Shown here one piece after another: positions 1 to 64,000 of a stretch of 64,000 bases of DNA. The notes beneath the pieces are model-generated. The model was not told the DNA's origin, made no database searches, and saw only the letters and a program-made list of their open reading frames with translations. This DNA is from Candidatus Binatia bacterium. Its GTDB lineage: Bacteria > Desulfobacterota > Binatia > UBA9968 > JAJDTQ01. The stretch lies in contig JAJDXX010000064.1 of NCBI GenBank assembly GCA_022823055.1, positions 34,788-98,787 on the forward strand, in the 5' to 3' direction. Position 1 is the stretch's first letter. The number at the start of each line of letters is the position of its first letter. Both the position numbers and the translations under genes were made by a program.

Positions 1-6
1 ATTTGA

Positions 7-810
7 TCAGCCGGTGGGAGCCGGCAGCGGGATTCTCACGACGCCCTCGGGCAGTTCCTGGACGAAGTGGGATTCGGGCAGGGTGACGTTCAGCTCGGGC
101 TCGTCGTAACGGATCTCGTAGGAGCGCCGGAGCGGAGGGGTTTCCAGCGTGATCTTCAGCGGGAAGGGACCGGCGGAGGTATCGGCGAAGTCTTCGAAGG
201 TGGCGACGTACCAGGGCTTGCCCGAGGGGCCGAAGCGTTGCCAGCGCACCGGCGCCTGGATTTGCGCATCGAAGGTGAGGACATCGGTGCCGCCGCCCGC
301 CCGCGTGCGCCGCAGCACCGAGCCGTCCGCGCTCCAGGCGGCGCCCGACCGCACCGGCGGAAGACCCATCATCAACGACACCATCTCCTCCAGCTCAAGC
401 AGCAACTCCGTGGCCCTGAAAAGGTTCTGTCGTGAAGTCCGCGCGCGGTAGAAACGCGCTTCGGAAGGGAGGAACCCGGTGACCTCATCGTCGTCGACGG
501 TGAGAATGAGCGCCGCGCCCACCAGGGAGAACGCCTCGAGCCTTAGACGGTGGGGTCTGCGTACCAACACCGCGGCGTTGAACGCGCGTCTCTTCCCGGC
601 CGCGCGGTAGCTGATCCTCGCCAAGCCGCGCAACGATTGAAGCGCCCGGTCCCGTTCCTCGAGAATGGCGCCGAGGGGTCGAACCGCCCTGGGCTCGGAG
701 GCCGCTTCGGGCTTGGGGCCGGCCTGCCTGAGAGCACATCCCGCCAACAGCGCCGCCGCGCACAACACGGCCGCCAATGTGTACGTTCGTATGCTCCGCA
801 ACGCCGTCAA
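7..810 (-). CDS. outer-membrane lipoprotein, LolB/DUF4292-like
   Basis: 267-aa ORF. N-terminus MTALRSIRTYTLAAVLCAAALLAGC is a signal peptide plus lipobox. TTG start overlaps the TGA stop of the upstream TPR gene (TTGA). Family call from overall resemblance only. Confidence 0.6.
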   Translation of the reverse strand: MTALRSIRTYTLAAVLCAAALLAGCALRQAGPKPEAASEPRAVRPLGAILEERDRALQSLRGLARISYRAAGKRRAFNAAVLVRRPHRLRLEAFSLVGAALILTVDDDEVTGFLPSEARFYRARTSRQNLFRATELLLELEEMVSLMMGLPPVRSGAAWSADGSVLRRTRAGGGTDVLTFDAQIQAPVRWQRFGPSGKPWYVATFEDFADTSAGPFPLKITLETPPLRRSYEIRYDEPELNVTLPESHFVQELPEGVVRIPLPAPTG

Positions 811-2528
811 ACTCCCTGCTCCAGCCGGCCGATCTTCCCTCGGATTCGCTCCACTTCCTCGTCCTTGGTGGCCGCCTTCAGCGCATCGCGGTAGCTTCGC
901 AACGCCTTGTCCGTCTCGCCGACCTTGAGATACGCGTCGCCGAGGTGCTCGATGATGATCGGGTCATCCGGCACAAGGCTCACCGCCCTCTCGAGCTGTT
1001 CGATGGCTCTCCGGTAGTCCCCCTTCTGGTAGTACACCCACCCCAGGCTGTCGATGTAGTAGCCGTCGTTGGGAGCGATCTCCAGCGCCCGGACGATCAG
1101 CTCCTCCGCACGGTCGAGCTCCACGCCCAACTCGGCGTAGGTGTAACCCAGATAGTTCAGCGCGGACGCGTTGTCGGGGTTGAGCTCGACGGCCTTCCGC
1201 ATGTATTCGATGGTCTTGTCCTTGTCCTTGCTCTCGTCGTACAGAGCCCCCAACGAGAAGTAGACGCGATCGTTCTCGGGGTCCAGTTCCACCACCTTGT
1301 GCATGACCTCGATGGCGTTCGGGTAGTCCTTGGCCTTGCGGTATATCTCGGCCAGAAAACGCAGCAACTCCTGGCGTCGCCGGTCGTCCTCCTCCATCGC
1401 CTCCCGGATGGCGGCCACCGCCTCGGAGTACCGCTCCTGTCCCTGGTAGACCGACGCGAGCTGGATCTGCGCATCGACGAAGTACTCGCTGTCCCGTGGG
1501 ATGCGCCGGAAGTGCGCCGCGGCGCCTTCCCGGTCTTCCAGCCGGGCCAACGTCAGGCCCAGGAAAAACCGAATACGCTGGTCATCCGGCCGTTCCGCCA
1601 AGGCGAGCCGAAACTCCGTGACCGCGGCCTGCAGGCTGCCCAACTCGTAGTAGACGAGTCCCACCTTCATCCGGGCCGACCCGGGCGAGGCCTCTCGATC
1701 TCCGCGGCGGTCGAACTCGGCCCGTGCCTCGGCGAGGTCCTCGCCGCCGGCGCGCAGGGTTTCGATGCGTTTGCCCGCCCACTCGTCCCGTGAATCGGCT
1801 TTCAGGAGCTTCTCGTAGGTCTTGAGAGCTTGCTCACGGCGACCGCGGAGCTCTTGCACAAGCGCCAGTTCCGCCAGAACGGGCGCGGAGGAAGGGTGCA
1901 GCTTGAGGGCGGCGGCATAACTCTCCTCCGCGAGCGACAGCTCGCCGGAGTTCGCCAGGGTCCGGCCGAGGTAATAGGGGCCCAACGGCGATGAAGGATT
2001 GCGCTTCTTGTAGCGCTCCAGGTGCTCGCGCGCCTGCTCGTGGCCGCCCTGGGCCAGATGGATCGCACCCAGGTAGAGGAGCGACTGCGAATCCTCGGGG
2101 TCCAGCTCCAGCAACTTCCGGTATTCCCGGATCGCTTCGTCCACCCGGCCGGTGGCGCCGTAGAGTCCGGCCAACAGGCGGTGGTTCTCCGGCTCCTGGT
2201 CATTCAGCCGCACCGCGGCTTCCGCCTCGCGCAGGGCGTCGTCGATCTCGCCGAGGACGAGATGCGACCCGGCCAGGCGCGCGCGCACCAAGGCGCTGTC
2301 GGGGTCATGCTCCCGCACTGCCTTGTAGTGCTCGTGCGCCGCCTGGAAGTCGCCGTCAAGCACGTCCATGCGGGCGCGCATGTAGCGATACATGGCCTGA
2401 GCTTCCGCCGGTACGGTGACCTTGACGTCGTCCGCAAAGGGACCCGTGGGTCCTTGCGCGACTTCATCTACGGGAAGACAAGCCGTGACAAACAGGCTGA
2501 ACAGGATTCCCCAGCGGAGTTGCCACAT
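807..2528 (-). CDS. TPR-repeat lipoprotein
   Basis: ORF 807..2645. The likely start is the internal ATG near 2528 (MWQLRWGILFSLFVTAC, signal peptide plus lipobox). The body is continuous TPR-like repeats. Confidence 0.8.
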   Translation of the reverse strand: MWQLRWGILFSLFVTACLPVDEVAQGPTGPFADDVKVTVPAEAQAMYRYMRARMDVLDGDFQAAHEHYKAVREHDPDSALVRARLAGSHLVLGEIDDALREAEAAVRLNDQEPENHRLLAGLYGATGRVDEAIREYRKLLELDPEDSQSLLYLGAIHLAQGGHEQAREHLERYKKRNPSSPLGPYYLGRTLANSGELSLAEESYAAALKLHPSSAPVLAELALVQELRGRREQALKTYEKLLKADSRDEWAGKRIETLRAGGEDLAEARAEFDRRGDREASPGSARMKVGLVYYELGSLQAAVTEFRLALAERPDDQRIRFFLGLTLARLEDREGAAAHFRRIPRDSEYFVDAQIQLASVYQGQERYSEAVAAIREAMEEDDRRRQELLRFLAEIYRKAKDYPNAIEVMHKVVELDPENDRVYFSLGALYDESKDKDKTIEYMRKAVELNPDNASALNYLGYTYAELGVELDRAEELIVRALEIAPNDGYYIDSLGWVYYQKGDYRRAIEQLERAVSLVPDDPIIIEHLGDAYLKVGETDKALRSYRDALKAATKDEEVERIRGKIGRLEQGV

Positions 2529-2746
2529 GGTATTTCTTGAGAATGGACCGGTATCCGCCGGTGCGCATCGAAGCGAGCCCGTGACAAGAAACGTCAGCAG
2601 TTTCACAATGTTACTTGCAACCAGCCCACCGGCGCAGGCGGTCAACCCGGAATTGAGGACTAGCTATCACAGGCGGCGTGACCGGTCAACGCGCTGCACC
2701 CGCGGGCCGGTATTCGGGACGGGCATTACGGCGGCGGGAGGTTTCC

Positions 2747-3739
2747 ATGGAGCGTGACGCGGCGGTTGACTCCATTCGTGACGACAACACCTCCGGCTCC
2801 CAGACCATTGCCCGGCACGCGGCGGCGCTGGCGGTGGAGCGCGTCGACGAAGCTTGCCGGCAGCAAGCCGCGGCGCCCCGCGGCACCGCAGACCACGGCG
2901 AAGTCGCGACGCTGCTGCTGGAGTTGGGAAACGCGCTGATCGATGCCCATCCGGCGATGGCGCCCCTGTACAATCTCTTCGGCGCCTTGCTGGAATGCGT
3001 GCAAGACGGCGACACCGGCAGTGCCGGCACGGCAAGCCGCGACGATATCCCTGGTAGAGTGCGGCGAGCCGCGGCCGCCTTCGTCGAACGCATGGACGAG
3101 CACAACCGGGCCATCGGGCGCCGCTTCGGCGCGATCGTCGATCCGGGTACCGCGATCTTCACCCATTCAGCGGCCTCCACCGTCCGCGCCGCCTTGCTGA
3201 GTTGCCGGGATGCGGGACGCCGCTTCTCGGTCCACTGCACCGAGTCGCGCCCCGTGGGCGAAGGCAGCGCCCTGGCGCGGGAGTTGGCCCGGCACGGCAT
3301 CGCGGCGACCCTTTCCACCGACAGCCTCGCGTTCGCGCTGGTGCGGCGGAGCGAACGCGCCATGCTGGTGGTCGGGGCGGACGCCGTCACTCCCCACGGC
3401 GTCGTGAACAAGGCCGGCACCCTCGGGCTGGCAACGGCGGCCGGGAGTTGGGGCGTCCCGTTCTACGTTCTGGCGGGGAGCGAGAAGTTCCTGCCGTCCG
3501 CGTCTCCGGACGGTCACCTGCGGGAACGGCCGCCCGAGGAGGTCCTGGCCGAGATCCCCGAGGGACTTCGGGTGGTCAACTACTACTTCGACCTCACGCC
3601 TCTGGATTACGTCACCGCGATCATCACCGAGGAGGGACGGCTGACGGCGGAGGGAGTCATTCGCAGGCTCGCGAAGTGCCGTGTCCATCCCGGCCTGACG
3701 GAGGGGAATTCGAACCTTGCGCCTCCGCCTTCTTGTTGA
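2747..3739 (+). CDS. eIF-2B alpha/beta/delta-like family protein (MtnA / ribose-1,5-bisphosphate isomerase relatives)
   Basis: ORF 2678..3739. ATG at 2747 is preceded by GGGAGG. Motifs DNTSGSQTIARHAA and VVGADAVTPHGVVNKAGT...FYVLAGSEKF are typical of the IF-2B family. Confidence 0.75.
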   Translation: MERDAAVDSIRDDNTSGSQTIARHAAALAVERVDEACRQQAAAPRGTADHGEVATLLLELGNALIDAHPAMAPLYNLFGALLECVQDGDTGSAGTASRDDIPGRVRRAAAAFVERMDEHNRAIGRRFGAIVDPGTAIFTHSAASTVRAALLSCRDAGRRFSVHCTESRPVGEGSALARELARHGIAATLSTDSLAFALVRRSERAMLVVGADAVTPHGVVNKAGTLGLATAAGSWGVPFYVLAGSEKFLPSASPDGHLRERPPEEVLAEIPEGLRVVNYYFDLTPLDYVTAIITEEGRLTAEGVIRRLAKCRVHPGLTEGNSNLAPPPSC

Positions 3740-3773
3740 CATACAAAAAACAGGAGTTCGTGGCGTGCATTGA

Positions 3774-5804
<2,031 letters not shown>

Positions 5805-5978
5805 GCTTGGTGGATGTCCGGACGGGGGAGTGGTAGCCGGACGGGATCGGGGGCGGGAATGACTCATTGGGGTGTAGCGGGATTCCATAACTACCTTAAA
5901 TCATTGAATAATTGTTTATTTTCATATCAATGACGATTAGAGGGGTCTCTGCCTCGACCCCTCCGGGCGGACGGAAAC

Positions 5979-6809
5979 ATGCTTTACGTGGTGGCGACGC
6001 CGATCGGGAACCTCGAGGACATTACGTTGCGGGCGTTGCGGGTGTTGCGGGAGGTGGACTTGATCGCGGCGGAGGATACGCGGCATACGCGCAAGCTGCT
6101 GAGCCGTTACGAGATCGGGACGCCGGTCACGAGCTACCACGAGGGGAACGAGAGGACCAAGGCGGGGGTGCTGACGCGGCGGCTGGAGGCGGGCGAGGAC
6201 ATCGCCCTGGTGTCGGACGCGGGGACCCCTACCATTTCGGATCCAGGCTATCACCTGATACGGGCGGCGGCGGAACTGGGGGTGGCGGTGACGCCGGTGC
6301 CGGGGGTGTCGGCGGCCACGGCGGCTTTGAGCGTTTGCGGACTGGCGACGGACCGGTTCGTGTTCCAGGGGTTCCTGCCGGCCCGTCAGGGCCGGAGGCG
6401 GGAAGTGCTACGGGAGCTTGGGGACGATGACCGTACCTTGGTGCTCTATGAGGCGCCGCACCGGATACGGGAGGCGTTGCGCGACATGCACGATGTCTTG
6501 GGCGACCGGGAGGCCGTGGTGGGCCGGGAACTCACCAAGGTGCACGAGGAGCTGTCGCGTGGGACGCTGTCGGAGCTTGCGGAGAGATTCGATGAGGAGG
6601 GCGCCAAGGGGGAGTTCGTCGTCGTGATCGCGGGGCGGGGCGAGCGGCCGCCGGTGAGCGAGGAAGTGTTGCGGGCGGAGATCGGCCGGTTGCTGGAAGC
6701 GGGAGGGACGGCCAACGAGGTGGCGAAGCTCGTCGCCCGGACTTTCTCGCTGGCCAAACGCGACGTGTACAAGCGGGTTCTGGAGGTCGCCAAGCGGTCC
6801 CCTCAGTAG
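5979..6809 (+). CDS. rsmI: 16S rRNA (cytidine1402-2'-O)-methyltransferase
   Basis: 276 aa. [23 protein letters not shown]...[11 protein letters not shown] is the typical RsmI N-terminus. Confidence 0.9.
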
Positions 6810-8032
6810 TACTTGGTCTCCAGGTCCACGTCCCCCCAATTCTCCGCTCCCATCATCATCGCCCAGCGGGCGTAGAATCGGCGCAAGCGCTTGCCGCCGC
6901 CGAAGGCGCCGGACTTTTCCTCGTGGCCGAGGTGGGCCTGGATGTTCTGGGGGTAGCGGCGGGCGATGACGCCGCGGGCGGTGCCGGTGCACTGCTCCCA
7001 GTTGTTCATGTCGTCCTGCTCGAGGTTGCCGCTGGGGCCGAAGGTCTGGGTGAGGTGGCGGCGCATGGCGGTCTTGATCTCGGCGGGGGCTTCCTTGTCG
7101 ACGACGCAGTAGGACCAGATCTCGGTCTTCTCGGGGCCGCGGGGGTGCCACACGCGGATCATGTGGCGGATGAAGTTGGGGGAGACGTTGGGGAAGACGG
7201 TGGTGACGAGACCGGCCTGCCGGGCGAGGTCGGGGCCGATGCGCTGCACGGCTTCGTCGAAGTGGTCGAGGAGGTAGTCGCGGATGATGCCCCCGGCGAC
7301 CCGTGTGAAGCCGATGTCGTCGGAATAGGGGCGGGGCTCTTCGTTGGTGCGCGGGTAGGACAACTCGTCCACGGGCACCTCACGCACGGACACGTGGGTG
7401 ACGGTGTGGTGGCCGTCGTCGCCGAAGAAGTTGTCGGCGGCGTACTTCCAGTTGGCGTGCATCACCCACTTGTGCACGCCGCCGATGATCTCGGTGCCGC
7501 CGGCGCGGCGGTCGAACATGACGCCCAGCTCCTGCTCCTGGCCGCCGAGGTAGTCCAGCAACGGCGGCGCCTTGGCGTCGAAGGTGGCGAAGATGAGACC
7601 CTTGTGGACGTCGAGCTGGGCGACTTCCACGAGCCCCCACTGCTTCATGTCCAGCTCGTTGCTGTAGATCTCCTTCATGCCGGGCACGCCGATGAGCTTG
7701 CCGTCGTTGCCGTAGCACCAGCCGTGGTAGGTGCACATGAAGGAGGTGGCGTTGCCCTGGTCGGCGCGGCACACGCGGTTGCCGCGGTGGCGGCACACGT
7801 TGAGGAACGCCCGGATGACGCCGTCGGCGCCGTGGCACAGCAGCACGGGGTCCTCCCCCATGTAGGTGGCGAGGAAGTCGTTGGGGTTGGGGATCTGGCT
7901 CTCGTGGCCGAGGAACAGCCAGCAGCGCGCGAAGATGCGTTCCAGCTCCTGCTGATAGATGTCCTGGGAAACGAAGATGCGGCGGTCGAGCAAGCCTTGT
8001 CGGGTATCCACGAGATCGTTCATCTGGCTCAT
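6803..8032 (-). CDS. Rieske aromatic-ring-hydroxylating oxygenase alpha subunit, copy 1
   Basis: 409 aa. Rieske motif CRHRGNRVC...CTYHGWCY. Catalytic-domain His pair in [20 protein letters not shown]. Confidence 0.9.
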
Positions 8033-8042
8033 CCCGCTCTCC

Positions 8043-8555
8043 CTAGAAGAAGATGCTCAGGTTCGGTGACTGCAGCACGGCCTGGTCGAGCACGATGGTG
8101 CGCCGGGCGATCTTCCATTCGTCGCCGACCTTTCGGAGCACGTCGTCGCGCTCGCCCACGAACACGTCCTGGCTGTGCTCTAGCTGGGTCCGGTACACCA
8201 TGAAATACGAACGCACCCGCAGCTCGGATTCGGTCTCGCCGGATTCCACCTGCACGTTGGTGACAAGGTGGCGCGTGCGCGACGGCGGTACTTCGGACCA
8301 CGCCATGCCGGTGGCGAGGCGGGCCACGCGGGTGCGCAGGGTCTCCTTGCTCTCCTCGAACAGCGCCAGCTCGCCGGGCTTGGAGACGGTGTCAGCCGGA
8401 TCGTCGCTCTCCCAGGGGTTGGTCCGTTCCGGCATCCAGTAGACGATGTCGTCGGTGAAGAGTTCCAGCCATTCCTCGAACGCGCGGTCGTCCAGCAGGC
8501 GCGCCTCGCGCACGAGGAAGTCGTTGATCTCATGCCAAAGATCGTGATCGGTCAC
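8043..8555 (-). CDS. ring-hydroxylating oxygenase beta (small) subunit, NTF2/SnoaL-like
   Basis: 170 aa. N-terminus [33 protein letters not shown] is typical of the small subunits. It lies between two alpha genes. Confidence 0.85.
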
Positions 8556-8597
8556 GTTGCCTCCGCCTCGTCGGGTTGCGTGTTGCTTGCGGGGTCG

Positions 8598-9830
8598 TTA
8601 CCAGTACCGGGACTCCAGGTCGACGTCGGCCCAGTTCCCGGCCTTCATCATCATCTCCCAGCGGGCGTAGAACGCGCGCAGCCGCCGGCCGCCGCCGATG
8701 GGCGGACAGCGGTCCTCGTGTCCGAGATGGGCCTGGATGTTCTGCGGGTAGCGCCGGGCCACGACGCCGCGGGCGGTGTCGGTGCACTGGATCCAGTTGT
8801 TCATGTCGTCCTGTTCCAGGTTCCCGGAAGGGCCGAAGGTCTGGGTCAAGTGCAGGCGCATGGCGGTCTTGACCTCGTCGGGCGCGTCCTTGTCCACCAC
8901 ACAGTAGGACCAGATCTCGGTCTTGTCCGGCCCCTTGGGGTGCCAAACCCGGATCAGGTGCCGGCTGAAGTTGGGCGACACGTTGGGGAAGACGGTGGTG
9001 ACCAGCCCGGGCCGTTCGGCCATGTCGGGGCCGACGCGCCGCACCAGCTCATCGAAGTGATCCTGGTGGTAGTCGCGGATGAGGCCCTCGGCGACCCGCG
9101 AGAGCGCGCGGTCCGTGTCGGGTCGCGCATCGTCGTTGGTCTGCGGGTAATAGCGTTTGTCCACCGGCACCCGGCGCACCGACGCATGGGTCACGGTGTG
9201 GTGTCCGTCGTCGCCGAAGAAGTTGTCCGCCGCGTACTTCCAGTTGGCGTTCATGACCCATTTGTGCACGCCGCCGATGATCTCGGTGCCGCCGGCGCGG
9301 CGGTCGAACATGAAGTTCAACTCCTGGTCCTGGCCGCCGAGGTAGTCCAGCAGCGGCGGCGCCTCCGGATCGAAGGTGGCGAAGACAAGCCCCTTGTGGA
9401 CGTCGAGCTGGGCCACTTCCACGAGGCCCCACCGGGACATGTCCAGCTCGTTGCTGTAGATCTCCTTCATGCCCGGCACGCCGATGAGCTTGCCGTCGTT
9501 GCCGTAGCACCAGCCATGGTAGGTGCACATGAACGACGTGGCGTTGCCCCGGTCGGCGCGGCACACCCGGTTGCCCCGGTGGCGGCACATGTTGAGGAAC
9601 GCGCGGATGGTGCCGTCCCCGCCCCGGCACAGCAGCACCGGGTCCTCGCCCATGTAGGTGGCGAGGAAGTCGTTGGGGTTGGGAATCTGGGTCTCATGGC
9701 CCAGGAACAGCCAGCAGCGCGCGAAGATTCGTTCCAGCTCCTGCTCGTAGATTTCCTGGGAGAAGAAAACCTGGCGGTCCAGCAGGCCCTGTCGGGTGTC
9801 CACGAATTCGTTCATGCGATTCATTTCCAT
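8598..9830 (-). CDS. Rieske aromatic-ring-hydroxylating oxygenase alpha subunit, copy 2
   Basis: 410 aa. By eye roughly four-fifths identical to copy 1 and carries the same Rieske and His motifs. The start could be one of the Met codons at 9830, 9824 or 9815. Confidence 0.9.
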
Positions 9831-9904
9831 GGCTTGTGCTCCCCTGCGCTCTCGGCGGTCCTATCGAAGACGGCTCCACGTTTCCCACACGAACCTGGAC
9901 CCGG

Positions 9905-10294
9905 TCAAACGGTTTCCAGGTCCAGGTGCTTCTCGATGGGATCGAAATCCCTATCGCGATGAAGCAGCCTGTGGCCGTTCTCCATGCAGAAAGTCCCGAT
10001 AAGCATGTCGATGGTCTTGCGCACGGTGACGCCCTTGGCGCGAAGCGCGCGGTAGTTGCCGGCGGCCTTGAGAGCGATATCCCGACCCACCATGGGCTCG
10101 AATACCAGGGTGTCCAGTGCCGCTCGCGCCTTGCGAACGTCCTGTTCGGAACGAAAGCCCTGCAAGACCTCGGCGAGGATGAGGTCGCCGATGACGATCA
10201 GTTCCTCTCCGAGGAAGTCGTCGAGCAGCGCGGTTTCTCGCGTCTCCACGCCGTTGAAGTAGTCGATCCAGACCGAGGAGTCGACGACAATCAT
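9905..10294 (-). CDS. vapC: PIN-domain toxin VapC
   Basis: 129 aa. MIVVDSSVWIDYF... with the acidic PIN residues and C-terminal LLHRDRDFD. Its start overlaps the vapB stop by 4 nt. Confidence 0.9.
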   Translation of the reverse strand: MIVVDSSVWIDYFNGVETRETALLDDFLGEELIVIGDLILAEVLQGFRSEQDVRKARAALDTLVFEPMVGRDIALKAAGNYRALRAKGVTVRKTIDMLIGTFCMENGHRLLHRDRDFDPIEKHLDLETV

Positions 10295-10485
10295 CGGTCC
10301 CGCCGCATGTGGTCAAGCGAACCCTCCCAGCGCAGCTTTCCGCGCAGCCGCCGGATACGGCCCTGTGCCCGGGTCTGCACCAGCAGGCGCAAGCCCTCCT
10401 CCACGGTGGCCTTCTTGGTCTTGTATCCGCCCGCCTTCAACGCCCTCGTCATCAAATCTTCGTCGATCTCGATATTGGTGCGCAT
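10291..10485 (-). CDS. vapB: VapB-type antitoxin
   Basis: The last 64 codons of ORF 10291..10767 begin MRTNIEIDEDLMTRALK. GGGAGA RBS lies upstream. 4-nt overlap with vapC. Confidence 0.85.
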   Translation of the reverse strand: MRTNIEIDEDLMTRALKAGGYKTKKATVEEGLRLLVQTRAQGRIRRLRGKLRWEGSLDHMRRDR

Positions 10486-10498
10486 CCCGATCTCCCGA

Positions 10499-10527
10499 AT
10501 GTGTATACTTGCAGAAATCATACACAT
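10499..10527. promoter_or_regulatory. inverted repeat ATGTGTAT-N13-ATACACAT upstream of vapB (candidate operator)
   Basis: Perfect 8-bp arms lie 14 nt upstream of the vapB start codon. Confidence 0.5.
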
Positions 10528-10690
10528 CGACACCCACCTCCGCAAGAGAAGATTCAGACACGTCTCCCTGACCGGGCAACCTTGGGTCCATTGGTCAGCT
10601 TGACACCGTTCTTTTCTGCGACATAGTTTCTGAGGCCGGTCATGGTTGCTCCCAAGGCTGCAAGACACCGATGAAAGGCATTGGAAGACG

Positions 10691-11905
10691 ATGAACCCCG
10701 ACCACCCTCCCCTCTCCGGAGTCCGCGTCCTCGACTTCGGCCACGTGCTCGCGGCGCCGTTCTGCACGCGGCTGTTGGCGGATCTCGGCGCGGACGTGGT
10801 GCGGGTGGAGAGCAGCAGACACCCGGACTTCCCGTGGCCGTCGTCCTACCGGCATCCGGACGGGCGCCACGCATCCTATCTCAACACCAACCGCAACAAG
10901 CGCTCGGTGTCCATCGACCTGAAGCACCCGGCGGGGCGCGATGTCGCCCGGCGCCTCGCGGTGGCCGCGGACGTGGTAGTGGAGAACTTCAGCGCGGGGG
11001 TCATGGAGCGGCTGGGCTTGGAGTACGCGTCGCTCAAGGCCGCCAACCCCGGGCTGGTGTTCGCCAGCATGTCGGGCTACGGCCACAGTGGTCCACGGCG
11101 CGACTGGACCAGCATGAACATGAACCTCCAGGGCGCGGCCGGCCTCATGCAGGTCACCGGCGCCGAGGGGGACCCGCCGACGGCCATCTCGAACTCCTGG
11201 AACGACTATATCGGCGGACTCCACACCTGCTACGCCATCATCGGCGCGCTGACCGAGCGTAAAGCGACCGGCGCGGGCATCCACCTGGACATGGGCCAGT
11301 TCGAGTGCAGCGTCTCGATGATCGCGCCGCTCGTCTTGTTCAGCGCGGTGAACGGGCGGAACCCGGAGAGGATGGGGAACCGATCGACTCGCTTCGCGCC
11401 CCAAGGCGTCTACCGGTGCGCGGGACAGGACGAATGGTGTGCGGTGAGCGTCCACGACGACGCGCAGTGGCGGGCGCTGGCCGAGGCCGTGGATGAGGGA
11501 GTCCCGGACCCCGGCCTTGCGGGCGACCCCCGCTTCGCCACCCGGTCGGGACGGATGCGCGGTCACGACGAGATCGACCAGCGCATCGAGGCGTGGACCC
11601 GCGCGCTGGAGAGCGCGGACGTGGAGACACGGCTGAAGCGGGCCGGCGTCCCCGCGGCGCGCATGCGGCGGGTGCAGGACCTGGTGGAGAACAGCGCGCC
11701 GTCCCGAGCCTACAGGGAAATGGACGAACCGAGGGTGGGATCGATGCTGACGACGGCCCTGCCCCTCGAATTGTCGGCAAGCCCCCTGCCGCCGGCAACG
11801 CCGGCGCCGTGCCTGGGACAACACACTCAAGAGGTGCTGCGCGAGTGGCTGGACCTCCCGGCGAACGAGTTGTCGGAACTGGCCGCCACGGGAGCGTTGA
11901 TATAG
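10691..11905 (+). CDS. family III CoA-transferase (CaiB/BaiF/Frc type)
   Basis: ATG at 10691 (MNPDHPPLSGVRVLDFGHVLAAPFCTRLLADLGADVVRVE), the canonical family III N-terminus. Confidence 0.9.
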   Translation: MNPDHPPLSGVRVLDFGHVLAAPFCTRLLADLGADVVRVESSRHPDFPWPSSYRHPDGRHASYLNTNRNKRSVSIDLKHPAGRDVARRLAVAADVVVENFSAGVMERLGLEYASLKAANPGLVFASMSGYGHSGPRRDWTSMNMNLQGAAGLMQVTGAEGDPPTAISNSWNDYIGGLHTCYAIIGALTERKATGAGIHLDMGQFECSVSMIAPLVLFSAVNGRNPERMGNRSTRFAPQGVYRCAGQDEWCAVSVHDDAQWRALAEAVDEGVPDPGLAGDPRFATRSGRMRGHDEIDQRIEAWTRALESADVETRLKRAGVPAARMRRVQDLVENSAPSRAYREMDEPRVGSMLTTALPLELSASPLPPATPAPCLGQHTQEVLREWLDLPANELSELAATGALI

Positions 11906-12447
11906 TGAGCGAAACCGCCGAAACGATCATCTCCGAGGAATTGCGCCGTTGCGTTGGCCGGACGAGCCCGGTACGCGCGCTGGAGACGTTGAGTGCGTCG
12001 GACCTCCGCCGTTACGTGGATGCCACCGGCGACGCGAACCCGCTGTGGCTCGACGACGACTTCGCCCGATCGACCGGCTACAAGGGGCGCCTGCTACCCC
12101 CCATCCTGGTGGGCTGGACGCCTTTCAGCATCAAGGAGCCGGAAGGGGAGGCGTCCTCGTTCGACGTGAGACGGCAGCTCCCCGTGCCGGCAGGTTACAC
12201 CAACGTGCGCAACGCGGGCAGCGAGACCGAGTGGTTGAGGCCCGTGCACCTTGGCGAAGCCCTGACCTGCCAGAGCCGTATCGTCGATATCACGGCGAGG
12301 GAGGGAAAGATGGGCGTGGGAATTTACGTCGCGCAGTTGGAGGAGGTGCGCAACGGAGAGGGCGAACTCGTGTTCACACGGCGCCATACCGTGGCGCTGT
12401 TTCCGGAACGGAAGGTGGAGGAAAAGGGCTCGGGACGGCCGGGTTGA
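11905..12447 (+). CDS. MaoC-like hot-dog hydratase subunit (N-terminal type)
   Basis: GTG at 11905 overlaps the upstream TAG by 1 nt. VSETAETIISEELRRCVG...DATGDANPLWLDDDFARSTGYKG is typical of the MaoC_dehydrat_N type. Confidence 0.75.
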   Translation: MSETAETIISEELRRCVGRTSPVRALETLSASDLRRYVDATGDANPLWLDDDFARSTGYKGRLLPPILVGWTPFSIKEPEGEASSFDVRRQLPVPAGYTNVRNAGSETEWLRPVHLGEALTCQSRIVDITAREGKMGVGIYVAQLEEVRNGEGELVFTRRHTVALFPERKVEEKGSGRPG

Positions 12448-12449
12448 CC

Positions 12450-13565
12450 ATGTGGCGCATCATCGATCTGGGCAACCTGGCGGGAGCCTATGCGACGCGC
12501 CTGCTGGCGGAATCGGGCCACGACGTCATCCGCGTCGAACCCGCCGGCGGGGATGCGGTGCGCCGCACCGGACCTTTCCTGGGAGATGTTCCCGATCTAG
12601 AGCAAGGAGCCTTCCACCACTTCCTGAACGCGGGCAAACGAAGCGTCTCCATCAACCCGGACACCCCCGAGGGATGGCCGTTGTTCCTCGAACTGGTGCA
12701 GACCGCCGACGCCGTGGTAACCAGCCAACGGCTCCCCGTAGACGACGAAGACACGAAGGCGGACCTGGTGTGGACCGACATCGAGGAGGTACAAGACGAG
12801 CTGTGCGCCTATGCCCGCTCGGGACTCCTTTCCCTCACCGGACAGCGTGAAGGCCGCCCGATGCTCATGGGCGGTCACATCATCTATCTGGCCGCCGGGA
12901 TTCAGGCGGCGGTGGGCACGGCCGCCGCGCTCCACGTGCGGCGCATCACCGGGCAGGGCCAGCGCGTGCGCGTCTCCATGCAGGACTGCCTGGAGACCTT
13001 TGTCGAGCAGGCCATGGTCGAGTACACGTTCTCGGGCACCCGCACCGAGCGGCGCGGCAACCGCGGCACCATCACCGCCATCTCCGGAGCACTTCCGTGC
13101 AAGGACGGACACTGGGTGGTGAGCCAGATCAACCGGCCGGGCCGCTGGGAGAAGTTCGCGGAGTGGGTCGGGGACGCGGATCTCATGGGCGATCCTTCTC
13201 TGTCTTCGGACGACGTGCAACGCGAGAAGAAGGACTTCATCATGGACCGGGTGCTGGCTTGGTCCAGGCAGTTCACCAAGTCGGAGATCGTCGAGGAGGG
13301 CCAACGGCGCCGGTTCCCCTCGTCGCCGGTATCCACGCCCCTGGATCTGGCCCGGGACCCGCAGCTCAAGGCGCGAGGCTACCTCACCGAGACGGAGGAC
13401 CCCCGTTTCGGGGGCATCCCGTTTCCGCTCGGCACCGTCGCTCGGGTCCGGGGACAGGAGATGAAGCCGGCGCCCACCCTGGGCCAGCACAACGCGGAGA
13501 TCCTGGGCGAGTTGGGCTGCTCCGACGCCCAGCGCCGGGCGCTGGCGGAGACCGGCGCCCTCTGA
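12450..13565 (+). CDS. family III CoA-transferase, second copy
   Basis: ATG at 12450, 2 nt after the upstream stop. MWRIIDLGNLAGAYATRLLAESGHDVIRVEP. Confidence 0.85.
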   Translation: MWRIIDLGNLAGAYATRLLAESGHDVIRVEPAGGDAVRRTGPFLGDVPDLEQGAFHHFLNAGKRSVSINPDTPEGWPLFLELVQTADAVVTSQRLPVDDEDTKADLVWTDIEEVQDELCAYARSGLLSLTGQREGRPMLMGGHIIYLAAGIQAAVGTAAALHVRRITGQGQRVRVSMQDCLETFVEQAMVEYTFSGTRTERRGNRGTITAISGALPCKDGHWVVSQINRPGRWEKFAEWVGDADLMGDPSLSSDDVQREKKDFIMDRVLAWSRQFTKSEIVEEGQRRRFPSSPVSTPLDLARDPQLKARGYLTETEDPRFGGIPFPLGTVARVRGQEMKPAPTLGQHNAEILGELGCSDAQRRALAETGAL

Positions 13566-13570
13566 CCCGC

Positions 13571-14017
13571 ATGGAGACAAGGATGGCCGAGCAGCGATTC
13601 TTCGAGGACGTCCGGCCCGGCACCGAACTGATGGCCCGCGAACACGGCCCTCTGACCATCATCGACACCGTGCGCTGGGCCGGCGTCCAGGAAAATACCC
13701 AACAGCTTCACTATGATCGCGACTGGGTGCGCGAGCACGCCGGCCTGCGCACCTTCATCGCCAGCGGCGCTTACCGGCAGGCGCTGCTGATGCGCATGCT
13801 GACCGATTGGGTCGGCCCCCGAGGGAGGCTGCGGAAGCTCGGCATCCGCCACACCTACTCGACCTTCGAAGGCGACACCATGCGGTTCGCCGCGCGGGCA
13901 GTGGAAAAGAGCGAAGACCCCGCCGACCCGTGGATCGAGTGCGAGCTGAATGGCACCAACCAGGAGGGACGGCAGATCCTGACCGGGCACTGCACGCTGG
14001 TGTTGCCCACCCGGTAG
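13571..14017 (+). CDS. MaoC-like hot-dog hydratase subunit (C-terminal type)
   Basis: ATG at 13571, 5 nt after the upstream stop. ...TVRWAGVQENTQQLHYDRDWVREHAGLRTFIASG. Confidence 0.8.
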   Translation: METRMAEQRFFEDVRPGTELMAREHGPLTIIDTVRWAGVQENTQQLHYDRDWVREHAGLRTFIASGAYRQALLMRMLTDWVGPRGRLRKLGIRHTYSTFEGDTMRFAARAVEKSEDPADPWIECELNGTNQEGRQILTGHCTLVLPTR

Positions 14018-14094
14018 CCCCGGGGCACGACGTCACGCAGCCCCTGCCCGCGGCAACCGCGAACCGGCCGGCGCACCGGGCGAGACGCGGCGTG

Positions 14095-15129
14095 TCACTT
14101 CTTCGGAAGAACGATTCCCTTCAACCTTGCCACCAGCCCCGACTCCAGACCGTAGAGCTTGTTGACGCTGCTCAAGGTAGCGGCGCCGTCGATGGGGTCC
14201 ACCGCCAGACGCAGCTTCTTGGCCTCCGCCCGCAATGCGGGATCGTTGAGGGCATCGATGAAGGCTTTCTGCATCAGCTTGAGACGCGCTTCCGGCATGT
14301 TGGGCGGCGTGGAGTAGGGGAACTGGCCGCGGTGCGCGTAGTCCGCCACCTCCAGGAGCTTGCGCGCATCAGGGGTCTTGGCGTAGTCGATGGCCCGCGG
14401 GATCTGCTTGATGTCCGGGTGCACGTTGAGCGTGTTCTGGACAACCATGTTGACCCTGCCGGCCTCGAAGGCTTCCCGCCAGATGGATTTCACCGTATGC
14501 AGCGAGCCACAGTACCCGTCCGCTTCCCCGGCTTCCACCGCCACCCGCGCTCGGGCGCCACCCCGGTAACCGTCGACGACCTTGGTGGGGAGCCCGAGCG
14601 CCGCCTTCATCAGCTTGGGAATGTCCGAGGTGCTGGTGCCCGGCCCGATGGCGGAGATGAACAGCTCCCTCTTCGAGCCGAACCAGTCGTCCATGCTCTT
14701 GATCCCGCTCTTCTGGTTGAAGCTGCACACGCTGTGGTTGGGCGCCGGCACGCCAAGCCAGCCGAACTTCCGGCCGTCGAACCTCGCCGCGTCGTTGCCC
14801 ATGACGTGCTGGAGCACCAGTGGGCCGGCGAAGGCGCCGATGGTGAGACCGTCGGGCTTCGCCGTGTTGTAGATGTAGTTGGCCGCGATCATGCCCGCAG
14901 CGCCGGTCATGTTCTGCACCAGCGTCGCCGGATTGCCCGGCAGGTGCTTGCCGAGGTGGCGGGCAATCAGCCGAGTATACAAGTCGAAGGAGCCGCCCGG
15001 CGAGTAGGCCACCACCAGCTTGACGGTCTTTCCGGCAAAGGACTCCTGCGCGGCCGACGGAACGGCCAGAACCGCGACGAACGCCAAACCCAACACGAGC
15101 CCAGCGATCATCCTGAAACGTTTGTACAT
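14095..15129 (-). CDS. Bug/TctC-family tripartite tricarboxylate transporter substrate-binding protein
   Basis: ATG at 15129 is preceded by GGAGGAG. Has a signal peptide, then ...KLVVAYSPGGSFDLYTRLIARHL...NMTGAAG, typical of the Bug family. Confidence 0.85.
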   Translation of the reverse strand: MYKRFRMIAGLVLGLAFVAVLAVPSAAQESFAGKTVKLVVAYSPGGSFDLYTRLIARHLGKHLPGNPATLVQNMTGAAGMIAANYIYNTAKPDGLTIGAFAGPLVLQHVMGNDAARFDGRKFGWLGVPAPNHSVCSFNQKSGIKSMDDWFGSKRELFISAIGPGTSTSDIPKLMKAALGLPTKVVDGYRGGARARVAVEAGEADGYCGSLHTVKSIWREAFEAGRVNMVVQNTLNVHPDIKQIPRAIDYAKTPDARKLLEVADYAHRGQFPYSTPPNMPEARLKLMQKAFIDALNDPALRAEAKKLRLAVDPIDGAATLSSVNKLYGLESGLVARLKGIVLPKK

Positions 15130-15167
15130 GAGCTTCTCCTCCATGTTGACAGCCTTTTCGGACTCCG

Positions 15168-15185
15168 TGCTGTATATGCTGTATA
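15168..15185. promoter_or_regulatory. tandem direct repeat TGCTGTATA x2 in a divergent promoter region
   Basis: Two exact adjacent 9-mers lie between the tctC-like start (15129, minus) and the TenA-like start (15255, plus). A consensus TTGACA sits at 15146-15151. Confidence 0.35.
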
Positions 15186-15254
15186 GTACGAACCGGAGCC
15201 GGGCAACAGCGCGCGGACCGTCGAACGCTCAGGCTGGAAGGGACTTCAAGCGAT

Positions 15255-16007
15255 ATGATCATTCCCGGGATGAGTTCACGGGAGGCCAAGGCCCGCGTGG
15301 ACGAGCACTACCGCAAGGTGGCGCAACGGTGGCGCGAGCGGGTGACCGGCTCGCCCTTCATGATTCAACTCATGGAGGGAAGCCTGCCGCGCGCCGCGCT
15401 GCGGACGTTCTTCAAGAACTGGGCTTCGTACACCATCGAGATCAACACGGTGGAGGCGGCGTCCTATCACAAGCACATCGCCTTCTTCCGTCGCAACCGC
15501 GACCTCATGGCCCCCATGGCCCGCAAGCTCGCCGACGAGCTGTTGCATCCCGAACCGCCCGGACACATCCACGTGGTGCTGGAGACGGCCAAGGCGTTGG
15601 GGATCGAGGAGGACGAGGTCTATCTGGAGCCCATGCTGGCCGAGTTCCGCGCCAAGATCGACTTCAAGCGCACGATCCTGTGGGAGGGAACCGTGGCCGA
15701 GTTCTACGCGGCCGGAGCCACCGAGGAACAGACCGGCTACTGGTCGGCCGACTTCTTCAAGGCCCTCACCACCCACTACGGCCTCACCCCCGAGCAGGCC
15801 GTCTACTTCTCCACCCACGAGGAAGCCGACCTCAAGGAGCACGAGGACGGCGTCATGGGCCACGGCAGCTTCCGCCGCCTGGTGCTGCAGCGCCTGCTGG
15901 AAGACGGGATCGAGGTGCGCGCCGGCTACGACCTCGACTACTGCGGCCTCACCGCCGTGGACCTCCACGGCGACATCCTCAACGCCTGCCTGGAGCCGGG
16001 AGGCTAG
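15255..16007 (+). CDS. TenA/PqqC-like haem-oxygenase-fold protein
   Basis: 250 aa. All-helical composition with ...FFKNWASYTIEIN...FYAAGATEEQTGYW..., resembling the TenA_C/PqqC family. Function uncertain. Confidence 0.6.
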   Translation: MIIPGMSSREAKARVDEHYRKVAQRWRERVTGSPFMIQLMEGSLPRAALRTFFKNWASYTIEINTVEAASYHKHIAFFRRNRDLMAPMARKLADELLHPEPPGHIHVVLETAKALGIEEDEVYLEPMLAEFRAKIDFKRTILWEGTVAEFYAAGATEEQTGYWSADFFKALTTHYGLTPEQAVYFSTHEEADLKEHEDGVMGHGSFRRLVLQRLLEDGIEVRAGYDLDYCGLTAVDLHGDILNACLEPGG

Positions 16008-16014
16008 CGGCGAG

Positions 16015-17433
16015 ATGCCGCATTCGACTCCAGAAGCACCGCAACCGCCCGTGGATGCGTCCGCGGGTCCGTTGCCGCGCGAGGTGGCACTGGAGAACAT
16101 CGTCATGTGGACCGGGCTGGGCCGCTACGACGACGTGCGCCGGCTCCTGGCCGACTTCCATCCCGCCGACATCGCGGAGTTGCTGGATCAGCTCGATGAG
16201 CCACGGGTGCGGCAACGGGCATTCGGGCTGCTGTCCGAGGCGACGGCCTCGGCGGTCCTGAGCCTCGTCTCGCCGGACTTGCGCGACGAGTTCGTGGCGG
16301 ACCTTTCGGACCGGGAACTGGCCGGGCTCGTGGAGGAGCTGGACACCGACGACGCCGCGGACCTGATCGAGACCCTGCCAGAGGAGCGTACCCCCACGGT
16401 CCTGGCGGAAATGCCGTCGGAGCTGGCGGAGGAAATCGAGGACCTGCTGGACTATCCGCCGGACAGCGCCGGCGGCATCATGCAGACGGAGTACGTGTCC
16501 GTGCCGCAATACGCCACCGTGGAGCAGGCCATCGGGATCATCCGCCGCGCCCACGACGACGTGCCAGAGGTCCACGACGTCTTCGTGGTGAACGTCGAGC
16601 GCCACGTCACCGGCATCCTGCCCCTCAGCAACCTGGTGCTGGCGAGCCCGGACGAATCCGTCGCCGACATCATGGAGCGTCCGGTGATCTCCGTGGCGGT
16701 GGAGATGCCGCAGGACGAGGTCGCCCGCGTCCTGCAGAAGTACGACTTCGTCACGGTTCCCGTGGTCGACGACCAGGACCGGCTCGTGGGCCGCGTCACC
16801 ATCGACGACGTGGTAGACGTCATCGAGGAGGAGGCCAGCAAGGACATCTACGCCATCGCCGGCGTCGAGAGCGAGTCCATCAACCTGGCGCGCGACTCGG
16901 TCCTGAAGCGCGTCGGCGAACGCTTCTCATGGGTGCTGACCACGGTGCTGCTGGGGCTGGTGGTGGCTTTGGTGATCTCAAAGGTCTTCGTGGAGACCTT
17001 CGAGAAGATGGCGCTGCTGGCCGCGTTCCTGCCGGTCATCATCGCCACCGCCGGCGCCGTGGGGCTTCAGTCCTCGACCCTCGTGGTGCGCGCCATCGCC
17101 CTCGGCACCCTGTCCCTCCAGCGCGTCCTCTCCGTCATCCTCTACGAAGCCGCCACCGGCCTGGTCCTGGGCGCGAGCTGCGGCCTCATCACCGCCGCCG
17201 CGAGCTACCTCATCAACATGGGTACTCCCGACATCCTCAAACTCTCCCTCGCGGTGCTCATCGGCATGGTCGTCTCCGTCACCACCGCCGCCTGCGTGGG
17301 CACCGTCCAGCCCATCATCTTTTACAAGCTCAACCGCGACCCCGCCGTCGCCGCCGGCCCGCTGGTGACGGCGTTCAACGACCTCCTGGGGACGACCCTG
17401 TATCTGGTGGTGGCGACGGCGTTGCAGGCGTAG
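16015..17433 (+). CDS. mgtE: magnesium transporter MgtE
   Basis: 472 aa. Has an N-terminal MgtE_N region, a CBS pair (...YVSVPQYATVEQAI...) and a C-terminal 5-TM domain. Confidence 0.9.
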   Translation: MPHSTPEAPQPPVDASAGPLPREVALENIVMWTGLGRYDDVRRLLADFHPADIAELLDQLDEPRVRQRAFGLLSEATASAVLSLVSPDLRDEFVADLSDRELAGLVEELDTDDAADLIETLPEERTPTVLAEMPSELAEEIEDLLDYPPDSAGGIMQTEYVSVPQYATVEQAIGIIRRAHDDVPEVHDVFVVNVERHVTGILPLSNLVLASPDESVADIMERPVISVAVEMPQDEVARVLQKYDFVTVPVVDDQDRLVGRVTIDDVVDVIEEEASKDIYAIAGVESESINLARDSVLKRVGERFSWVLTTVLLGLVVALVISKVFVETFEKMALLAAFLPVIIATAGAVGLQSSTLVVRAIALGTLSLQRVLSVILYEAATGLVLGASCGLITAAASYLINMGTPDILKLSLAVLIGMVVSVTTAACVGTVQPIIFYKLNRDPAVAAGPLVTAFNDLLGTTLYLVVATALQA

Positions 17434-17447
17434 GGCGGTATTTGAGC

Positions 17448-18737
17448 CTACCGAAGGCCGCAACCTTGCCGCCCGCGGCGCAGGCAGGCCAGATTGTGGT
17501 GGAAGACCGGCGCCTGGGCGCGGGCGAAGCCGGCACGGCTGGCGCCGTTCTCCCGGCTGCGCTGGTACCGCCGCCAGTCACCCTCGTTGCCGTCGCGCCA
17601 GTAGCCGTCGAGGACCTGAGCAGGCAACGGCTTGAGTTGCGGGCGGGTGTTGTAGCGCGCGCCGGGCGGGCCGTCGCGGCCGGGCAGGCGGCGGCGTTCG
17701 CCCAGGAAGCCGTGGAAGGAGTAGAAGGCGTCCGTGCCCGGAAGGAACTCCATCTGGTAGTCGACAGGGCGGTCCGGGTCGGTGATGTCGTCCGCGGACA
17801 TGGTCGGCCGTTCGCCGAATCCCATCATGAAGGCCCTGGCTTCGGAGTCGAGAAACCGCACCGCGCGCCGAACGGTGCGCCCGGGCGCGTGCGGGTACAG
17901 CTCGTTGGAGCGGATGGCGATGTCGACGTCGAACCGTCCGCCGCGTCCCAACTCCACCGACTCTCCCACCAGGTAGGTGCGCAGGTAGTTGTGCTGCTGC
18001 AGCGTGAGCGCCACGGGACGCTCGGCCGCGTCCAGAACAACGAAGGCGGCGGTGTAGTGGTCGAGCTGGTGCCAGTCGTCCAGGTCGGCTACCAACCGCA
18101 GCGGCAAAGCGAACGCCATGGGCAGCGCCGCGGGCAGGCCGCTCACCCGGAAGACCAGGTGGTAGGTGACGACGGTGAACTCCTCGGGCGCCCGTCCGTC
18201 CTTCCGCGGCGTCCACAAGTCCGTGCGCTCCACCGCGACGTAGACCACCGGACGCGGATGGCCGTCACCGGGCACGTGCGTGAACTCGGCTCGGACGTCT
18301 TCCCGGTAGCGGTTCAGGTCCGCGGGAGTCGGGCCGTCGACGCGGACGCCGTCGCCCGTCACCAGGTAACCGTGGGCGATGTAGTCGCGGTAGAAGTCGA
18401 TGGGCCCCTCGTGGCCCGCGGGCAGGTGGAAACGCGGCGCGTGCCGGCGGGCTAGAGCCCGGTCGGCCGGGCTCGCGGCCGGCGTCGGCGGATTCGCGGC
18501 AAAGTACTCGGCGAATCCCGGATACTGCGAGAAATTGCGGTCGGCGGCCGAGGCGCCCGCACAGACCGCCAGCAGCAGAAGTCCCGCGAGGCAACCCGAC
18601 AGAACCAAGGTTCTCGTGGAACCTGCCGACAAGTGCTTGTAGAGGCCTTTTGCTGCTTGTGAAGCTGGTCTTCTTTCCCTGACCCCCACGACGCATCGCT
18701 CCGACGGCTCGGACGCTTGCTCAAGGCGTGAAGCCAT
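17448..18737 (-). CDS. hypothetical secreted protein
   Basis: Start chosen at ATG 18737, 10 nt after the upstream stop. A hydrophobic signal-like segment LVLSGCLAGLLLLAVCAGASA is present. No family recognised with confidence. Confidence 0.5.
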   Translation of the reverse strand: MASRLEQASEPSERCVVGVRERRPASQAAKGLYKHLSAGSTRTLVLSGCLAGLLLLAVCAGASAADRNFSQYPGFAEYFAANPPTPAASPADRALARRHAPRFHLPAGHEGPIDFYRDYIAHGYLVTGDGVRVDGPTPADLNRYREDVRAEFTHVPGDGHPRPVVYVAVERTDLWTPRKDGRAPEEFTVVTYHLVFRVSGLPAALPMAFALPLRLVADLDDWHQLDHYTAAFVVLDAAERPVALTLQQHNYLRTYLVGESVELGRGGRFDVDIAIRSNELYPHAPGRTVRRAVRFLDSEARAFMMGFGERPTMSADDITDPDRPVDYQMEFLPGTDAFYSFHGFLGERRRLPGRDGPPGARYNTRPQLKPLPAQVLDGYWRDGNEGDWRRYQRSRENGASRAGFARAQAPVFHHNLACLRRGRQGCGLR

Positions 18738-18747
18738 CTGCCGCGCG

Positions 18748-19674
18748 CTAGCGCCGGCGCTTCCTTCCCGTGCGTAGGCGCAACTCGCGCTTGAGGCCAC
18801 CCGCGTCCAGCTTTGCCCGATGGAGATACGCGGCCAAGGAACCGTACCCCGTCTCGCCGGCGAAACGCACGGGAACCGGCGGGGTCTCATCGAATACCCG
18901 CGCCATGTGGAGTCGCACATCGGTGTGGGGACGGTCCCGGCCTTTCCCTGATTGCCGCTTGAATCCCGCCTTCCTCTCGAGCAGGAGGCGACAGTTCACC
19001 GTGGAGCCGGCAAAGGGAGAGTACCGGCTGGCCTTGAGTCGCCCCACTCCGGTCCCGTGCGGCTCGCCCACGAGCTCGTAGAGACGGCGGCCGGTATAGA
19101 CCGGAATCCGCAGCCTGCATCCCTGGCCGGCGTCAAAACGGGAAAGCACCGCAAGCAGGGCGCCGGCGGGGTCGAGGGCGCCCTTGAGCTGGGCCGGGGG
19201 AACCGACGGCGGGTTCCCGCCCTTCCGACGTGGCTTGATGCGCACGACCCTCGGCGTTCCCTCGTTGAAGCCAAGCTCGACCAAGCGCTTCTTGCGCCAC
19301 CGCTTGCTGCTGTAGCCTGCCCGGACCGGCACGATTTCCCCCGAAACGAAAGTACCGTGTGAATAGGCCGTCGTCTTCAGGCGGGCGAGCGTCTTGACCA
19401 GGCCGGTGGTTTTCATGCGCAGCCGCACGGCGTACGCCGATGCATGGAGATCGTATGCCGCCGCATCCGGGTCATAGGACGCGGCATCGAAATCGACGCG
19501 GAGATCGAGAGTGGCCGCACGGATGTCGGCGAAGTACGCGCGGTAGGAAAGCTGCAGCCGGCCTTCTCCCGCGAATGCGGTCGACAGGGAGAGGACCCCC
19601 GCGAGCGTCGTCAGGCACAGGCAGCGCAAGATAAGCCGTGCGTGTCGCCATGCTGCGGAGAATCCCAAGGGCAT
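18748..19674 (-). CDS. DUF3108-like protein
   Basis: 308 aa with a signal peptide. LQLSYRAYFADIRAATLDL... resembles the DUF3108 beta-barrel family. Confidence 0.6.
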   Translation of the reverse strand: MPLGFSAAWRHARLILRCLCLTTLAGVLSLSTAFAGEGRLQLSYRAYFADIRAATLDLRVDFDAASYDPDAAAYDLHASAYAVRLRMKTTGLVKTLARLKTTAYSHGTFVSGEIVPVRAGYSSKRWRKKRLVELGFNEGTPRVVRIKPRRKGGNPPSVPPAQLKGALDPAGALLAVLSRFDAGQGCRLRIPVYTGRRLYELVGEPHGTGVGRLKASRYSPFAGSTVNCRLLLERKAGFKRQSGKGRDRPHTDVRLHMARVFDETPPVPVRFAGETGYGSLAAYLHRAKLDAGGLKRELRLRTGRKRRR

Positions 19675-19900
19675 CCGTAGAGTAAACCAAGGTCAGGCCG
19701 GTTGGGCAAACGAAGCAGCGGCCATAGGACCCCGGCCGCTGCGTGCACCGAATCCGGCGGCGGGTTGCCTCCACCGCCCCCGTTGGTAATATGCATGGAG
19801 AGATGCAACCTGATCGAGGATGCATCCCCATGGAGACCCTGTCAACAGCCCGGACAAGTCACTTCCTTGACCAGTCCGCCGTGAAGCACGGGGAGGAAGA

Positions 19901-21121
19901 TTGAGTCGCACGACCCCGCTTCGCCGCGGCGAATTCCTGGCCCTCGTCGCCCTGCTGATGTCGCTCCCCGCGCTCTCGACCGACGCGATGCTGCCGGCGT
20001 TGCCCGCCATAGGCCACGACCTCGGGGCACCGCGCCGGAACGACGTGCAGTTCGTCATCACGGCGATGCTCATGGGGCTCGCCCTCGGTCAGATCGTTTT
20101 CGGCCCGCTCTCCGATCGTTTCGGACGCAAACCCGCCATCCATGCCGGCTTGGGCCTGTACATGGCGGGTTGCCTCATGAGCGTCTTCGCTCCCGTCTTC
20201 GAGGTGATGATCGCGAGCCGCGTCGTGCAGGGCATCGGAGTGGCGGGGCCGCGCATCGTGATCATCGCCCTGGTGCGCGATCAGTACGAGGGACGGCAGA
20301 TGTCTCGTCTCATGTCGTTCGCCATCGCCGTGTTCATCCTCGTGCCCACCGTCGCTCCGGCCCTCGGACAGGGTATCCAGTGGCTGGCGGGCTGGCGGGC
20401 GATATTCGGCACATTCTTCGCCGTCGCCGCCATCGGATTCGCCTGGCTTGCGCTCCGGCAGCCGGAAACCCTGTCCGCCGCCCGCCGGCGCCCCCTCTCG
20501 CCGCGGTCCGTCGGTGGTGCCGTCCTGGAGGTCCTGCGCATTCGGGCCGCGCGCGGTTATATCCTCGCCACCGCCTGCGCGTTCGCGCCGTTCATCGCCT
20601 ACCTGAGCTCTGTCCAGCAGATTTTCCAGGAAGCCTACCGGGTCGGCGCCCTCTTTCCGGTCTATTTCGGCGCGCTGGCGCTGGCCATCGGCGGCGCCTC
20701 GCTCATGAACGCCCGCCTCGTGCTCAGGTATGGGATGCGCCGGATCACGAGGGCGGCGGCGGGGTCCATCGCACTGGTCTCCGTCGTTATGTGGGCGCCG
20801 GCCTCCGCCTTCGACGGGCTTCCCCCGCTGTGGCTGTTCATGGCCTACCTGCTCGTCATGTTCGTCTGCTTCGGACTCCTCTTCGGCAATCTCAATGCGC
20901 TCGCCATGGAGCCGTTGGGCCACATCGCCGGTGTGGGAGCGGCGGTGGTCGCTTCGCTCCCCACTTTCATCGCGGTGCCGTTCGGAGCGTTGGTTGGCCA
21001 GACTTTCGACGGCACCATGTATGCCCAGATTACCGCTTTCGCGGTCTTTGGAGCGGGGGCCTTCGCTGCGATGAAAAGGGCCGAGCGCGGCTCGGAGCAG
21101 GACGAGAGAAAGGCCTGTTGA
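19901..21121 (+). CDS. MFS transporter, Bcr/CflA drug-efflux subfamily
   Basis: TTG start after GGGGAGGAAG. LPALPAIGHDLG...GPLSDRFGRKP motif. 12-TM pattern. Confidence 0.85.
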   Translation: MSRTTPLRRGEFLALVALLMSLPALSTDAMLPALPAIGHDLGAPRRNDVQFVITAMLMGLALGQIVFGPLSDRFGRKPAIHAGLGLYMAGCLMSVFAPVFEVMIASRVVQGIGVAGPRIVIIALVRDQYEGRQMSRLMSFAIAVFILVPTVAPALGQGIQWLAGWRAIFGTFFAVAAIGFAWLALRQPETLSAARRRPLSPRSVGGAVLEVLRIRAARGYILATACAFAPFIAYLSSVQQIFQEAYRVGALFPVYFGALALAIGGASLMNARLVLRYGMRRITRAAAGSIALVSVVMWAPASAFDGLPPLWLFMAYLLVMFVCFGLLFGNLNALAMEPLGHIAGVGAAVVASLPTFIAVPFGALVGQTFDGTMYAQITAFAVFGAGAFAAMKRAERGSEQDERKAC

Positions 21122-21184
21122 AACCGGCGCCGGCAACGTGCACGCTGGTCCAAACTCGTGGCAGGGCGAAAGGAGCACAGTTCC

Positions 21185-21949
21185 ATGAAAGGTCTCATCG
21201 CATTCTTGATGGCCGCATTCATCGCGGGGCTGTTGTCCACCGCACGCGTGGCATATGCGGAGCCGGGCGTACCCAATCCGTTGCGCATCGGCAGCGAAGG
21301 CTACTACCCGCCATTCAACTTCGTCGACCAGTCGGGTCAACTCAAGGGGTTCGACATCGACATCGCCATGGCGCTCTGCGAACGGCTGAAGGTGGAGTGC
21401 AAGCTGGTGGCGCAGGATTGGGACGGCATCATCCCGGCGCTTCTGGCGGGTAAGTACGACGCCATCGTGGCCAGCATGTCGATCACCGACGAGCGCAAGA
21501 AGGTGGTGAGCTTCACCGACAAGTACTACAGCAACAAGGTGCGCTTCGTGGCCGCCAAGGGCGGAGGCTTCGACCCCGGAAAACTCGACGGCAAGACCAT
21601 CGGCACCCAGCGCGCCACCATTGCCGCGAACTGGCTGGCGAAGAACGCCGGCGGCGCGAAGGTGAAACTCTACGACAAGCAGACCGATGCCTATCTCGAC
21701 CTGGCTGCCCGAAGGCTCGACGCCATCTTCGCCGATGGGTTGGTGCTTCACGAATGGCTGAAGACCAAGGCGGGCGCCGGTTTCGAGATGGTGGGCGACG
21801 CCTACGAGCTGGACGAGGGCATCGGCATCGCCGTGCGCAAGGAGGACAACGTGCTGCGGCAACGGCTCAACGCCGCGCTTGCCGCCATGCTCGCGGACGG
21901 CACCTACGCTGCGATCAACGCGCGGTACTTCCCCTTCAGCATCTACTAG
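21185..21949 (+). CDS. polar amino-acid (Lys/Arg/Orn/His/opine type) ABC substrate-binding protein
   Basis: ATG at 21185 with a signal peptide. ...YYPPFNFVDQSGQLKGFDIDIAMALCERL...WDGIIPALLAGKYDAIVASMSIT. Confidence 0.9.
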   Translation: MKGLIAFLMAAFIAGLLSTARVAYAEPGVPNPLRIGSEGYYPPFNFVDQSGQLKGFDIDIAMALCERLKVECKLVAQDWDGIIPALLAGKYDAIVASMSITDERKKVVSFTDKYYSNKVRFVAAKGGGFDPGKLDGKTIGTQRATIAANWLAKNAGGAKVKLYDKQTDAYLDLAARRLDAIFADGLVLHEWLKTKAGAGFEMVGDAYELDEGIGIAVRKEDNVLRQRLNAALAAMLADGTYAAINARYFPFSIY

Positions 21950-21973
21950 CAGCCTGCATTGCGGTGGTTCCCC

Positions 21974-22001
21974 GTAGGGGCGACCGGCCGGTCGCCCCTA
22001 C
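21974..22001. repeat. 28-nt perfect GC-rich palindrome (REP-like / intra-operon hairpin)
   Basis: GTAGGGGCGACCGG|CCGGTCGCCCCTAC lies between the binding-protein and permease genes. Confidence 0.8.
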
Positions 22002-22081
22002 TCTCGACTGCGATTGCCCTGCCCGGCCAAGCTCTGGGCAGTTTCCTTGCCGGGCATTTCCCATCTTGCCATGATGGCGAT

Positions 22082-22798
22082 ATGGCCGTGCCCGGAAGTG
22101 TTCTTCCGCCCGTGCTACTCGGCTTTGGCGCCCAACTCGCGGCAGGGACCCTGGTAACCGTCGGGCTGGCGGTGGCCTCCCTCGCCGGCGGCCTGCTGCT
22201 GGGCATCGCCGGGGCCGCGGCGCGGATGTCCCGCCGGCGGCTGCCGCGTACCGCCGCCCAGGCATACACCACCGCGGTACGCGGCGTGCCCGAGCTGCTC
22301 GTGATCCTGATCGTCTACTTCGGCGCGTCCGCCGCCGTCGGCCGCGTGGCTGCGCTGTTCGGCGTTACCGGCTTCTTCGAGCTGAACCCCTTTCTCGCCG
22401 GCGTGGCGGCCCTCAGTCTCACCTTCGGCGCCTACGCGGCCGAAGTGCTGCGGGGCGCATTCCTTGCCGTCCCGCCGGGACAGACCGAGGCGGCCTACTC
22501 CCTGGGGCTTACACGCGCGCGCGTGTTTTCCCACGTGCTGTTGCCGCAGGTCTGGCGCACCGCGCTCCCGGGCCTGGGCAACCTGTTCCTCGTGCTGCTC
22601 AAGGATACGTCTCTGGTGTCGGTGGTGGGGCTGGACGAGATCATGCGAAAAAGCGCCCTCGCGGTGAGCTACACGCAGCAGCCGTTCACCTTCTATCTGG
22701 CCGCCGCGTTCATCTACCTCGCCATGACAGCAGTCTCCATGGCCGGCATCCAGGTGCTGGAGCGACGTGCGGCACGCGGCATGGAGCGGTCCGGATGA
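22082..22798 (+). CDS. amino-acid ABC permease (HisQ-like)
   Basis: Start at ATG 22082. The upstream part of ORF 21959.. reads through the palindrome. Typical HisQ/M permease motifs are present. Confidence 0.85.
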   Translation: MAVPGSVLPPVLLGFGAQLAAGTLVTVGLAVASLAGGLLLGIAGAAARMSRRRLPRTAAQAYTTAVRGVPELLVILIVYFGASAAVGRVAALFGVTGFFELNPFLAGVAALSLTFGAYAAEVLRGAFLAVPPGQTEAAYSLGLTRARVFSHVLLPQVWRTALPGLGNLFLVLLKDTSLVSVVGLDEIMRKSALAVSYTQQPFTFYLAAAFIYLAMTAVSMAGIQVLERRAARGMERSG

Positions 22799-23529
22799 TG
22801 GCTGCCCTCCACGGTATGGCCGCCGAGAGCACTGCGCAGCTCTTGGCTGGCGCCTGGCTCACGATGCAACTCACGGCGCTGGCCATGTTGGTGGGCACCA
22901 CCCTGGCCTTTCCGCTGGCGCTCATGCGGACGTCACGCCATGGCTGGCTCCGGGCGCCGGCGTACGGCTACGTGTTCTTCTTCCGGGGTACGCCCCTTCT
23001 GGTTCAGATCTTCCTGGTCTACTACGGGCTGGCGCAGTTCGAGGCGATACGAGACGGCTTCCTCTGGCCGGTCCTGGGCGAGGCGTACTGGTGCGCGATC
23101 ATCGCCTTCAGCCTGAACACCGCGGCCTACACGGCCGAGATCCTCCGCGGCGGCATGCTGGCAGTACCCCTCGGCGAGCGGGAGGCGGCGCGTGCTCTCG
23201 GATTTTCGCGCTGGCAGGAAATACGCCTTATCGTGCTGCCCAGGGCCGTGCGTCAGGCGCTGCCGGCCTATGGCAACGAGGTGATCCTGATGCTCAAGGG
23301 CAGCGCCCTGGCCAGCACCATCACGCTGCTGGAACTCACCGGCGTCGCGCGCACCCTCATCGCACGCACCTACCTGGCGGTGGAATTCTTCGCGCTGGCG
23401 GGGCTGATCTACCTTCTCCTGACCCTCTTGATCGTGCGCGGCGTGCGCCTGCTGGAGCGGCGCTGGGCGCTGCCCGGCCAAGCGATCGAGACCGTGCCAG
23501 GCACACGCCATGGAGACCTTCTCGCGTGA
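22795..23529 (+). CDS. amino-acid ABC permease (HisM-like)
   Basis: 244 aa. 4-nt overlap with the upstream permease. EAA-loop-like ...ALGFSRWQEIRLIVLPRAVR. Confidence 0.9.
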   Translation: MMAALHGMAAESTAQLLAGAWLTMQLTALAMLVGTTLAFPLALMRTSRHGWLRAPAYGYVFFFRGTPLLVQIFLVYYGLAQFEAIRDGFLWPVLGEAYWCAIIAFSLNTAAYTAEILRGGMLAVPLGEREAARALGFSRWQEIRLIVLPRAVRQALPAYGNEVILMLKGSALASTITLLELTGVARTLIARTYLAVEFFALAGLIYLLLTLLIVRGVRLLERRWALPGQAIETVPGTRHGDLLA

Positions 23530-23707
23530 CCACCGGGCCGAACAGGCATCAACCTCCTGGCCAGTCTACCGAAATCCTCATCATCGCGGACGACTCCGCC
23601 GATCCCAGGCGGGTGCGTCCTGTTGCCCAACGAGCATCCCGAAACCCTGGACTCGAAACCCTTTCTCTCCTATCCTTGCCTTCGCTACCAAGGAGAACCC
23701 GCTCAAC

Positions 23708-24430
23708 ATGAATCTTCTTACGATCAAACGAGAGGCGGTACCCCTGCACGCTGAAGTCGCGGCGATGCTGCGACACCAGATCCTGACTGGCACCCTTGCC
23801 CCGGGCGCGCAACTGCCGCCGCTCAGCGAACTGACGGAAAAGTTGGGCGTGGCGCGCATGACCGTCCGGCAAGCGATGGATGCGCTGGAAGCCGAGGGGT
23901 TGATCGAACGCCATTCGGGCCGCGGCACTTTCGTCAAGCGGGTCGACCTTCCCAAGCGCCAGACACTGAACATGCAGGCGGACCTGTCGCAGCTTCAGTC
24001 GATGGTGGCTCAGTTGGAAGTCTCCGTATTGGTCGAGGAAACCCAGGCCGCGACGACGGACGAGAACGGGGTTGCCTATCGATACATGAAGCGAATTCAC
24101 TCTCTTGACGGCAAACCCTTCTGTCATGTCGACCTGCGGGTGGACAACGCCCTCTACGAACAAGCCCCGGAGAGGTATTCTTCCGAAATCGTGGTCCGCG
24201 TCCTCAAGGATATGGGGATCCCGGTCGGTTCCGCGCGCCAGCGGGTGACCATCTCGTACGCGGACCTGGAAATAGCGCAGGCCCTGGAGATCAAGGTCAA
24301 CTCACCCGTATTCCGCGTGTTCCGAGAGTTCTTCGACCCCAGTGGCCGGTTGATCTACTCGGCGAACCTTGTCTATCCCGGCGATGTGCTTGAATTCGAG
24401 ATGGAGTTCACGACCGACACCTCCGATTGA
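23708..24430 (+). CDS. GntR-family transcriptional regulator (HutC/UTRA type)
   Basis: ATG at 23708. LPPLSELTEKLGVARMTVRQAMDALEAEGLIERHSGRGTFV is a winged HTH. A UTRA-like C-terminal domain follows. Confidence 0.9.
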   Translation: MNLLTIKREAVPLHAEVAAMLRHQILTGTLAPGAQLPPLSELTEKLGVARMTVRQAMDALEAEGLIERHSGRGTFVKRVDLPKRQTLNMQADLSQLQSMVAQLEVSVLVEETQAATTDENGVAYRYMKRIHSLDGKPFCHVDLRVDNALYEQAPERYSSEIVVRVLKDMGIPVGSARQRVTISYADLEIAQALEIKVNSPVFRVFREFFDPSGRLIYSANLVYPGDVLEFEMEFTTDTSD

Positions 24431-24652
24431 CCAACCCGTTCACCGTTAACCTTCCCGGAATTCTTCGGGCGCCGTCCATGTCTGTCCCACGCTGCGGAGC
24501 GCAAGATCCCGAGCGCGGGGCTATCCAAAAAAATCCATTGCATCCGTTGCCTCAATTGTACTAGTGTTCTGGCAGTCTAGTTGATAGGGCCTTCGGGATG
24601 ACCACGGCGCAATCGCCGCCTTGCGCGCCCGGCGCCCTTGTCGACGGTCGAA

Positions 24653-25774
24653 ATGTCTCACGTCATCAGACAAATCGACGTAACTGTCTACCGGGCACCC
24701 ATCGAAACACCGGTCATGACGTCCTTCGGCAACATGACGGATCGGCCGGCCGTCATAGTCCGTCTCCAGGACCAGGACGGCGCCGAAGGATGGGGCGAGG
24801 TCTGGTGCAACTATCCTACCTGCGGAGCCGAGCACCGGGCGAAGTTGATCGAGACGGTATTCGAGCCACTTCTGATCGGATACAGCTTCGAGGCTCCGCC
24901 CGAGTTGTTCGATTACCTCACCGAGCGCAGCCACGTTCTCGCAATTCAGACCGCGGAGGTCGGACCCATCGCGCAATGCATCGCGGGCCTCGACATCGCC
25001 GCCTGGGATTTGACCGCGCGGAAGGCGGCTTTGCCGCTTCACCGGTTGCTGGGGAGCGAAGGGTCGTCGGTTTCCGTCTATGCCAGCGGCGTCAATCCCA
25101 CCGGCGCCCCGGAAACGGTTGAACGCGCGCGCCGCGATGGCTATCGGGCATTCAAGGTCAAGATCGGTTTTGGCCACGACGAAGATCTGGCCGTCCTCTC
25201 GGAGGTATCTTCCGGACTGACCGATGGCGAGCGATTGATGGCCGACGCCAATCAAGCCTGGACCATCGAACAGGCGCGACGGTTCGTCGACCGGACAGGC
25301 GACATTCCGTTGTCCTGGCTCGAGGAACCGCTTCGAGCCGACCGGCCGGACGCGGAATGGCGAGCCTTGGCTGAACAGACGAAGATCCCCATAGCCGCGG
25401 GAGAGAACATTCGGGGACAGCACGATTTCGAACACAAGATAAACAGCGGCTACCTGGGCGTTGTACAGCCCGATATCTGCAAGTGGGGCGGAATATCGGC
25501 GAACCTGCCGATCGTCCGCGGTATCCTGGCCGCCGGCGTTCGCTACTGCCCGCATTATCTCGGGGGCGGGATCGGGCTTGTGGCCAGCGCCCATCTTCTC
25601 GCGGCGGTCGGCGGCGATGGTTCCCTGGAAGTGGACTACAGCACAAACCCGCTGCGCGAAGGCTTGGCCGACCCTTGGCCGGCGGTGCGGAACGGGACAA
25701 TCACGCTGACCGGCGAGGCGGGACTGGGCGTAAAGCCGGACCTCGACCGGGTACGCGAATTCGCGGTCGCATGA
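24653..25774 (+). CDS. enolase-superfamily enzyme (mandelate racemase / muconate lactonizing family)
   Basis: ATG at 24653. ...YRAFKVKIG...LMADANQAW...WLEEP...IAAGEN is the typical metal-ligand pattern. Confidence 0.88.
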   Translation: MSHVIRQIDVTVYRAPIETPVMTSFGNMTDRPAVIVRLQDQDGAEGWGEVWCNYPTCGAEHRAKLIETVFEPLLIGYSFEAPPELFDYLTERSHVLAIQTAEVGPIAQCIAGLDIAAWDLTARKAALPLHRLLGSEGSSVSVYASGVNPTGAPETVERARRDGYRAFKVKIGFGHDEDLAVLSEVSSGLTDGERLMADANQAWTIEQARRFVDRTGDIPLSWLEEPLRADRPDAEWRALAEQTKIPIAAGENIRGQHDFEHKINSGYLGVVQPDICKWGGISANLPIVRGILAAGVRYCPHYLGGGIGLVASAHLLAAVGGDGSLEVDYSTNPLREGLADPWPAVRNGTITLTGEAGLGVKPDLDRVREFAVA

Positions 25775-25822
25775 GTGTGGTGGGTGTCATGTCTGACATT
25801 GCGAGGCGTTCCGAGGCCACTC

Positions 25823-26107
25823 ATGACGGTTGAGAACCTTTTCCACATCTATGTCTCGTCGTTGAGTGGCGGCCGAATCGACGTGTTCAATATCAACGCG
25901 GATACCGGCGAGATGTCGCGGAAACAAACCGTCGGGCTGTCCGGGAAGGGCCTGCCGCTGGCTGTCTCCCCCGACCGGCGCAGACTCTACGCGTCCGTCA
26001 TCGGGGAGGTCGATGGCGAGGAGGAGCCGCACCCCCTCGCGGAAATCCAGCGAGCAAACATAATGCCGGACGCCTTCGAGGACGAACCCTGCCGGACTGA
26101 GTTGTAA
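25823..26107 (+). pseudogene. N-terminal remnant of a 7-bladed beta-propeller lactonase (Pgl/YbhE-like)
   Basis: About the first 60 aa (LFHIYVSSLSGGRIDVFNINADTGEMSRKQTVGLSGKGLPLAVSPDRRRLYASV) match the start of ~330-aa lactonases. Similarity is then lost and a stop follows. Confidence 0.6.
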
Positions 26108-26181
26108 CCGTTTGTGATGGAACTTGTTGGAGGAGAGACGGAATACCGTTGGCGCATCTGAACCTTAAGTGGGAGGTACCA

Positions 26182-27861
26182 ATGTCACAAATTGTGAATG
26201 ATCGTCAGCACGCCGACCGTGTGCTGCGGACCGACCGTCCGAGACGCATTCGGCCCGTCGTCCATGGAATCGCGTGTAATCTTGGGGTGGTTGCCCTCGT
26301 TGGCCTGGTGCTGCTGGCCTGGTCGCCGGCCCTGGCACAGGCGGACAAGCTGGTCGCCGCGGTCAGCAAGCCGGGCACCGAGACCAACCGGTTCTGGTCC
26401 GGCAGCACCATGTGGCACGTCATGGATCCCGCCCTGGAAGGATTGCTCGACCAGGACCCCGTCACCGGCGAGAACACCGACAAGGGCCTGGCGGTGTCGT
26501 GGGAGGCCAGCGACGACTTCAAGGTGTGGACCTTCAAGCTCCGCAAGGGCGTCCAGTTCCACCATGGATGGGGAGAGTTTACCGCCGCCGACGTGGTGCA
26601 CAGCTACAAGCTCCACACCGGCCCGGATGCCATCATCCCGACGGTGGACCAATTGAGGGGCGCCAAGGCCGAGGCGGTGGACAGGTACACGGTGCGGTTC
26701 ACCTATCCCGAGCCCAACAAGAACCTGCTGTTCCTTCACGGCGGACGCAGCGTGATGAAGGTCTATAGCAAGGCACAGTTCGACAAGGAGGGTCTGGAGG
26801 GCTACGACCGCAAGTTCGCCGGCACCGGCCATTATCAGTTCGTGTCGCGCAAGCCCGGCCAGATTCTCTACGAGCGATTCGACAAGCACTATTCATCGGT
26901 GAAGCCCGACTTCAGGGTCCTTGAATTCCGCTTCGTCGATGAGCCCGCCACCAAGCTCGCCATGCTGCTGTCTGGCGAGGCGGCCATCGCCGACCTCCCC
27001 CGCGAGCTGATGAAGGACGCCCTGGCGGGCGGGATGAAGACCGCGGAATCGGCGCGCGCCGTGATCCAGACCGACGTCGTCTTGAACGGCCTCTATTGCG
27101 AGTCGGGCGATGAGGCATGCGGCAAGCACCTGCCGTGGTACAACAGGAAGATCCGGGAGGCGATGAACATCGCCCTGAACCGGGAGGAAATGGTCCAGGT
27201 ACTGTTCCCCGGCGGCGGCGCCAAGCTGCTGCCCCGCTACGCCATGACGCCGGGCCACGAGGGTTATGATCCGACCCTGGTGGAGCGTTTCAAGAAGGAG
27301 TACGGCTACAACCCGGAACGGGCCAAGAAGCTGATGAAGGAAGCCGGCTACCCCGAGGCCTTCAAGGACCCGACCATCCACCTGGTGCTGAAACCCAGCG
27401 CCGGCGTGCCCGAAGTGGCGTTGCAGATGGAGCTCATCCATCAGTACCTGACGGCGGTCGGTTTCAAGGCGGAACTCCGGGAGATCGATCACGCAACGGT
27501 CGGCGCCATGGGCCGCGCACGGAAGGCATACATCATCCATCCAAGCAAGAACGCTCCGCCGCGGCCCACCGAAGTCGCGTTCCGCGCCTTTTATTCCAAG
27601 CCGGGCGGCCCCTACCAGGGATGGGAAGACGACTTCACGAGCAGCAACATCAAGGCGTTCCGGGCCGAGCGGGATACCGAGAAGCGCGATGCCATTGCCC
27701 GCAAGCTTTTCAACTACCTGTTCGAACAGTATGTGAGCATGCCCATGTTCGAACTGCGGACGCAGTTGGCCTTCAACCCCAAGATGGTAGGGTCGTGGCA
27801 ATTCCCCGGCGTGACCTCCACCGGCTACGGTCACTGGCACACGGTGAAGGCCACGAAATGA
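26182..27861 (+). CDS. ABC substrate-binding protein, family 5 (peptide/nickel/opine type)
   Basis: ATG at 26182 after GGGAGG. TM/signal segment present. SBP_bac_5-like length and motifs. Confidence 0.85.
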   Translation: MSQIVNDRQHADRVLRTDRPRRIRPVVHGIACNLGVVALVGLVLLAWSPALAQADKLVAAVSKPGTETNRFWSGSTMWHVMDPALEGLLDQDPVTGENTDKGLAVSWEASDDFKVWTFKLRKGVQFHHGWGEFTAADVVHSYKLHTGPDAIIPTVDQLRGAKAEAVDRYTVRFTYPEPNKNLLFLHGGRSVMKVYSKAQFDKEGLEGYDRKFAGTGHYQFVSRKPGQILYERFDKHYSSVKPDFRVLEFRFVDEPATKLAMLLSGEAAIADLPRELMKDALAGGMKTAESARAVIQTDVVLNGLYCESGDEACGKHLPWYNRKIREAMNIALNREEMVQVLFPGGGAKLLPRYAMTPGHEGYDPTLVERFKKEYGYNPERAKKLMKEAGYPEAFKDPTIHLVLKPSAGVPEVALQMELIHQYLTAVGFKAELREIDHATVGAMGRARKAYIIHPSKNAPPRPTEVAFRAFYSKPGGPYQGWEDDFTSSNIKAFRAERDTEKRDAIARKLFNYLFEQYVSMPMFELRTQLAFNPKMVGSWQFPGVTSTGYGHWHTVKATK

Positions 27862-27929
27862 GGGTGTAATCTCTCGTCCGAAGGGCGGGTACCCGGGACC
27901 GGGTACCCGCCTTCCTTCCCACGGGGCAA

Positions 27930-28850
27930 ATGAAACGATACCTGGTTATCCGGAGTCTGCAGAGCCTGCTCGCCCTCTTGGCCATCAGCGTCATCGCGTT
28001 CGCCATGTCCCACCTCACCGGGAGCCCGGTGGACGCCATGCTGCCGGATGACGCGGGACCCGAGGAGGCCGCGCGGCTTACCAAGCTGTGGGGTCTCGAC
28101 CTTCCCCTCTACGAGCAGTACTTCGTATTCCTGGGCAATGCCCTTCAAGGTAATTTCGGCGACTCGATCAAGTGGCAGGGTCAGACAGCGTTCGGCCTGG
28201 TGCTTGAACGCCTGCCGGCGACCATCCAACTCGGCGGGTTCGCCATCATCGTCAGCACGATCATCGCACTGCCCGTGGGCGTCCTCGCGGCGGTCTACAA
28301 AGACACCCCTTTCGATTCCGCCGGCAAGCTCGTCGCCCTGCTCGGTCAGGCCATGCCCAACTTCTGGCTCGGCATCGTGCTGATCTGGATATTCGCGGTG
28401 CATCTGCACTGGCTGCCCACGTCCGGCCGCGGCGGGTTCAGCCACATGATCTTGCCGGCCATCGCCATGGGCTGGTTCCAGGTCGCGGCCTTCATGCGCC
28501 TGACCCGCTCCGCCATGCTGGAGGTGCTGGACAGCGAATACATCAAGCTGGCCCGCATCAAGGGGGTCCCGGAACGCCGGGTGATCTGGGTCCATGCCCT
28601 GAAGAACGCGGCGATCGCGCCGTTGACCTATTTTGGCGTGATCGCCGGATCCATATTCACCGGTTCGGTCGTGATCGAGACCGTGTTCGCCTGGCCGGGC
28701 ACCGGTTTGCTCGCCATCGATGCCATTCGGGGCCGCGACTTTCCCGTGATCCAGGCGGTCGTGGTCACCTTCGCCGGGGTCTTCATCGTCGCCAACCTGA
28801 TCGTCGATACGCTCTACGCCTATCTCGATCCACGCATCCGCTACCAGTAA
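27930..28850 (+). CDS. ABC permease (DppB/OppB-like)
   Basis: 306 aa. MKRYLVIRSLQSLLALLAISVIAF... is the canonical DppB N-terminus. Confidence 0.92.
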   Translation: MKRYLVIRSLQSLLALLAISVIAFAMSHLTGSPVDAMLPDDAGPEEAARLTKLWGLDLPLYEQYFVFLGNALQGNFGDSIKWQGQTAFGLVLERLPATIQLGGFAIIVSTIIALPVGVLAAVYKDTPFDSAGKLVALLGQAMPNFWLGIVLIWIFAVHLHWLPTSGRGGFSHMILPAIAMGWFQVAAFMRLTRSAMLEVLDSEYIKLARIKGVPERRVIWVHALKNAAIAPLTYFGVIAGSIFTGSVVIETVFAWPGTGLLAIDAIRGRDFPVIQAVVVTFAGVFIVANLIVDTLYAYLDPRIRYQ

Positions 28851-28868
28851 CCGGGAACGGAGCCTGGA

Positions 28869-29768
28869 GTGACCGGCGCACCTCTTACTGCTGATCGGGC
28901 TAACGACGAGGATACCGGGAGAAAGCCGGGCCTCTGGCACGGGCTTCGCCGACTGCCGTTGATCCCGATGTTCGTGCTCGTGGTATTGCTCGTCATCCCG
29001 GCGCTGAGCGCGGATTGGCTGGCGCCCCACGACCCCATCCGCGGTTCCATCCCCGACCGGCTGAAGCCGCCGGTGTTCTTCGGCGGCACGTGGGAGTTTG
29101 CTCTCGGCACCGACCGCCTCGGGCGGGATATCCTGAGCCGCATCATGCACGGCGCCAAGGTGTCGCTTTCCATCTCCATCGCCGGCATTCTCGCCGGCGG
29201 CGTTCTGGGCACCGCTCTCGGGTTGATCGCCGGCTACTTCCGGGGTCTGGCCGATGCGATCATCATGCGGCTTGTCGACATCACCATGGCGCTGCCCAGC
29301 ATCCTGCTGGCCCTGGTGCTGGCGGTGACCGTTGGGCCGAGCTTCCAGACCATCATCGTGGTGGTGACCTTCGTGCTGTGGGCGCTCTACGCCCGCCAGG
29401 TCCGGGGGGAGGTCCTGAGTATCCGCGAGCGGGACTTCGTCGCCCGGGCGCGCGTGGCGGGGGCATCGGATTTGCGCATCATCGTCCGGCACATCCTGCC
29501 CAACGCCGCCAACACCATCATCGTGCTGGCGACCCTGCAGGTGGGTTCGGTGATTCTGCTGGAAGCGGGATTGAGTTTCCTTGGGGTCGGCATTCCACGA
29601 CCCACACCGGCTTGGGGACTGATGGTTGCCGACGGCCGACAGCTCATCGTCAGTGCCTGGTGGATCGCGTTCTTCCCGGGCCTCGCCATCACCCTCACCG
29701 TCTTCGCGTTGAACCTGCTCGGCGACTGGATGCGCGACAGGCTGGACCCTAGGCTGAAGGAGGTGTGA
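28869..29768 (+). CDS. ABC permease (DppC/OppC-like)
   Basis: GTG start. ...LGTDRLGRDILSRIMHGAKVSL motif. Confidence 0.9.
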   Translation: MTGAPLTADRANDEDTGRKPGLWHGLRRLPLIPMFVLVVLLVIPALSADWLAPHDPIRGSIPDRLKPPVFFGGTWEFALGTDRLGRDILSRIMHGAKVSLSISIAGILAGGVLGTALGLIAGYFRGLADAIIMRLVDITMALPSILLALVLAVTVGPSFQTIIVVVTFVLWALYARQVRGEVLSIRERDFVARARVAGASDLRIIVRHILPNAANTIIVLATLQVGSVILLEAGLSFLGVGIPRPTPAWGLMVADGRQLIVSAWWIAFFPGLAITLTVFALNLLGDWMRDRLDPRLKEV

Positions 29769-30787
29769 TGCGCAGCCCTTCGGAACGGCCGGCCCTGGAA
29801 GTCAGGGACCTCGAGACCCGCATCGACACCAAGCTCGGCCTGATCAAGGCGGTGGACGGCGTCTCGTTCTCGGTCGAGCACGGCGAGACTCTCGGTATCG
29901 TCGGCGAATCCGGGAGCGGCAAGAGCATTGCCGCCCTCAGCATCCTGCGGCTGGTGCCGAAGCCCTCCGCGTACATCGCCAGGGGACAGGTGCTCCTCGA
30001 CGGCGAGGACCTGCTGGAGAAGAGCGAGAACGAGATGCGCAAGGTGCGCGGCAAGCGCATCTCGATGATCCTGCAGGATCCGCAAACGTCGCTGAATCCC
30101 GTTTTTTCCATCGGCTTCCAGGTCGTCGAAGCCATCGGCATGCACGCCGACGCGCCGCGCAAGACGCTGGTGCAAAGGGCGGTTGAGGCGCTCCGCCGTG
30201 TTCGCGTCGCCGATCCGGAGCGCCGCGTCGACGATTTCCCTCATCAGATGAGCGGCGGCATGAAGCAGCGGGTCGTAGGCGCCATCGCCCTGGGCTCGTT
30301 CCCGAGCGTTCTCATCGCAGACGAGCCGACCACGGCGCTGGACGTCACCATCCAGGCGCAATACCTGCGGCTGCTGAAGGACATCCAGCAGGAAACCGGT
30401 CTTTCCATCATCTTCATCACGCACGATTTCGGTGTCGTCGCGCGCATGTGCGACAAGGTGGCGGTGATGTACGCCGGGCGCGTGGTCGAATACGGTCCCG
30501 TGCGCGCAATCTTCAACTCCCCGGCGCATCCTTACACGAAGGCGCTCCTCAACTCGGTGCCGGCCGTCGAGGAGGACGTTGACCGGTTGTATTCAATCAA
30601 GGGCCAGCCGCCGGCGTTCTGGGACATGCCGAAGGGATGCCGGTTCGAGCCCCGCTGCGACGTGGCCATGGAGCGCTGCAAGACGGAGTATCCGGCCAAG
30701 CTCGCAAAAGCCGCGACCGCGAGCGGCGGTCACTACGCCGATTGCTGGGCGCTGGAGGAGCCGGAGTGGATTCCCAGCCGGTCCTGA
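29765..30787 (+). CDS. ABC ATP-binding protein (DppD/OppD-like)
   Basis: Walker A GESGSGKS, signature MSGGMKQR, Walker B LIADEPTTALD, and a C-terminal oligopeptide-type extension. Confidence 0.93.
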   Translation: MMRSPSERPALEVRDLETRIDTKLGLIKAVDGVSFSVEHGETLGIVGESGSGKSIAALSILRLVPKPSAYIARGQVLLDGEDLLEKSENEMRKVRGKRISMILQDPQTSLNPVFSIGFQVVEAIGMHADAPRKTLVQRAVEALRRVRVADPERRVDDFPHQMSGGMKQRVVGAIALGSFPSVLIADEPTTALDVTIQAQYLRLLKDIQQETGLSIIFITHDFGVVARMCDKVAVMYAGRVVEYGPVRAIFNSPAHPYTKALLNSVPAVEEDVDRLYSIKGQPPAFWDMPKGCRFEPRCDVAMERCKTEYPAKLAKAATASGGHYADCWALEEPEWIPSRS

Positions 30788-31755
30788 AGCTCAACGAAGT
30801 CACCAAGTATTTTCCGGTGACCAAGGGACTGATCTTCGCCAGGACGATCGGCCATGTGCGCGCCGTCGACGGCGTGACCCTCGACCTCGGCCAAGGCGAG
30901 ACCCTCGCGCTCGTCGGTGAATCCGGCTGCGGCAAGACGACCACCGCAAAGCTCATCCTGCGGCAGGAAACGCCGACCTCCGGCAAGCTGGAGTTCGAAG
31001 GTCAGGACGTCCATGAGATGGCGGGGACCGCCCTCAAGCAATACCGCACCGACGTGCAGGCGGTCTTCCAGGACCCGTGGTCCTCGCTGAACCCGCGAAT
31101 GCGAGTGTTCGACATCGTCTCGGAAACGCTCGTGGTCAACCACGCGGTGGCCAAGGGAGAGGTTGCCGACCGAGTCGCCAAGGTGCTGTCCGACGTGGGA
31201 CTCCGGCCCGAGCAGTCACGCAACTTCCCCCACGAGTTCAGCGGCGGGCAGCGACAGCGCATCGCCATCGCCAGCGCGCTCATTTCCGAACCCAAGCTGC
31301 TGGTCCTCGACGAGCCGGTGTCCGCCCTCGATGTCTCGATCCGTTCTCAGATCATGAATCTGTTCAAGGACCTGCAGGACCGGTACCGCATGTCCTACCT
31401 CATGGTGGCCCACGACCTCGGCACCACGCGGTACATGGCGCACAAGGTGGCGGTGATGTATCTCGGCCGGCTGGTGGAGCTGGCGCCGACAAGGAGTCTG
31501 TTCGAGGCGCCGCTACACCCCTATACCCAGGCCCTGTTCTCGGCAGCCTTGCCGAGTCATCCGGATATCGAACGTGAGGAGATCATCCTGGAGGGAGAGG
31601 TGCCGTCGCCGATCAACCCCCCGCCGGGCTGCAGCTTTCACACCCGGTGCCCGTTGAAGATCGGCGAGGTGTGCGAAAGGGAGACGCCCGGGCTCGCTCC
31701 CCGGCCCGATGATCCGCGGCACCACGTCGCCTGCCATCTCTACAACGGCGAATAG
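30766..31755 (+). CDS. ABC ATP-binding protein (DppF/OppF-like)
   Basis: GTG at 30766, a 22-nt overlap with the upstream gene. Walker A GESGCGKT, FSGGQRQR, LVLDEPVSALD. Confidence 0.9.
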   Translation: MDSQPVLKLNEVTKYFPVTKGLIFARTIGHVRAVDGVTLDLGQGETLALVGESGCGKTTTAKLILRQETPTSGKLEFEGQDVHEMAGTALKQYRTDVQAVFQDPWSSLNPRMRVFDIVSETLVVNHAVAKGEVADRVAKVLSDVGLRPEQSRNFPHEFSGGQRQRIAIASALISEPKLLVLDEPVSALDVSIRSQIMNLFKDLQDRYRMSYLMVAHDLGTTRYMAHKVAVMYLGRLVELAPTRSLFEAPLHPYTQALFSAALPSHPDIEREEIILEGEVPSPINPPPGCSFHTRCPLKIGEVCERETPGLAPRPDDPRHHVACHLYNGE

Positions 31756-31965
31756 AATGGAGAACAGCGTGTCTGACGGAGGCATTTCGGCCGCCAAGGC
31801 TGACGTGATTAGTGTACGGCGTTCTTTGCGCAGTAATACAAGGACAACGCCGCGTTGCTTGAGGTTGTAGGGCTGAAGAAACAGCGATCGGAGGTCGGTT
31901 TCAGGAAGTCTGAAACGTGACTCACAAGGTCGGACGGGCCCGTCGACTCCAGGCGGGCCCGCCTT

Positions 31966-32700
31966 CTACCTGGGATAGCGGACCTTCGCCGCCTGCAGGA
32001 GTGCCGCTTCGAAATCGGCGACGCTGAATCCAGGCTTGCGCGCGGCTTCGATGATGAAGGATTCCCGCTCGGCCATGACGGCCGCGGCGTCGAGAACGGC
32101 CTCGGCCGCATGATGTGGAATGACCACCGCCCCGTGTTGGTCCGCATGGATCAGATCGCCGTCGCTCACGGCCATTCCCTGGACTTCGACGTCGACGCCG
32201 AAATCCTCCACCCGGACATAGGCATGCGATGGGCCGATCATACCCGCAAGGAGTTGAAACCCCTCGGCATTGGCCGGGATGTCGCGGATCGAGCCGTTGG
32301 TTACGCAGCCCAGGGCGCCGAACCCTTGGTGGACGTTGGTAAACACCTCGCCCCAGAAGCTGCCATAACCAGGGATGTCATCGAGATCTTCGACGATGAT
32401 CACGGAAGGCGTCGGGCCAGCGGCGATATATTCGTAATAGCGAACCAGAACCTTGCGGAATTCCTCGGGTGTGCGGTCATGCGGATGCTGCGCTTTTATC
32501 GTCACGGTCCTGGCGAAGCCGACCATCGGAGGAAGCGAGGGGCGCGCGCAGACGAGGGGTCTTACGGTGTAGCCGTGGCCGCGTCGTTCGGGAACCACGA
32601 GTTCGAGAGCGTTGCACACCGTCGGCGTGTCGAGCGACCGCAATCGCTCAAGGAGAGCCGCGTCGATGTCGCGGCCGGGCTGCGCATCCTGTTTGGTCAT
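31966..32700 (-). CDS. RraA-family protein / 4-hydroxy-4-methyl-2-oxoglutarate-type aldolase
   Basis: ATG at 32700. ...FWGEVFTNVHQGFGALGCVTNGSIRD...DGDLIHADQHGAVVIP is typical of the RraA/HMG aldolase fold. Confidence 0.85.
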   Translation of the reverse strand: MTKQDAQPGRDIDAALLERLRSLDTPTVCNALELVVPERRGHGYTVRPLVCARPSLPPMVGFARTVTIKAQHPHDRTPEEFRKVLVRYYEYIAAGPTPSVIIVEDLDDIPGYGSFWGEVFTNVHQGFGALGCVTNGSIRDIPANAEGFQLLAGMIGPSHAYVRVEDFGVDVEVQGMAVSDGDLIHADQHGAVVIPHHAAEAVLDAAAVMAERESFIIEAARKPGFSVADFEAALLQAAKVRYPR

Positions 32701-32842
32701 CGTATCGCTCCCGTTCCGTACGCTTGTTGCATTCGGTTGCCCGCGAAGAAATATCGACATTCAAGAGTTGGCTTCTATGTTTACCGAGATTTGATGGGGC
32801 CGCAAGCAGTATCGAGCTCCATCGCCAGCGGAAAGGAAGATC

Positions 32843-33592
32843 ATGGACAATCTTGAGGGTCGGGTGGCCCTGGTTACCGGCGGCAGCCGCGGAATCGGCG
32901 CGGCAGTGGCAAGCCGTTTCGCCGAGCGGGGCGCGCAGGTCATCGTCCTGCACAGCAGCAGCCCGGATGAAGCCCGGGAGGTCATAGGCAAACTCCCGGG
33001 ATCCGGGCATCGGCATGTACAGGCGTCGGTGACGGATTCGGAGGCGCTTGGGAAAATCAGGGAAAGCGTTCTGGCTCAGGAAGGCCGGCTCAACTACCTG
33101 GTCAACAACGCCGGCTGGAGCACCGTCATCCCGCACAAGGATCTGGATGGTCTGACCGACGACATATTCGACAGGATCTTCGCCATCAACGTCGCCGGTG
33201 TGTTCCGCTGTTGCCGCGCCTTCGGACCGATCATCAAGTCATCGCCGGGTGGCGGCGCGATCATCAACATTTCCTCCAACGCGGCGCGCACCGGCATGGG
33301 CAGCAACGTCGCCTACTGCGCCTCCAAGGCCGCGGTGGAGAGCATGACGCAGACCCTCGCGCGCGTCTTTTGTCCCGAAGTTCGGGTATTGGCGGTGGCG
33401 CCGGGCATGACGTTGACGCCCTTGGCGCAGATGTGGGGTGAGGAAGAACTGAACAAGCGCGCTCAGCTAAACGCCATGAAGCGCCACGCGAGCCCGGACG
33501 AGGTCGCCGGCGCGGTCGTCGCCGCGGCCGCGGACTTCACATTCGCGACGGGAAACGTGCTGCTGACCGACGGTGGTCGATGGTTGTTCTGA
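32843..33592 (+). CDS. SDR-family oxidoreductase
   Basis: TGGSRGIG cofactor motif, NNAG, and the YCASK catalytic motif. Confidence 0.92.
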   Translation: MDNLEGRVALVTGGSRGIGAAVASRFAERGAQVIVLHSSSPDEAREVIGKLPGSGHRHVQASVTDSEALGKIRESVLAQEGRLNYLVNNAGWSTVIPHKDLDGLTDDIFDRIFAINVAGVFRCCRAFGPIIKSSPGGGAIINISSNAARTGMGSNVAYCASKAAVESMTQTLARVFCPEVRVLAVAPGMTLTPLAQMWGEEELNKRAQLNAMKRHASPDEVAGAVVAAAADFTFATGNVLLTDGGRWLF

Positions 33593-33622
33593 AACCTGCT
33601 ACAAGTCACGTCCACAGAGACC

Positions 33623-34723
33623 ATGGGCAGGATCAAGAACCTCGACGAGATCAAGGCCATGGTGCGCGAGCGCACCGGCAAGCGCACGGTTTTCCGCGGC
33701 GCCCGGATCGAGGACGTGGAGCCGGTGCTCGACCGGCTCACGACCAAGGACCCGGAACTCTGGGCGGCCGAGTGGTCGCGAGCGGCGGAGCCTTACGCGG
33801 AAGCCGGCGAGGCGCACGAGGCTGCGGGACGCGCGGCGGAGGCGCGAGAGGCCTTCCTCATGGCCTACGTGTACTACACCATCGGGCGCTATCCCGTGCC
33901 CCTCTCGCCGCGGAAGCAGGACTGCGCGCGCAAGAGCCTGGAGCTGTACCTGCGCGCCGCGCGCCACTTCACGCCGGCGCTTGAGGTCCTGGAGATCCCC
34001 TACCCCGGCGATCTGGTGATCCGCGCCTTCCTGCGCAAGCCCGAGAGTGTGAGTCCCTGCCCGGTGGTGATCAACTTCGGCGGGATAGACTCCTACAAGC
34101 CGGAATGCCACGAGTACGACGAGGCGTTGCTAAACGCGGGGCTGGGGGTCTGCGCCATGGACATGCCCGGAGTGGGAGAGGCTCCCATCAAGGGCTCCAC
34201 CACGGCCGAGAGCATGTTCGGCGCGGTCATCGACTATCTGTGTGGACGTGAAGACGTGGATGCGCGGCGCATCGCCATCCTGGGACGCAGCTTCGGCGGC
34301 TACTGGTCCGCCAAGATGAGCTTCGTGGAGCCGGAGCGGCTACGCGCGTCGGTGGTATGGGGCGGCGGGGTCCACTACAACTTCCAGGCGGAGTGGGTGC
34401 GCCGGTCCACCAACGCCGAAAGCTACCTCATGGACCACGAGATCTGCCGCGCCAGCGCCTTCGGCCTGCGCGACCTGGAGGACTTGGTTTCGTACTTCCC
34501 GTCGCTGTCCTTGAAGACCCAGGGGCTGCTGGACAAGCCCTCCTGTCCCATGCTGATCGTCAACGGCAAGAACGACCTGCAGACCCCCATCGAGGACCTG
34601 TATCTGCTGCTGGAACACGGCGGCCCCAAGACCGCCCGGGTCTTCCCCGGAGGCCACATGGGCCAGACGCCGCACACCCTTCCCACCATCGTCCGCTGGC
34701 TCCAGTGGGAACTGCAAAAATAA
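33623..34723 (+). CDS. alpha/beta hydrolase (FrsA/DUF1100-like)
   Basis: 366 aa. Nucleophile elbow GRSFGG. The N-terminal helical cap region resembles FrsA-type esterases. Confidence 0.7.
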   Translation: MGRIKNLDEIKAMVRERTGKRTVFRGARIEDVEPVLDRLTTKDPELWAAEWSRAAEPYAEAGEAHEAAGRAAEAREAFLMAYVYYTIGRYPVPLSPRKQDCARKSLELYLRAARHFTPALEVLEIPYPGDLVIRAFLRKPESVSPCPVVINFGGIDSYKPECHEYDEALLNAGLGVCAMDMPGVGEAPIKGSTTAESMFGAVIDYLCGREDVDARRIAILGRSFGGYWSAKMSFVEPERLRASVVWGGGVHYNFQAEWVRRSTNAESYLMDHEICRASAFGLRDLEDLVSYFPSLSLKTQGLLDKPSCPMLIVNGKNDLQTPIEDLYLLLEHGGPKTARVFPGGHMGQTPHTLPTIVRWLQWELQK

Positions 34724-34736
34724 TCGTGCGGACGAT

Positions 34737-34766
34737 CGTTCGGCTCTTGCAAATTGGCGCCGAACG
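34737..34766 (+). terminator. stem-loop CGTTCGGC-N14-GCCGAACG
   Basis: An 8-bp stem lies 14 nt after the hydrolase stop. There is no T-tract, so it could instead be an operator for the downstream gene. Confidence 0.3.
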
Positions 34767-34888
34767 GAGTATGGATAGTTCTACACCCATCAAACCTCAG
34801 GCGAAGTCTCCCGTCGGTGCAGCCGGCGAGGAGTCAGCTTGGGACAATATTTCGTACTAACGTTCATTACGGAATCAAGGAGGAGACC

Positions 34889-36004
34889 ATGTTGATAAAG
34901 AAGGAAAGGATCGACACCTTCGACGATTGGGTGGATGCGTTCCACCAGTGGCACGACGACATCGGCTACCCCATGGAGTTGATCGGCGGCGACTACACCT
35001 TCGAGACCAAACTCGACGACGTGGAGAGCAACGAGATCGAGTTTGGCGAGTACGCCGGCCGGCCCAAGTGGGAGAAGGTGACGGACATCCCCGACCAGCG
35101 CATCCAGGACGCGCTGGCGCACCTGATCGAGTTCCAGGGCGACACCGAGTTCGCCTCGGTGGAGCAGCAGACCAACCTCATCGAGCGCGCGCCCACCGAC
35201 GTGGACCTGAAGAACCTGATCCGCATCAACCGCGAGGAGATGCGCCACGGCTGGCAGATGGCCTACGTGCTGGTGACCCAGTTCGGCGAGTCCGGCAAGC
35301 GCCAGTCCCAGCGGCTGCTGGAGCGGCGCGCGTCCGAGGGTTCGCGCCTGCTGGACTCCTTCAACCAGCCCGTGCGCAACTGGCTCGACTTCTTCGTCTA
35401 CACGAGCTTCATCGACCGCGACGGCAAGTACCAGTTGAACATGCTGAGCCGGAGCGCTTTCGCCCCGCTGGGCCGGAGCACCCTGCCCATGCTGAAGGAA
35501 GAGGCCTACCACCTGGCCCAAGGGAACATCGGCCTGATGCGCATCGTCAAGGCCGGCAAGATCCCCATGCCCATCATCCAGAAGTACTTCAACAAGTGGA
35601 TCTCCACCGCCTACGACCTGTTCGGGCAGGACGAGTCCAGCTCGGCCCACTGGGCCTATGTCTGGGGTCTCAAGGGGCGCTACGACGAGCACCTGTACGA
35701 CGAGCCGGCGGACATGGACCGGTTGAACGAGCTGTCGAGGACCACCTTCTTCAAGGAGGTGCAGGCGCTGGTGGACGCGTTGAACCACAACATCGCCGAC
35801 GGCCAGCCCGAGCTGACGATTCCCAGCGACAAGTTCCGTCGCTACATCGGCAACTACGCCGGCCAGCCCTACAGCATCACCGGCGAGCTGCTCTCCGACG
35901 AAGACTACGCGAAGCACCTGGAAGAGGTGATGCCCTCGGACGCCGACGACGAGCTCGTCATCGGCATGGAAAAGGAAGGCGGCTGGATCCTCGACCCGAG
36001 GTAA
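34889..36004 (+). CDS. BoxB-like diiron oxygenase (benzoyl-CoA 2,3-epoxidase component B family)
   Basis: ATG at 34889 after AAGGAGGAG. Two diiron motifs, NREEMRHGW and MLKEEAYHL. GDTEFASVEQQ, DRDGKYQL and GLKGRYDE match my recollection of BoxB. Confidence 0.75.
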   Translation: MLIKKERIDTFDDWVDAFHQWHDDIGYPMELIGGDYTFETKLDDVESNEIEFGEYAGRPKWEKVTDIPDQRIQDALAHLIEFQGDTEFASVEQQTNLIERAPTDVDLKNLIRINREEMRHGWQMAYVLVTQFGESGKRQSQRLLERRASEGSRLLDSFNQPVRNWLDFFVYTSFIDRDGKYQLNMLSRSAFAPLGRSTLPMLKEEAYHLAQGNIGLMRIVKAGKIPMPIIQKYFNKWISTAYDLFGQDESSSAHWAYVWGLKGRYDEHLYDEPADMDRLNELSRTTFFKEVQALVDALNHNIADGQPELTIPSDKFRRYIGNYAGQPYSITGELLSDEDYAKHLEEVMPSDADDELVIGMEKEGGWILDPR

Positions 36005-36039
36005 TCCGGGGAACGACGAATTTCGCGACCGGCGCGGGC

Positions 36040-37302
36040 CTACGACTCGACATCAAGCCCGTAGGCCCGCGCCATCACGATGATGGGGTGCACCGGCTTG
36101 TTGCCGGTCCCCTGCTCCACCTGAACCGCCGACAGCGGACAGTCCGTCACCGTACAGGCGTCATCCGACCGCATGAACTTGAACAGCGGCCGGCCCACCT
36201 GCATCGACGCCTCGAAGTTCTCCTTCTTGACGCTCCAGGTCCCGTCGTGCCCGCTGCAGCACTGCATGCGGGAAACCTCCGAGTCCGGGATGAGCTGCAT
36301 CAGCTCCTGGGCCTTGAAGCCGATGTTCTGGGCCTTGAGATGACACGGCTGGTGATAGCGGATCTTGCCCGCGGCCTGGGTGAAGTCGACGTCCAGCTTG
36401 CCGCCCTCGTGTAGCTGCACCAGGTACTCCGACAGGTCCAGGGTGTTCTCCGCCACCAGCCGCGTGTCGTCGGTGGGCAGCATGCGCGGGTAGTCCTGCT
36501 TGAGCATGTAGCTGCAGCTCGCGGTGGGCACCACGATCTTGTACCCCTGCCGCACCGCCTCGCTCAGACTCTTGACGTTGGCCTCGATCTTCTTCACCGC
36601 CTCGTCCAGCAGACCCACGTCGATGAACGGCATGCCGCAGCACTGCTGCTCGGGGACGGCGCACTCGACGCCGTTCTTCTCCAACACCCCCACCGCCGCC
36701 TTGCCGATGTCCGGCTCGTTGTAGTTGACGGTGCAGGTGTAGAAGAGCGCCGCCTTCTCCCCGCGGTTCTCCTTGGGCGCCGCCGGGCGCCGGCGGATCC
36801 ACTTGGCGAAGGTCTGCCCGTGATAGGCCGGCAGCAGCCGGTCGCGGTGCACGCCCAGGTACTTCTCCATGAGGCCGCGCACGAACGGGGTCCGGTTGGC
36901 CCAGTTGACCAAGGGGGCGAACCAGCTCGCCAGCTTCCCGGCCCGGTCCGTATCCCCCATCAGTCGATCGGCCCGTGTCACGCCCTTTTCCCTGGCCTCC
37001 ACGAGGGTCGCCCGCATCATGGTCCTGGGGAAGTCGATGTCCCATTCGTGGGGCGGCACGTAGGGGCAGATGGGGTCGCAGAGCTTGCACTGATAGCACT
37101 GGTCCACCACCGACTTCATCTGCTCATCCTTGAGGGAAGTGGCGTCACCGAAGTTCTCGTCCATCATCTGGAACAGGCTCACGAAGGACGGACACAGGGT
37201 GTGGCACAGCGTACAGCCGTAGCAGATGTCGAACACGCGATCGAGTTCCTTGCGCAGGGCTCCCTTGTCCCAGAACGCCGGTGTCTTGGGTTCAAAGCTC
37301 AT
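36040..37302 (-). CDS. Fe-S oxidoreductase with two 4Fe-4S motifs and two CCG domains (HdrD/GlpC/LutA-like)
   Basis: CYGCTLCHTLCP and CYQCKLCDPICP motifs. CCG motifs QCCGMPF and MQCCSGHDG. Confidence 0.88.
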   Translation of the reverse strand: MSFEPKTPAFWDKGALRKELDRVFDICYGCTLCHTLCPSFVSLFQMMDENFGDATSLKDEQMKSVVDQCYQCKLCDPICPYVPPHEWDIDFPRTMMRATLVEAREKGVTRADRLMGDTDRAGKLASWFAPLVNWANRTPFVRGLMEKYLGVHRDRLLPAYHGQTFAKWIRRRPAAPKENRGEKAALFYTCTVNYNEPDIGKAAVGVLEKNGVECAVPEQQCCGMPFIDVGLLDEAVKKIEANVKSLSEAVRQGYKIVVPTASCSYMLKQDYPRMLPTDDTRLVAENTLDLSEYLVQLHEGGKLDVDFTQAAGKIRYHQPCHLKAQNIGFKAQELMQLIPDSEVSRMQCCSGHDGTWSVKKENFEASMQVGRPLFKFMRSDDACTVTDCPLSAVQVEQGTGNKPVHPIIVMARAYGLDVES

Positions 37303-37391
37303 GAATGCGGTTTCCTCCTCGGAGATGTTCGCATGAAGGCGCGATGAAGGGGGATCTTAAGGGTTTCGTCCGTGAAAAGTAAGAAACGAGG

Positions 37392-37418
37392 CTAAATTTA
37401 TGCGGGCAACTAAATTTA
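37392..37418. promoter_or_regulatory. two copies of CTAAATTTA (each containing the palindrome TAAATTTA), 18-bp period
   Basis: An AT-rich pair lies about 90-110 nt upstream of the Fe-S gene start, in otherwise GC-rich DNA. Confidence 0.4.
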
Positions 37419-37435
37419 GTCGTCGCTCTAATCGA

Positions 37436-38575
37436 CTACAAATCAAGCTGCTGCTTCAGGATACGGAAAATCAGACCGTAGAAACGGCAGCAGGAGGGCA
37501 ACGTCGCCGTCAGGAACTCGCGGATGGATTGCACCGACAGCCGCGCGTCCACGTGGCTCACCACCTTCAGGACGGCAACGTAGACGCGGCTCGGGTCCGG
37601 TAGTGCATCCGCCAGCCGAAGGCTCTCGGTGGACGGGATCAGCGGATCGGTGTCGCCGTGGCCGATGAGGACCCGCGCCGTGACCTGCGGGACCACCGGG
37701 GGCAGAGAGAGGCCCTCCAGGTAGTGCCGCACGCCGGGTTCGGTCGCCTCCACGAGACCCTGGACTCGGGCCGGGTCCTGATTCCGAATCAAGTCATACA
37801 CGGCGCGTCCGTCTTCCGTGAGTCGTTCCGGCGGGATCACCGGCGCCTCCCCGTCCCATCTGGTGACGCCGGCGTTGGCCTCCCGCTGCATGTCATCGAG
37901 CAGGCCCGACAGCACCCTGCGATCCTCCTCGACCGTCACATGGACCAGGAGGTTCTTCACGAACACGTACCTTGCGTAGATCTCCGGCGGTTCGACGTGC
38001 CGGTGGCCCCGGTACTCGTCCCGGCCGGTGGTCAGGTAGCGGATTATGTTGACCGTGTCGTAGTAGCCGCCGAAGGACACCACGAACTTCACCCTATCCC
38101 GAATCGACGGGTCCGCCGCGGCCTTCAGGGTCGGACCGGCGGCAAAGCTGATGCCCAACAGGCCGGAACGGGTTTCGTCCACCTCCTCCCGCGAGAGCAT
38201 GAAGCGAAAAGCGGCCGTGATGTCCTCGGACTCCGCCATCTCCAGCCGAAGGGACTTGAGCCCCTCGAGCTCGGGCACCAGGACGGCGAACCCGCAGGAA
38301 GCGAGTTCGTTCGCCAGCGCCACCAGGCGCGGGTCGTCCTTGCCCGTGTCGAGCACCCCGTGGGTGACGAGCAGACCGGCGCGCGGCTGCACATGCTGGA
38401 CCGCGTAGAGATCGGCCACCATGTGCCGTTCGCCGTCGGCGATGGCGAGGGTACGAACGACGGGCTTGCGCCTGCGCCAACCCCGAAGGAGCTTCCTCAA
38501 ACCCTCGCCGCCCAACAGATGGAGCAGCAGCGCAAAACTCAGGAGCGTGATCCGGACGTGTGAAAGGATGGACAA
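37436..38575 (-). CDS. membrane-anchored alpha/beta-hydrolase-like protein
   Basis: 379 aa. N-terminal hydrophobic helix. ...LLVTHGVLDTGKDDPRLV... and a GISFAAG nucleophile-elbow-like motif. Confidence 0.6.
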   Translation of the reverse strand: MSILSHVRITLLSFALLLHLLGGEGLRKLLRGWRRRKPVVRTLAIADGERHMVADLYAVQHVQPRAGLLVTHGVLDTGKDDPRLVALANELASCGFAVLVPELEGLKSLRLEMAESEDITAAFRFMLSREEVDETRSGLLGISFAAGPTLKAAADPSIRDRVKFVVSFGGYYDTVNIIRYLTTGRDEYRGHRHVEPPEIYARYVFVKNLLVHVTVEEDRRVLSGLLDDMQREANAGVTRWDGEAPVIPPERLTEDGRAVYDLIRNQDPARVQGLVEATEPGVRHYLEGLSLPPVVPQVTARVLIGHGDTDPLIPSTESLRLADALPDPSRVYVAVLKVVSHVDARLSVQSIREFLTATLPSCCRFYGLIFRILKQQLDL

Positions 38576-38631
38576 GGGCGGCGTACGTCACCCCGGCTCG
38601 ACCCGGAGCCCTCCTCGCCTGACACCCGAAC

Positions 38632-38719
38632 GAGCCCCGACAGGGCTCCCGTCGCCGGCGCGGTGCCGGCCACGGGAGCCCCGCGGGTGTGGCAGCGGGT
38701 TCACACGGGGGAACCCGCT
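38632..38719. repeat. cluster of three GC-rich stem-loops (two mutually exclusive)
   Basis: The three stem-loops are GAGCCC/GGGCTC, GGGCTCCCGT..ACGGGAGCCC (with an inner GCCGGC pair) and AGCGGGTTC/GAACCCGCT. The last abuts the stop of the BNR gene. Confidence 0.6.
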
Positions 38720-39830
38720 AGTGATGCGCGGCCTCACCCTCCAGGGCGAGGTTGATGTGGTGGTGCGACTTGGACACCGGGCCGATGCCCCTGGCGAGGG
38801 TGGTCCAGTGCTCGCCCTCGTCGTCGCTGTAGAAGACGTCGCCGTCGGTGGTGCCGGCGAAGATGGCGTACCCGCCGTTCCAGGCATCCATGCACATGGC
38901 CTCGATGTTGGCGCGGATGTGCTCGGGCAGGCCCTCGCCCAGGATGTCCCAGGTCTGGCCGCCGTCACGGCTGCGCGCCACGCGCGCGTCCGCGGTGTGC
39001 AGCTTGCGCCACGTGCCCGGGCCGGTCTTGGCGCCGGCCACGAACAGCAGGTTGGAGTCCTGCGGATGGACGAAGAACGGGTCCACGTAGCCGATGCGGA
39101 AGTCCCGCGGGGTCATGTTTTGCCAAGTGGCGCCGCCGTCGCCGCTCACGCAGAAACCCGCCATGACCTCGGGGCCGCAGTTGGTGGTGGGCGCCGTGCC
39201 GTAGAGCTTGTCCGGGTCGTTGGACGGAATGAACACGCGGTGCGCGTCCGGATTGATGTTGTCGATGGTGCTCCAGGTCTCGCCGCCGTCCGTGCTGCGC
39301 AGGAACCCGCCCACCTCCACCGCCACGTGAATGATGTTGGGGTCCGTGGGATGGAACGTGATGCTCTTGGCATGGGCCTGGTGCGGCGGTCCCGGAAAAG
39401 TCCACTTCTCGACGCCGGGGACCTGGCGCAACCCCGGCAGGTCGGTCCAGCTCTTGCCGAGGTCGTCGCTGTAGTAGAGATGCGCGGGCTGCGTGCCGGC
39501 GTAGACCCTGGGCTTGCCGTCCACCACCTGGGTGGCCAGCGAGTAGATCTCCTTGTCGCCGATGCCGCTGTCGCGCTTCTCCCAGGTGCCGCCCTCGTCG
39601 GCGCTGGCGTAGACCTCGCAGCCGTAGGTGCCCGCCAGCAGCGTCCCGGTCGTGGGCTCGAAGATCACGGCGCTGACGTGTTTACCGGGCAGGTGCACGT
39701 TGTCCTGCCGCCACGAGCCGTTGTCCCGGCGGAACGAGAAGACGCCGTCCACGGTGCCTACCAGGAGCTTGTCGCCGGCGGTTTCGCCGTGGGTGAGCAA
39801 CTGGCCTCCAGGGGATAGACAGACGAACAT
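38718..39830 (-). CDS. BNR/Asp-box repeat beta-propeller protein (Ycf48/sialidase-like fold)
   Basis: Repeated SxDxGxTW motifs (SADEGGTWE, SDDLGKSWT, STDGGETWS, SGDGGATWQ, SRDGGQTWD, SDDEGEHWT). Confidence 0.85.
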   Translation of the reverse strand: MFVCLSPGGQLLTHGETAGDKLLVGTVDGVFSFRRDNGSWRQDNVHLPGKHVSAVIFEPTTGTLLAGTYGCEVYASADEGGTWEKRDSGIGDKEIYSLATQVVDGKPRVYAGTQPAHLYYSDDLGKSWTDLPGLRQVPGVEKWTFPGPPHQAHAKSITFHPTDPNIIHVAVEVGGFLRSTDGGETWSTIDNINPDAHRVFIPSNDPDKLYGTAPTTNCGPEVMAGFCVSGDGGATWQNMTPRDFRIGYVDPFFVHPQDSNLLFVAGAKTGPGTWRKLHTADARVARSRDGGQTWDILGEGLPEHIRANIEAMCMDAWNGGYAIFAGTTDGDVFYSDDEGEHWTTLARGIGPVSKSHHHINLALEGEAAHH

Positions 39831-40127
39831 GATCAGTCCTCCTTCGCGCTATTTGCCTTTGTGTTTGATGCGCCTGTGAATCGCGGGCCGTTTCCGGTCC
39901 GGCGTCTTGGGCACACCGTCCGGGTCCGGGGGTTTGAAGCCGGTCCCCCATTCGGCCCCGCGTCCTGCCTGTCCAATCTACTGAAGCCCCCGCCACGCCG
40001 TCAAGACGCGCGGGGTTGAATTTCCCGGCGCCTTGGTATTAGTTCTCACAGCGAACGGGGCGCCGCACGAGACCCTCGCGGCGTCCGGAGTCGGTTCCAA
40101 CCCAGGCAAATCCTGAAGGAGGTAATC

Positions 40128-40883
40128 ATGTACACGACCGACCAATACGAGGGCATGCTGGCCGAGACCATCACCATCCAGGGCCACAACGGCGACACCA
40201 TCAACGCCTATTACGCGCGTCCGCTGGGCGCGGGGCCGTTCCCCGGCGTGGTGGCCATCCACCACCTGCCCGGCTGGGACGAGTGGTACCGGGAAGCCAC
40301 GCGCCGGCTCGCGCACCACGGCTTCGCCACCATCTCGCCGGACCTTTATCATCGGGCCGGCGCCGGCACGCCGGAAGACGTGGCCGCCAAGATCCGCGCC
40401 GACGGCGGCGTGGCCGACGACCAGGTGGTGGGCGACCTCGCGGGCGCCATGAAGTACCTGCGCTCCATGCCCTACCACAACGGCAAGGTGGGCATCTGGG
40501 GCACCTGCTCCGGCGGGCGCCACGCCTTCCTGACCGCCTGCCGCGCCGAGGGCTTCGACGCGGTGGTGGAGTGCTGGGGCGGCCGCGTGGTTGCCAGCGG
40601 CGACGACCTCACCGAGAAGCAGCCCGTCGCCCCCATCGACTACACCGCCGACCTCTCGTGCCCGATCCTGGGCATCTTCGGCAACGACGACAAGAGCCCC
40701 TCGCCGGAACAGGTGGACCAGCACGAGGCCGAGCTCAAGAAGCACGGCAAGGACTACGAGTTCCACCGCTACGACGGCGCCGGCCACGGTTTCTTCTACT
40801 ACGACCGTCCCGTCTACCGTCAGGAGCAGGCCGTGGACGGCTGGAAGAAGCTCCTGGAGTTCTTCGGCAAGCAGCTCGGCTAG
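40128..40883 (+). CDS. dienelactone hydrolase family protein
   Basis: 251 aa after GAAGGAGG. ...FPGVVAIHHLPGWDEW...GIWGTCSGGRHAF (Cys nucleophile context). Confidence 0.85.
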   Translation: MYTTDQYEGMLAETITIQGHNGDTINAYYARPLGAGPFPGVVAIHHLPGWDEWYREATRRLAHHGFATISPDLYHRAGAGTPEDVAAKIRADGGVADDQVVGDLAGAMKYLRSMPYHNGKVGIWGTCSGGRHAFLTACRAEGFDAVVECWGGRVVASGDDLTEKQPVAPIDYTADLSCPILGIFGNDDKSPSPEQVDQHEAELKKHGKDYEFHRYDGAGHGFFYYDRPVYRQEQAVDGWKKLLEFFGKQLG

Positions 40884-40903
40884 GATATTCGCCGCGAGAG
40901 CTT

Positions 40904-40936
40904 GGCGTCGGGGCGGGTTTCGAACCCGCCCGACGC
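40904..40936. repeat. GC-rich hairpin resembling a tRNA acceptor/T-arm minihelix (REP-like or terminator)
   Basis: GGCGTCGGGGCGGGTT-TCG-AACCCGCCCGACGCC lies 21 nt after the hydrolase stop. It contains a GGGTTTCGAACCC T-arm-like core. Confidence 0.6.
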
Positions 40937-41021
40937 CTCGGCGTGTAGCGGTTGCAGCCAGCCGCCAGGCGGACGGGCCGCACGCGCGGGTTCATTTCCG
41001 AAGAAGCGAAAGGAGACGACC

Positions 41022-41342
41022 ATGTGCACGATGATCGCCAAAAAGGTCGTTATGGAGGGCAGCGGCAAGCAGTCGGAGGACTGGTTCAAGGTCAACCAGG
41101 CCAACGTCGCCTATGACCATCCCTACCATGTCTTCCGGGAGCACTCCCTCAACATCGATTTCGTCAACGAGGACGAGGGAACCGGCGCCCGCGTGGCCGT
41201 GGAGTTGAGCGTGGAGTCGGCCCGCAAGCTGGTGGACACCATCCTCAACGTGCTGGACGAGGCGGAGCGCGGCGGCTGGATCGACGAAAACGAAGGGCCG
41301 GAGGTGCACATGCCTCCAGTGAAAAGCTCGGGAACCCTGTAG
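41022..41342 (+). CDS. small acidic hypothetical protein (DUF6295-like by recollection)
   Basis: ATG at 41022 after GAAAGGAGA. MCTMIAKKVVMEGSGKQSEDWFKVNQANVAYDHPYHVFREHSLNIDFVNEDEG... Confidence 0.55.
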   Translation: MCTMIAKKVVMEGSGKQSEDWFKVNQANVAYDHPYHVFREHSLNIDFVNEDEGTGARVAVELSVESARKLVDTILNVLDEAERGGWIDENEGPEVHMPPVKSSGTL

Positions 41343-41372
41343 ACGGCTCCCAGGCAGGACGGCTTTCCCGGA

Positions 41373-41410
41373 GTCAGCCTTCCGGCCCGCGCGGGACGCG
41401 GAAGGCTGAC
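41373..41410. terminator. long hairpin between convergent genes (bidirectional terminator candidate)
   Basis: GTCAGCCTTCCG...CGGAAGGCTGAC forms a 12-bp stem with an inner CCCGC/GCGGG pairing. Confidence 0.6.
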
Positions 41411-41442
41411 CCCTCAATCTCCCAACACACTGATTCCAGGCG

Positions 41443-42480
41443 CTACGCCTGGGCCGGCACGGCGGCGATCTCGCTCACCGGCACCCCATAGAAATCTGCG
41501 GCATTCCGGCACAGGATGCGCTGCTTGTTCTCCTCGGTGAGATCGTCGCGCCGGCGCAGCTTCTCCACCGAGTGGGGCCAGTCCGTATCCCAGTGCGGAT
41601 TGTCCGACGAGTACAGCAGGCAGCGGTCGCCGATGTGGCGGATCGCGTCGGGGATGGTGAGTTCCTCGCACTCCACGCCGAAGTAGCACCGGCCGCTCTT
41701 CACGTACTCGCTGGGCGCGCGCTTGCACAGCGGCGCCTCCACGTCGCCGCGCTTCTCCCACTCCTCGTCCAGACGGTCCATCCAGTAGGGCACCCAGCCG
41801 GCGCCCGACTCCAGGAAGCCCACCTTGAGCCCCGGGTAGCGCTCCAGCACGCCGCCGAAGATGAGCTGGGTCATGGCGATCATCTGCTCGAACGGGTGGG
41901 TCACCGCGTGGATGGCCAGGAACTTGTCGAAGCGGTCTGTGCCGGCCGCGTCGCGCGGCTGGCTGTGGATGGCCAACGGCACGTTGAGCCGCTCGGTTGC
42001 GGCGTAGAACGGATCCAGCTCGCGGTCCGAGAGCTTGCGCCAAGCCACGTAGGTGGGCACCTGCACTGCCACCATGCCCAACTCCACCAGCCGCTCCAAC
42101 TCCTCCACCGCGCTCTCCACCTCCTGCAGCGCGACGATGCCCACGCCCTTGATGCGCTCGGGCGAGGCGCCGCAGAACTCGTGCAGCCACCCGTTGTAGG
42201 CGTTGGCCAGCACGCGCGCCCGCGCGGGGTCGCGCACGTTGCCGATGCCCAGCCCCGCCGTGGGGAAGAGCACCGCGGTGTCGATGCCCTCGGCGTCGAT
42301 GTCCGAAAGCTCGCGCTCGGGGTCCGCCACCCGATGCCCCATGCGTCCCAGGTTCCGGTCCCAGCCGTCGTGGGGGTACAATTCGCGGGCGGAGCTGTAG
42401 GGCTCCGGAACCCGCTCCCGATAGGCGGTCATGGGCTCGGTCAGGTGGCCGTCCGCGTCGATGACTGGATATCCGATCAT
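41443..42480 (-). CDS. amidohydrolase_2 family protein (ACMSD/LigW-type metal-dependent hydrolase/decarboxylase), paralogue A
   Basis: MIGYPVIDADGHLTEP... has the HxH-like start typical of amidohydrolase_2. ...VPLAIHSQ... Confidence 0.85.
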   Translation of the reverse strand: MIGYPVIDADGHLTEPMTAYRERVPEPYSSARELYPHDGWDRNLGRMGHRVADPERELSDIDAEGIDTAVLFPTAGLGIGNVRDPARARVLANAYNGWLHEFCGASPERIKGVGIVALQEVESAVEELERLVELGMVAVQVPTYVAWRKLSDRELDPFYAATERLNVPLAIHSQPRDAAGTDRFDKFLAIHAVTHPFEQMIAMTQLIFGGVLERYPGLKVGFLESGAGWVPYWMDRLDEEWEKRGDVEAPLCKRAPSEYVKSGRCYFGVECEELTIPDAIRHIGDRCLLYSSDNPHWDTDWPHSVEKLRRRDDLTEENKQRILCRNAADFYGVPVSEIAAVPAQA

Positions 42481-42589
42481 GGTGTGTTCCCCTTCTTACG
42501 CCGTTGTGTGAACAACAATTCGATAGCGGGATGGCCAGGATCCACGGCCCGGCGACGAGCCTGACCGAACGACCCCGCAGTCCCAAGAG

Positions 42590-43666
42590 CTACAGGCCGT
42601 AGAACCGCCGCGGGTTGTCCTCCACGATCTTGGTGTGCATGGCCGCGCTGATGCCGCCGTCCTCCTTGAGCGAGGTGAGTGCCTCCAGCTCCGTGGACGA
42701 GTCGGCATGCCCGTAGTCCGTGCCGATCATCAACGTACCCTCGCCGGCCTGTTGCATCAGATACGGCACGTCGTCGCCGATCTGGCAGGTCACGAACAGG
42801 TTGTATTCGTGCAACAGATCCTCCGGCAGCTTGTCGTCCACCGTGTCCAGCCGGCGGCGCAACTCGTAGACCACCCACGGAATCCACGACGCCGCGGTCT
42901 CGATGAAGCCGAACCGCAGTCTGGGAAACGTCTTGGGCACACTGGAGCTCACGAGCCGGAAGAAGGCGCCCACGTTGAAGATGCGGTACTGGTTGAAAAA
43001 CTCGCGGCTGCCGTCGGGGTTGGACATCATGTCCACCAGGCTGGCGTTGCCGTTGGACTGGTGCAGCCCGATGCACAGGTCCAGCTTCGAGGCCTCCTCG
43101 TAGATCGGGAAGAAAAACGGGTCGTCCACGGGGCGAGGACCCTCCATGGGCCGCATGAAGACGCCGCAGGCGCCGTTCTCCTTGGCGAAGCGCAACTGGT
43201 CCATGGCATCCGGCATGCTGAGAAACGGCAGCACGCACATCCAGCGCAGCCGTCCCTGGCCTTCCTTCCAGATGTCCGCCAGCCAGCGGTTGTAGGCGCC
43301 GCACAGGGCCACGTCCACTTCCGGCCGCTCGGTGCACTGGTCCAGGAAGATGCTCGTGTAGAGCACCTGAACGTCGATGCCCAGCTCGTCCATGTGCGCC
43401 AGCCGCGCCCCCACGTTGGCCACGTCGCGGGTCTCCATGCTGGTGGTCATCTGCCTGCCGGTCCTGCGCGACCGCTCTACCAGTGCCTCCTCCGTGAACG
43501 TGAACCGGAACAGCCCCCGGATCTTCCCGTCGATGACCCAGTTCTGCCGCTGCGTCCCGTCGTTCGGGTCGAAGAGTGCAGGCCGGTATTTCTGCTCCGA
43601 CGGCGTGAGATAGTCCCACGTACGCGGGCTCTCGACGACATGCGCGTCAGCGTCTACCCATCCCAT
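42590..43666 (-). CDS. amidohydrolase_2 family protein, paralogue B
   Basis: MGWVDADAHVVESP...LCIGLHQSN...GTDYGHADS. Confidence 0.85.
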   Translation of the reverse strand: MGWVDADAHVVESPRTWDYLTPSEQKYRPALFDPNDGTQRQNWVIDGKIRGLFRFTFTEEALVERSRRTGRQMTTSMETRDVANVGARLAHMDELGIDVQVLYTSIFLDQCTERPEVDVALCGAYNRWLADIWKEGQGRLRWMCVLPFLSMPDAMDQLRFAKENGACGVFMRPMEGPRPVDDPFFFPIYEEASKLDLCIGLHQSNGNASLVDMMSNPDGSREFFNQYRIFNVGAFFRLVSSSVPKTFPRLRFGFIETAASWIPWVVYELRRRLDTVDDKLPEDLLHEYNLFVTCQIGDDVPYLMQQAGEGTLMIGTDYGHADSSTELEALTSLKEDGGISAAMHTKIVEDNPRRFYGL

Positions 43667-43797
43667 TGGATCGGTCTCCTTCCGTGGATAGCTGTGCGAT
43701 ACGGTCCGAGATTATCCGGGTTGAAGCGAGGCAGTCAACCCGCTTTTGACGGATGCCGAAGGCTGCGGTGTTAGGAGGGGTTGCCGCACCGCTCACG

Positions 43798-44015
43798 TCA
43801 ACGTTCAATGCCGGGACAAGCATCAAAGCCTTGGTCGAAGCTCAAGATGCGCTGGATACCGGCTCGGTGCATCACGGCCACATGTAACGCATCACATGTC
43901 GACAGGCCCTCAATTCATCGAGGAGTGCTCTGGCCGCGCGGACCTCCGGGATGCCAGAGTGAACACGTCGTCGGTGAGGACATCCAGGCTCCCAAATGCG
44001 GCGTCGATAGCGGCT
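43798..44015 (-). pseudogene. decayed PIN-domain (VapC-like) toxin gene, C-terminal two-thirds with at least two frameshifts
   Basis: Minus-strand frames read ...FGSLDVLTDDVFTLA / [16 protein letters not shown] / [35 protein letters not shown]. The last block is a typical PIN C-terminus (DAL...SFD). Confidence 0.5.
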
Positions 44016-44055
44016 GGCCGAAGTGATAGTTGAGGAGTGTACAAGGAGGTCGGAG

Positions 44056-44230
44056 ATGGGCAAGAAGTCGACGTTGAGCGCGGAGCAGCGGACGCAGTTG
44101 GTATGCGGTTGATGGGCAAGGAGGAGCCGGCGGCGCAGATAGCGCGGGGTATCGTGTTCCCGGCCTGTCTGACGGACGATCATGAGTCATTGGAAAGGCA
44201 TCCAAAGAGCACGCGCGCAACACTTCTGTT
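44056..44230 (+). mobile_element. remnant of an IS-type transposase OrfA (HTH) gene
   Basis: AAGGAGG then ATG opens MGKKSTLSAEQRTQLV, followed by a stop. The next frame continues LMGKEEPAAQIARG..., then GVS..., then HWKGIQ. This resembles the IS3-like OrfA pattern but is broken. Confidence 0.35.
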
Positions 44231-44260
44231 GACCTTGGCGCCTCCGTCGTGTAACCTTCG

Positions 44261-44449
44261 ATGAATGCTCAAGAACTCCGTCGCTGGCTCAGGAAGCGTG
44301 GCTGCACGTTTCATACCCACAAGGGGGGCAGCGGTCATGTCACAATCCGACGGGGAGACCGCACGTCGCAGTTGCCGATGCACGGCGGCAACAGGGAATT
44401 AGGGCCAAGTCTCGTGGCCAAGATCAAGAAGGATCTCGGGTTGAACTGA
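44261..44449 (+). CDS. hicA: HicA mRNA-interferase toxin
   Basis: 62 aa. ...LRKRGCTFHTHKGGSGHVTIRRGDRTSQLPMHGGNRELGPSLVAKIKKDLGL is canonical HicA. Confidence 0.92.
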   Translation: MNAQELRRWLRKRGCTFHTHKGGSGHVTIRRGDRTSQLPMHGGNRELGPSLVAKIKKDLGLN

Positions 44450-44865
44450 TGCTGGCGTATCCAATCGTACTCGAAGACGACGAAGACACCCTGCTTGCCA
44501 CCTCCGTGGACTTTCCGGAACTCACGACCTTTGGGACTGACAGAGAAGACGCCCTAGCACGGGCGGCCGACGCACTGGAGGAGGCGATAGCGGCCCGTAT
44601 TCATGACGGCCGGGATATTCCACCACCGTCAACCGGCCGTCAGGTGGCTGTGCTACCGACGCTCACCGCCATCAAAGTGATGCTCTATCAAGAGATGCGG
44701 GAACAAGGCGTCGGCAAGGCGGAACTCGCGCGCCGCCTCGGCTGGCACCTGCCACAAGTAGATCGGATACTAGACATCCACCACAACTCCCGGATGGATC
44801 AGGTGGACGCGGCGATGGGGGCGATGGGACGACATCTGCAAGTCAGGGCTTCAGCCCGACGATAA
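44449..44865 (+). CDS. hicB: HicB antitoxin with C-terminal HTH
   Basis: 138 aa. Its ATG overlaps the hicA TGA by 1 nt. Has an N-terminal HicB fold (YPIVLEDDEDTLLATSVDFPELTTFG) and a C-terminal HTH (GVGKAELARRLGWHLPQVDRIL). Confidence 0.9.
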   Translation: MLAYPIVLEDDEDTLLATSVDFPELTTFGTDREDALARAADALEEAIAARIHDGRDIPPPSTGRQVAVLPTLTAIKVMLYQEMREQGVGKAELARRLGWHLPQVDRILDIHHNSRMDQVDAAMGAMGRHLQVRASARR

Positions 44866-45086
44866 GAAGCTGAGCACGGCCGCAAGCCTGACGGAACGGA
44901 AACGCACCATTGGCGAGTTGTGGCACCGCAAGAGCAACGGCCGCGGCGTCTTCGTACTGGCAGAAAAGTCGGTAGGCGGCAAGGATGTGCGAACGCAGAT
45001 CCTCGAAAAGCTTATCGCCTCGTAACCCATTTGATACGGGTGATCCCCGTCACACAGCGAATCAACACCACCTGAAGGAGGCCACC

Positions 45087-46202
45087 ATGCCCGGCGTCGT
45101 CGATGCGGACACGCATATTATCGAGCATCCGGAGATGTGGGAGCTTTTCGATCCTGAGCTATACCAGCGACGGCCGGTACTGGCGTCGACCACGGCAGAC
45201 AGTGTCTATGGGGAAAACAACCAAGTATGGCTCATCGACGGCATGGCGGTGCCCAAGCGTTTCGGCAAGGGCAGCGCGTTGGTAGCGGTGGGTGGCTCGG
45301 ACCGAGAGAATGCCCGCACCGACATCGCGGCGTCAGTGAGGTACGTCACGGACCCGGCGGCGCGGGTGCGGGACATGGACAGACGCGGGGTGCACACTGA
45401 GGTAGTGTACCCTACCCTGCTGCTGAGCTACCTGGAGGTTGACGTTGGCCTGGAGGTGGCTATCTGCCGGGCCTACAACCGCTTTCTCGGCCAGGCGTGG
45501 AAGACGGCCGGGGACCGGCTGCGATGGGTGGTGGTGCCGCCGTTGCGGGACATGGACGCGTCGGTGCGGGAGATCGAGACGTCCCGGGACCACGGCGCGG
45601 TGGGGGTGTTCTTCCGCGGGGTTGAGGGGGACCGCTCGCTGGCGGAATCGTATTTCTTTCCGGTGTACGAGGCGGCCAACCGGCTGGGCATGGCCATCTG
45701 CATCCATACCGGCGCCGGTGCGCCGGACATCACCAAGGTGTTCGACCGGAACTTCAGCCACAACCTGCCCCACGTGCGCTCGCTGCCGCTGTTCGCGTTT
45801 CGCGACCTGGTTGCGCACAAGATCCCGGAGCGCTTTCCCAACCTGCGCTTCGGCTTCATCGAGGCTTCGGCGTCGTGGGTGCCCTACGTGCTTCACCATC
45901 TGCAACGGGCCAGCGGCGCCCGGCTCAACGCCGGCGGCGACGCGGACGCGTCACTCGACTGGGGCCCCGGCCTGTTCCGCGACTACCGGCTCTACGTGGC
46001 CGCGGAAGCGGACGAGGACCTGCCCTACCTGCTCACCCACATCGGCGAGGACCACATCATCATGGGCTCCGACTACGGCCACCAGGACCAGTCCCGGGAG
46101 GACGGCATGGTGGCGGTGATGCGGCGCAAGGAAGACGTCTCGCCCGAGGTGGTGGAGAAGATCCTCTGCGACAATCCGCGCCGGTTCTACGGGCTCGACT
46201 GA
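45087..46202 (+). CDS. amidohydrolase_2 family protein, paralogue C
   Basis: ATG at 45087 after GAAGGAGG. MPGVVDADTHIIEHP...AICIHTGAG...GSDYGHQDQS. Confidence 0.85.
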   Translation: MPGVVDADTHIIEHPEMWELFDPELYQRRPVLASTTADSVYGENNQVWLIDGMAVPKRFGKGSALVAVGGSDRENARTDIAASVRYVTDPAARVRDMDRRGVHTEVVYPTLLLSYLEVDVGLEVAICRAYNRFLGQAWKTAGDRLRWVVVPPLRDMDASVREIETSRDHGAVGVFFRGVEGDRSLAESYFFPVYEAANRLGMAICIHTGAGAPDITKVFDRNFSHNLPHVRSLPLFAFRDLVAHKIPERFPNLRFGFIEASASWVPYVLHHLQRASGARLNAGGDADASLDWGPGLFRDYRLYVAAEADEDLPYLLTHIGEDHIIMGSDYGHQDQSREDGMVAVMRRKEDVSPEVVEKILCDNPRRFYGLD

Positions 46203-46258
46203 TCCCTTGAGATTTCCCCGCCCGCGCCCTAAGTTCAGGTGCAGGTTTGGAGGACCAC

Positions 46259-47719
46259 ATGAGCAAGGACATCACCTTCGTCGACACCACCCTGCGCGAC
46301 GGGCACCAGAGCCTGTGGGCGGAGAACATGACCACGGGCATGATGCTTTCCGTGGCGGACCAGATGGACCGGGCGGGGTTCGAGGCCATGGAGCTGATCT
46401 CCGGCTCGCACCTCAAGAAGTGCGTGCGCGAGTTGAAGGAGGACCCGTGGGAGCGGGTGCGGCTGGTAGCGCAACGCATCACGGAGACGCCGCTCCGGGT
46501 CATCGCGGGCCGGGTCAACACGTTCGAGTTCAACCCGCTGTCCATGTACCGGCTGTTCATGGAGCGCATGGCGGCCAACGGCATCCGCGAAGCGCGCATC
46601 TCCGAGGAGTGGAACGACTACGCGGGGTGGAAACGCAAGGTGGAGGTGTCGCGGGAAGTGGGCATCAAGCCCATCATCAACATGATCTACTCGGTGTCTC
46701 CGAAGCACACCGACGAGTACTTCGCGCAGAAGACCCGCGAAGCCGCCTCCCTGGAGGTGCCGATCATCTGCCTCAAGGACCCCGGCGGCCTGCTCACGCC
46801 GGAACGCATGCGCACGCTGGTGCCGGTGATGTACGAGAACTGCAACGGCATCCCCATCGAGCTGCACACCCACTGCACCACCGGCCTGGGGCCGCTGTGC
46901 TGCCTGGAGGCCCTGGAACTGGGCATCCGCAGCATCAACACCGCGGTGCCGCCCCTGGCGGACAGCTCCTCCAACCCCAACGTCTTCAACGTCGTGAGCA
47001 ACGCCCGCGCGCTGGGCTACAACCCGCTGGTGGACGAGGCGGTGCTGGAGCCCGTCTCCGAGCATTTCATCGCCGTCGCTAGGCGCGAGGGCTTCCCCAT
47101 CGGCAAGCCGGTGGAATACGACTACGCCCAGTACCAGCACCAGGTGCCGGGCGGCATGCTGTCCAACCTGCAGCACCAGCTCGACAAGGTGCGGCTCGGC
47201 GACCGCTTCCCGCGGGCGCTGGAAGAGTCCATCCAGGTTCGCGCCGAGTTCGGCTACCCCATCATGGTGACGCCGCTGTCCCAGTTCGTGGGCAGCCAGG
47301 CGGCGCTCAACGTCATCGTCGGGGAACGCTACAAGGAGGTCACCGACCAGGTGATCCGCTACGCCCTCGGGCGCGCCGGCGAGGAAGGCGCCCGGCTCAT
47401 GGACCCCAACGTCAAGGACAAGATCCTCGACCGGCCGCGGGCGCGGGAGATCGCGGCGCAGGAGCCGGAGGAGACGCCGCTCTCCGAGATGCGCGCCCGT
47501 CTGGGCGGCGATGGGGTGTCGGACGAGGAGCTGCTGCTGCGCTGGCTCATGAGCGAGGAGGAGATCGCCGCGATGCGCGCGGCCGCGCCGCCCCAGGCCT
47601 ACGTGAGCACGCGGCCGCCGATGGTGGCGCTGGTGGAGCAACTGGCCGGCAAGTCCGACCTGGCGCACGTGCGCGTGACCAAGGGCGATCTTTCGGTGAC
47701 GCTGAACCGGGCCGAATAA
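46259..47719 (+). CDS. HMGL-like carboxyltransferase (oxaloacetate decarboxylase alpha / pyruvate carboxylase B type) without biotinyl domain
   Basis: ATG at 46259 after [23 protein letters not shown]...[11 protein letters not shown]. There is no (A/V)MKM biotinylation motif anywhere in the ORF. Confidence 0.85.
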
Positions 47720-47735
47720 CGCAGGAGGAGCCGTC

Positions 47736-49364
47736 ATCGCCACTCACCGCCTGACCGATCTGCCGGCGTGGAAAGCCCTCGCCGCCCACTATCGCAAGAT
47801 CAAGGACGTGCACCTGCGCGCGCTCTTCGCCGAGGACGCGACCCGCGGCGAGCGCTTCGCGGTGGAGGGCGCGGGGCTCTATCTCGACTACTCCAAGAAC
47901 CGCGTCACCGACGAGACCCTGGAACTCCTGCTGAAGCTGGCCGGGGCCACCGGCCTGCGGGCGCACATCGACGCCATGTTCGGCGGCGAGCGCATCAACG
48001 TCACCGAGGGGCGGCCGGTGCTGCACGTGGCGCTGCGCGCGCCGCGCGGCCAGCGGATCCTGGTGGACGGCGAGGACGTAGTGCCCGAGGTGCACGCGGT
48101 GCTGGACCGGATGGCCTCCTTCGCCGACCGGGTGCGCTCGGGCGAGTGGAAGGGGCACACCGGCAAGCGCATCCGCAACGTGGTCAACATCGGCATCGGC
48201 GGCTCGGACCTGGGACCGGTGATGGCCTGCGAGGCGCTCCGGCACTACAGCGACCGCTCCCTCGACCTGGGCTTCGTCTCCAACGTGGACGCCACCGACT
48301 TCGCCGAGACCGTCCAGGGGCTGGACCCGGCGGAGACCCTGTTCATCGTAAGCTCCAAGACCTTCACCACGCTGGAGACGCTCCAGAACGCCCACACGGC
48401 GCGGGAATGGTGCCTCGCCGCGCTCAAGGACGAGGCCGCCGTGGCCAGGCACTTCGTGGCCGTGTCCACCAACCACGAGGAGGTGCGGCGCTTCGGCATC
48501 GACACCGACAACATGTTCGGCTTCTGGGACTGGGTCGGGGGCCGCTATTCCTACGACTCGGCCATCGGCCTGTCGCTGATGATCGCCGTGGGTCCGGACA
48601 ACTTCCTGGCCATGCTCGGCGGCCTGCATACCATGGACGAGCACTTCCGCACGGCGCCCTTCGAGCAGAACCTCCCGGTGCTGCTGGGCCTCCTGGGCAT
48701 CTGGTACAACAACTTCTTCGGCGCCGAGACCCATTCCATCCTGCCCTACGACCAGTACCTCTGGCGCCTGAGCGCCTACTGCCAGCAGCTCGACATGGAG
48801 AGCAACGGCAAGCACGTGACCCTGGACGGCGACACCGTGGACTACCAGACCGGCCCGATCATCTGGGGCCAGCCCGGCACCAACGGCCAGCACGCCTACT
48901 ACCAGTTGATCCACCAGGGAACGAAGCTGATCCCATGCGATTTCATCGGCTTCTGCCGGACCCTCAACCCCCTGGGCAACCACCACGACCTCCTCATGGC
49001 CAACCTCTTCGCCCAGACCGAGGCCCTGGCCTTCGGCAAGACCGGGGAGGAAGCCGCCGCGGAGGGCATGCCCGCCTTCCAGGTGCCGCACCGGACCTTC
49101 GAGGGCAACCGTCCCACCAACACTATCCTGGCCGAGCGGCTCGACCCCGAAACCCTGGGCGAGATCATCGCCCTCTACGAGCACAAGGTCTTCATCCAGG
49201 GCTCCATCTGGGGCATCAACTCCTTTGACCAGTGGGGCGTCGAACTGGGCAAGGCCCTGGCGCAGCGCATCGTCCCCGAACTGGAAAGCGAGACGGCGCC
49301 GGAACTGGACCACGACAGCTCGACGAACGCGTTGATACGGCGCTACCGGCGTTTACGTGGGTGA
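47736..49364 (+). CDS. pgi: glucose-6-phosphate isomerase
   Basis: Strong full-length similarity to Pgi ([32 protein letters not shown]-type motifs). Conserved N-terminus [20 protein letters not shown] lies upstream of the first GTG (47808). The proposed start is ATC at 47736, 7 nt after AGGAGG. Confidence 0.85.
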
Positions 49365-49387
49365 GGGGCCCCCTTCTGCCCCTGCCG

Positions 49388-49475
49388 GACGATCTCTTCC
49401 TTGCATTCGGCCCGGACGCAACTTGGTTTTCGACCACCGGATGCGGCTGCCGCGACATCCCAACGGGCTTCGTTT
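49388..49475 (+). pseudogene. decayed fragment of an L-serine dehydratase (sdaA-like) gene
   Basis: Aligns by eye to 51521-51609 of the intact sdaA at about 80% identity with one 1-nt indel. Encodes DDLFLAFGPDA/LVFDHRMRLPRHPNGLRF. Confidence 0.75.
49456..49475 (+). repeat. left copy of the exact 20-bp direct repeat CATCCCAACGGGCTTCGTTT
   Basis: Identical 20-mer at 51590-51609. Homology ends at its 3' edge. Confidence 0.85.
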
Positions 49476-49489
49476 TCTATCTCCTCCAC

Positions 49490-49528
49490 TTGACTTATAG
49501 CTCTAAAAGCGTTACCTATTGCGTAACG
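49490..49528 (+). promoter_or_regulatory. candidate higBA promoter and operator
   Basis: TTGACT (49490-49495), a 17-nt spacer, then TACCTA. An inverted repeat CGTTAC-N7-GTAACG (49510-49528) overlaps the -10. Confidence 0.45.
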
Positions 49529-49544
49529 TGATTGAGCCGCTTCA

Positions 49545-49880
49545 ATGGACATCGTTTTCCGCACCCGCAAACTCGAAAGGACCTTCAACAGCGTGGCTGC
49601 GTTGCAGAAGACCTATGGGGCGCAGATGGCCAACGTCATCATGATGCGAATGGCGGTTCTCAGGGCAGCCCATAACCTGGCCTTGGTGCCGACCACCAGA
49701 CCGGATAGGCGACATCAGCTCAGCGGGGATCGGGCGGGACAGTTCGCCATCGATCTCGTCCACCCCCATCGGCTCGTATTCGAACCCAGTACCCAGCCAC
49801 CCCCGCGCAATGACGACGGAGGGATCAACGCGCAACAGGTCACCGCGATCACGATCTTGGACGTGATCGACTATCACTAA
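49545..49880 (+). CDS. higB: HigB-type (plasmid-maintenance killer) toxin, RelE/ParE superfamily
   Basis: 111 aa. ...FRTRKLERTFNS... and the C-terminal ...ITILDVIDYH are typical of the HigB/killer family. Confidence 0.85.
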   Translation: MDIVFRTRKLERTFNSVAALQKTYGAQMANVIMMRMAVLRAAHNLALVPTTRPDRRHQLSGDRAGQFAIDLVHPHRLVFEPSTQPPPRNDDGGINAQQVTAITILDVIDYH

Positions 49881-49892
49881 GGGAGGAGACAC

Positions 49893-50990
49893 ATGGCGAC
49901 GGCAACCAACCGATACAAGCCGAACTACGCGGTCCCGCCGGGATGGCTCCTTGAGGAGCGCCTGGAGGTCCAGGGGATTTCACATGCCAAGTTCGCGCGC
50001 AGGTGCGGACGCTCTCCCAAGCTGATCAGCGAGATCATCGCAGGCAAAGCGCCGCTCGAACCGGCCACGGCGCTCCAGTTCGAGAAGGTGCTTGGCGTTG
50101 ATGCCGGCATCTGGCTTGGGATCGAGGCCGACTATCAACTTCACAGGGCTCGGGAGGCTGAGGCCACGGAAGCGGCTGCGGCGGTGGACTGGGCCAAGGC
50201 CTTTCCGGTCCGGGAGTTGGTCAAGCGAGCCTGTTTCCCACGCCCGGAATCGGATGTTGATGCAGTAGCCAAGTTACTGGCGTTTTTCGGAGTCGGTTCC
50301 ATCGACGCGTGGACCGGACGCTACGGCCTCGCGAATGTCGCCTTCCGGCACTCCCCAAGCTTCAAGAGCAACAAGACTGCATTGATCACCTGGCTGCGGC
50401 TTGGTGAACTCGAAGCCGAACGCCAGGATTGCGTGGACTACGACGAAAACCGATTTAAACACGCGGTTCGGAGTATCCGCGAACTGACCCGCAAACCGGT
50501 TGATGAGGCGCTGCGGGGAACGGAAAGGCTGTGCAACGGGGCCGGCGTTGCTCTGGCGTTGGTGCCTCCGCTGCCGAAGACAGCCCTCAGCGGTGCAGCT
50601 TGGTGGCTCTCGCCGAGGAAGGCCGTTCTTCAGCTAAGCGCCCGGCACAAGTCCGACGATCACCTCTGGTTCAGCTTCTTCCACGAAGCCGCGCATATTC
50701 TTCTTCACAGCAAGAAAAGCGTTTTTGTTGACGAACGTGGCGGAGACGACGCCGGGCTGGAAGCTGAGGCCAACGAGTGGGCGTCCAACACTCTCGTCCC
50801 GCAACGTGTGTGGGAACCATTCGTTGCCGCATCGCTGTTCAGCGAGCAAGCCGTCCGGGCATTTGCCGACCAGCAGGGAATTGCTCCCGGTATCGTTGTT
50901 GGCAGGCTTCAACACAAGAGGCTTGTTCCCTGGACGCGCCTGAACAGCCTGAAGGCCAAGTTAAGCTGGACGACCACCTCAAATGGCTAA
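49893..50990 (+). CDS. HigA-type XRE HTH antitoxin fused to an ImmA/IrrE (M78) metallopeptidase domain
   Basis: 365 aa. The N-terminal HTH is GISHAKFARRCGRSPKLISEIIAGKAPLEPATALQFEKVLG. The C-terminal half has FFHEAAHILLH (HExxH) and EAEANEWASNTLVP. Confidence 0.85.
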   Translation: MATATNRYKPNYAVPPGWLLEERLEVQGISHAKFARRCGRSPKLISEIIAGKAPLEPATALQFEKVLGVDAGIWLGIEADYQLHRAREAEATEAAAAVDWAKAFPVRELVKRACFPRPESDVDAVAKLLAFFGVGSIDAWTGRYGLANVAFRHSPSFKSNKTALITWLRLGELEAERQDCVDYDENRFKHAVRSIRELTRKPVDEALRGTERLCNGAGVALALVPPLPKTALSGAAWWLSPRKAVLQLSARHKSDDHLWFSFFHEAAHILLHSKKSVFVDERGGDDAGLEAEANEWASNTLVPQRVWEPFVAASLFSEQAVRAFADQQGIAPGIVVGRLQHKRLVPWTRLNSLKAKLSWTTTSNG

Positions 50991-51208
50991 GCCGGCACCA
51001 CACAGAGGTCACGGTCAGCCTTACAAGCATCGTATAGAACCAAGTCAGGGAAACATTGCAGCCGCCCTATCCTGCCTGGATTCCCGCCCCCGATCGGGTC
51101 CAGGGCAAGCTTTCCGCGGGAATGACGTTTCGGGCGGCCACTGCATTTGTAGCCCTTGAATTCATTCGGCAATAGTTTACTGTCGATGAACCGGGAGCTT
51201 GGTGCACG

Positions 51209-52612
51209 ATGTTTCTGAGCGTCTTCGATCTCTTCAAGGTGGGCGTCGGTCCGTCGTCCTCCCACACGATGGGGCCGATGGCGGCGGCCGGCGCTTTTGT
51301 CGAGCTGGTTCGGGAACGCTGCCGGGGCGAGGCGCCGCCGGGCCACTGGCTGCGCATCCGCGCTTCGCTCCACGGCTCTCTCGCCTTTACCGGCAAGGGG
51401 CACGCGACGGACCGGGCGGTCATGCTCGGGCTCCTGGGCCATCGGGCCGCGGACCTCGACCTCGACCTGGCGGAGGCCGACCTCGACTCTCTGCGGCAAA
51501 ACCGCCTCCTGCCTCCATCGGACGGCCTCTCCCTTGCGTTCGACCCGGACGGCGATCTGGTTTTCGACCGGCGCGTGCGTCTGCCGGGTCATCCCAACGG
51601 GCTTCGTTTCGAGGCGGTGGATTCGGCCGGCGCGGTCCGGCTAACCCAAGTCTACTATTCGATCGGCGGCGGCTTCATCGTCACCGAAGAAGAACTCGCC
51701 CGGGGCGCGCCCGCAGCCGACGGCGAGGATGAGGACCCGTCCTGCCCGTTCCCCTTCGACACTGCCGCGGCCATGCTGCGGATGGCAGGCGAAAGCGGCA
51801 AGAGCATCGCGGAGATGGCACGCGCGAACGAGCGCGTCCGGCGGTCCGACGGTGAGTTGGACGCCGGGCTCCGGTCCATCTGGAGCGCGATGAACGAATG
51901 CGTGGAGCGTGGCCTGGCCGCGCGCGGCGAACTGTCCGGTGGGTTGAAAGTGAAGCGGCGCGCGAGCGCGCTGTTCGAACAGTTGCACCGCGAACGGGAT
52001 TCCAACCGGATGCAGCCGCACGTGGTCACGGACTGGCTCAACGTCTACGCCATGGCCGTGAACGAAGAGAACGCGGCCGGCGGCAAGGTGGTGACCGCGC
52101 CCACCAACGGCGCGGCCGGGGTCGTTCCGGCGGTGCTTCGATACTATCGGGACCACTGCATCGGCGCCGCCGAGGACCTCATCCCCGACTTCCTGCTCAC
52201 CGCGGCCGCCATCGGCGGGCTCATCAAGCACAACGCGTCGATCTCCGGCGCCGACGCCGGCTGCCAGGCCGAGGTCGGCTCCGCCTCCGCCATGGCAGCC
52301 GCCGGCCTGTGCGCCGTTCTCGGCGGTACGCCCGCGCAGGTCGAAAACGCGGCCGAGATCGCCCTCGAACACCACCTCGGCATGACCTGCGACCCGGTGG
52401 CGGGCTTGGTCCAGATCCCCTGCATCGAGCGCAACGGCATCGGCGCGAACAAGGCGGTGGCGGCCGCCTCGCTGGCGCTGCGAGGAGACGGCAGCCACTT
52501 CATGCCCCTCGACAACTGCATCGCGGCCATGCGCGAAACCGGCCAGGAAATGAGCACGCGCTTCAAGGAGACCAGCCTCGGCGGCCTCGCCGTGAACCTG
52601 CCGCAGTGCTGA
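51209..52612 (+). CDS. sdaA: L-serine ammonia-lyase (Fe-S dependent, single-chain)
   Basis: 467 aa. [24 protein letters not shown]..., GHPNGLRF and the C-terminal alpha-domain motifs. Confidence 0.95.
51590..51609 (+). repeat. right copy of the exact 20-bp direct repeat CATCCCAACGGGCTTCGTTT (inside sdaA)
   Basis: Identical to 49456-49475. The two copies are 2134 bp apart. Confidence 0.85.
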
Positions 52613-52713
52613 CACCCTCTCCGCGCTCCGGCGGGAGACCGGATGGGCGAAGCGACCAACCAATACAAACCGGACTTGAAGACTTGTTCGGATAGTCGAG
52701 ATCGCGAGCCGGT

Positions 52714-53115
52714 TCACTCGCCGCTCAGCGCCTCGGCCCCGGCCTTTGCCACGACTTCGTCATCGTCGGCGACGCCCGACACGCCGACGCCGCCGACACA
52801 TTGGCTTTGGTACACCAGCGGCACGCCGCCGGTCACCGCGATGGCGTTGGGGTAGGTGAGGAAGCCCGGGCGCTCCTTCACGCGGGCTTCGAGGCTGGAG
52901 CTGGGGCGTTCGCGGAAGGCGGCGGTCCGGGCCTTGCCGGTGGCCATGTCGACGCTGTTGGCGGGCTGGTCATCGGGCCGTTCCAGGTACATGAGCACGC
53001 CGGAGCCGTCCACGACCGCGATGGTGGCGGCGCGCCCTACCCTGTCGGCTTCCCGCCGGCACGCGGCGACGATCCGGTGCACGTCCTCGAGTGTCAGGCT
53101 GAACTTGCTGCGCAT
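52714..53115 (-). CDS. GlcG/HbpS-like (DUF336) haem-binding protein
   Basis: The last 133 codons of ORF 52714..53778, starting at ATG 53115. ...TIAVVDGSGVLMYLERPD...GGVPLVYQSQCVGGVGVSG. Confidence 0.8.
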   Translation of the reverse strand: MRSKFSLTLEDVHRIVAACRREADRVGRAATIAVVDGSGVLMYLERPDDQPANSVDMATGKARTAAFRERPSSSLEARVKERPGFLTYPNAIAVTGGVPLVYQSQCVGGVGVSGVADDDEVVAKAGAEALSGE

Positions 53116-53162
53116 GGTCTTGTGTCTTCCTTTCCGTGATGCTTCGCGGACGCGTGGGGACG

Positions 53163-54701
53163 TCATGGCGCGCTCGCCAGCGCGGTGACCTGTTCGCGCA
53201 GCTTTGCCTTCTCGACCTTTCCGTTGGGCAGTTTGGGCAGCGAGTCGACGAAGCGGATCTCCCCGGGCCTCTTGTACGGCGCGATTTTCTGCCGGCAGTG
53301 CTCGATCAACGACTCTTCCGTGACGCGGGGAACCTCGCGCCGCACCACGAAGGCGAGCACCGATTCGCCCCAACGCGCGTCCGGGCGCCCGATCACCGCC
53401 GCTTCGACCACGCCGGGGTGGCTCGCAAGCGCGTCCTCCACCTCTCGGGAGTAGATGTTCTCTCCTCCGGAGATGATCATGTCCTTGAGCCGGTCGATGA
53501 CGAAGATGAACCCTTCCTCGTCCGCCATGCCGACGTCGCCGGTATGGAGCCAGCCGTGCCGGATGATCTCGGCCGTGGCCTCGGGGTTGCGCCAATATCC
53601 GATCATGAGCGAGGAGCTCTGGATGACGATCTCGCCCGCCTCGCCCACCGGGCAGGAGACGCCGTCCGTATCCACCACCCGCACGTCGCAGCCGATCATG
53701 GGCTGGCCCGCGGAGCGCAGCCGCCGCACCACGTGCTCGGGGCCGTCCAGCAGGTGCTGATGGGCGTGCAGCACGCATCCTGGGCCGGCGGATTCGGTCA
53801 TGCCGTAGAACTGCGCGAAGATCGGCCCGAACCCCTTCATGGCGCGGCGCAGCAGGGCTTCCGGCATCGGCGCCGCCGAATAGAAGAGCCTGGACAGCCT
53901 GGGCAGCGACCCGCGGCCGGCCGGTGTCGTTTCCAGCAGGTCGCCGAGCATGGTGGGCGCGAGCAGCGTAGCGGTCACGTCGTTAGCCCGGAGGGACTCG
54001 AAGAACGCACGCGGGCGGTAGTTCCGGTGAAGGACGATCGCGCAGCCGTGCAAAGCGTACGCCAGCGACGTGAGCCGCCCGCCAATGTGGTAGAGCGGCA
54101 TGGTGAGCGCAACCCGGTCGTCGGGCCGAACCAGCGACTCCAGCGCGGTGAGACGTGCGGCCTCCATCATGCCGCGGTGGCTCAGCATCACGCCCTTGGG
54201 CCGGCCGGTGGTGCCGCTGGTGTAGATCAGGTAGGCGCAGTCGTCCGGTTTCAACACAGTCGGCGGCGGTTCGGGCTGTTCCACCGCCAGCGCGGCCTCG
54301 TAGGACACGTCGACCGAAGCATCCCCGATGACGAGAACATGATCAAGCCGAGCCGATGCCGCCGGGCTCAACCGGTCCAGGGACTCGGCGCCCACGATCA
54401 TCGCCTTGGGCTCGCTGTCGGCGAGGATGAAGTCGATCTCGGGCGCGGCCAGCCGGTAGTTGACCGTCACGCTGGTCCAGCCGCCCAACTCGCCGGCGGC
54501 GTACGCTTCGAGATACTCGGGGCAGTTCTGCGCCAGGATGGCGACCCGGTCGCCGCGCGCCACCCCCCGGCGCCGCAGCGCGGCGGCAAGCTGAAGGGCG
54601 CGCTCGGCGAAGACACGGTGCGTGATGGTCCGTCCCTCGAACAGGATGGCCGCCGCATCGGGTCTCAGCCGCGAGTTCCGCAGCGTCAGGGAGCCAAGCA
54701 T
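53163..54701 (-). CDS. AMP-dependent acyl-CoA synthetase/ligase
   Basis: Start at ATG 54701. AMP-binding motif YTSGTTGRPKGV, ...GWLHTGD..., and the C-terminal PKLPNGKVEK. Confidence 0.9.
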   Translation of the reverse strand: MLGSLTLRNSRLRPDAAAILFEGRTITHRVFAERALQLAAALRRRGVARGDRVAILAQNCPEYLEAYAAGELGGWTSVTVNYRLAAPEIDFILADSEPKAMIVGAESLDRLSPAASARLDHVLVIGDASVDVSYEAALAVEQPEPPPTVLKPDDCAYLIYTSGTTGRPKGVMLSHRGMMEAARLTALESLVRPDDRVALTMPLYHIGGRLTSLAYALHGCAIVLHRNYRPRAFFESLRANDVTATLLAPTMLGDLLETTPAGRGSLPRLSRLFYSAAPMPEALLRRAMKGFGPIFAQFYGMTESAGPGCVLHAHQHLLDGPEHVVRRLRSAGQPMIGCDVRVVDTDGVSCPVGEAGEIVIQSSSLMIGYWRNPEATAEIIRHGWLHTGDVGMADEEGFIFVIDRLKDMIISGGENIYSREVEDALASHPGVVEAAVIGRPDARWGESVLAFVVRREVPRVTEESLIEHCRQKIAPYKRPGEIRFVDSLPKLPNGKVEKAKLREQVTALASAP

Positions 54702-54727
54702 GGTTCGGGTAGCGGCCGACTCCCGCG

Positions 54728-55444
54728 TTACCCCTCGAACGAGCGGGATTTCAGCCAGCGCCTGCGGCTTTGGTGCAAGCCCAGGTCCGCGAAGACCGCG
54801 GCGATGCGGATGGGTGCGCCGATGCCTTCCGATACCGGAACGCCCAACTCCTTCATCAGCCACTTGGGATCGATGTGAACCGGACACTGAGTGATGCCGG
54901 TGGGAATGATCACGTCGGCGCCGTCCTGGTCGATGAGCTTGCGGGCCGAGGCGACGAAGTTCTCGACCATGGCATCGTGGTTGGCCGCGATGTCCGGCAG
55001 GTCGAAACCCGATCCGGCCCAGCCGACGATCTTGTGCTCCATGACGTAGCGCCGCGCGAGACCCTGCAGCACCGGGAAGTGAATCTCGTTGTAGGCGATG
55101 CAACCGAACCGGTCACCCATCAGCGCGGCGACGTGAAGCGCGGTCTCGAAGGGCGCAAGAATGGGAATGTCGACCGCGGACCGTCCGCCGTCCACTCCCA
55201 GGTCGAGGAAACCCAGCGGCACCGCGGCGTCGTAGCCTTGTGCTTCGGCCTCTCGAAACGCCTGGATCAGCGCGGGCGACACCATCGTGATCTCGGCCTG
55301 CGTCATGCCGTGGAAGTAGGGCGTCACCGGGGCGGACACGATGCCGACCTCCACCTCCGCGGTCGCGTAGGACAGGGCGACCTTCTCGCGCCGGGTGCGC
55401 TCCTCCGAAGGGTAATCGTCAACGACGAAGGCAACACGGGCCAT
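54728..55444 (-). CDS. Asp/Glu/hydantoin racemase family protein
   Basis: Start at ATG 55444 (MARVAFVVDDYPSEE...). ...VIIPTGITQCP... gives the Cys-containing motif context. Confidence 0.7.
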   Translation of the reverse strand: MARVAFVVDDYPSEERTRREKVALSYATAEVEVGIVSAPVTPYFHGMTQAEITMVSPALIQAFREAEAQGYDAAVPLGFLDLGVDGGRSAVDIPILAPFETALHVAALMGDRFGCIAYNEIHFPVLQGLARRYVMEHKIVGWAGSGFDLPDIAANHDAMVENFVASARKLIDQDGADVIIPTGITQCPVHIDPKWLMKELGVPVSEGIGAPIRIAAVFADLGLHQSRRRWLKSRSFEG

Positions 55445-55478
55445 GGCTGATTCTCCTTTCCCGTCTTCCGAGCGGAGG

Positions 55479-56189
55479 CTACGCCTCACTACGCCGGGCA
55501 AGCCACGCCCGCGCCTCGGCCAGCAACGCCTCGAGCGTCCGCTCCACCGGGTTCTCGTCTGTCAGCTTTTCCTCCGCCGCCGCGACCTCTTTGCCAAACT
55601 CCGTCCACAACTCCCTGAGCCGCTCGAAATCGAACGTGGTCGGCCAGAGCCGCCGGCCCAGCACGATGTCCATGATCTCGTCCTGGTCCACGTCGAGATC
55701 GCGCCCTGTCTCGTCCAGCAGCGCCTGCTTGAGGTCGATCTGCGGCTCGCCCAGGTAGTCCGCCCGGGCCATGGCGCCGAGGAGCCGGTGGCCGGTGCGG
55801 AACGGCACGCCGAAATCGTACACCAGCCGGTCGTGGGCTTCGCTGGAGCCCGCGTAGTCGGTGGTGGACTTGCGTCTGAGCTCCTCCGGATCGAACCGGC
55901 CGTGCTCGATCACATCCGCCATGTAGCGGGTGCGGGCGACGATGTCCGCCGCGCCCTCGTACAGGCTCGCCGAATGATAGATTGGCTCGGACCCTTCCGA
56001 CGGTCCCCCGGCGGCGGACGACATCTCGCCGGCGAGGCGGGTCGCGGCCATGATGGCGCCGCCGATGACCGCCTGGAAGCCGAACGGAACCTTGGCGTGG
56101 GGCAGGGCGCTGCTTCCGCCGGAGTGCGCGTCCGCGGGCACGAAGAAGCCGAACTCGGGCGTCATCCAGATGCGCTTGAGAAGGCACGG
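55479..56189 (-). pseudogene. C-terminal ~40% of a fumarate-lyase-superfamily (ArgH/PurB-like) gene, 5'-truncated
   Basis: The signature GSSALPHAK (GSSxMPxK) sits about 15 residues into the ORF, whereas it normally lies near residue 280. Similarity (LLKRIWMTPEFGFF) runs up to an in-frame stop at 56190-56192, 18 nt from vapC. Confidence 0.65.
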
Positions 56190-56209
56190 TCACGCAACAC
56201 CGTCGCAAC

Positions 56210-56596
56210 TCATGTGGCTGTTTCCAGTTCCGTATGACGGGCCAGGACGTCGAAGTCGGCATCTCTGTGGAGTACAGGTATACGGGCGTGGATGGCGACG
56301 GCGGCGATGAGGCAGTCGATCAACTTGCGAACGGTCTCGCCTTCCCTGCGACATGCACGGTACAACGCCGCGGCGTCGTCGTAGCGGGCAGGCTCCGTCG
56401 GCAACACCGTCGCAAGCGCGAGCAATCGCCGGAGTGCCTGAAGGTGCCGCTCGTCACGGGCGCCGGCGAGCACTTCCATCCGAATCGCGTCGCAGACGGC
56501 TATCTCTTCTTCGAGCAGGGCATCGACACGGTCGCAGGTCGGGGAGCCCGTGTTGCGAAGGAACTCGATCCAAGCGGACGTGTCGATCAGGATCAC
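56210..56596 (-). CDS. vapC: PIN-domain toxin VapC, second module
   Basis: 128 aa. MILIDTSAWIEFL... and the C-terminal VLHRDADFD. Confidence 0.9.
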   Translation of the reverse strand: MILIDTSAWIEFLRNTGSPTCDRVDALLEEEIAVCDAIRMEVLAGARDERHLQALRRLLALATVLPTEPARYDDAAALYRACRREGETVRKLIDCLIAAVAIHARIPVLHRDADFDVLARHTELETAT

Positions 56597-56793
56597 GACG
56601 GGCGGGTCCGCATCTCGTCCAGGTCACCTTCCCATCCCGCGCCCCGAAGGCGCCGGGCCTCCTCGACAGTGAAGGGCTCGGCTGCGAGGGCTCGAAGCGC
56701 GAAGTTTACCGCTTCGCGCTTGCTGGGTAGACGGTAGCGGCGCATCACTTCCGTGCATGCTTCATCATCAATGTCAATATTGGTACGTGACAT
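56593..56793 (-). CDS. vapB: VapB-type antitoxin, second module
   Basis: ATG at 56793 (MSRTNIDIDDEACTEVM...). Same family as the first VapB. 4-nt overlap with vapC. Confidence 0.85.
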   Translation of the reverse strand: MSRTNIDIDDEACTEVMRRYRLPSKREAVNFALRALAAEPFTVEEARRLRGAGWEGDLDEMRTRPS

Positions 56794-56809
56794 ACACCTA
56801 CAATACACC
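56792..56809. promoter_or_regulatory. direct repeat ATACACC-N4-ATACACC (GGTGTAT on the coding strand) at the vapB-2 start
   Basis: Two exact 7-mers with an 11-bp period. The half-site resembles the arms of the vapB-1 inverted repeat. Confidence 0.4.
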
Positions 56810-56908
56810 AAACGCCGGGCATCGGCAAGGAAGCTCCAAGGGAGGTGTGTTACTTTGACGGGGAGGCAAGTGCATCTTGACCCCCTTCACGGTTAATGTT
56901 GAGTTACG

Positions 56909-56938
56909 CTTGATTGTCCGTGGAACCTTGATTGTCCG
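56909..56938 (+). promoter_or_regulatory. direct repeat CTTGATTGTCCG x2 (18-bp period) upstream of the amidase gene
   Basis: Two exact 12-mers lie 20-49 nt upstream of ATG 56958. Confidence 0.4.
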
Positions 56939-56957
56939 GGCATCAGAAATCCGTCCC

Positions 56958-58481
56958 ATGTCTATTGATAAACCGACGCGCGAACAACTGCGGGCCGCCG
57001 CGGACGGCCTCGGCGTCGACCTTTCCGACGACGAGCTGACCGGGTACCTGGAGCGGATGGAAGGTTTCGCTCGGGCCTATGCGCTGGTGGGCGAGGCGCC
57101 CGACCCGGTGCCGGCGGTGGGGCAACGGCGCGCGCCCGCGCGCCGGCCGAGACCGGCGGAGAACCGCTACAACGCGTGGTACGTCAAGACGTCCATCCGG
57201 GAAGAATACCGCGGCCGGCTCGCGGGCAAGACCCTGGCCGTGAAGGACTCCATCAGCGTGGCCGGCGTGCCGATGATGAACGGCGCTTCGTTCCTGGAGG
57301 GCCACGTGCCCGACGTCGACGCCACCGTGGTCACCCGTGCGCTCCACGCCGGCGCCGAAATCGTCGGCAAGACCAACTGCGAGTATCTGTCCCTTTCGGG
57401 CGGAAGCCACACCTGCGCCAACGGGCCAGTCATCAACCCGCACAAGGAGGGGTATTCGGCGGGCGGCTCGTCGTCCGGGAGCGCGGTGGCGGTGGCCGTG
57501 GGGGACGCGGGCATGGCCTTGGGCTGCGATCAGGCCGGTTCCATCCGGGTGCCCGCTGCCTGGTGCGGCATCGTCGGCATGAAGCCCACCCACGGCCTCG
57601 TCCCGTACACCGGGATCCTGGGGGTGGACCCCATGGTGGACCACTGCGGCCCCATGACGCGCGACGTGGACAACAACGCCTTGCTGCTGGAAGTGCTCGC
57701 CGGACGCGACGGCTTGGATCCACGCCAGCCCAGCACTTGGCAGCCGGTGAAATACACGGCGGCGCGCCGCGCCGGCGCCAAGGGCTTGCGCGTGGCCGTG
57801 GTCAAGGAAGGCTTCGGCCGGCACAATGCCGAGGCTGAAGTCGAAGGACACGTGCGGTCCGCGGCCGACACCCTGGTCCGAGCCGGGTTGGCGGTGGAGG
57901 AGGCGTCCGTTCCCGTACACAAGCAGGCCTGGCTGCTCGCCCAGCCCATCTACGTCGAAGGCCTCGCCCACTCCATGGGGCAATCGGGGGTCATGCCCGA
58001 CGCCGAAGGCCTCGGCCCGGGCCTGGCCGAGAAGTTCGCCAACTGGAGCGACCGCTGGCGGGAGTTGCCGGAGAACGTGTTGGCGCTGATCCTGTTCGGC
58101 GCCTTCGTGCGCGCCCGCGCCCCCGGACACCACTACGTCAAGGCGCAGCACCTGCGCCGAACCATCCGCCGCGCCTACGACGAGACCCTCTCCGGCTACG
58201 ACCTGCTGCTCATGCCCACCACCCCCATGGCGGCGACGCCCTTGCCCGACGCCGACGCCGGCCCGGCCGAGCGCGCCCGGCGGGCGGGCGAGATGCTCGC
58301 CAACACCGGCCCCTTCAACCTCACCGGACATCCCGCCATGACGATCCCCTGCGGCACGACGGCCGACGGACGGCCCGTGGGGATGATGCTGGCGGGCAGG
58401 CACTTCGACGAGTTCACGCTCTATCGAGCAGCGTACGCGTTCGAACGGACGAGCCGGCAGCTCTCACCAGCGTGCCCTTGA
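56958..58481 (+). CDS. amidase (amidase-signature family)
   Basis: ATG at 56958. The GGSSSGS signature and conserved KD...S context (LAVKDSISVAGVP) are present. Confidence 0.9.
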   Translation: MSIDKPTREQLRAAADGLGVDLSDDELTGYLERMEGFARAYALVGEAPDPVPAVGQRRAPARRPRPAENRYNAWYVKTSIREEYRGRLAGKTLAVKDSISVAGVPMMNGASFLEGHVPDVDATVVTRALHAGAEIVGKTNCEYLSLSGGSHTCANGPVINPHKEGYSAGGSSSGSAVAVAVGDAGMALGCDQAGSIRVPAAWCGIVGMKPTHGLVPYTGILGVDPMVDHCGPMTRDVDNNALLLEVLAGRDGLDPRQPSTWQPVKYTAARRAGAKGLRVAVVKEGFGRHNAEAEVEGHVRSAADTLVRAGLAVEEASVPVHKQAWLLAQPIYVEGLAHSMGQSGVMPDAEGLGPGLAEKFANWSDRWRELPENVLALILFGAFVRARAPGHHYVKAQHLRRTIRRAYDETLSGYDLLLMPTTPMAATPLPDADAGPAERARRAGEMLANTGPFNLTGHPAMTIPCGTTADGRPVGMMLAGRHFDEFTLYRAAYAFERTSRQLSPACP

Positions 58482-58586
58482 AGAGATTATTGACCGAGCG
58501 TTTATCCACTGATAGTGTGCTTGGCCACAAGCACGCATATGAAATGCGAGGGCATTTCGGTGCAATCGAATCATCTGACCCGTTCC

Positions 58587-59636
58587 ATGCGACTCGGCCG
58601 ACTGTTCACGCTGGTCGTCGCACTCGTACTGGCGGCATCCACGGGAGCTTTCGCGCAAAAGTGGCAGGGAATCGCCGAAGCGGAGAACAAGATCGTATTC
58701 TCCGGAAGCGACTTGGACGACTACCTGGCGCTTCACTACTACCAGCCCTTCGACGCAAGCAACTCCCAGGAGAGCTACCGGGCCCGATGGACGGTCGGTC
58801 CCGGTCGTCGAACCGTCTTTCGGATTGATCTGAGGATACTCCCTCCCGATCACCACTTCCCCACCGACCGGGAAGTTCCTTTGGTTGATCGGTTCACAAA
58901 GGTCTTCGCGAGGTTCAAGAACGTGCCGGTCTCGACCGTTGAGACCGGCACCGCCGGAACGGCGGTGGGGCCGGCCGAGTTTCTGATTCTCGAAGGCGGC
59001 GAGCGCCGATGCGGCGTGTTTCACCTCTATCTCGATGACGGCACCATCAGCCGGCCGGACACGCTCGGCAACGGTGATCTGATGGGTTTCTACTGCCCGC
59101 TTTCCGCTCGAGTTGATGCCCGAACCCTGGAGTCCCTTCTCTCCAAGGTGGGCGTGCGCGGCATCGCCGTTCCGAAGGTGGAAGAGCCACGCGCCGGCGG
59201 TCCGCCGGTATCGCAGAGCCCCACGACGCACCCTCTCACGATCCTCGTGGCCACCGGCGACATCAAGGGGTTGCGCAGGGCCGCGGTCAAGGACTTTGAT
59301 CCGGACACGATCATTCCCTTTCAGCATCCGCGTTTCGCGGGCGGCCGCGTCATAAGGAGACCGATCCTCATGGCGGCGGCTCTCTTCGGCCAGACCGAGA
59401 TGGTGGTGTTCCTGCTGAAGAAGGGCGCTACCACGCGTGGGCGGTCGTCCGGAGCGATCTGTGCGGCCATTGCCATGAAGCATCCCCAAATAGTTGACGT
59501 GCTGCTCAAAAAGGACCCGGGACTGAAACACTACGATCACTGTGGCCGGCGGGGCGGTCTCTCCGCGATCGATTTGGCGAAGCGACTCAATCTTGACGAC
59601 ATTGCCGAGAAGCTGCTCGAAGACCCTTCCCGGTGA
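58587..59636 (+). CDS. secreted protein with C-terminal ankyrin repeats
   Basis: Start at ATG 58587 (MRLGRLFTLVVALVLAASTGAFA signal peptide). The C-terminal ~120 aa show ANK periodicity (ILMAAALFGQTEMVVFLLKKGA..., AICAAIAMKHPQIVDVLLKK..., SAIDLAKRLNLDDIAEKLLE). Confidence 0.7.
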   Translation: MRLGRLFTLVVALVLAASTGAFAQKWQGIAEAENKIVFSGSDLDDYLALHYYQPFDASNSQESYRARWTVGPGRRTVFRIDLRILPPDHHFPTDREVPLVDRFTKVFARFKNVPVSTVETGTAGTAVGPAEFLILEGGERRCGVFHLYLDDGTISRPDTLGNGDLMGFYCPLSARVDARTLESLLSKVGVRGIAVPKVEEPRAGGPPVSQSPTTHPLTILVATGDIKGLRRAAVKDFDPDTIIPFQHPRFAGGRVIRRPILMAAALFGQTEMVVFLLKKGATTRGRSSGAICAAIAMKHPQIVDVLLKKDPGLKHYDHCGRRGGLSAIDLAKRLNLDDIAEKLLEDPSR

Positions 59637-59637
59637 C

Positions 59638-61593
59638 GTGGCCGCTCAAGCGTCACGGGGCTCGTACCCCCACGCCGGCGGGCCTGTTCCCGGACGGCGG
59701 ACAGGTCGCGCTCTGGCCTTGATCGCCCTCGTGGCCGCCATGGTGCCTGCATCCTGCCGTCATGCCACGGCTACCCTTCAGCTTCATGCGCCGCCCCGGA
59801 CGGAGTGGCATGTCCTGTCCTACGACGGCGCCAGGATGATCGTCCAGGAGGACCACGAAGGGCAGACACTGTTCGACGTGGTGGAAACCTCTTCAGGTCG
59901 ATCTCTCGGACTCTTGAAGCACTCCTTCGTTCGGGCCGTTTGGGGCGAGAACAGCGACGTCGCTTACGCGGTCGCCAAGGACAAGCAGGTCTACCGGTTG
60001 TCACTGGACGCCGAGACCGTACGAATGGACAAGGTGGCCCTTACCGGACCGGAAGCTATCCCGGCGAACCAGGCTCCCAGGGTCCTCGTCTTTCCGTCAC
60101 GGACCGTTCCCTTTCTCCTCGCCCGAGGTTCACGACGGCACCGGCCGGTCTATCGTTGCGATTTGAGCCCGGCCTCGAGCGAACATCGAACGGAGACCCG
60201 GTGCCGTGTGTTGATCGAAGATGGGCGGAGCGTGGTACGCTGGCTCACGACGGCCAAGGGCCGAATCGTCGCCAGGATCAAGTTGTCGGTCACCGGACAA
60301 CACGTATTCCAATCCCTGACGCCGACGGGAGAGTGGGACTACCGGTTCCACTTTGCCCCGCACTACACCGAGCTGAAGCCTATCCGGTTCGTGCAGCGGG
60401 ACGGCACGGTATGGGCACTCTCCAACCGGCAGCGCGAGCGGGTAGCGCTGGTCCGGCTGAATGTCGAGACGGGCGAGGAGGACGTCTTCTTCGAGCACGA
60501 TCACCATGATCTGACCAAGGCCCTCGTCCTGTTCGACGAGGACGGGGAAGGCACACCCTTGCTGGCCAGCTATGACCCGGACTACCAGGTCGTCGTGCAT
60601 TTCCATGACGGACTCGCGGCTGCATACGAGGCGCTGTACGAAAAGGTCGGCCGACCGTCGCGTATCGATTTGGTAAGCCTGGACCGAATGGAAAAATCCG
60701 CCGTCGTCCTGGTGGAGAACCCTCGGCTGTATCGTAGCTGGTATCTTCTGGATCTCGAAAAGAAAACGTCCCGGGAACTGTCGGCCAGCTCTCTGGCGTC
60801 GTATTCGCCGTCTCCCTCTCGACCCGTGACGTTCCCGGCACGCGACGGACTTGAGCTTTACGGCTATCTCACCTTGCCTCGGGACCCCGATGCCGCCCGT
60901 CCCCCGCCGATGATACTCATGCTTCACGGCGGGCCATGGTCCAGGTACTTCTGGCCGGACGGCGCGTTGGTTCAGTTTCTTGCCGGCGAGGGATACGCGG
61001 TGCTCAGGCTGAACTACCGCGGATCCGCCGGATACGATCGAAGCTTTCTCGCCGCCGGGAAAGGGACTTTGTTCGGGAGCATGCAGCACGATGTCCTGGA
61101 TGCCGCCGAATGGGCCGTCGCGAACGGGCACGCCACGCGCGATGGGATCGCGCTGTTGGGGGGCAGTTTCGGCGGATTCCTGACGCTCGTGATGCTGGCG
61201 CATCACCCCGACCGATTCCAGGCGGGGATCGCCATCAATGCCGTCACGGATGCGGTCGAATTTTGGAGAACCGACTGGCGGCGTCCCAACAACCGTGTAC
61301 CTTGGCAAGAATTCTTCGATAGCGAGTTGCTTCCCGAGGTGGCCTTGGCCGAGGTGTCGCCGGTCAACAACTTCGACCGTTTCGTCGCTCCGGTCCAGTT
61401 GATCGCGGGATCTCGTGACCGCCGCGTCCCGCCCTCCCACTCCCAGGAGATGTTCCATCTGTTGAAGGAGAGCGGCAAGACGGTGCAACTTGTCGAGTTC
61501 GAGTCCGCTCGCCACAGGATCTGGAGCGCGGGCAGGGAATCACATATCGTTGCGTCGTTAGCGGCGTTTCTGGAGGAGCATCTGCACCCATGA
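59638..61593 (+). CDS. S9 prolyl-oligopeptidase-family serine peptidase
   Basis: Provisional GTG start at 59638, 2 nt after the upstream stop. N-terminal propeller-like region. The C-terminal catalytic domain has HGGPW, GGSFGG, ...SRDRRVP... and ...ARHRI. Confidence 0.8.
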   Translation: MAAQASRGSYPHAGGPVPGRRTGRALALIALVAAMVPASCRHATATLQLHAPPRTEWHVLSYDGARMIVQEDHEGQTLFDVVETSSGRSLGLLKHSFVRAVWGENSDVAYAVAKDKQVYRLSLDAETVRMDKVALTGPEAIPANQAPRVLVFPSRTVPFLLARGSRRHRPVYRCDLSPASSEHRTETRCRVLIEDGRSVVRWLTTAKGRIVARIKLSVTGQHVFQSLTPTGEWDYRFHFAPHYTELKPIRFVQRDGTVWALSNRQRERVALVRLNVETGEEDVFFEHDHHDLTKALVLFDEDGEGTPLLASYDPDYQVVVHFHDGLAAAYEALYEKVGRPSRIDLVSLDRMEKSAVVLVENPRLYRSWYLLDLEKKTSRELSASSLASYSPSPSRPVTFPARDGLELYGYLTLPRDPDAARPPPMILMLHGGPWSRYFWPDGALVQFLAGEGYAVLRLNYRGSAGYDRSFLAAGKGTLFGSMQHDVLDAAEWAVANGHATRDGIALLGGSFGGFLTLVMLAHHPDRFQAGIAINAVTDAVEFWRTDWRRPNNRVPWQEFFDSELLPEVALAEVSPVNNFDRFVAPVQLIAGSRDRRVPPSHSQEMFHLLKESGKTVQLVEFESARHRIWSAGRESHIVASLAAFLEEHLHP

Positions 61594-62516
61594 ACTACAC
61601 CAGACTCGGCAACACCGGGCTCGATGTAAGCGTCGTCGGACTCGGTTGCGGCGGCCCCAGCCGGCTCGGACAGCGTGGCGGGAAGAGCACGGACCACTCC
61701 GTCCGGCTGGTGCGGCAGGCGCTGGACCTGGGCGTGACCTTCCTGGACACCGCGGAGAACTACGGCACGGAAGAGATCGTCCGCGCGGCCATCCGCGACG
61801 TGCCGCGGGACCGCATCGTGATATCCACCAAGAAGATCATGCCCGAGCCGGGCTATCCCGATCCGGCGGGTTTCATGCGCGCGGGAGTGGAGGCGAGCCT
61901 CAAGCGGCTGGGCACGGACTACGTGGACGTCTTTCATCTCCACGGGGTGAGCGAGGAGCGCTACGACTTCGCGGCGGGCGTGATGGCGCCTGTCCTCGGG
62001 GAGCTGCGCCAGGAGGGGAAGATCCGCGCGGTGGGAATCACCGAGGAGTTTCCCGCCAACCCGCGGCACGAGATGCTGCGGCGCGGGCTGCAGGATCCGT
62101 GGTGGGACGTGGTCATGGTGGGATTCAACCTGCTGAACCCGTCGGCACGGCGCAGCGTGTTCCCGCTCACGCGGGAAAAGGGCGTGGGGACGCTGGTGAT
62201 GTTCGCGGTGCGGCGGGCGCTGAGCCAGCCGGCGCGGCTCGCACGGCTGCTGGTGGAAATGGAGCAGCGCGGCCTCGTGGAACCGGGCGCGGACCTGGGA
62301 TTCCTCACGGACGACGGTTGCGCCGGGAGTCTGACCGAGGCGGCCTACCGCTTCTGCGTGCACGAGCCGGGCACGGACGTGGTGCTGACGGGCACCGGGG
62401 ACGAAGGGCACCTGGCAGCCAACATCGAGGCGGCGCTCAAGCCGCCGTTGCCGGCCGGGGCGCTGGAACGGCTTGAGGCGCTGTTCGGGGATGTGGACTC
62501 GGTGACGGGAAACTGA
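61590..62516 (+). CDS. aldo/keto reductase
   Basis: MNYTRLGNTGLDVSVVGLGCG...FLDTAENYG is the canonical AKR N-terminus. 4-nt overlap with the upstream gene. Confidence 0.9.
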   Translation: MNYTRLGNTGLDVSVVGLGCGGPSRLGQRGGKSTDHSVRLVRQALDLGVTFLDTAENYGTEEIVRAAIRDVPRDRIVISTKKIMPEPGYPDPAGFMRAGVEASLKRLGTDYVDVFHLHGVSEERYDFAAGVMAPVLGELRQEGKIRAVGITEEFPANPRHEMLRRGLQDPWWDVVMVGFNLLNPSARRSVFPLTREKGVGTLVMFAVRRALSQPARLARLLVEMEQRGLVEPGADLGFLTDDGCAGSLTEAAYRFCVHEPGTDVVLTGTGDEGHLAANIEAALKPPLPAGALERLEALFGDVDSVTGN

Positions 62517-62522
62517 CCTCGA

Positions 62523-63401
62523 TCACCCGAACCGGCCGGTGATGTAGTCCTCGGTGAGTGGGTGGATGGGGTTGGTGAATATCTGGTCGGTCGGCCCTAC
62601 CTCCAGCAAATCTCCCAGGTGAAAATAGGCGGTGCGCTGCGACACACGGGCGGCCTGCTGCATGGAGTGGGTGACGATGGCGATGGTGTAGTCCGCGCCC
62701 AGCTCGTTGATGAGGTCCTCGACGCGCGCGGTGGCGATGGGGTCGAGGGCGGAACAGGGCTCGTCCATCAGTATGACCTCGGGGCTCACGGCGATGGTGC
62801 GGGCGATGCACAGGCGCTGCTGCTGGCCGCCGGACAGGCCGGTGCCGGGCTGGCGGAGGCGGTCGTTCACCTCTTCCCACAGGCCCGCGCGCTTGAGGCT
62901 GTGCTCCACGATGCCCTCGATCTCGGACTTGGACTCCGCCAGGCCGTGGATGCGCACGCCGTAGGCGATGTTGTCGAAGATGGACTTGGGAAAGGGGTTG
63001 GGCTTCTGGAACACCATGCCCACCAAGGCCCGCAACGGCACCACGTCCATGTCCTTGGCATAGATGTCGTTGCCGTCGAGCTTGATCTCCCCTGTCATGC
63101 GGCAGCCGTCGATGGTGTCGTTCATGCGGTTGAGCGCGCGCAGGAACGTGGACTTGCCGCACCCGGACGGGCCGATCATGGCAAGCACCTGCTCCCGGCC
63201 TATGTCCAGGCTCACGTTCTTGATGGCATGGTTGTCGCCGTAATGGACGTTGACATCGCGGCAGGTCATGCGCGCATCGTCAACGAACGGCGTGCCCACG
63301 GTTTCGCGGCTTTCGCGGCGCTCGTCGACAAGGTCGACCTCGGCTCCACGGAATTCCAGCGACCCTGTCTCCATCGCTGCTACACCCGGTTGATCGGCCA
63401 T
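62523..63401 (-). CDS. pstB: phosphate ABC transporter ATP-binding protein
   Basis: Start at ATG 63401. [44 protein letters not shown] and the C-terminal ...[10 protein letters not shown]. Confidence 0.93.
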
Positions 63402-63481
63402 AACGGCGTCTCCTGAACGGTTAGCGTGCCGTCTCCGAACCCCCGCGGGCTCGCGCGCCGGCACCTTCTTTTTTGCCAGTC

Positions 63482-64000
63482 TTACCAGCGTCTTTCAAAG
63501 CGCCGCCGCAGCACGACGGCCAGGGCGTTCATGGCAACGAGGAACGCCAGCAGGACCATGATGGCGGCGGACGCCCTTTCCACGAAGGCACGTTCCGGGC
63601 TGTCCAGCCAGAGAAAGATCTGCACGGGCAGCGCGGTCGCCGCATCCGTCACGCTCTGCGGAACGTCCACCACGAACGCGACCATCCCGATCATGAGCAG
63701 GGGCGCGGTCTCGCCGAGGGCCCGGGCCATGCCGATGATGGTCCCGGTCAACATGCCGGGCATGGCCAGCGGCAGCACGTGATGCACGATCATCTGCAAC
63801 TTGGAGGCACCCACCCCCAGGGCCGCCTCCCGTATCGACGGCGGCACGGACGTGAGCGCCGCGCGGCCGGCGATGATGATGGTCGGGAGCGTCATGAGGG
63901 TGAGCACCAGTCCCCCCACCAGGGGCGCCGAGCGCGGCAGGCCGAACAGGTTGATGAACACCGCCAGCCCGAGCAGGCCGAAGACGATGGACGGCACCGC
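63482..64000 (-). CDS. pstA: phosphate ABC transporter permease (3' part; gene runs off the window)
   Basis: ...[36 protein letters not shown] is the typical PstA C-terminus. The ORF is open to the window edge. Confidence 0.85.

Follow-up and report, generated by a model that had tools for sequence, protein, structure and literature searches.

A HigB-like protein and a HigA–M78 metalloprotease fusion in a Candidatus Binatia genome: a predicted two-gene toxin–antitoxin cassette

A stretch of DNA of 64,000 nucleotides from a Candidatus Binatia bacterium (contig JAJDXX010000064.1; hereafter, the window) carries a short higB-like gene followed by a gene whose product joins a HigA-type helix-turn-helix (HTH) to an M78 (ImmA/IrrE) metalloprotease domain. 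Comparative analysis of the sequences makes it highly probable that the HigB-like protein is the toxin and that the fusion is its antitoxin and repressor. On balance, the two genes appear to form a self-contained, horizontally mobile and autoregulated type II toxin–antitoxin (TA) unit. The combination of HigB with an HTH–protease fusion is not new, having been described since 2009, and the locus is otherwise ordinary and of a routinely annotated kind. Catalogues of defence and TA systems contain many HTH antitoxins that bear a protease, among them RmrA, PD-lambda-2B and the Xre-COG2856 fusions, and no open-access paper was found that shows either the substrate or the trigger of their proteases. 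The subfamily with HigB and an M78 fusion would offer a convenient model for this question, because the cassette needs only two genes, has an operator of its own, is highly conserved and encodes a toxin of well-understood biochemistry.

Gene pair, operator and distribution

The higB gene (49545..49880, + strand) encodes 111 aa ending in ...ILDVIDYH. The open reading frame (ORF) of the fusion (49893..50990, + strand; 365 aa) starts after a gap of 12 nt. The coordinates, lengths, gap and motifs quoted in the preliminary description of this locus were all correct. The spacer contains a Shine–Dalgarno sequence for the fusion gene, GGGAGGAG (49881..49888, + strand). Both frames are real genes rather than chance ORFs of GC-rich DNA, because homologues at 60–90% identity number in the hundreds and the dN/dS of both genes is 0.14–0.24, indicating purifying selection. 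A small gene is present upstream of the fusion in 79 of 80 loci, which were chosen by their likeness to the fusion, and the spacer measures 11–40 nt in 76 of these 79. A scan found no terminator 3′ of the fusion gene.

A palindromic operator, CGTTAC-N7-GTAACG (49510..49528, no strand assigned), occupies the place expected for a −10 element. Upstream of it, a −35-like hexamer, TTGACT (49490..49495, + strand), was inferred by reading the sequence. A sigma-70 consensus scan called no promoter because a good −10 is absent. Of 72 loci from different phyla, 37 have an exact copy of the core GTTAC-N7-GTAAC, which lies approximately 34 nt ahead of the higB start. Judged by eye and uncounted, many of the remaining upstream regions look one mismatch away from the palindrome, and the alignment of all 72 regions shows a TTGACA-like hexamer recurring in many of them with a similar spacing. 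The palindrome is presumed to be the binding site of the HigA-like HTH of the fusion, and homology between genus members begins at this operator.

The cassette, approximately 1.47 kb in size, moves alone and lands in unrelated genomic contexts. Relatives of the fusion were found in at least 559 species genomes, spread over many phyla, as well as on 62 plasmids and in 3 phages. No conserved third gene was detected in 81 loci, the commonest neighbour family (11 of 81) being a generic ABC ATPase. In the window, a decayed fragment of sdaA, the gene of L-serine dehydratase (49369..49476, + strand), marks the junction on the left side of the insertion. This fragment is approximately 80% identical to positions 51503–51610 of the resident sdaA and carries a 1-nt deletion, and its homology ends exactly at 49476. 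Separately, a genome with an sdaA of 96% identity and no cassette (G009) was considered as an empty pgi–sdaA site; it is not a clean one because its upstream context differs.

The HigB-like protein and the domains of the fusion

The preliminary description labelled the 111-aa protein HigB. Direct matching gave this label no support, as searches of Pfam, NCBIfam and PADLOC returned zero matches even at E ≤ 10; the label stands on a family profile, a PHROG match, a structure model and the catalytic residues. The protein is matched by phrog_3066 ('toxin of TA system', PHROG) at 2.8e-9, and 68 of its 109 diverse relatives match PF05015 (HigB-like_toxin), the window protein itself being unmatched. 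A profile of the small-protein family matches P. vulgaris HigB (6e-6) and, more strongly, GraT (6f8s_B; 4.5e-8). The AF2 model reached a pLDDT of 96.6 with an alignment of 109 sequences drawn from an exhaustive search; a shallow alignment of 25 sequences had given a pLDDT of 46. The best Foldseek matches of this model were P. vulgaris HigB (probability 1.00, TM 0.73–0.80), and by AF2 and Foldseek the protein has the RelE/HigB microbial-RNase fold. Its residues H57, D109, Y110 and H111, present in 106, 100, 86 and 108 of the 109 relatives, align with H54, D90, Y91 and H92 of HigB, which are critical catalytic residues (His54, Asp90, Tyr91 and His92; PMC5027501). The family profile, the confident AF2 model and all four catalytic residues thereby identify a divergent HigB of the RelE superfamily, and the predicted activity of this toxin is ribosome-dependent endonucleolytic cleavage of mRNA. 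A family-specific insertion of approximately 20 aa lies at residues ~82–100.

Profile searches confirmed the two fusion domains that had been proposed from the letters alone, namely, a HigA-type HTH at the N-terminus and M78 in the C-terminal half. The HigA-like XRE HTH (residues 14–88; 49932..50156, + strand) matches NCBIfam TIGR02607 antidote_HigA at 4.1e-13 (49 bits; cut-off 47.7), and HTH_3 and HTH_31 score marginally below their cut-offs. The family profile matches the solved HigA structures 3cec (2e-11), 2icp, 4mcx and GraA (6f8s_A), with values from 1e-11 to 1e-7. The HTH is also the most conserved segment of the fusion (mean conservation of 0.85 in 81 homologues). With a TIGR02607 score above the cut-off and a location downstream of higB, the fusion falls within the HigA family. 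It is presumed to neutralise HigB and to repress its own operon, for which the earlier decay of the toxin gene (see below) and the conserved operator give indirect support. An Ala/Glu-rich linker (residues 89–100; 50157..50192, + strand) follows and has the lowest conservation (mean of 0.58). By analogy with CapH, which is cleaved at F82–R83 directly past its HTH, this linker is a candidate cleavage region.

The middle region (residues 101–225; 50193..50567, + strand) is covered by the PD-Lambda-2_B profile, and a Pfam search of residues 96–225 returned nothing even at E ≤ 10. The M78 zinc-metallopeptidase core (residues 226–310; 50568..50822, + strand) comes next. PF06114 Peptidase_M78 matches residues 227–307 at 6.6e-7 (29.6 bits against a cut-off of 22), so that an M78 match is found where the preliminary description had staked its case on one (residues ~230–330). 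The capP profile of PADLOC also matches the fusion (3.3e-8). The motif FFHEAAHILLH spans residues 262–272, including HExxH at residues 264–268 (50682–50696, + strand), and EAEANEWASNTLVP spans residues 290–303. The HExxH and downstream Glu of M78 proteins are thus both present, with E292 as the putative third zinc ligand at a spacing comparable to that of H97, H101 and E128 in CapP. No Cys occurs between HExxH and E292, and therefore the fusion lacks a cysteine switch of the CapP type. The C-terminal tail (residues 311–365; 50823..50987, + strand) has a mean conservation of 0.72; a Pfam search of residues 307–365 gave no match. The fusion is additionally matched by phrog_2439 (4.9e-21).

Among the 81 homologues from multiple phyla, LWFSFFHEA (with H264 and E265) and H268 are at least 98% conserved and E292 at least 90%. 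Because the active site is near-invariant, the M78 domain is predicted to be a functional protease. The domain could instead be catalytically idle and serve as a scaffold for dimerisation, toxin docking or ligand sensing, given that no activity has been demonstrated for any HigA–M78 fusion and that the HigA-like domain by itself resembles full stand-alone HigA antitoxins. However, conservation of 90–100% across phyla in HExxH, its flanks and E292 is hard to explain without catalysis, and we consider an idle domain very improbable.

Gene decay, polarity and the role of the protease

The polarity of the pair was read from the way in which its genes decay. Both genes are intact in 67 of 81 loci; 80 loci were picked by similarity to the fusion and are hence biased toward intact fusions. 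In nine of the 81, higB is broken beside an intact fusion, by stop codons (three loci), frameshifts (four) or truncations (two); some of the frameshifts may be errors of long-read metagenome-assembled genomes. The reverse, a broken fusion next to an unbroken higB, occurs in one of the 81 loci, and the catalytic Asp of that higB is replaced (EYYH). In the closest relative (G016; fusion 95% identical), higB has lost codons 25–111 through a clean in-frame deletion, and the fusion is intact. In another genome (G013), a deletion has removed higB, and truncation is the only damage to the fusion. Searches anchored on the small protein in 31 relatives and 301 genomes of the phylum found no active higB without a fusion, and wherever the contig continues downstream of an intact long HigB, a fusion lies next to it. 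Since higB is the first of the two genes to be lost, beside fusions that remain intact, and since no active higB was found to lack the fusion, HigB is assigned as the toxin and the fusion as the antitoxin, and the polarity given in the preliminary description is backed by this evidence.

In three loci (L023, L044 and L030), a TAG codon at Trp-100 of the fusion was considered as programmed readthrough or as a functional split between HTH and protease. Ordinary decay explains this codon because the toxin is already dead in all three, being truncated or carrying D109Y.

A reversed polarity is suggested by PD-lambda-2 of E. coli, in which the HTH–protease fusion PD-lambda-2B is toxic alone and the HigB-like PD-lambda-2A rescues (Vassallo 2022, PMC9519451). 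The fusion of the window would then be a toxic effector, acting for example by proteolysis of a host target, and the HigB-like protein its inhibitor or sensor. The PADLOC profile PD-Lambda-2_B (PDLC03982) does match the window fusion strongly (1.1e-35, residues 23–343), and PD-lambda-2 is the only tested system with a strong match by the B profile. However, in the nine loci described above, and likewise in G013 and G016, a HExxH-bearing fusion that is intact or largely so stands beside a dead or deleted higB, a state that would be lethal if the fusion were toxic. Orphan active higB genes were not found, and the catalytic residues of HigB are all conserved. Moreover, the small protein has no match to PD-Lambda-2_A (E ≤ 10), and PD-Lambda-2_C (PDLC03983) has none across the whole genome, in a search that is weak alone because its controls were silent too. 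Reversed polarity is thus judged distinctly unlikely, and the asymmetry of decay raises the question of why PD-lambda-2B is toxic alone while orphan fusions persist in nature.

With HigB as the toxin and the fusion as antitoxin and repressor, the cassette would work as follows. The HigA-like HTH of the fusion would bind HigB, the mRNA endonuclease, and would also bind the promoter-overlapping palindrome, thereby switching the operon off. By analogy with ImmA/ImmR, IrrE/DdrO and CapP/CapH, the M78 domain would be a release switch. On a stress or phage signal, the fusion would cleave either its own chain or the other chain of the dimer, near the linker at residues 89–105, and HigB would be freed, the operon derepressed and translation arrested. 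That HigB is released through cleavage of the fusion, by itself or in trans, is a real possibility, short of a probable one. We put forward only tentatively the wider picture, in which M78 is a signal-activated self-cleaving switch that makes the HigB module independent of Lon/Clp, the HigB insertion and the middle domain form a sensing or docking surface, and the whole is a two-gene abortive-infection or stress sensor with a polarity opposite to that of PD-lambda-2. The idea of a self-cleaving antitoxin is already published, having been proposed by Makarova 2009 (PMC2701414) and repeated by NetFlax 2023 (PMC10440598). The preliminary description was aware of no mechanistic account, and the open-access literature likewise yielded none for proteolysis by HigA–M78 proteins or RmrA, nor any demonstration that such a HigA–M78 fusion is cleaved.

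The cassette could also be an ordinary HigBA module in which Lon/Clp removes the HigA-like domain, while M78 cuts another substrate, whether a phage protein, a different XRE repressor belonging to a resident mobile element, or the HigB toxin, in which the insertion might be the target. ImmA, IrrE and CapP each cut a separate protein in trans. The long-HigB subfamily, with its insertion of ~20 aa, strictly co-occurs with the fusions, and the middle and M78 parts are also joined to different N-termini in proteins of ~400 aa. That the fusion persists under some constraint once the toxin is lost may point to a separate role for it. However, the omega of the orphan G016 fusion, which reaches 0.35 and rests on few substitutions, suggests relaxed rather than independent selection. 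The cassette also travels alone with no conserved neighbour as a possible substrate, and the sole XRE domain that is always present is the HTH of the fusion itself. A protease directed at another substrate seems unlikely, though less so than an idle M78 domain or a reversed polarity.

Comparison with known systems

The closest published survey is that of Makarova, Wolf and Koonin 2009 (PMC2701414), who listed RelE and PIN toxins beside Xre-COG2856 fusions and proposed a LexA-like autoprotease. The architecture and gene order of these operons are as in the window, and nothing essential differs. On the Microscilla plasmid pSD15, for example, a gap of 18 nt separates the gene of a 110-aa RelE/ParE toxin from the downstream gene of an ImmA/IrrE protein, which has 368 aa and shares 36% identity with the fusion. 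The survey was purely computational and left the long-HigB subfamily unseparated. NCBI routinely annotates such proteins as 'ImmA/IrrE family metallo-endopeptidase' or 'HigA family addiction module antitoxin'.

PD-lambda-2 resembles the cassette in that its first gene encodes a HigB-like protein and its second a HigA-Xre::peptidase. It differs in comprising three genes, the third being P4-antitoxin-like and needed for anti-phage defence, whereas the cassette has no third gene. Its reported polarity is also opposite to that read from gene decay here. As the nearest tested relative behaved in reverse, a simple toxin/antitoxin picture cannot be assumed.

RosmerTA (RmrT/RmrA; Millman 2022, Ernits 2023 NetFlax) is an experimentally tested phage-defence TA system whose antitoxin RmrA, which could not be deleted, combines an HTH with an ImmA-type Zn-peptidase and is similar to the fusion in size and layout. 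It is thus a precedent for an HTH–protease protein as antitoxin. Cleavage of the HTH was put forward for this system as a proposal (NetFlax 2023, PMC10440598). Ten RmrA profiles match the fusion in its protease part only (best 4.1e-6, residues 189–305), and the RmrT profiles of PADLOC do not match the small protein. The toxins of Rosmer systems are of unrelated kinds, including one that depolarises the membrane, whereas the toxin of the window is a HigB.

In ImmA/ImmR, IrrE/DdrO and CapP/CapH, an M78 metalloprotease is likewise coupled to an XRE repressor, and a signal triggers cleavage of the XRE protein directly past its HTH. Those systems consist of two polypeptides and no toxin, whereas here a single polypeptide is accompanied by HigB. 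IrrE and CapP have the order peptidase–HTH–GAF and sense ssDNA in a groove between peptidase and GAF. The ssDNA-sensing mechanism is not simply transferable to the fusion, because the fusion lacks the GAF domain, this domain order and the cysteine switch of CapP.

The cassette shares with canonical HigBA modules (Proteus vulgaris HigBA and P. putida GraTA) the toxin-first order, the HigB fold and catalytic residues, the HigA-type HTH and a palindromic operator. Unlike a canonical HigA of ~100 aa, the antitoxin here has 365 aa and contains a protease, and the toxin departs from a canonical HigB in its insertion of ~20 aa and in going undetected by the Pfam model.

The small protein and its fusion partner

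Both open reading frames of the preliminary description were recovered on the + strand: higB (49545..49880; 111 aa, ending in ILDVIDYH) and, 12 nt downstream, a gene for a 365-aa fusion protein (49893..50990), with the intergenic spacer between 49880 and 49893 (+ strand) containing GGGAGGAG. The HigB label was borne out by concordant family profile, AF2 fold, catalytic residues and PHROGs, and not by direct matches, which were nil in Pfam, NCBIfam and PADLOC even at E ≤ 10. The small protein belongs to a tight 111-aa family with no precomputed Pfam domain, labelled 'killer suppression protein' or 'HigB-1' in some sources. An exhaustive profile search yielded 2,043 representative relatives; 108 of these were aligned with the window protein, and 68 of the resulting 109 sequences matched HigB-like_toxin (PF05015). 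The family profile matched the structures of GraT (6f8s_B, 4.5e-8) and Proteus vulgaris HigB (6e-6). The AF2 model on the deep alignment (pLDDT 96.6) retrieved P. vulgaris HigB structures as top Foldseek matches (probability 1.00, TM ≤ 0.80), and PHROGs returned 'toxin of TA system' directly (2.8e-9). The critical HigB residues His54, Asp90, Tyr91 and His92 (PMC5027501) correspond to H57, D109, Y110 and H111, which are conserved in 106, 100, 86 and 108 of the 109 sequences, respectively. Judged by sequence and model, the small protein is a competent-looking HigB RNase. Canonical HigB has about 93 aa; the long-HigB subfamily carries an insertion, some 20 conserved residues in length (PxPxxxDGGxD, residues ~82–100), which is probably why the Pfam model misses it. 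A 142-aa long-HigB variant without the C-terminal DYH catalytic end, matching only positions 1–90, was observed at two places (G038:C475:8725-9003 and G151:C238:4295-4573), and no fusion was detected beside it on either contig.

The two domains claimed for the fusion were likewise supported. Residues 14–88 matched the HigA antidote family TIGR02607 (49 bits; curated cut-off 47.7), and the fusion family profile matched solved structures of HigA (1e-11 to 1e-7); by these sequence matches the N-terminal third is unambiguously assigned to HigA. Peptidase_M78 (PF06114) matched residues 227–307 (29.6 bits; curated cut-off 22), where the M78 domain had been placed (~230–330), so the refuting outcome named in the preliminary description, absence of an M78 match there, did not occur; all the motifs quoted earlier are there, with HExxH at residues 264–268. 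Across 81 fusion homologues from many phyla, conservation is ≥98% for LWFSFFHEA and H268 and ≥90% for E292, the likely third zinc ligand. The M78 domain is therefore under selection and not vestigial, and that it acts solely as a scaffold is very improbable. Conservation is lowest in an Ala/Glu-rich linker (residues 89–100). No family match was found for residues 101–225 or the last 55 residues. Frames of ~330–420 aa whose match to the fusion profile is confined to its middle and M78 segments (approximately positions 96–353) were found at G229:C9, G282:C1, G201:C45, G129:C198, G232:C25, G145:C12 and G070:C25 (the last only 161–342); their N-termini presumably differ from that of the fusion, so the middle region may constitute an independent module that accompanies the protease.

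Operator, insertion site and distribution

A palindrome (CGTTAC-N7-GTAACG, 49510-49528), the predicted operator, occupies the position expected for the -10 element, as is usual in autorepressed operons. Its consensus, RTTAC-N7-GTAAY about 34 nt 5' of the higB start, is matched exactly by 37 of 72 loci and, judged by eye, nearly so by many others; a TTGACA-like hexamer upstream of higB also recurs in many loci. Homology of four other genus members (L087-L090) to the window runs only from ~49505 to 50976, that is, from the operator to the last codons of the fusion gene, with unrelated flanks and chromosomal sites that differ within the genus. The mobile unit is therefore a cassette of about 1.47 kb made up of the operator and the two genes; comparison of L087-L090 with window 49505-50976 revealed neither a recombinase nor repeats. 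Cassette GC is 0.56–0.65 vs mostly 0.67–0.73 in housekeeping neighbours, and the cassette has pgi on its upstream side and sdaA on its downstream side. The interval from pgi to the cassette contains a decayed 108-nt copy of an internal sdaA segment (49369-49476), about 80% identical to resident sdaA (51503-51610), with a 1-nt deletion and a terminal exact 20-bp repeat, CATCCCAACGGGCTTCGTTT. This sdaA homology ends exactly where the cassette promoter region starts, and the sequence suggests that the cassette was once inside a foreign sdaA copy or arrived with one.

Fusion homologues form more than 4,500 clusters, with relatives in at least 559 species-representative genomes from Binatia, Alpha- and Gammaproteobacteria, Chloroflexota, Acidobacteriota, Rhodothermota, Gemmatimonadota, Nitrospirota, Deinococcota and others, and on 62 plasmids and 3 phages. 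Phyla are freely intermixed in the tree, and the closest relatives of the window are Candidatus Binatia MAGs; within the genus, matches occurred in 10 of 18 other genomes, some being diverged paralogues and some remnants. The small gene is present in 79 of 80 homologous loci (the sole exception is cut by a contig edge) and lies 11–40 nt upstream of the fusion in 76; no recurrent third gene was found beside the cassette among the loci compared. One locus (L057), whose higB has two stop codons, carries a second, partial copy of the fusion HTH (7205-7528; residues 1–108, 55% identical) about 120 nt beyond the complete fusion gene on its downstream side. On Methylorubrum extorquens CM4 plasmid pCMU01 (L098, 628-3556), a fusion homologue (47% identical) without an annotated toxin upstream adjoins genes with an adenylate/guanylate-cyclase domain and an E2 domain, with an integrase nearby, a setting reminiscent of CapP/CapH-regulated immune operons.

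Gene decay and the polarity of the pair

Which partner is the toxin matters because PD-lambda-2, the closest tested system, behaved unexpectedly: its Xre-peptidase fusion was toxic alone and was rescued by the HigB-like protein (PMC9519451). Gene decay was used as a natural experiment, and the status of both genes was scored in 81 loci; a caveat is that 80 loci had been selected by similarity to the fusion. Both genes are intact in 67 loci. In nine, higB is broken (three stop codons, four frameshifts, part of which are possibly MAG errors, and two truncations) and the fusion is intact with its HExxH. Two loci (L023 and L044, mutually 98% identical, the former abutting a contig edge) combine a truncated higB with a TAG at Trp-100 of the fusion; one (L030) has the same TAG and an unbroken higB with the catalytic Asp replaced (EYYH for DYH). 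In the remaining two (L003, L071), a contig edge cuts higB short or removes it, and the fusion is intact. Random hits are expected more often in the fusion because it is 3.3 times as long as higB; the observed bias, 9:1 for higB over the fusion, runs the opposite way, the classic signature of a toxin that is losable and an antitoxin that is not.

In the nearest relative, G016 (L086; G016:C54 1430-1520, equivalent to window 49545-49910), higB codon 24 is fused in frame to the fusion ATG; every HigB catalytic residue is gone and the fusion (95% identical) is intact, so that a 389-aa protein led by 24 aa of HigB could be made. G013 retains the last 15 higB codons and 309 fusion codons. Searches that started from the small protein, covering 31 relatives and 301 phylum-level genomes, showed a fusion directly downstream of each intact long HigB whose contig extends past the gene; the phylum sample contained 18 such loci, including that of the window, and in one of these, G130, the fusion match ends at position 273 of 360. 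Purifying selection acts on both genes (omega 0.14–0.24); the orphan G016 fusion gave 0.35, a figure based on few substitutions. Taken at native expression, HigB is very probably the toxin, and the fusion the antitoxin and repressor, the polarity already assigned in the preliminary description; the reversed polarity of the PD-lambda-2 type is improbable.

The TAG codons (L023:618-620, L044:5795-5797 and L030:6298-6300) replace an invariant Trp exactly at the boundary of the HTH and the rest of the fusion, and about 260 intact codons follow. L030 is 78% identical to the L023/L044 pair, and the tree needs two TAG origins, with one still conceivable. As the toxin was already dead in all three, decay is the simplest reading, though the same codon would have been struck twice.

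Role of the protease and comparison with known systems

In every M78/XRE pair studied, a signal switches the protease on and the repressor is cut shortly after its HTH: ssDNA-activated CapP cleaves CapH at F82-R83, IrrE cleaves the DdrO dimerisation domain (PMC12828697), and ImmA inactivates ImmR (as summarised in PMC2701414). The cassette offers a predicted HigA-type domain for DNA binding and neutralisation, together with a conserved operator and a zinc-protease site that is invariant. By analogy, the simplest model, a tentative one, is that the signal-activated fusion would be cut near its variable linker, either within one chain or between dimer partners, which would set HigB free and lift repression of the operon. 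Cleavage of some other protein by the M78 domain, for which the studied pairs with a separate repressor are the precedent, is rather unlikely. The self-cleaving switch envisaged in the preliminary description is plausible by analogy and had already been proposed by others; in agreement with that description, searches of the open-access literature found no paper on how the protease works in antitoxins of this kind.

IrrE and CapP have the order peptidase-HTH-GAF and sense ssDNA in the peptidase/GAF groove, and CapP has a cysteine switch; unlike them, the fusion begins with its HTH, lacks a GAF domain and is free of cysteine from HExxH to E292. PD-lambda-2 (2022), a defence system, has three genes, of which the first two show the same domains as the cassette; the fusion matched the PD-Lambda-2_B profile at 1.1e-35. 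Identity with PD-lambda-2 as a system was rejected because component A did not match the small protein and component C was not found; PD-Lambda-2_C had no match in the window's genome in a profile search in which the controls were also silent. RosmerTA (2022) has an HTH and Zn-peptidase antitoxin whose deletion was not obtainable, and HTH cleavage was proposed again for it in the NetFlax study (2023); the cassette was rejected as RosmerTA because its toxin does not match that of RosmerTA. Makarova, Wolf and Koonin (2009) had listed COG2856-HTH fusions as partners of RelE/PIN toxins, drew the analogy with the LexA autoprotease and gave Microscilla pSD15 as an example (PMC2701414). In pSD15, the gene for a 110-aa RelE/ParE toxin precedes, by 18 nt, that for a 368-aa ImmA/IrrE homologue of the fusion. 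NCBI annotates such genes routinely, and the architecture is not new; new here are the long-HigB subfamily missed by Pfam, the conserved operator and the support that gene decay gives to the polarity. The cassette fits the older, broader class of RelE-family toxins with Xre-COG2856 fusions, for which this locus provides a minimal and abundant model of the protease-mechanism question, rather than a new architecture.
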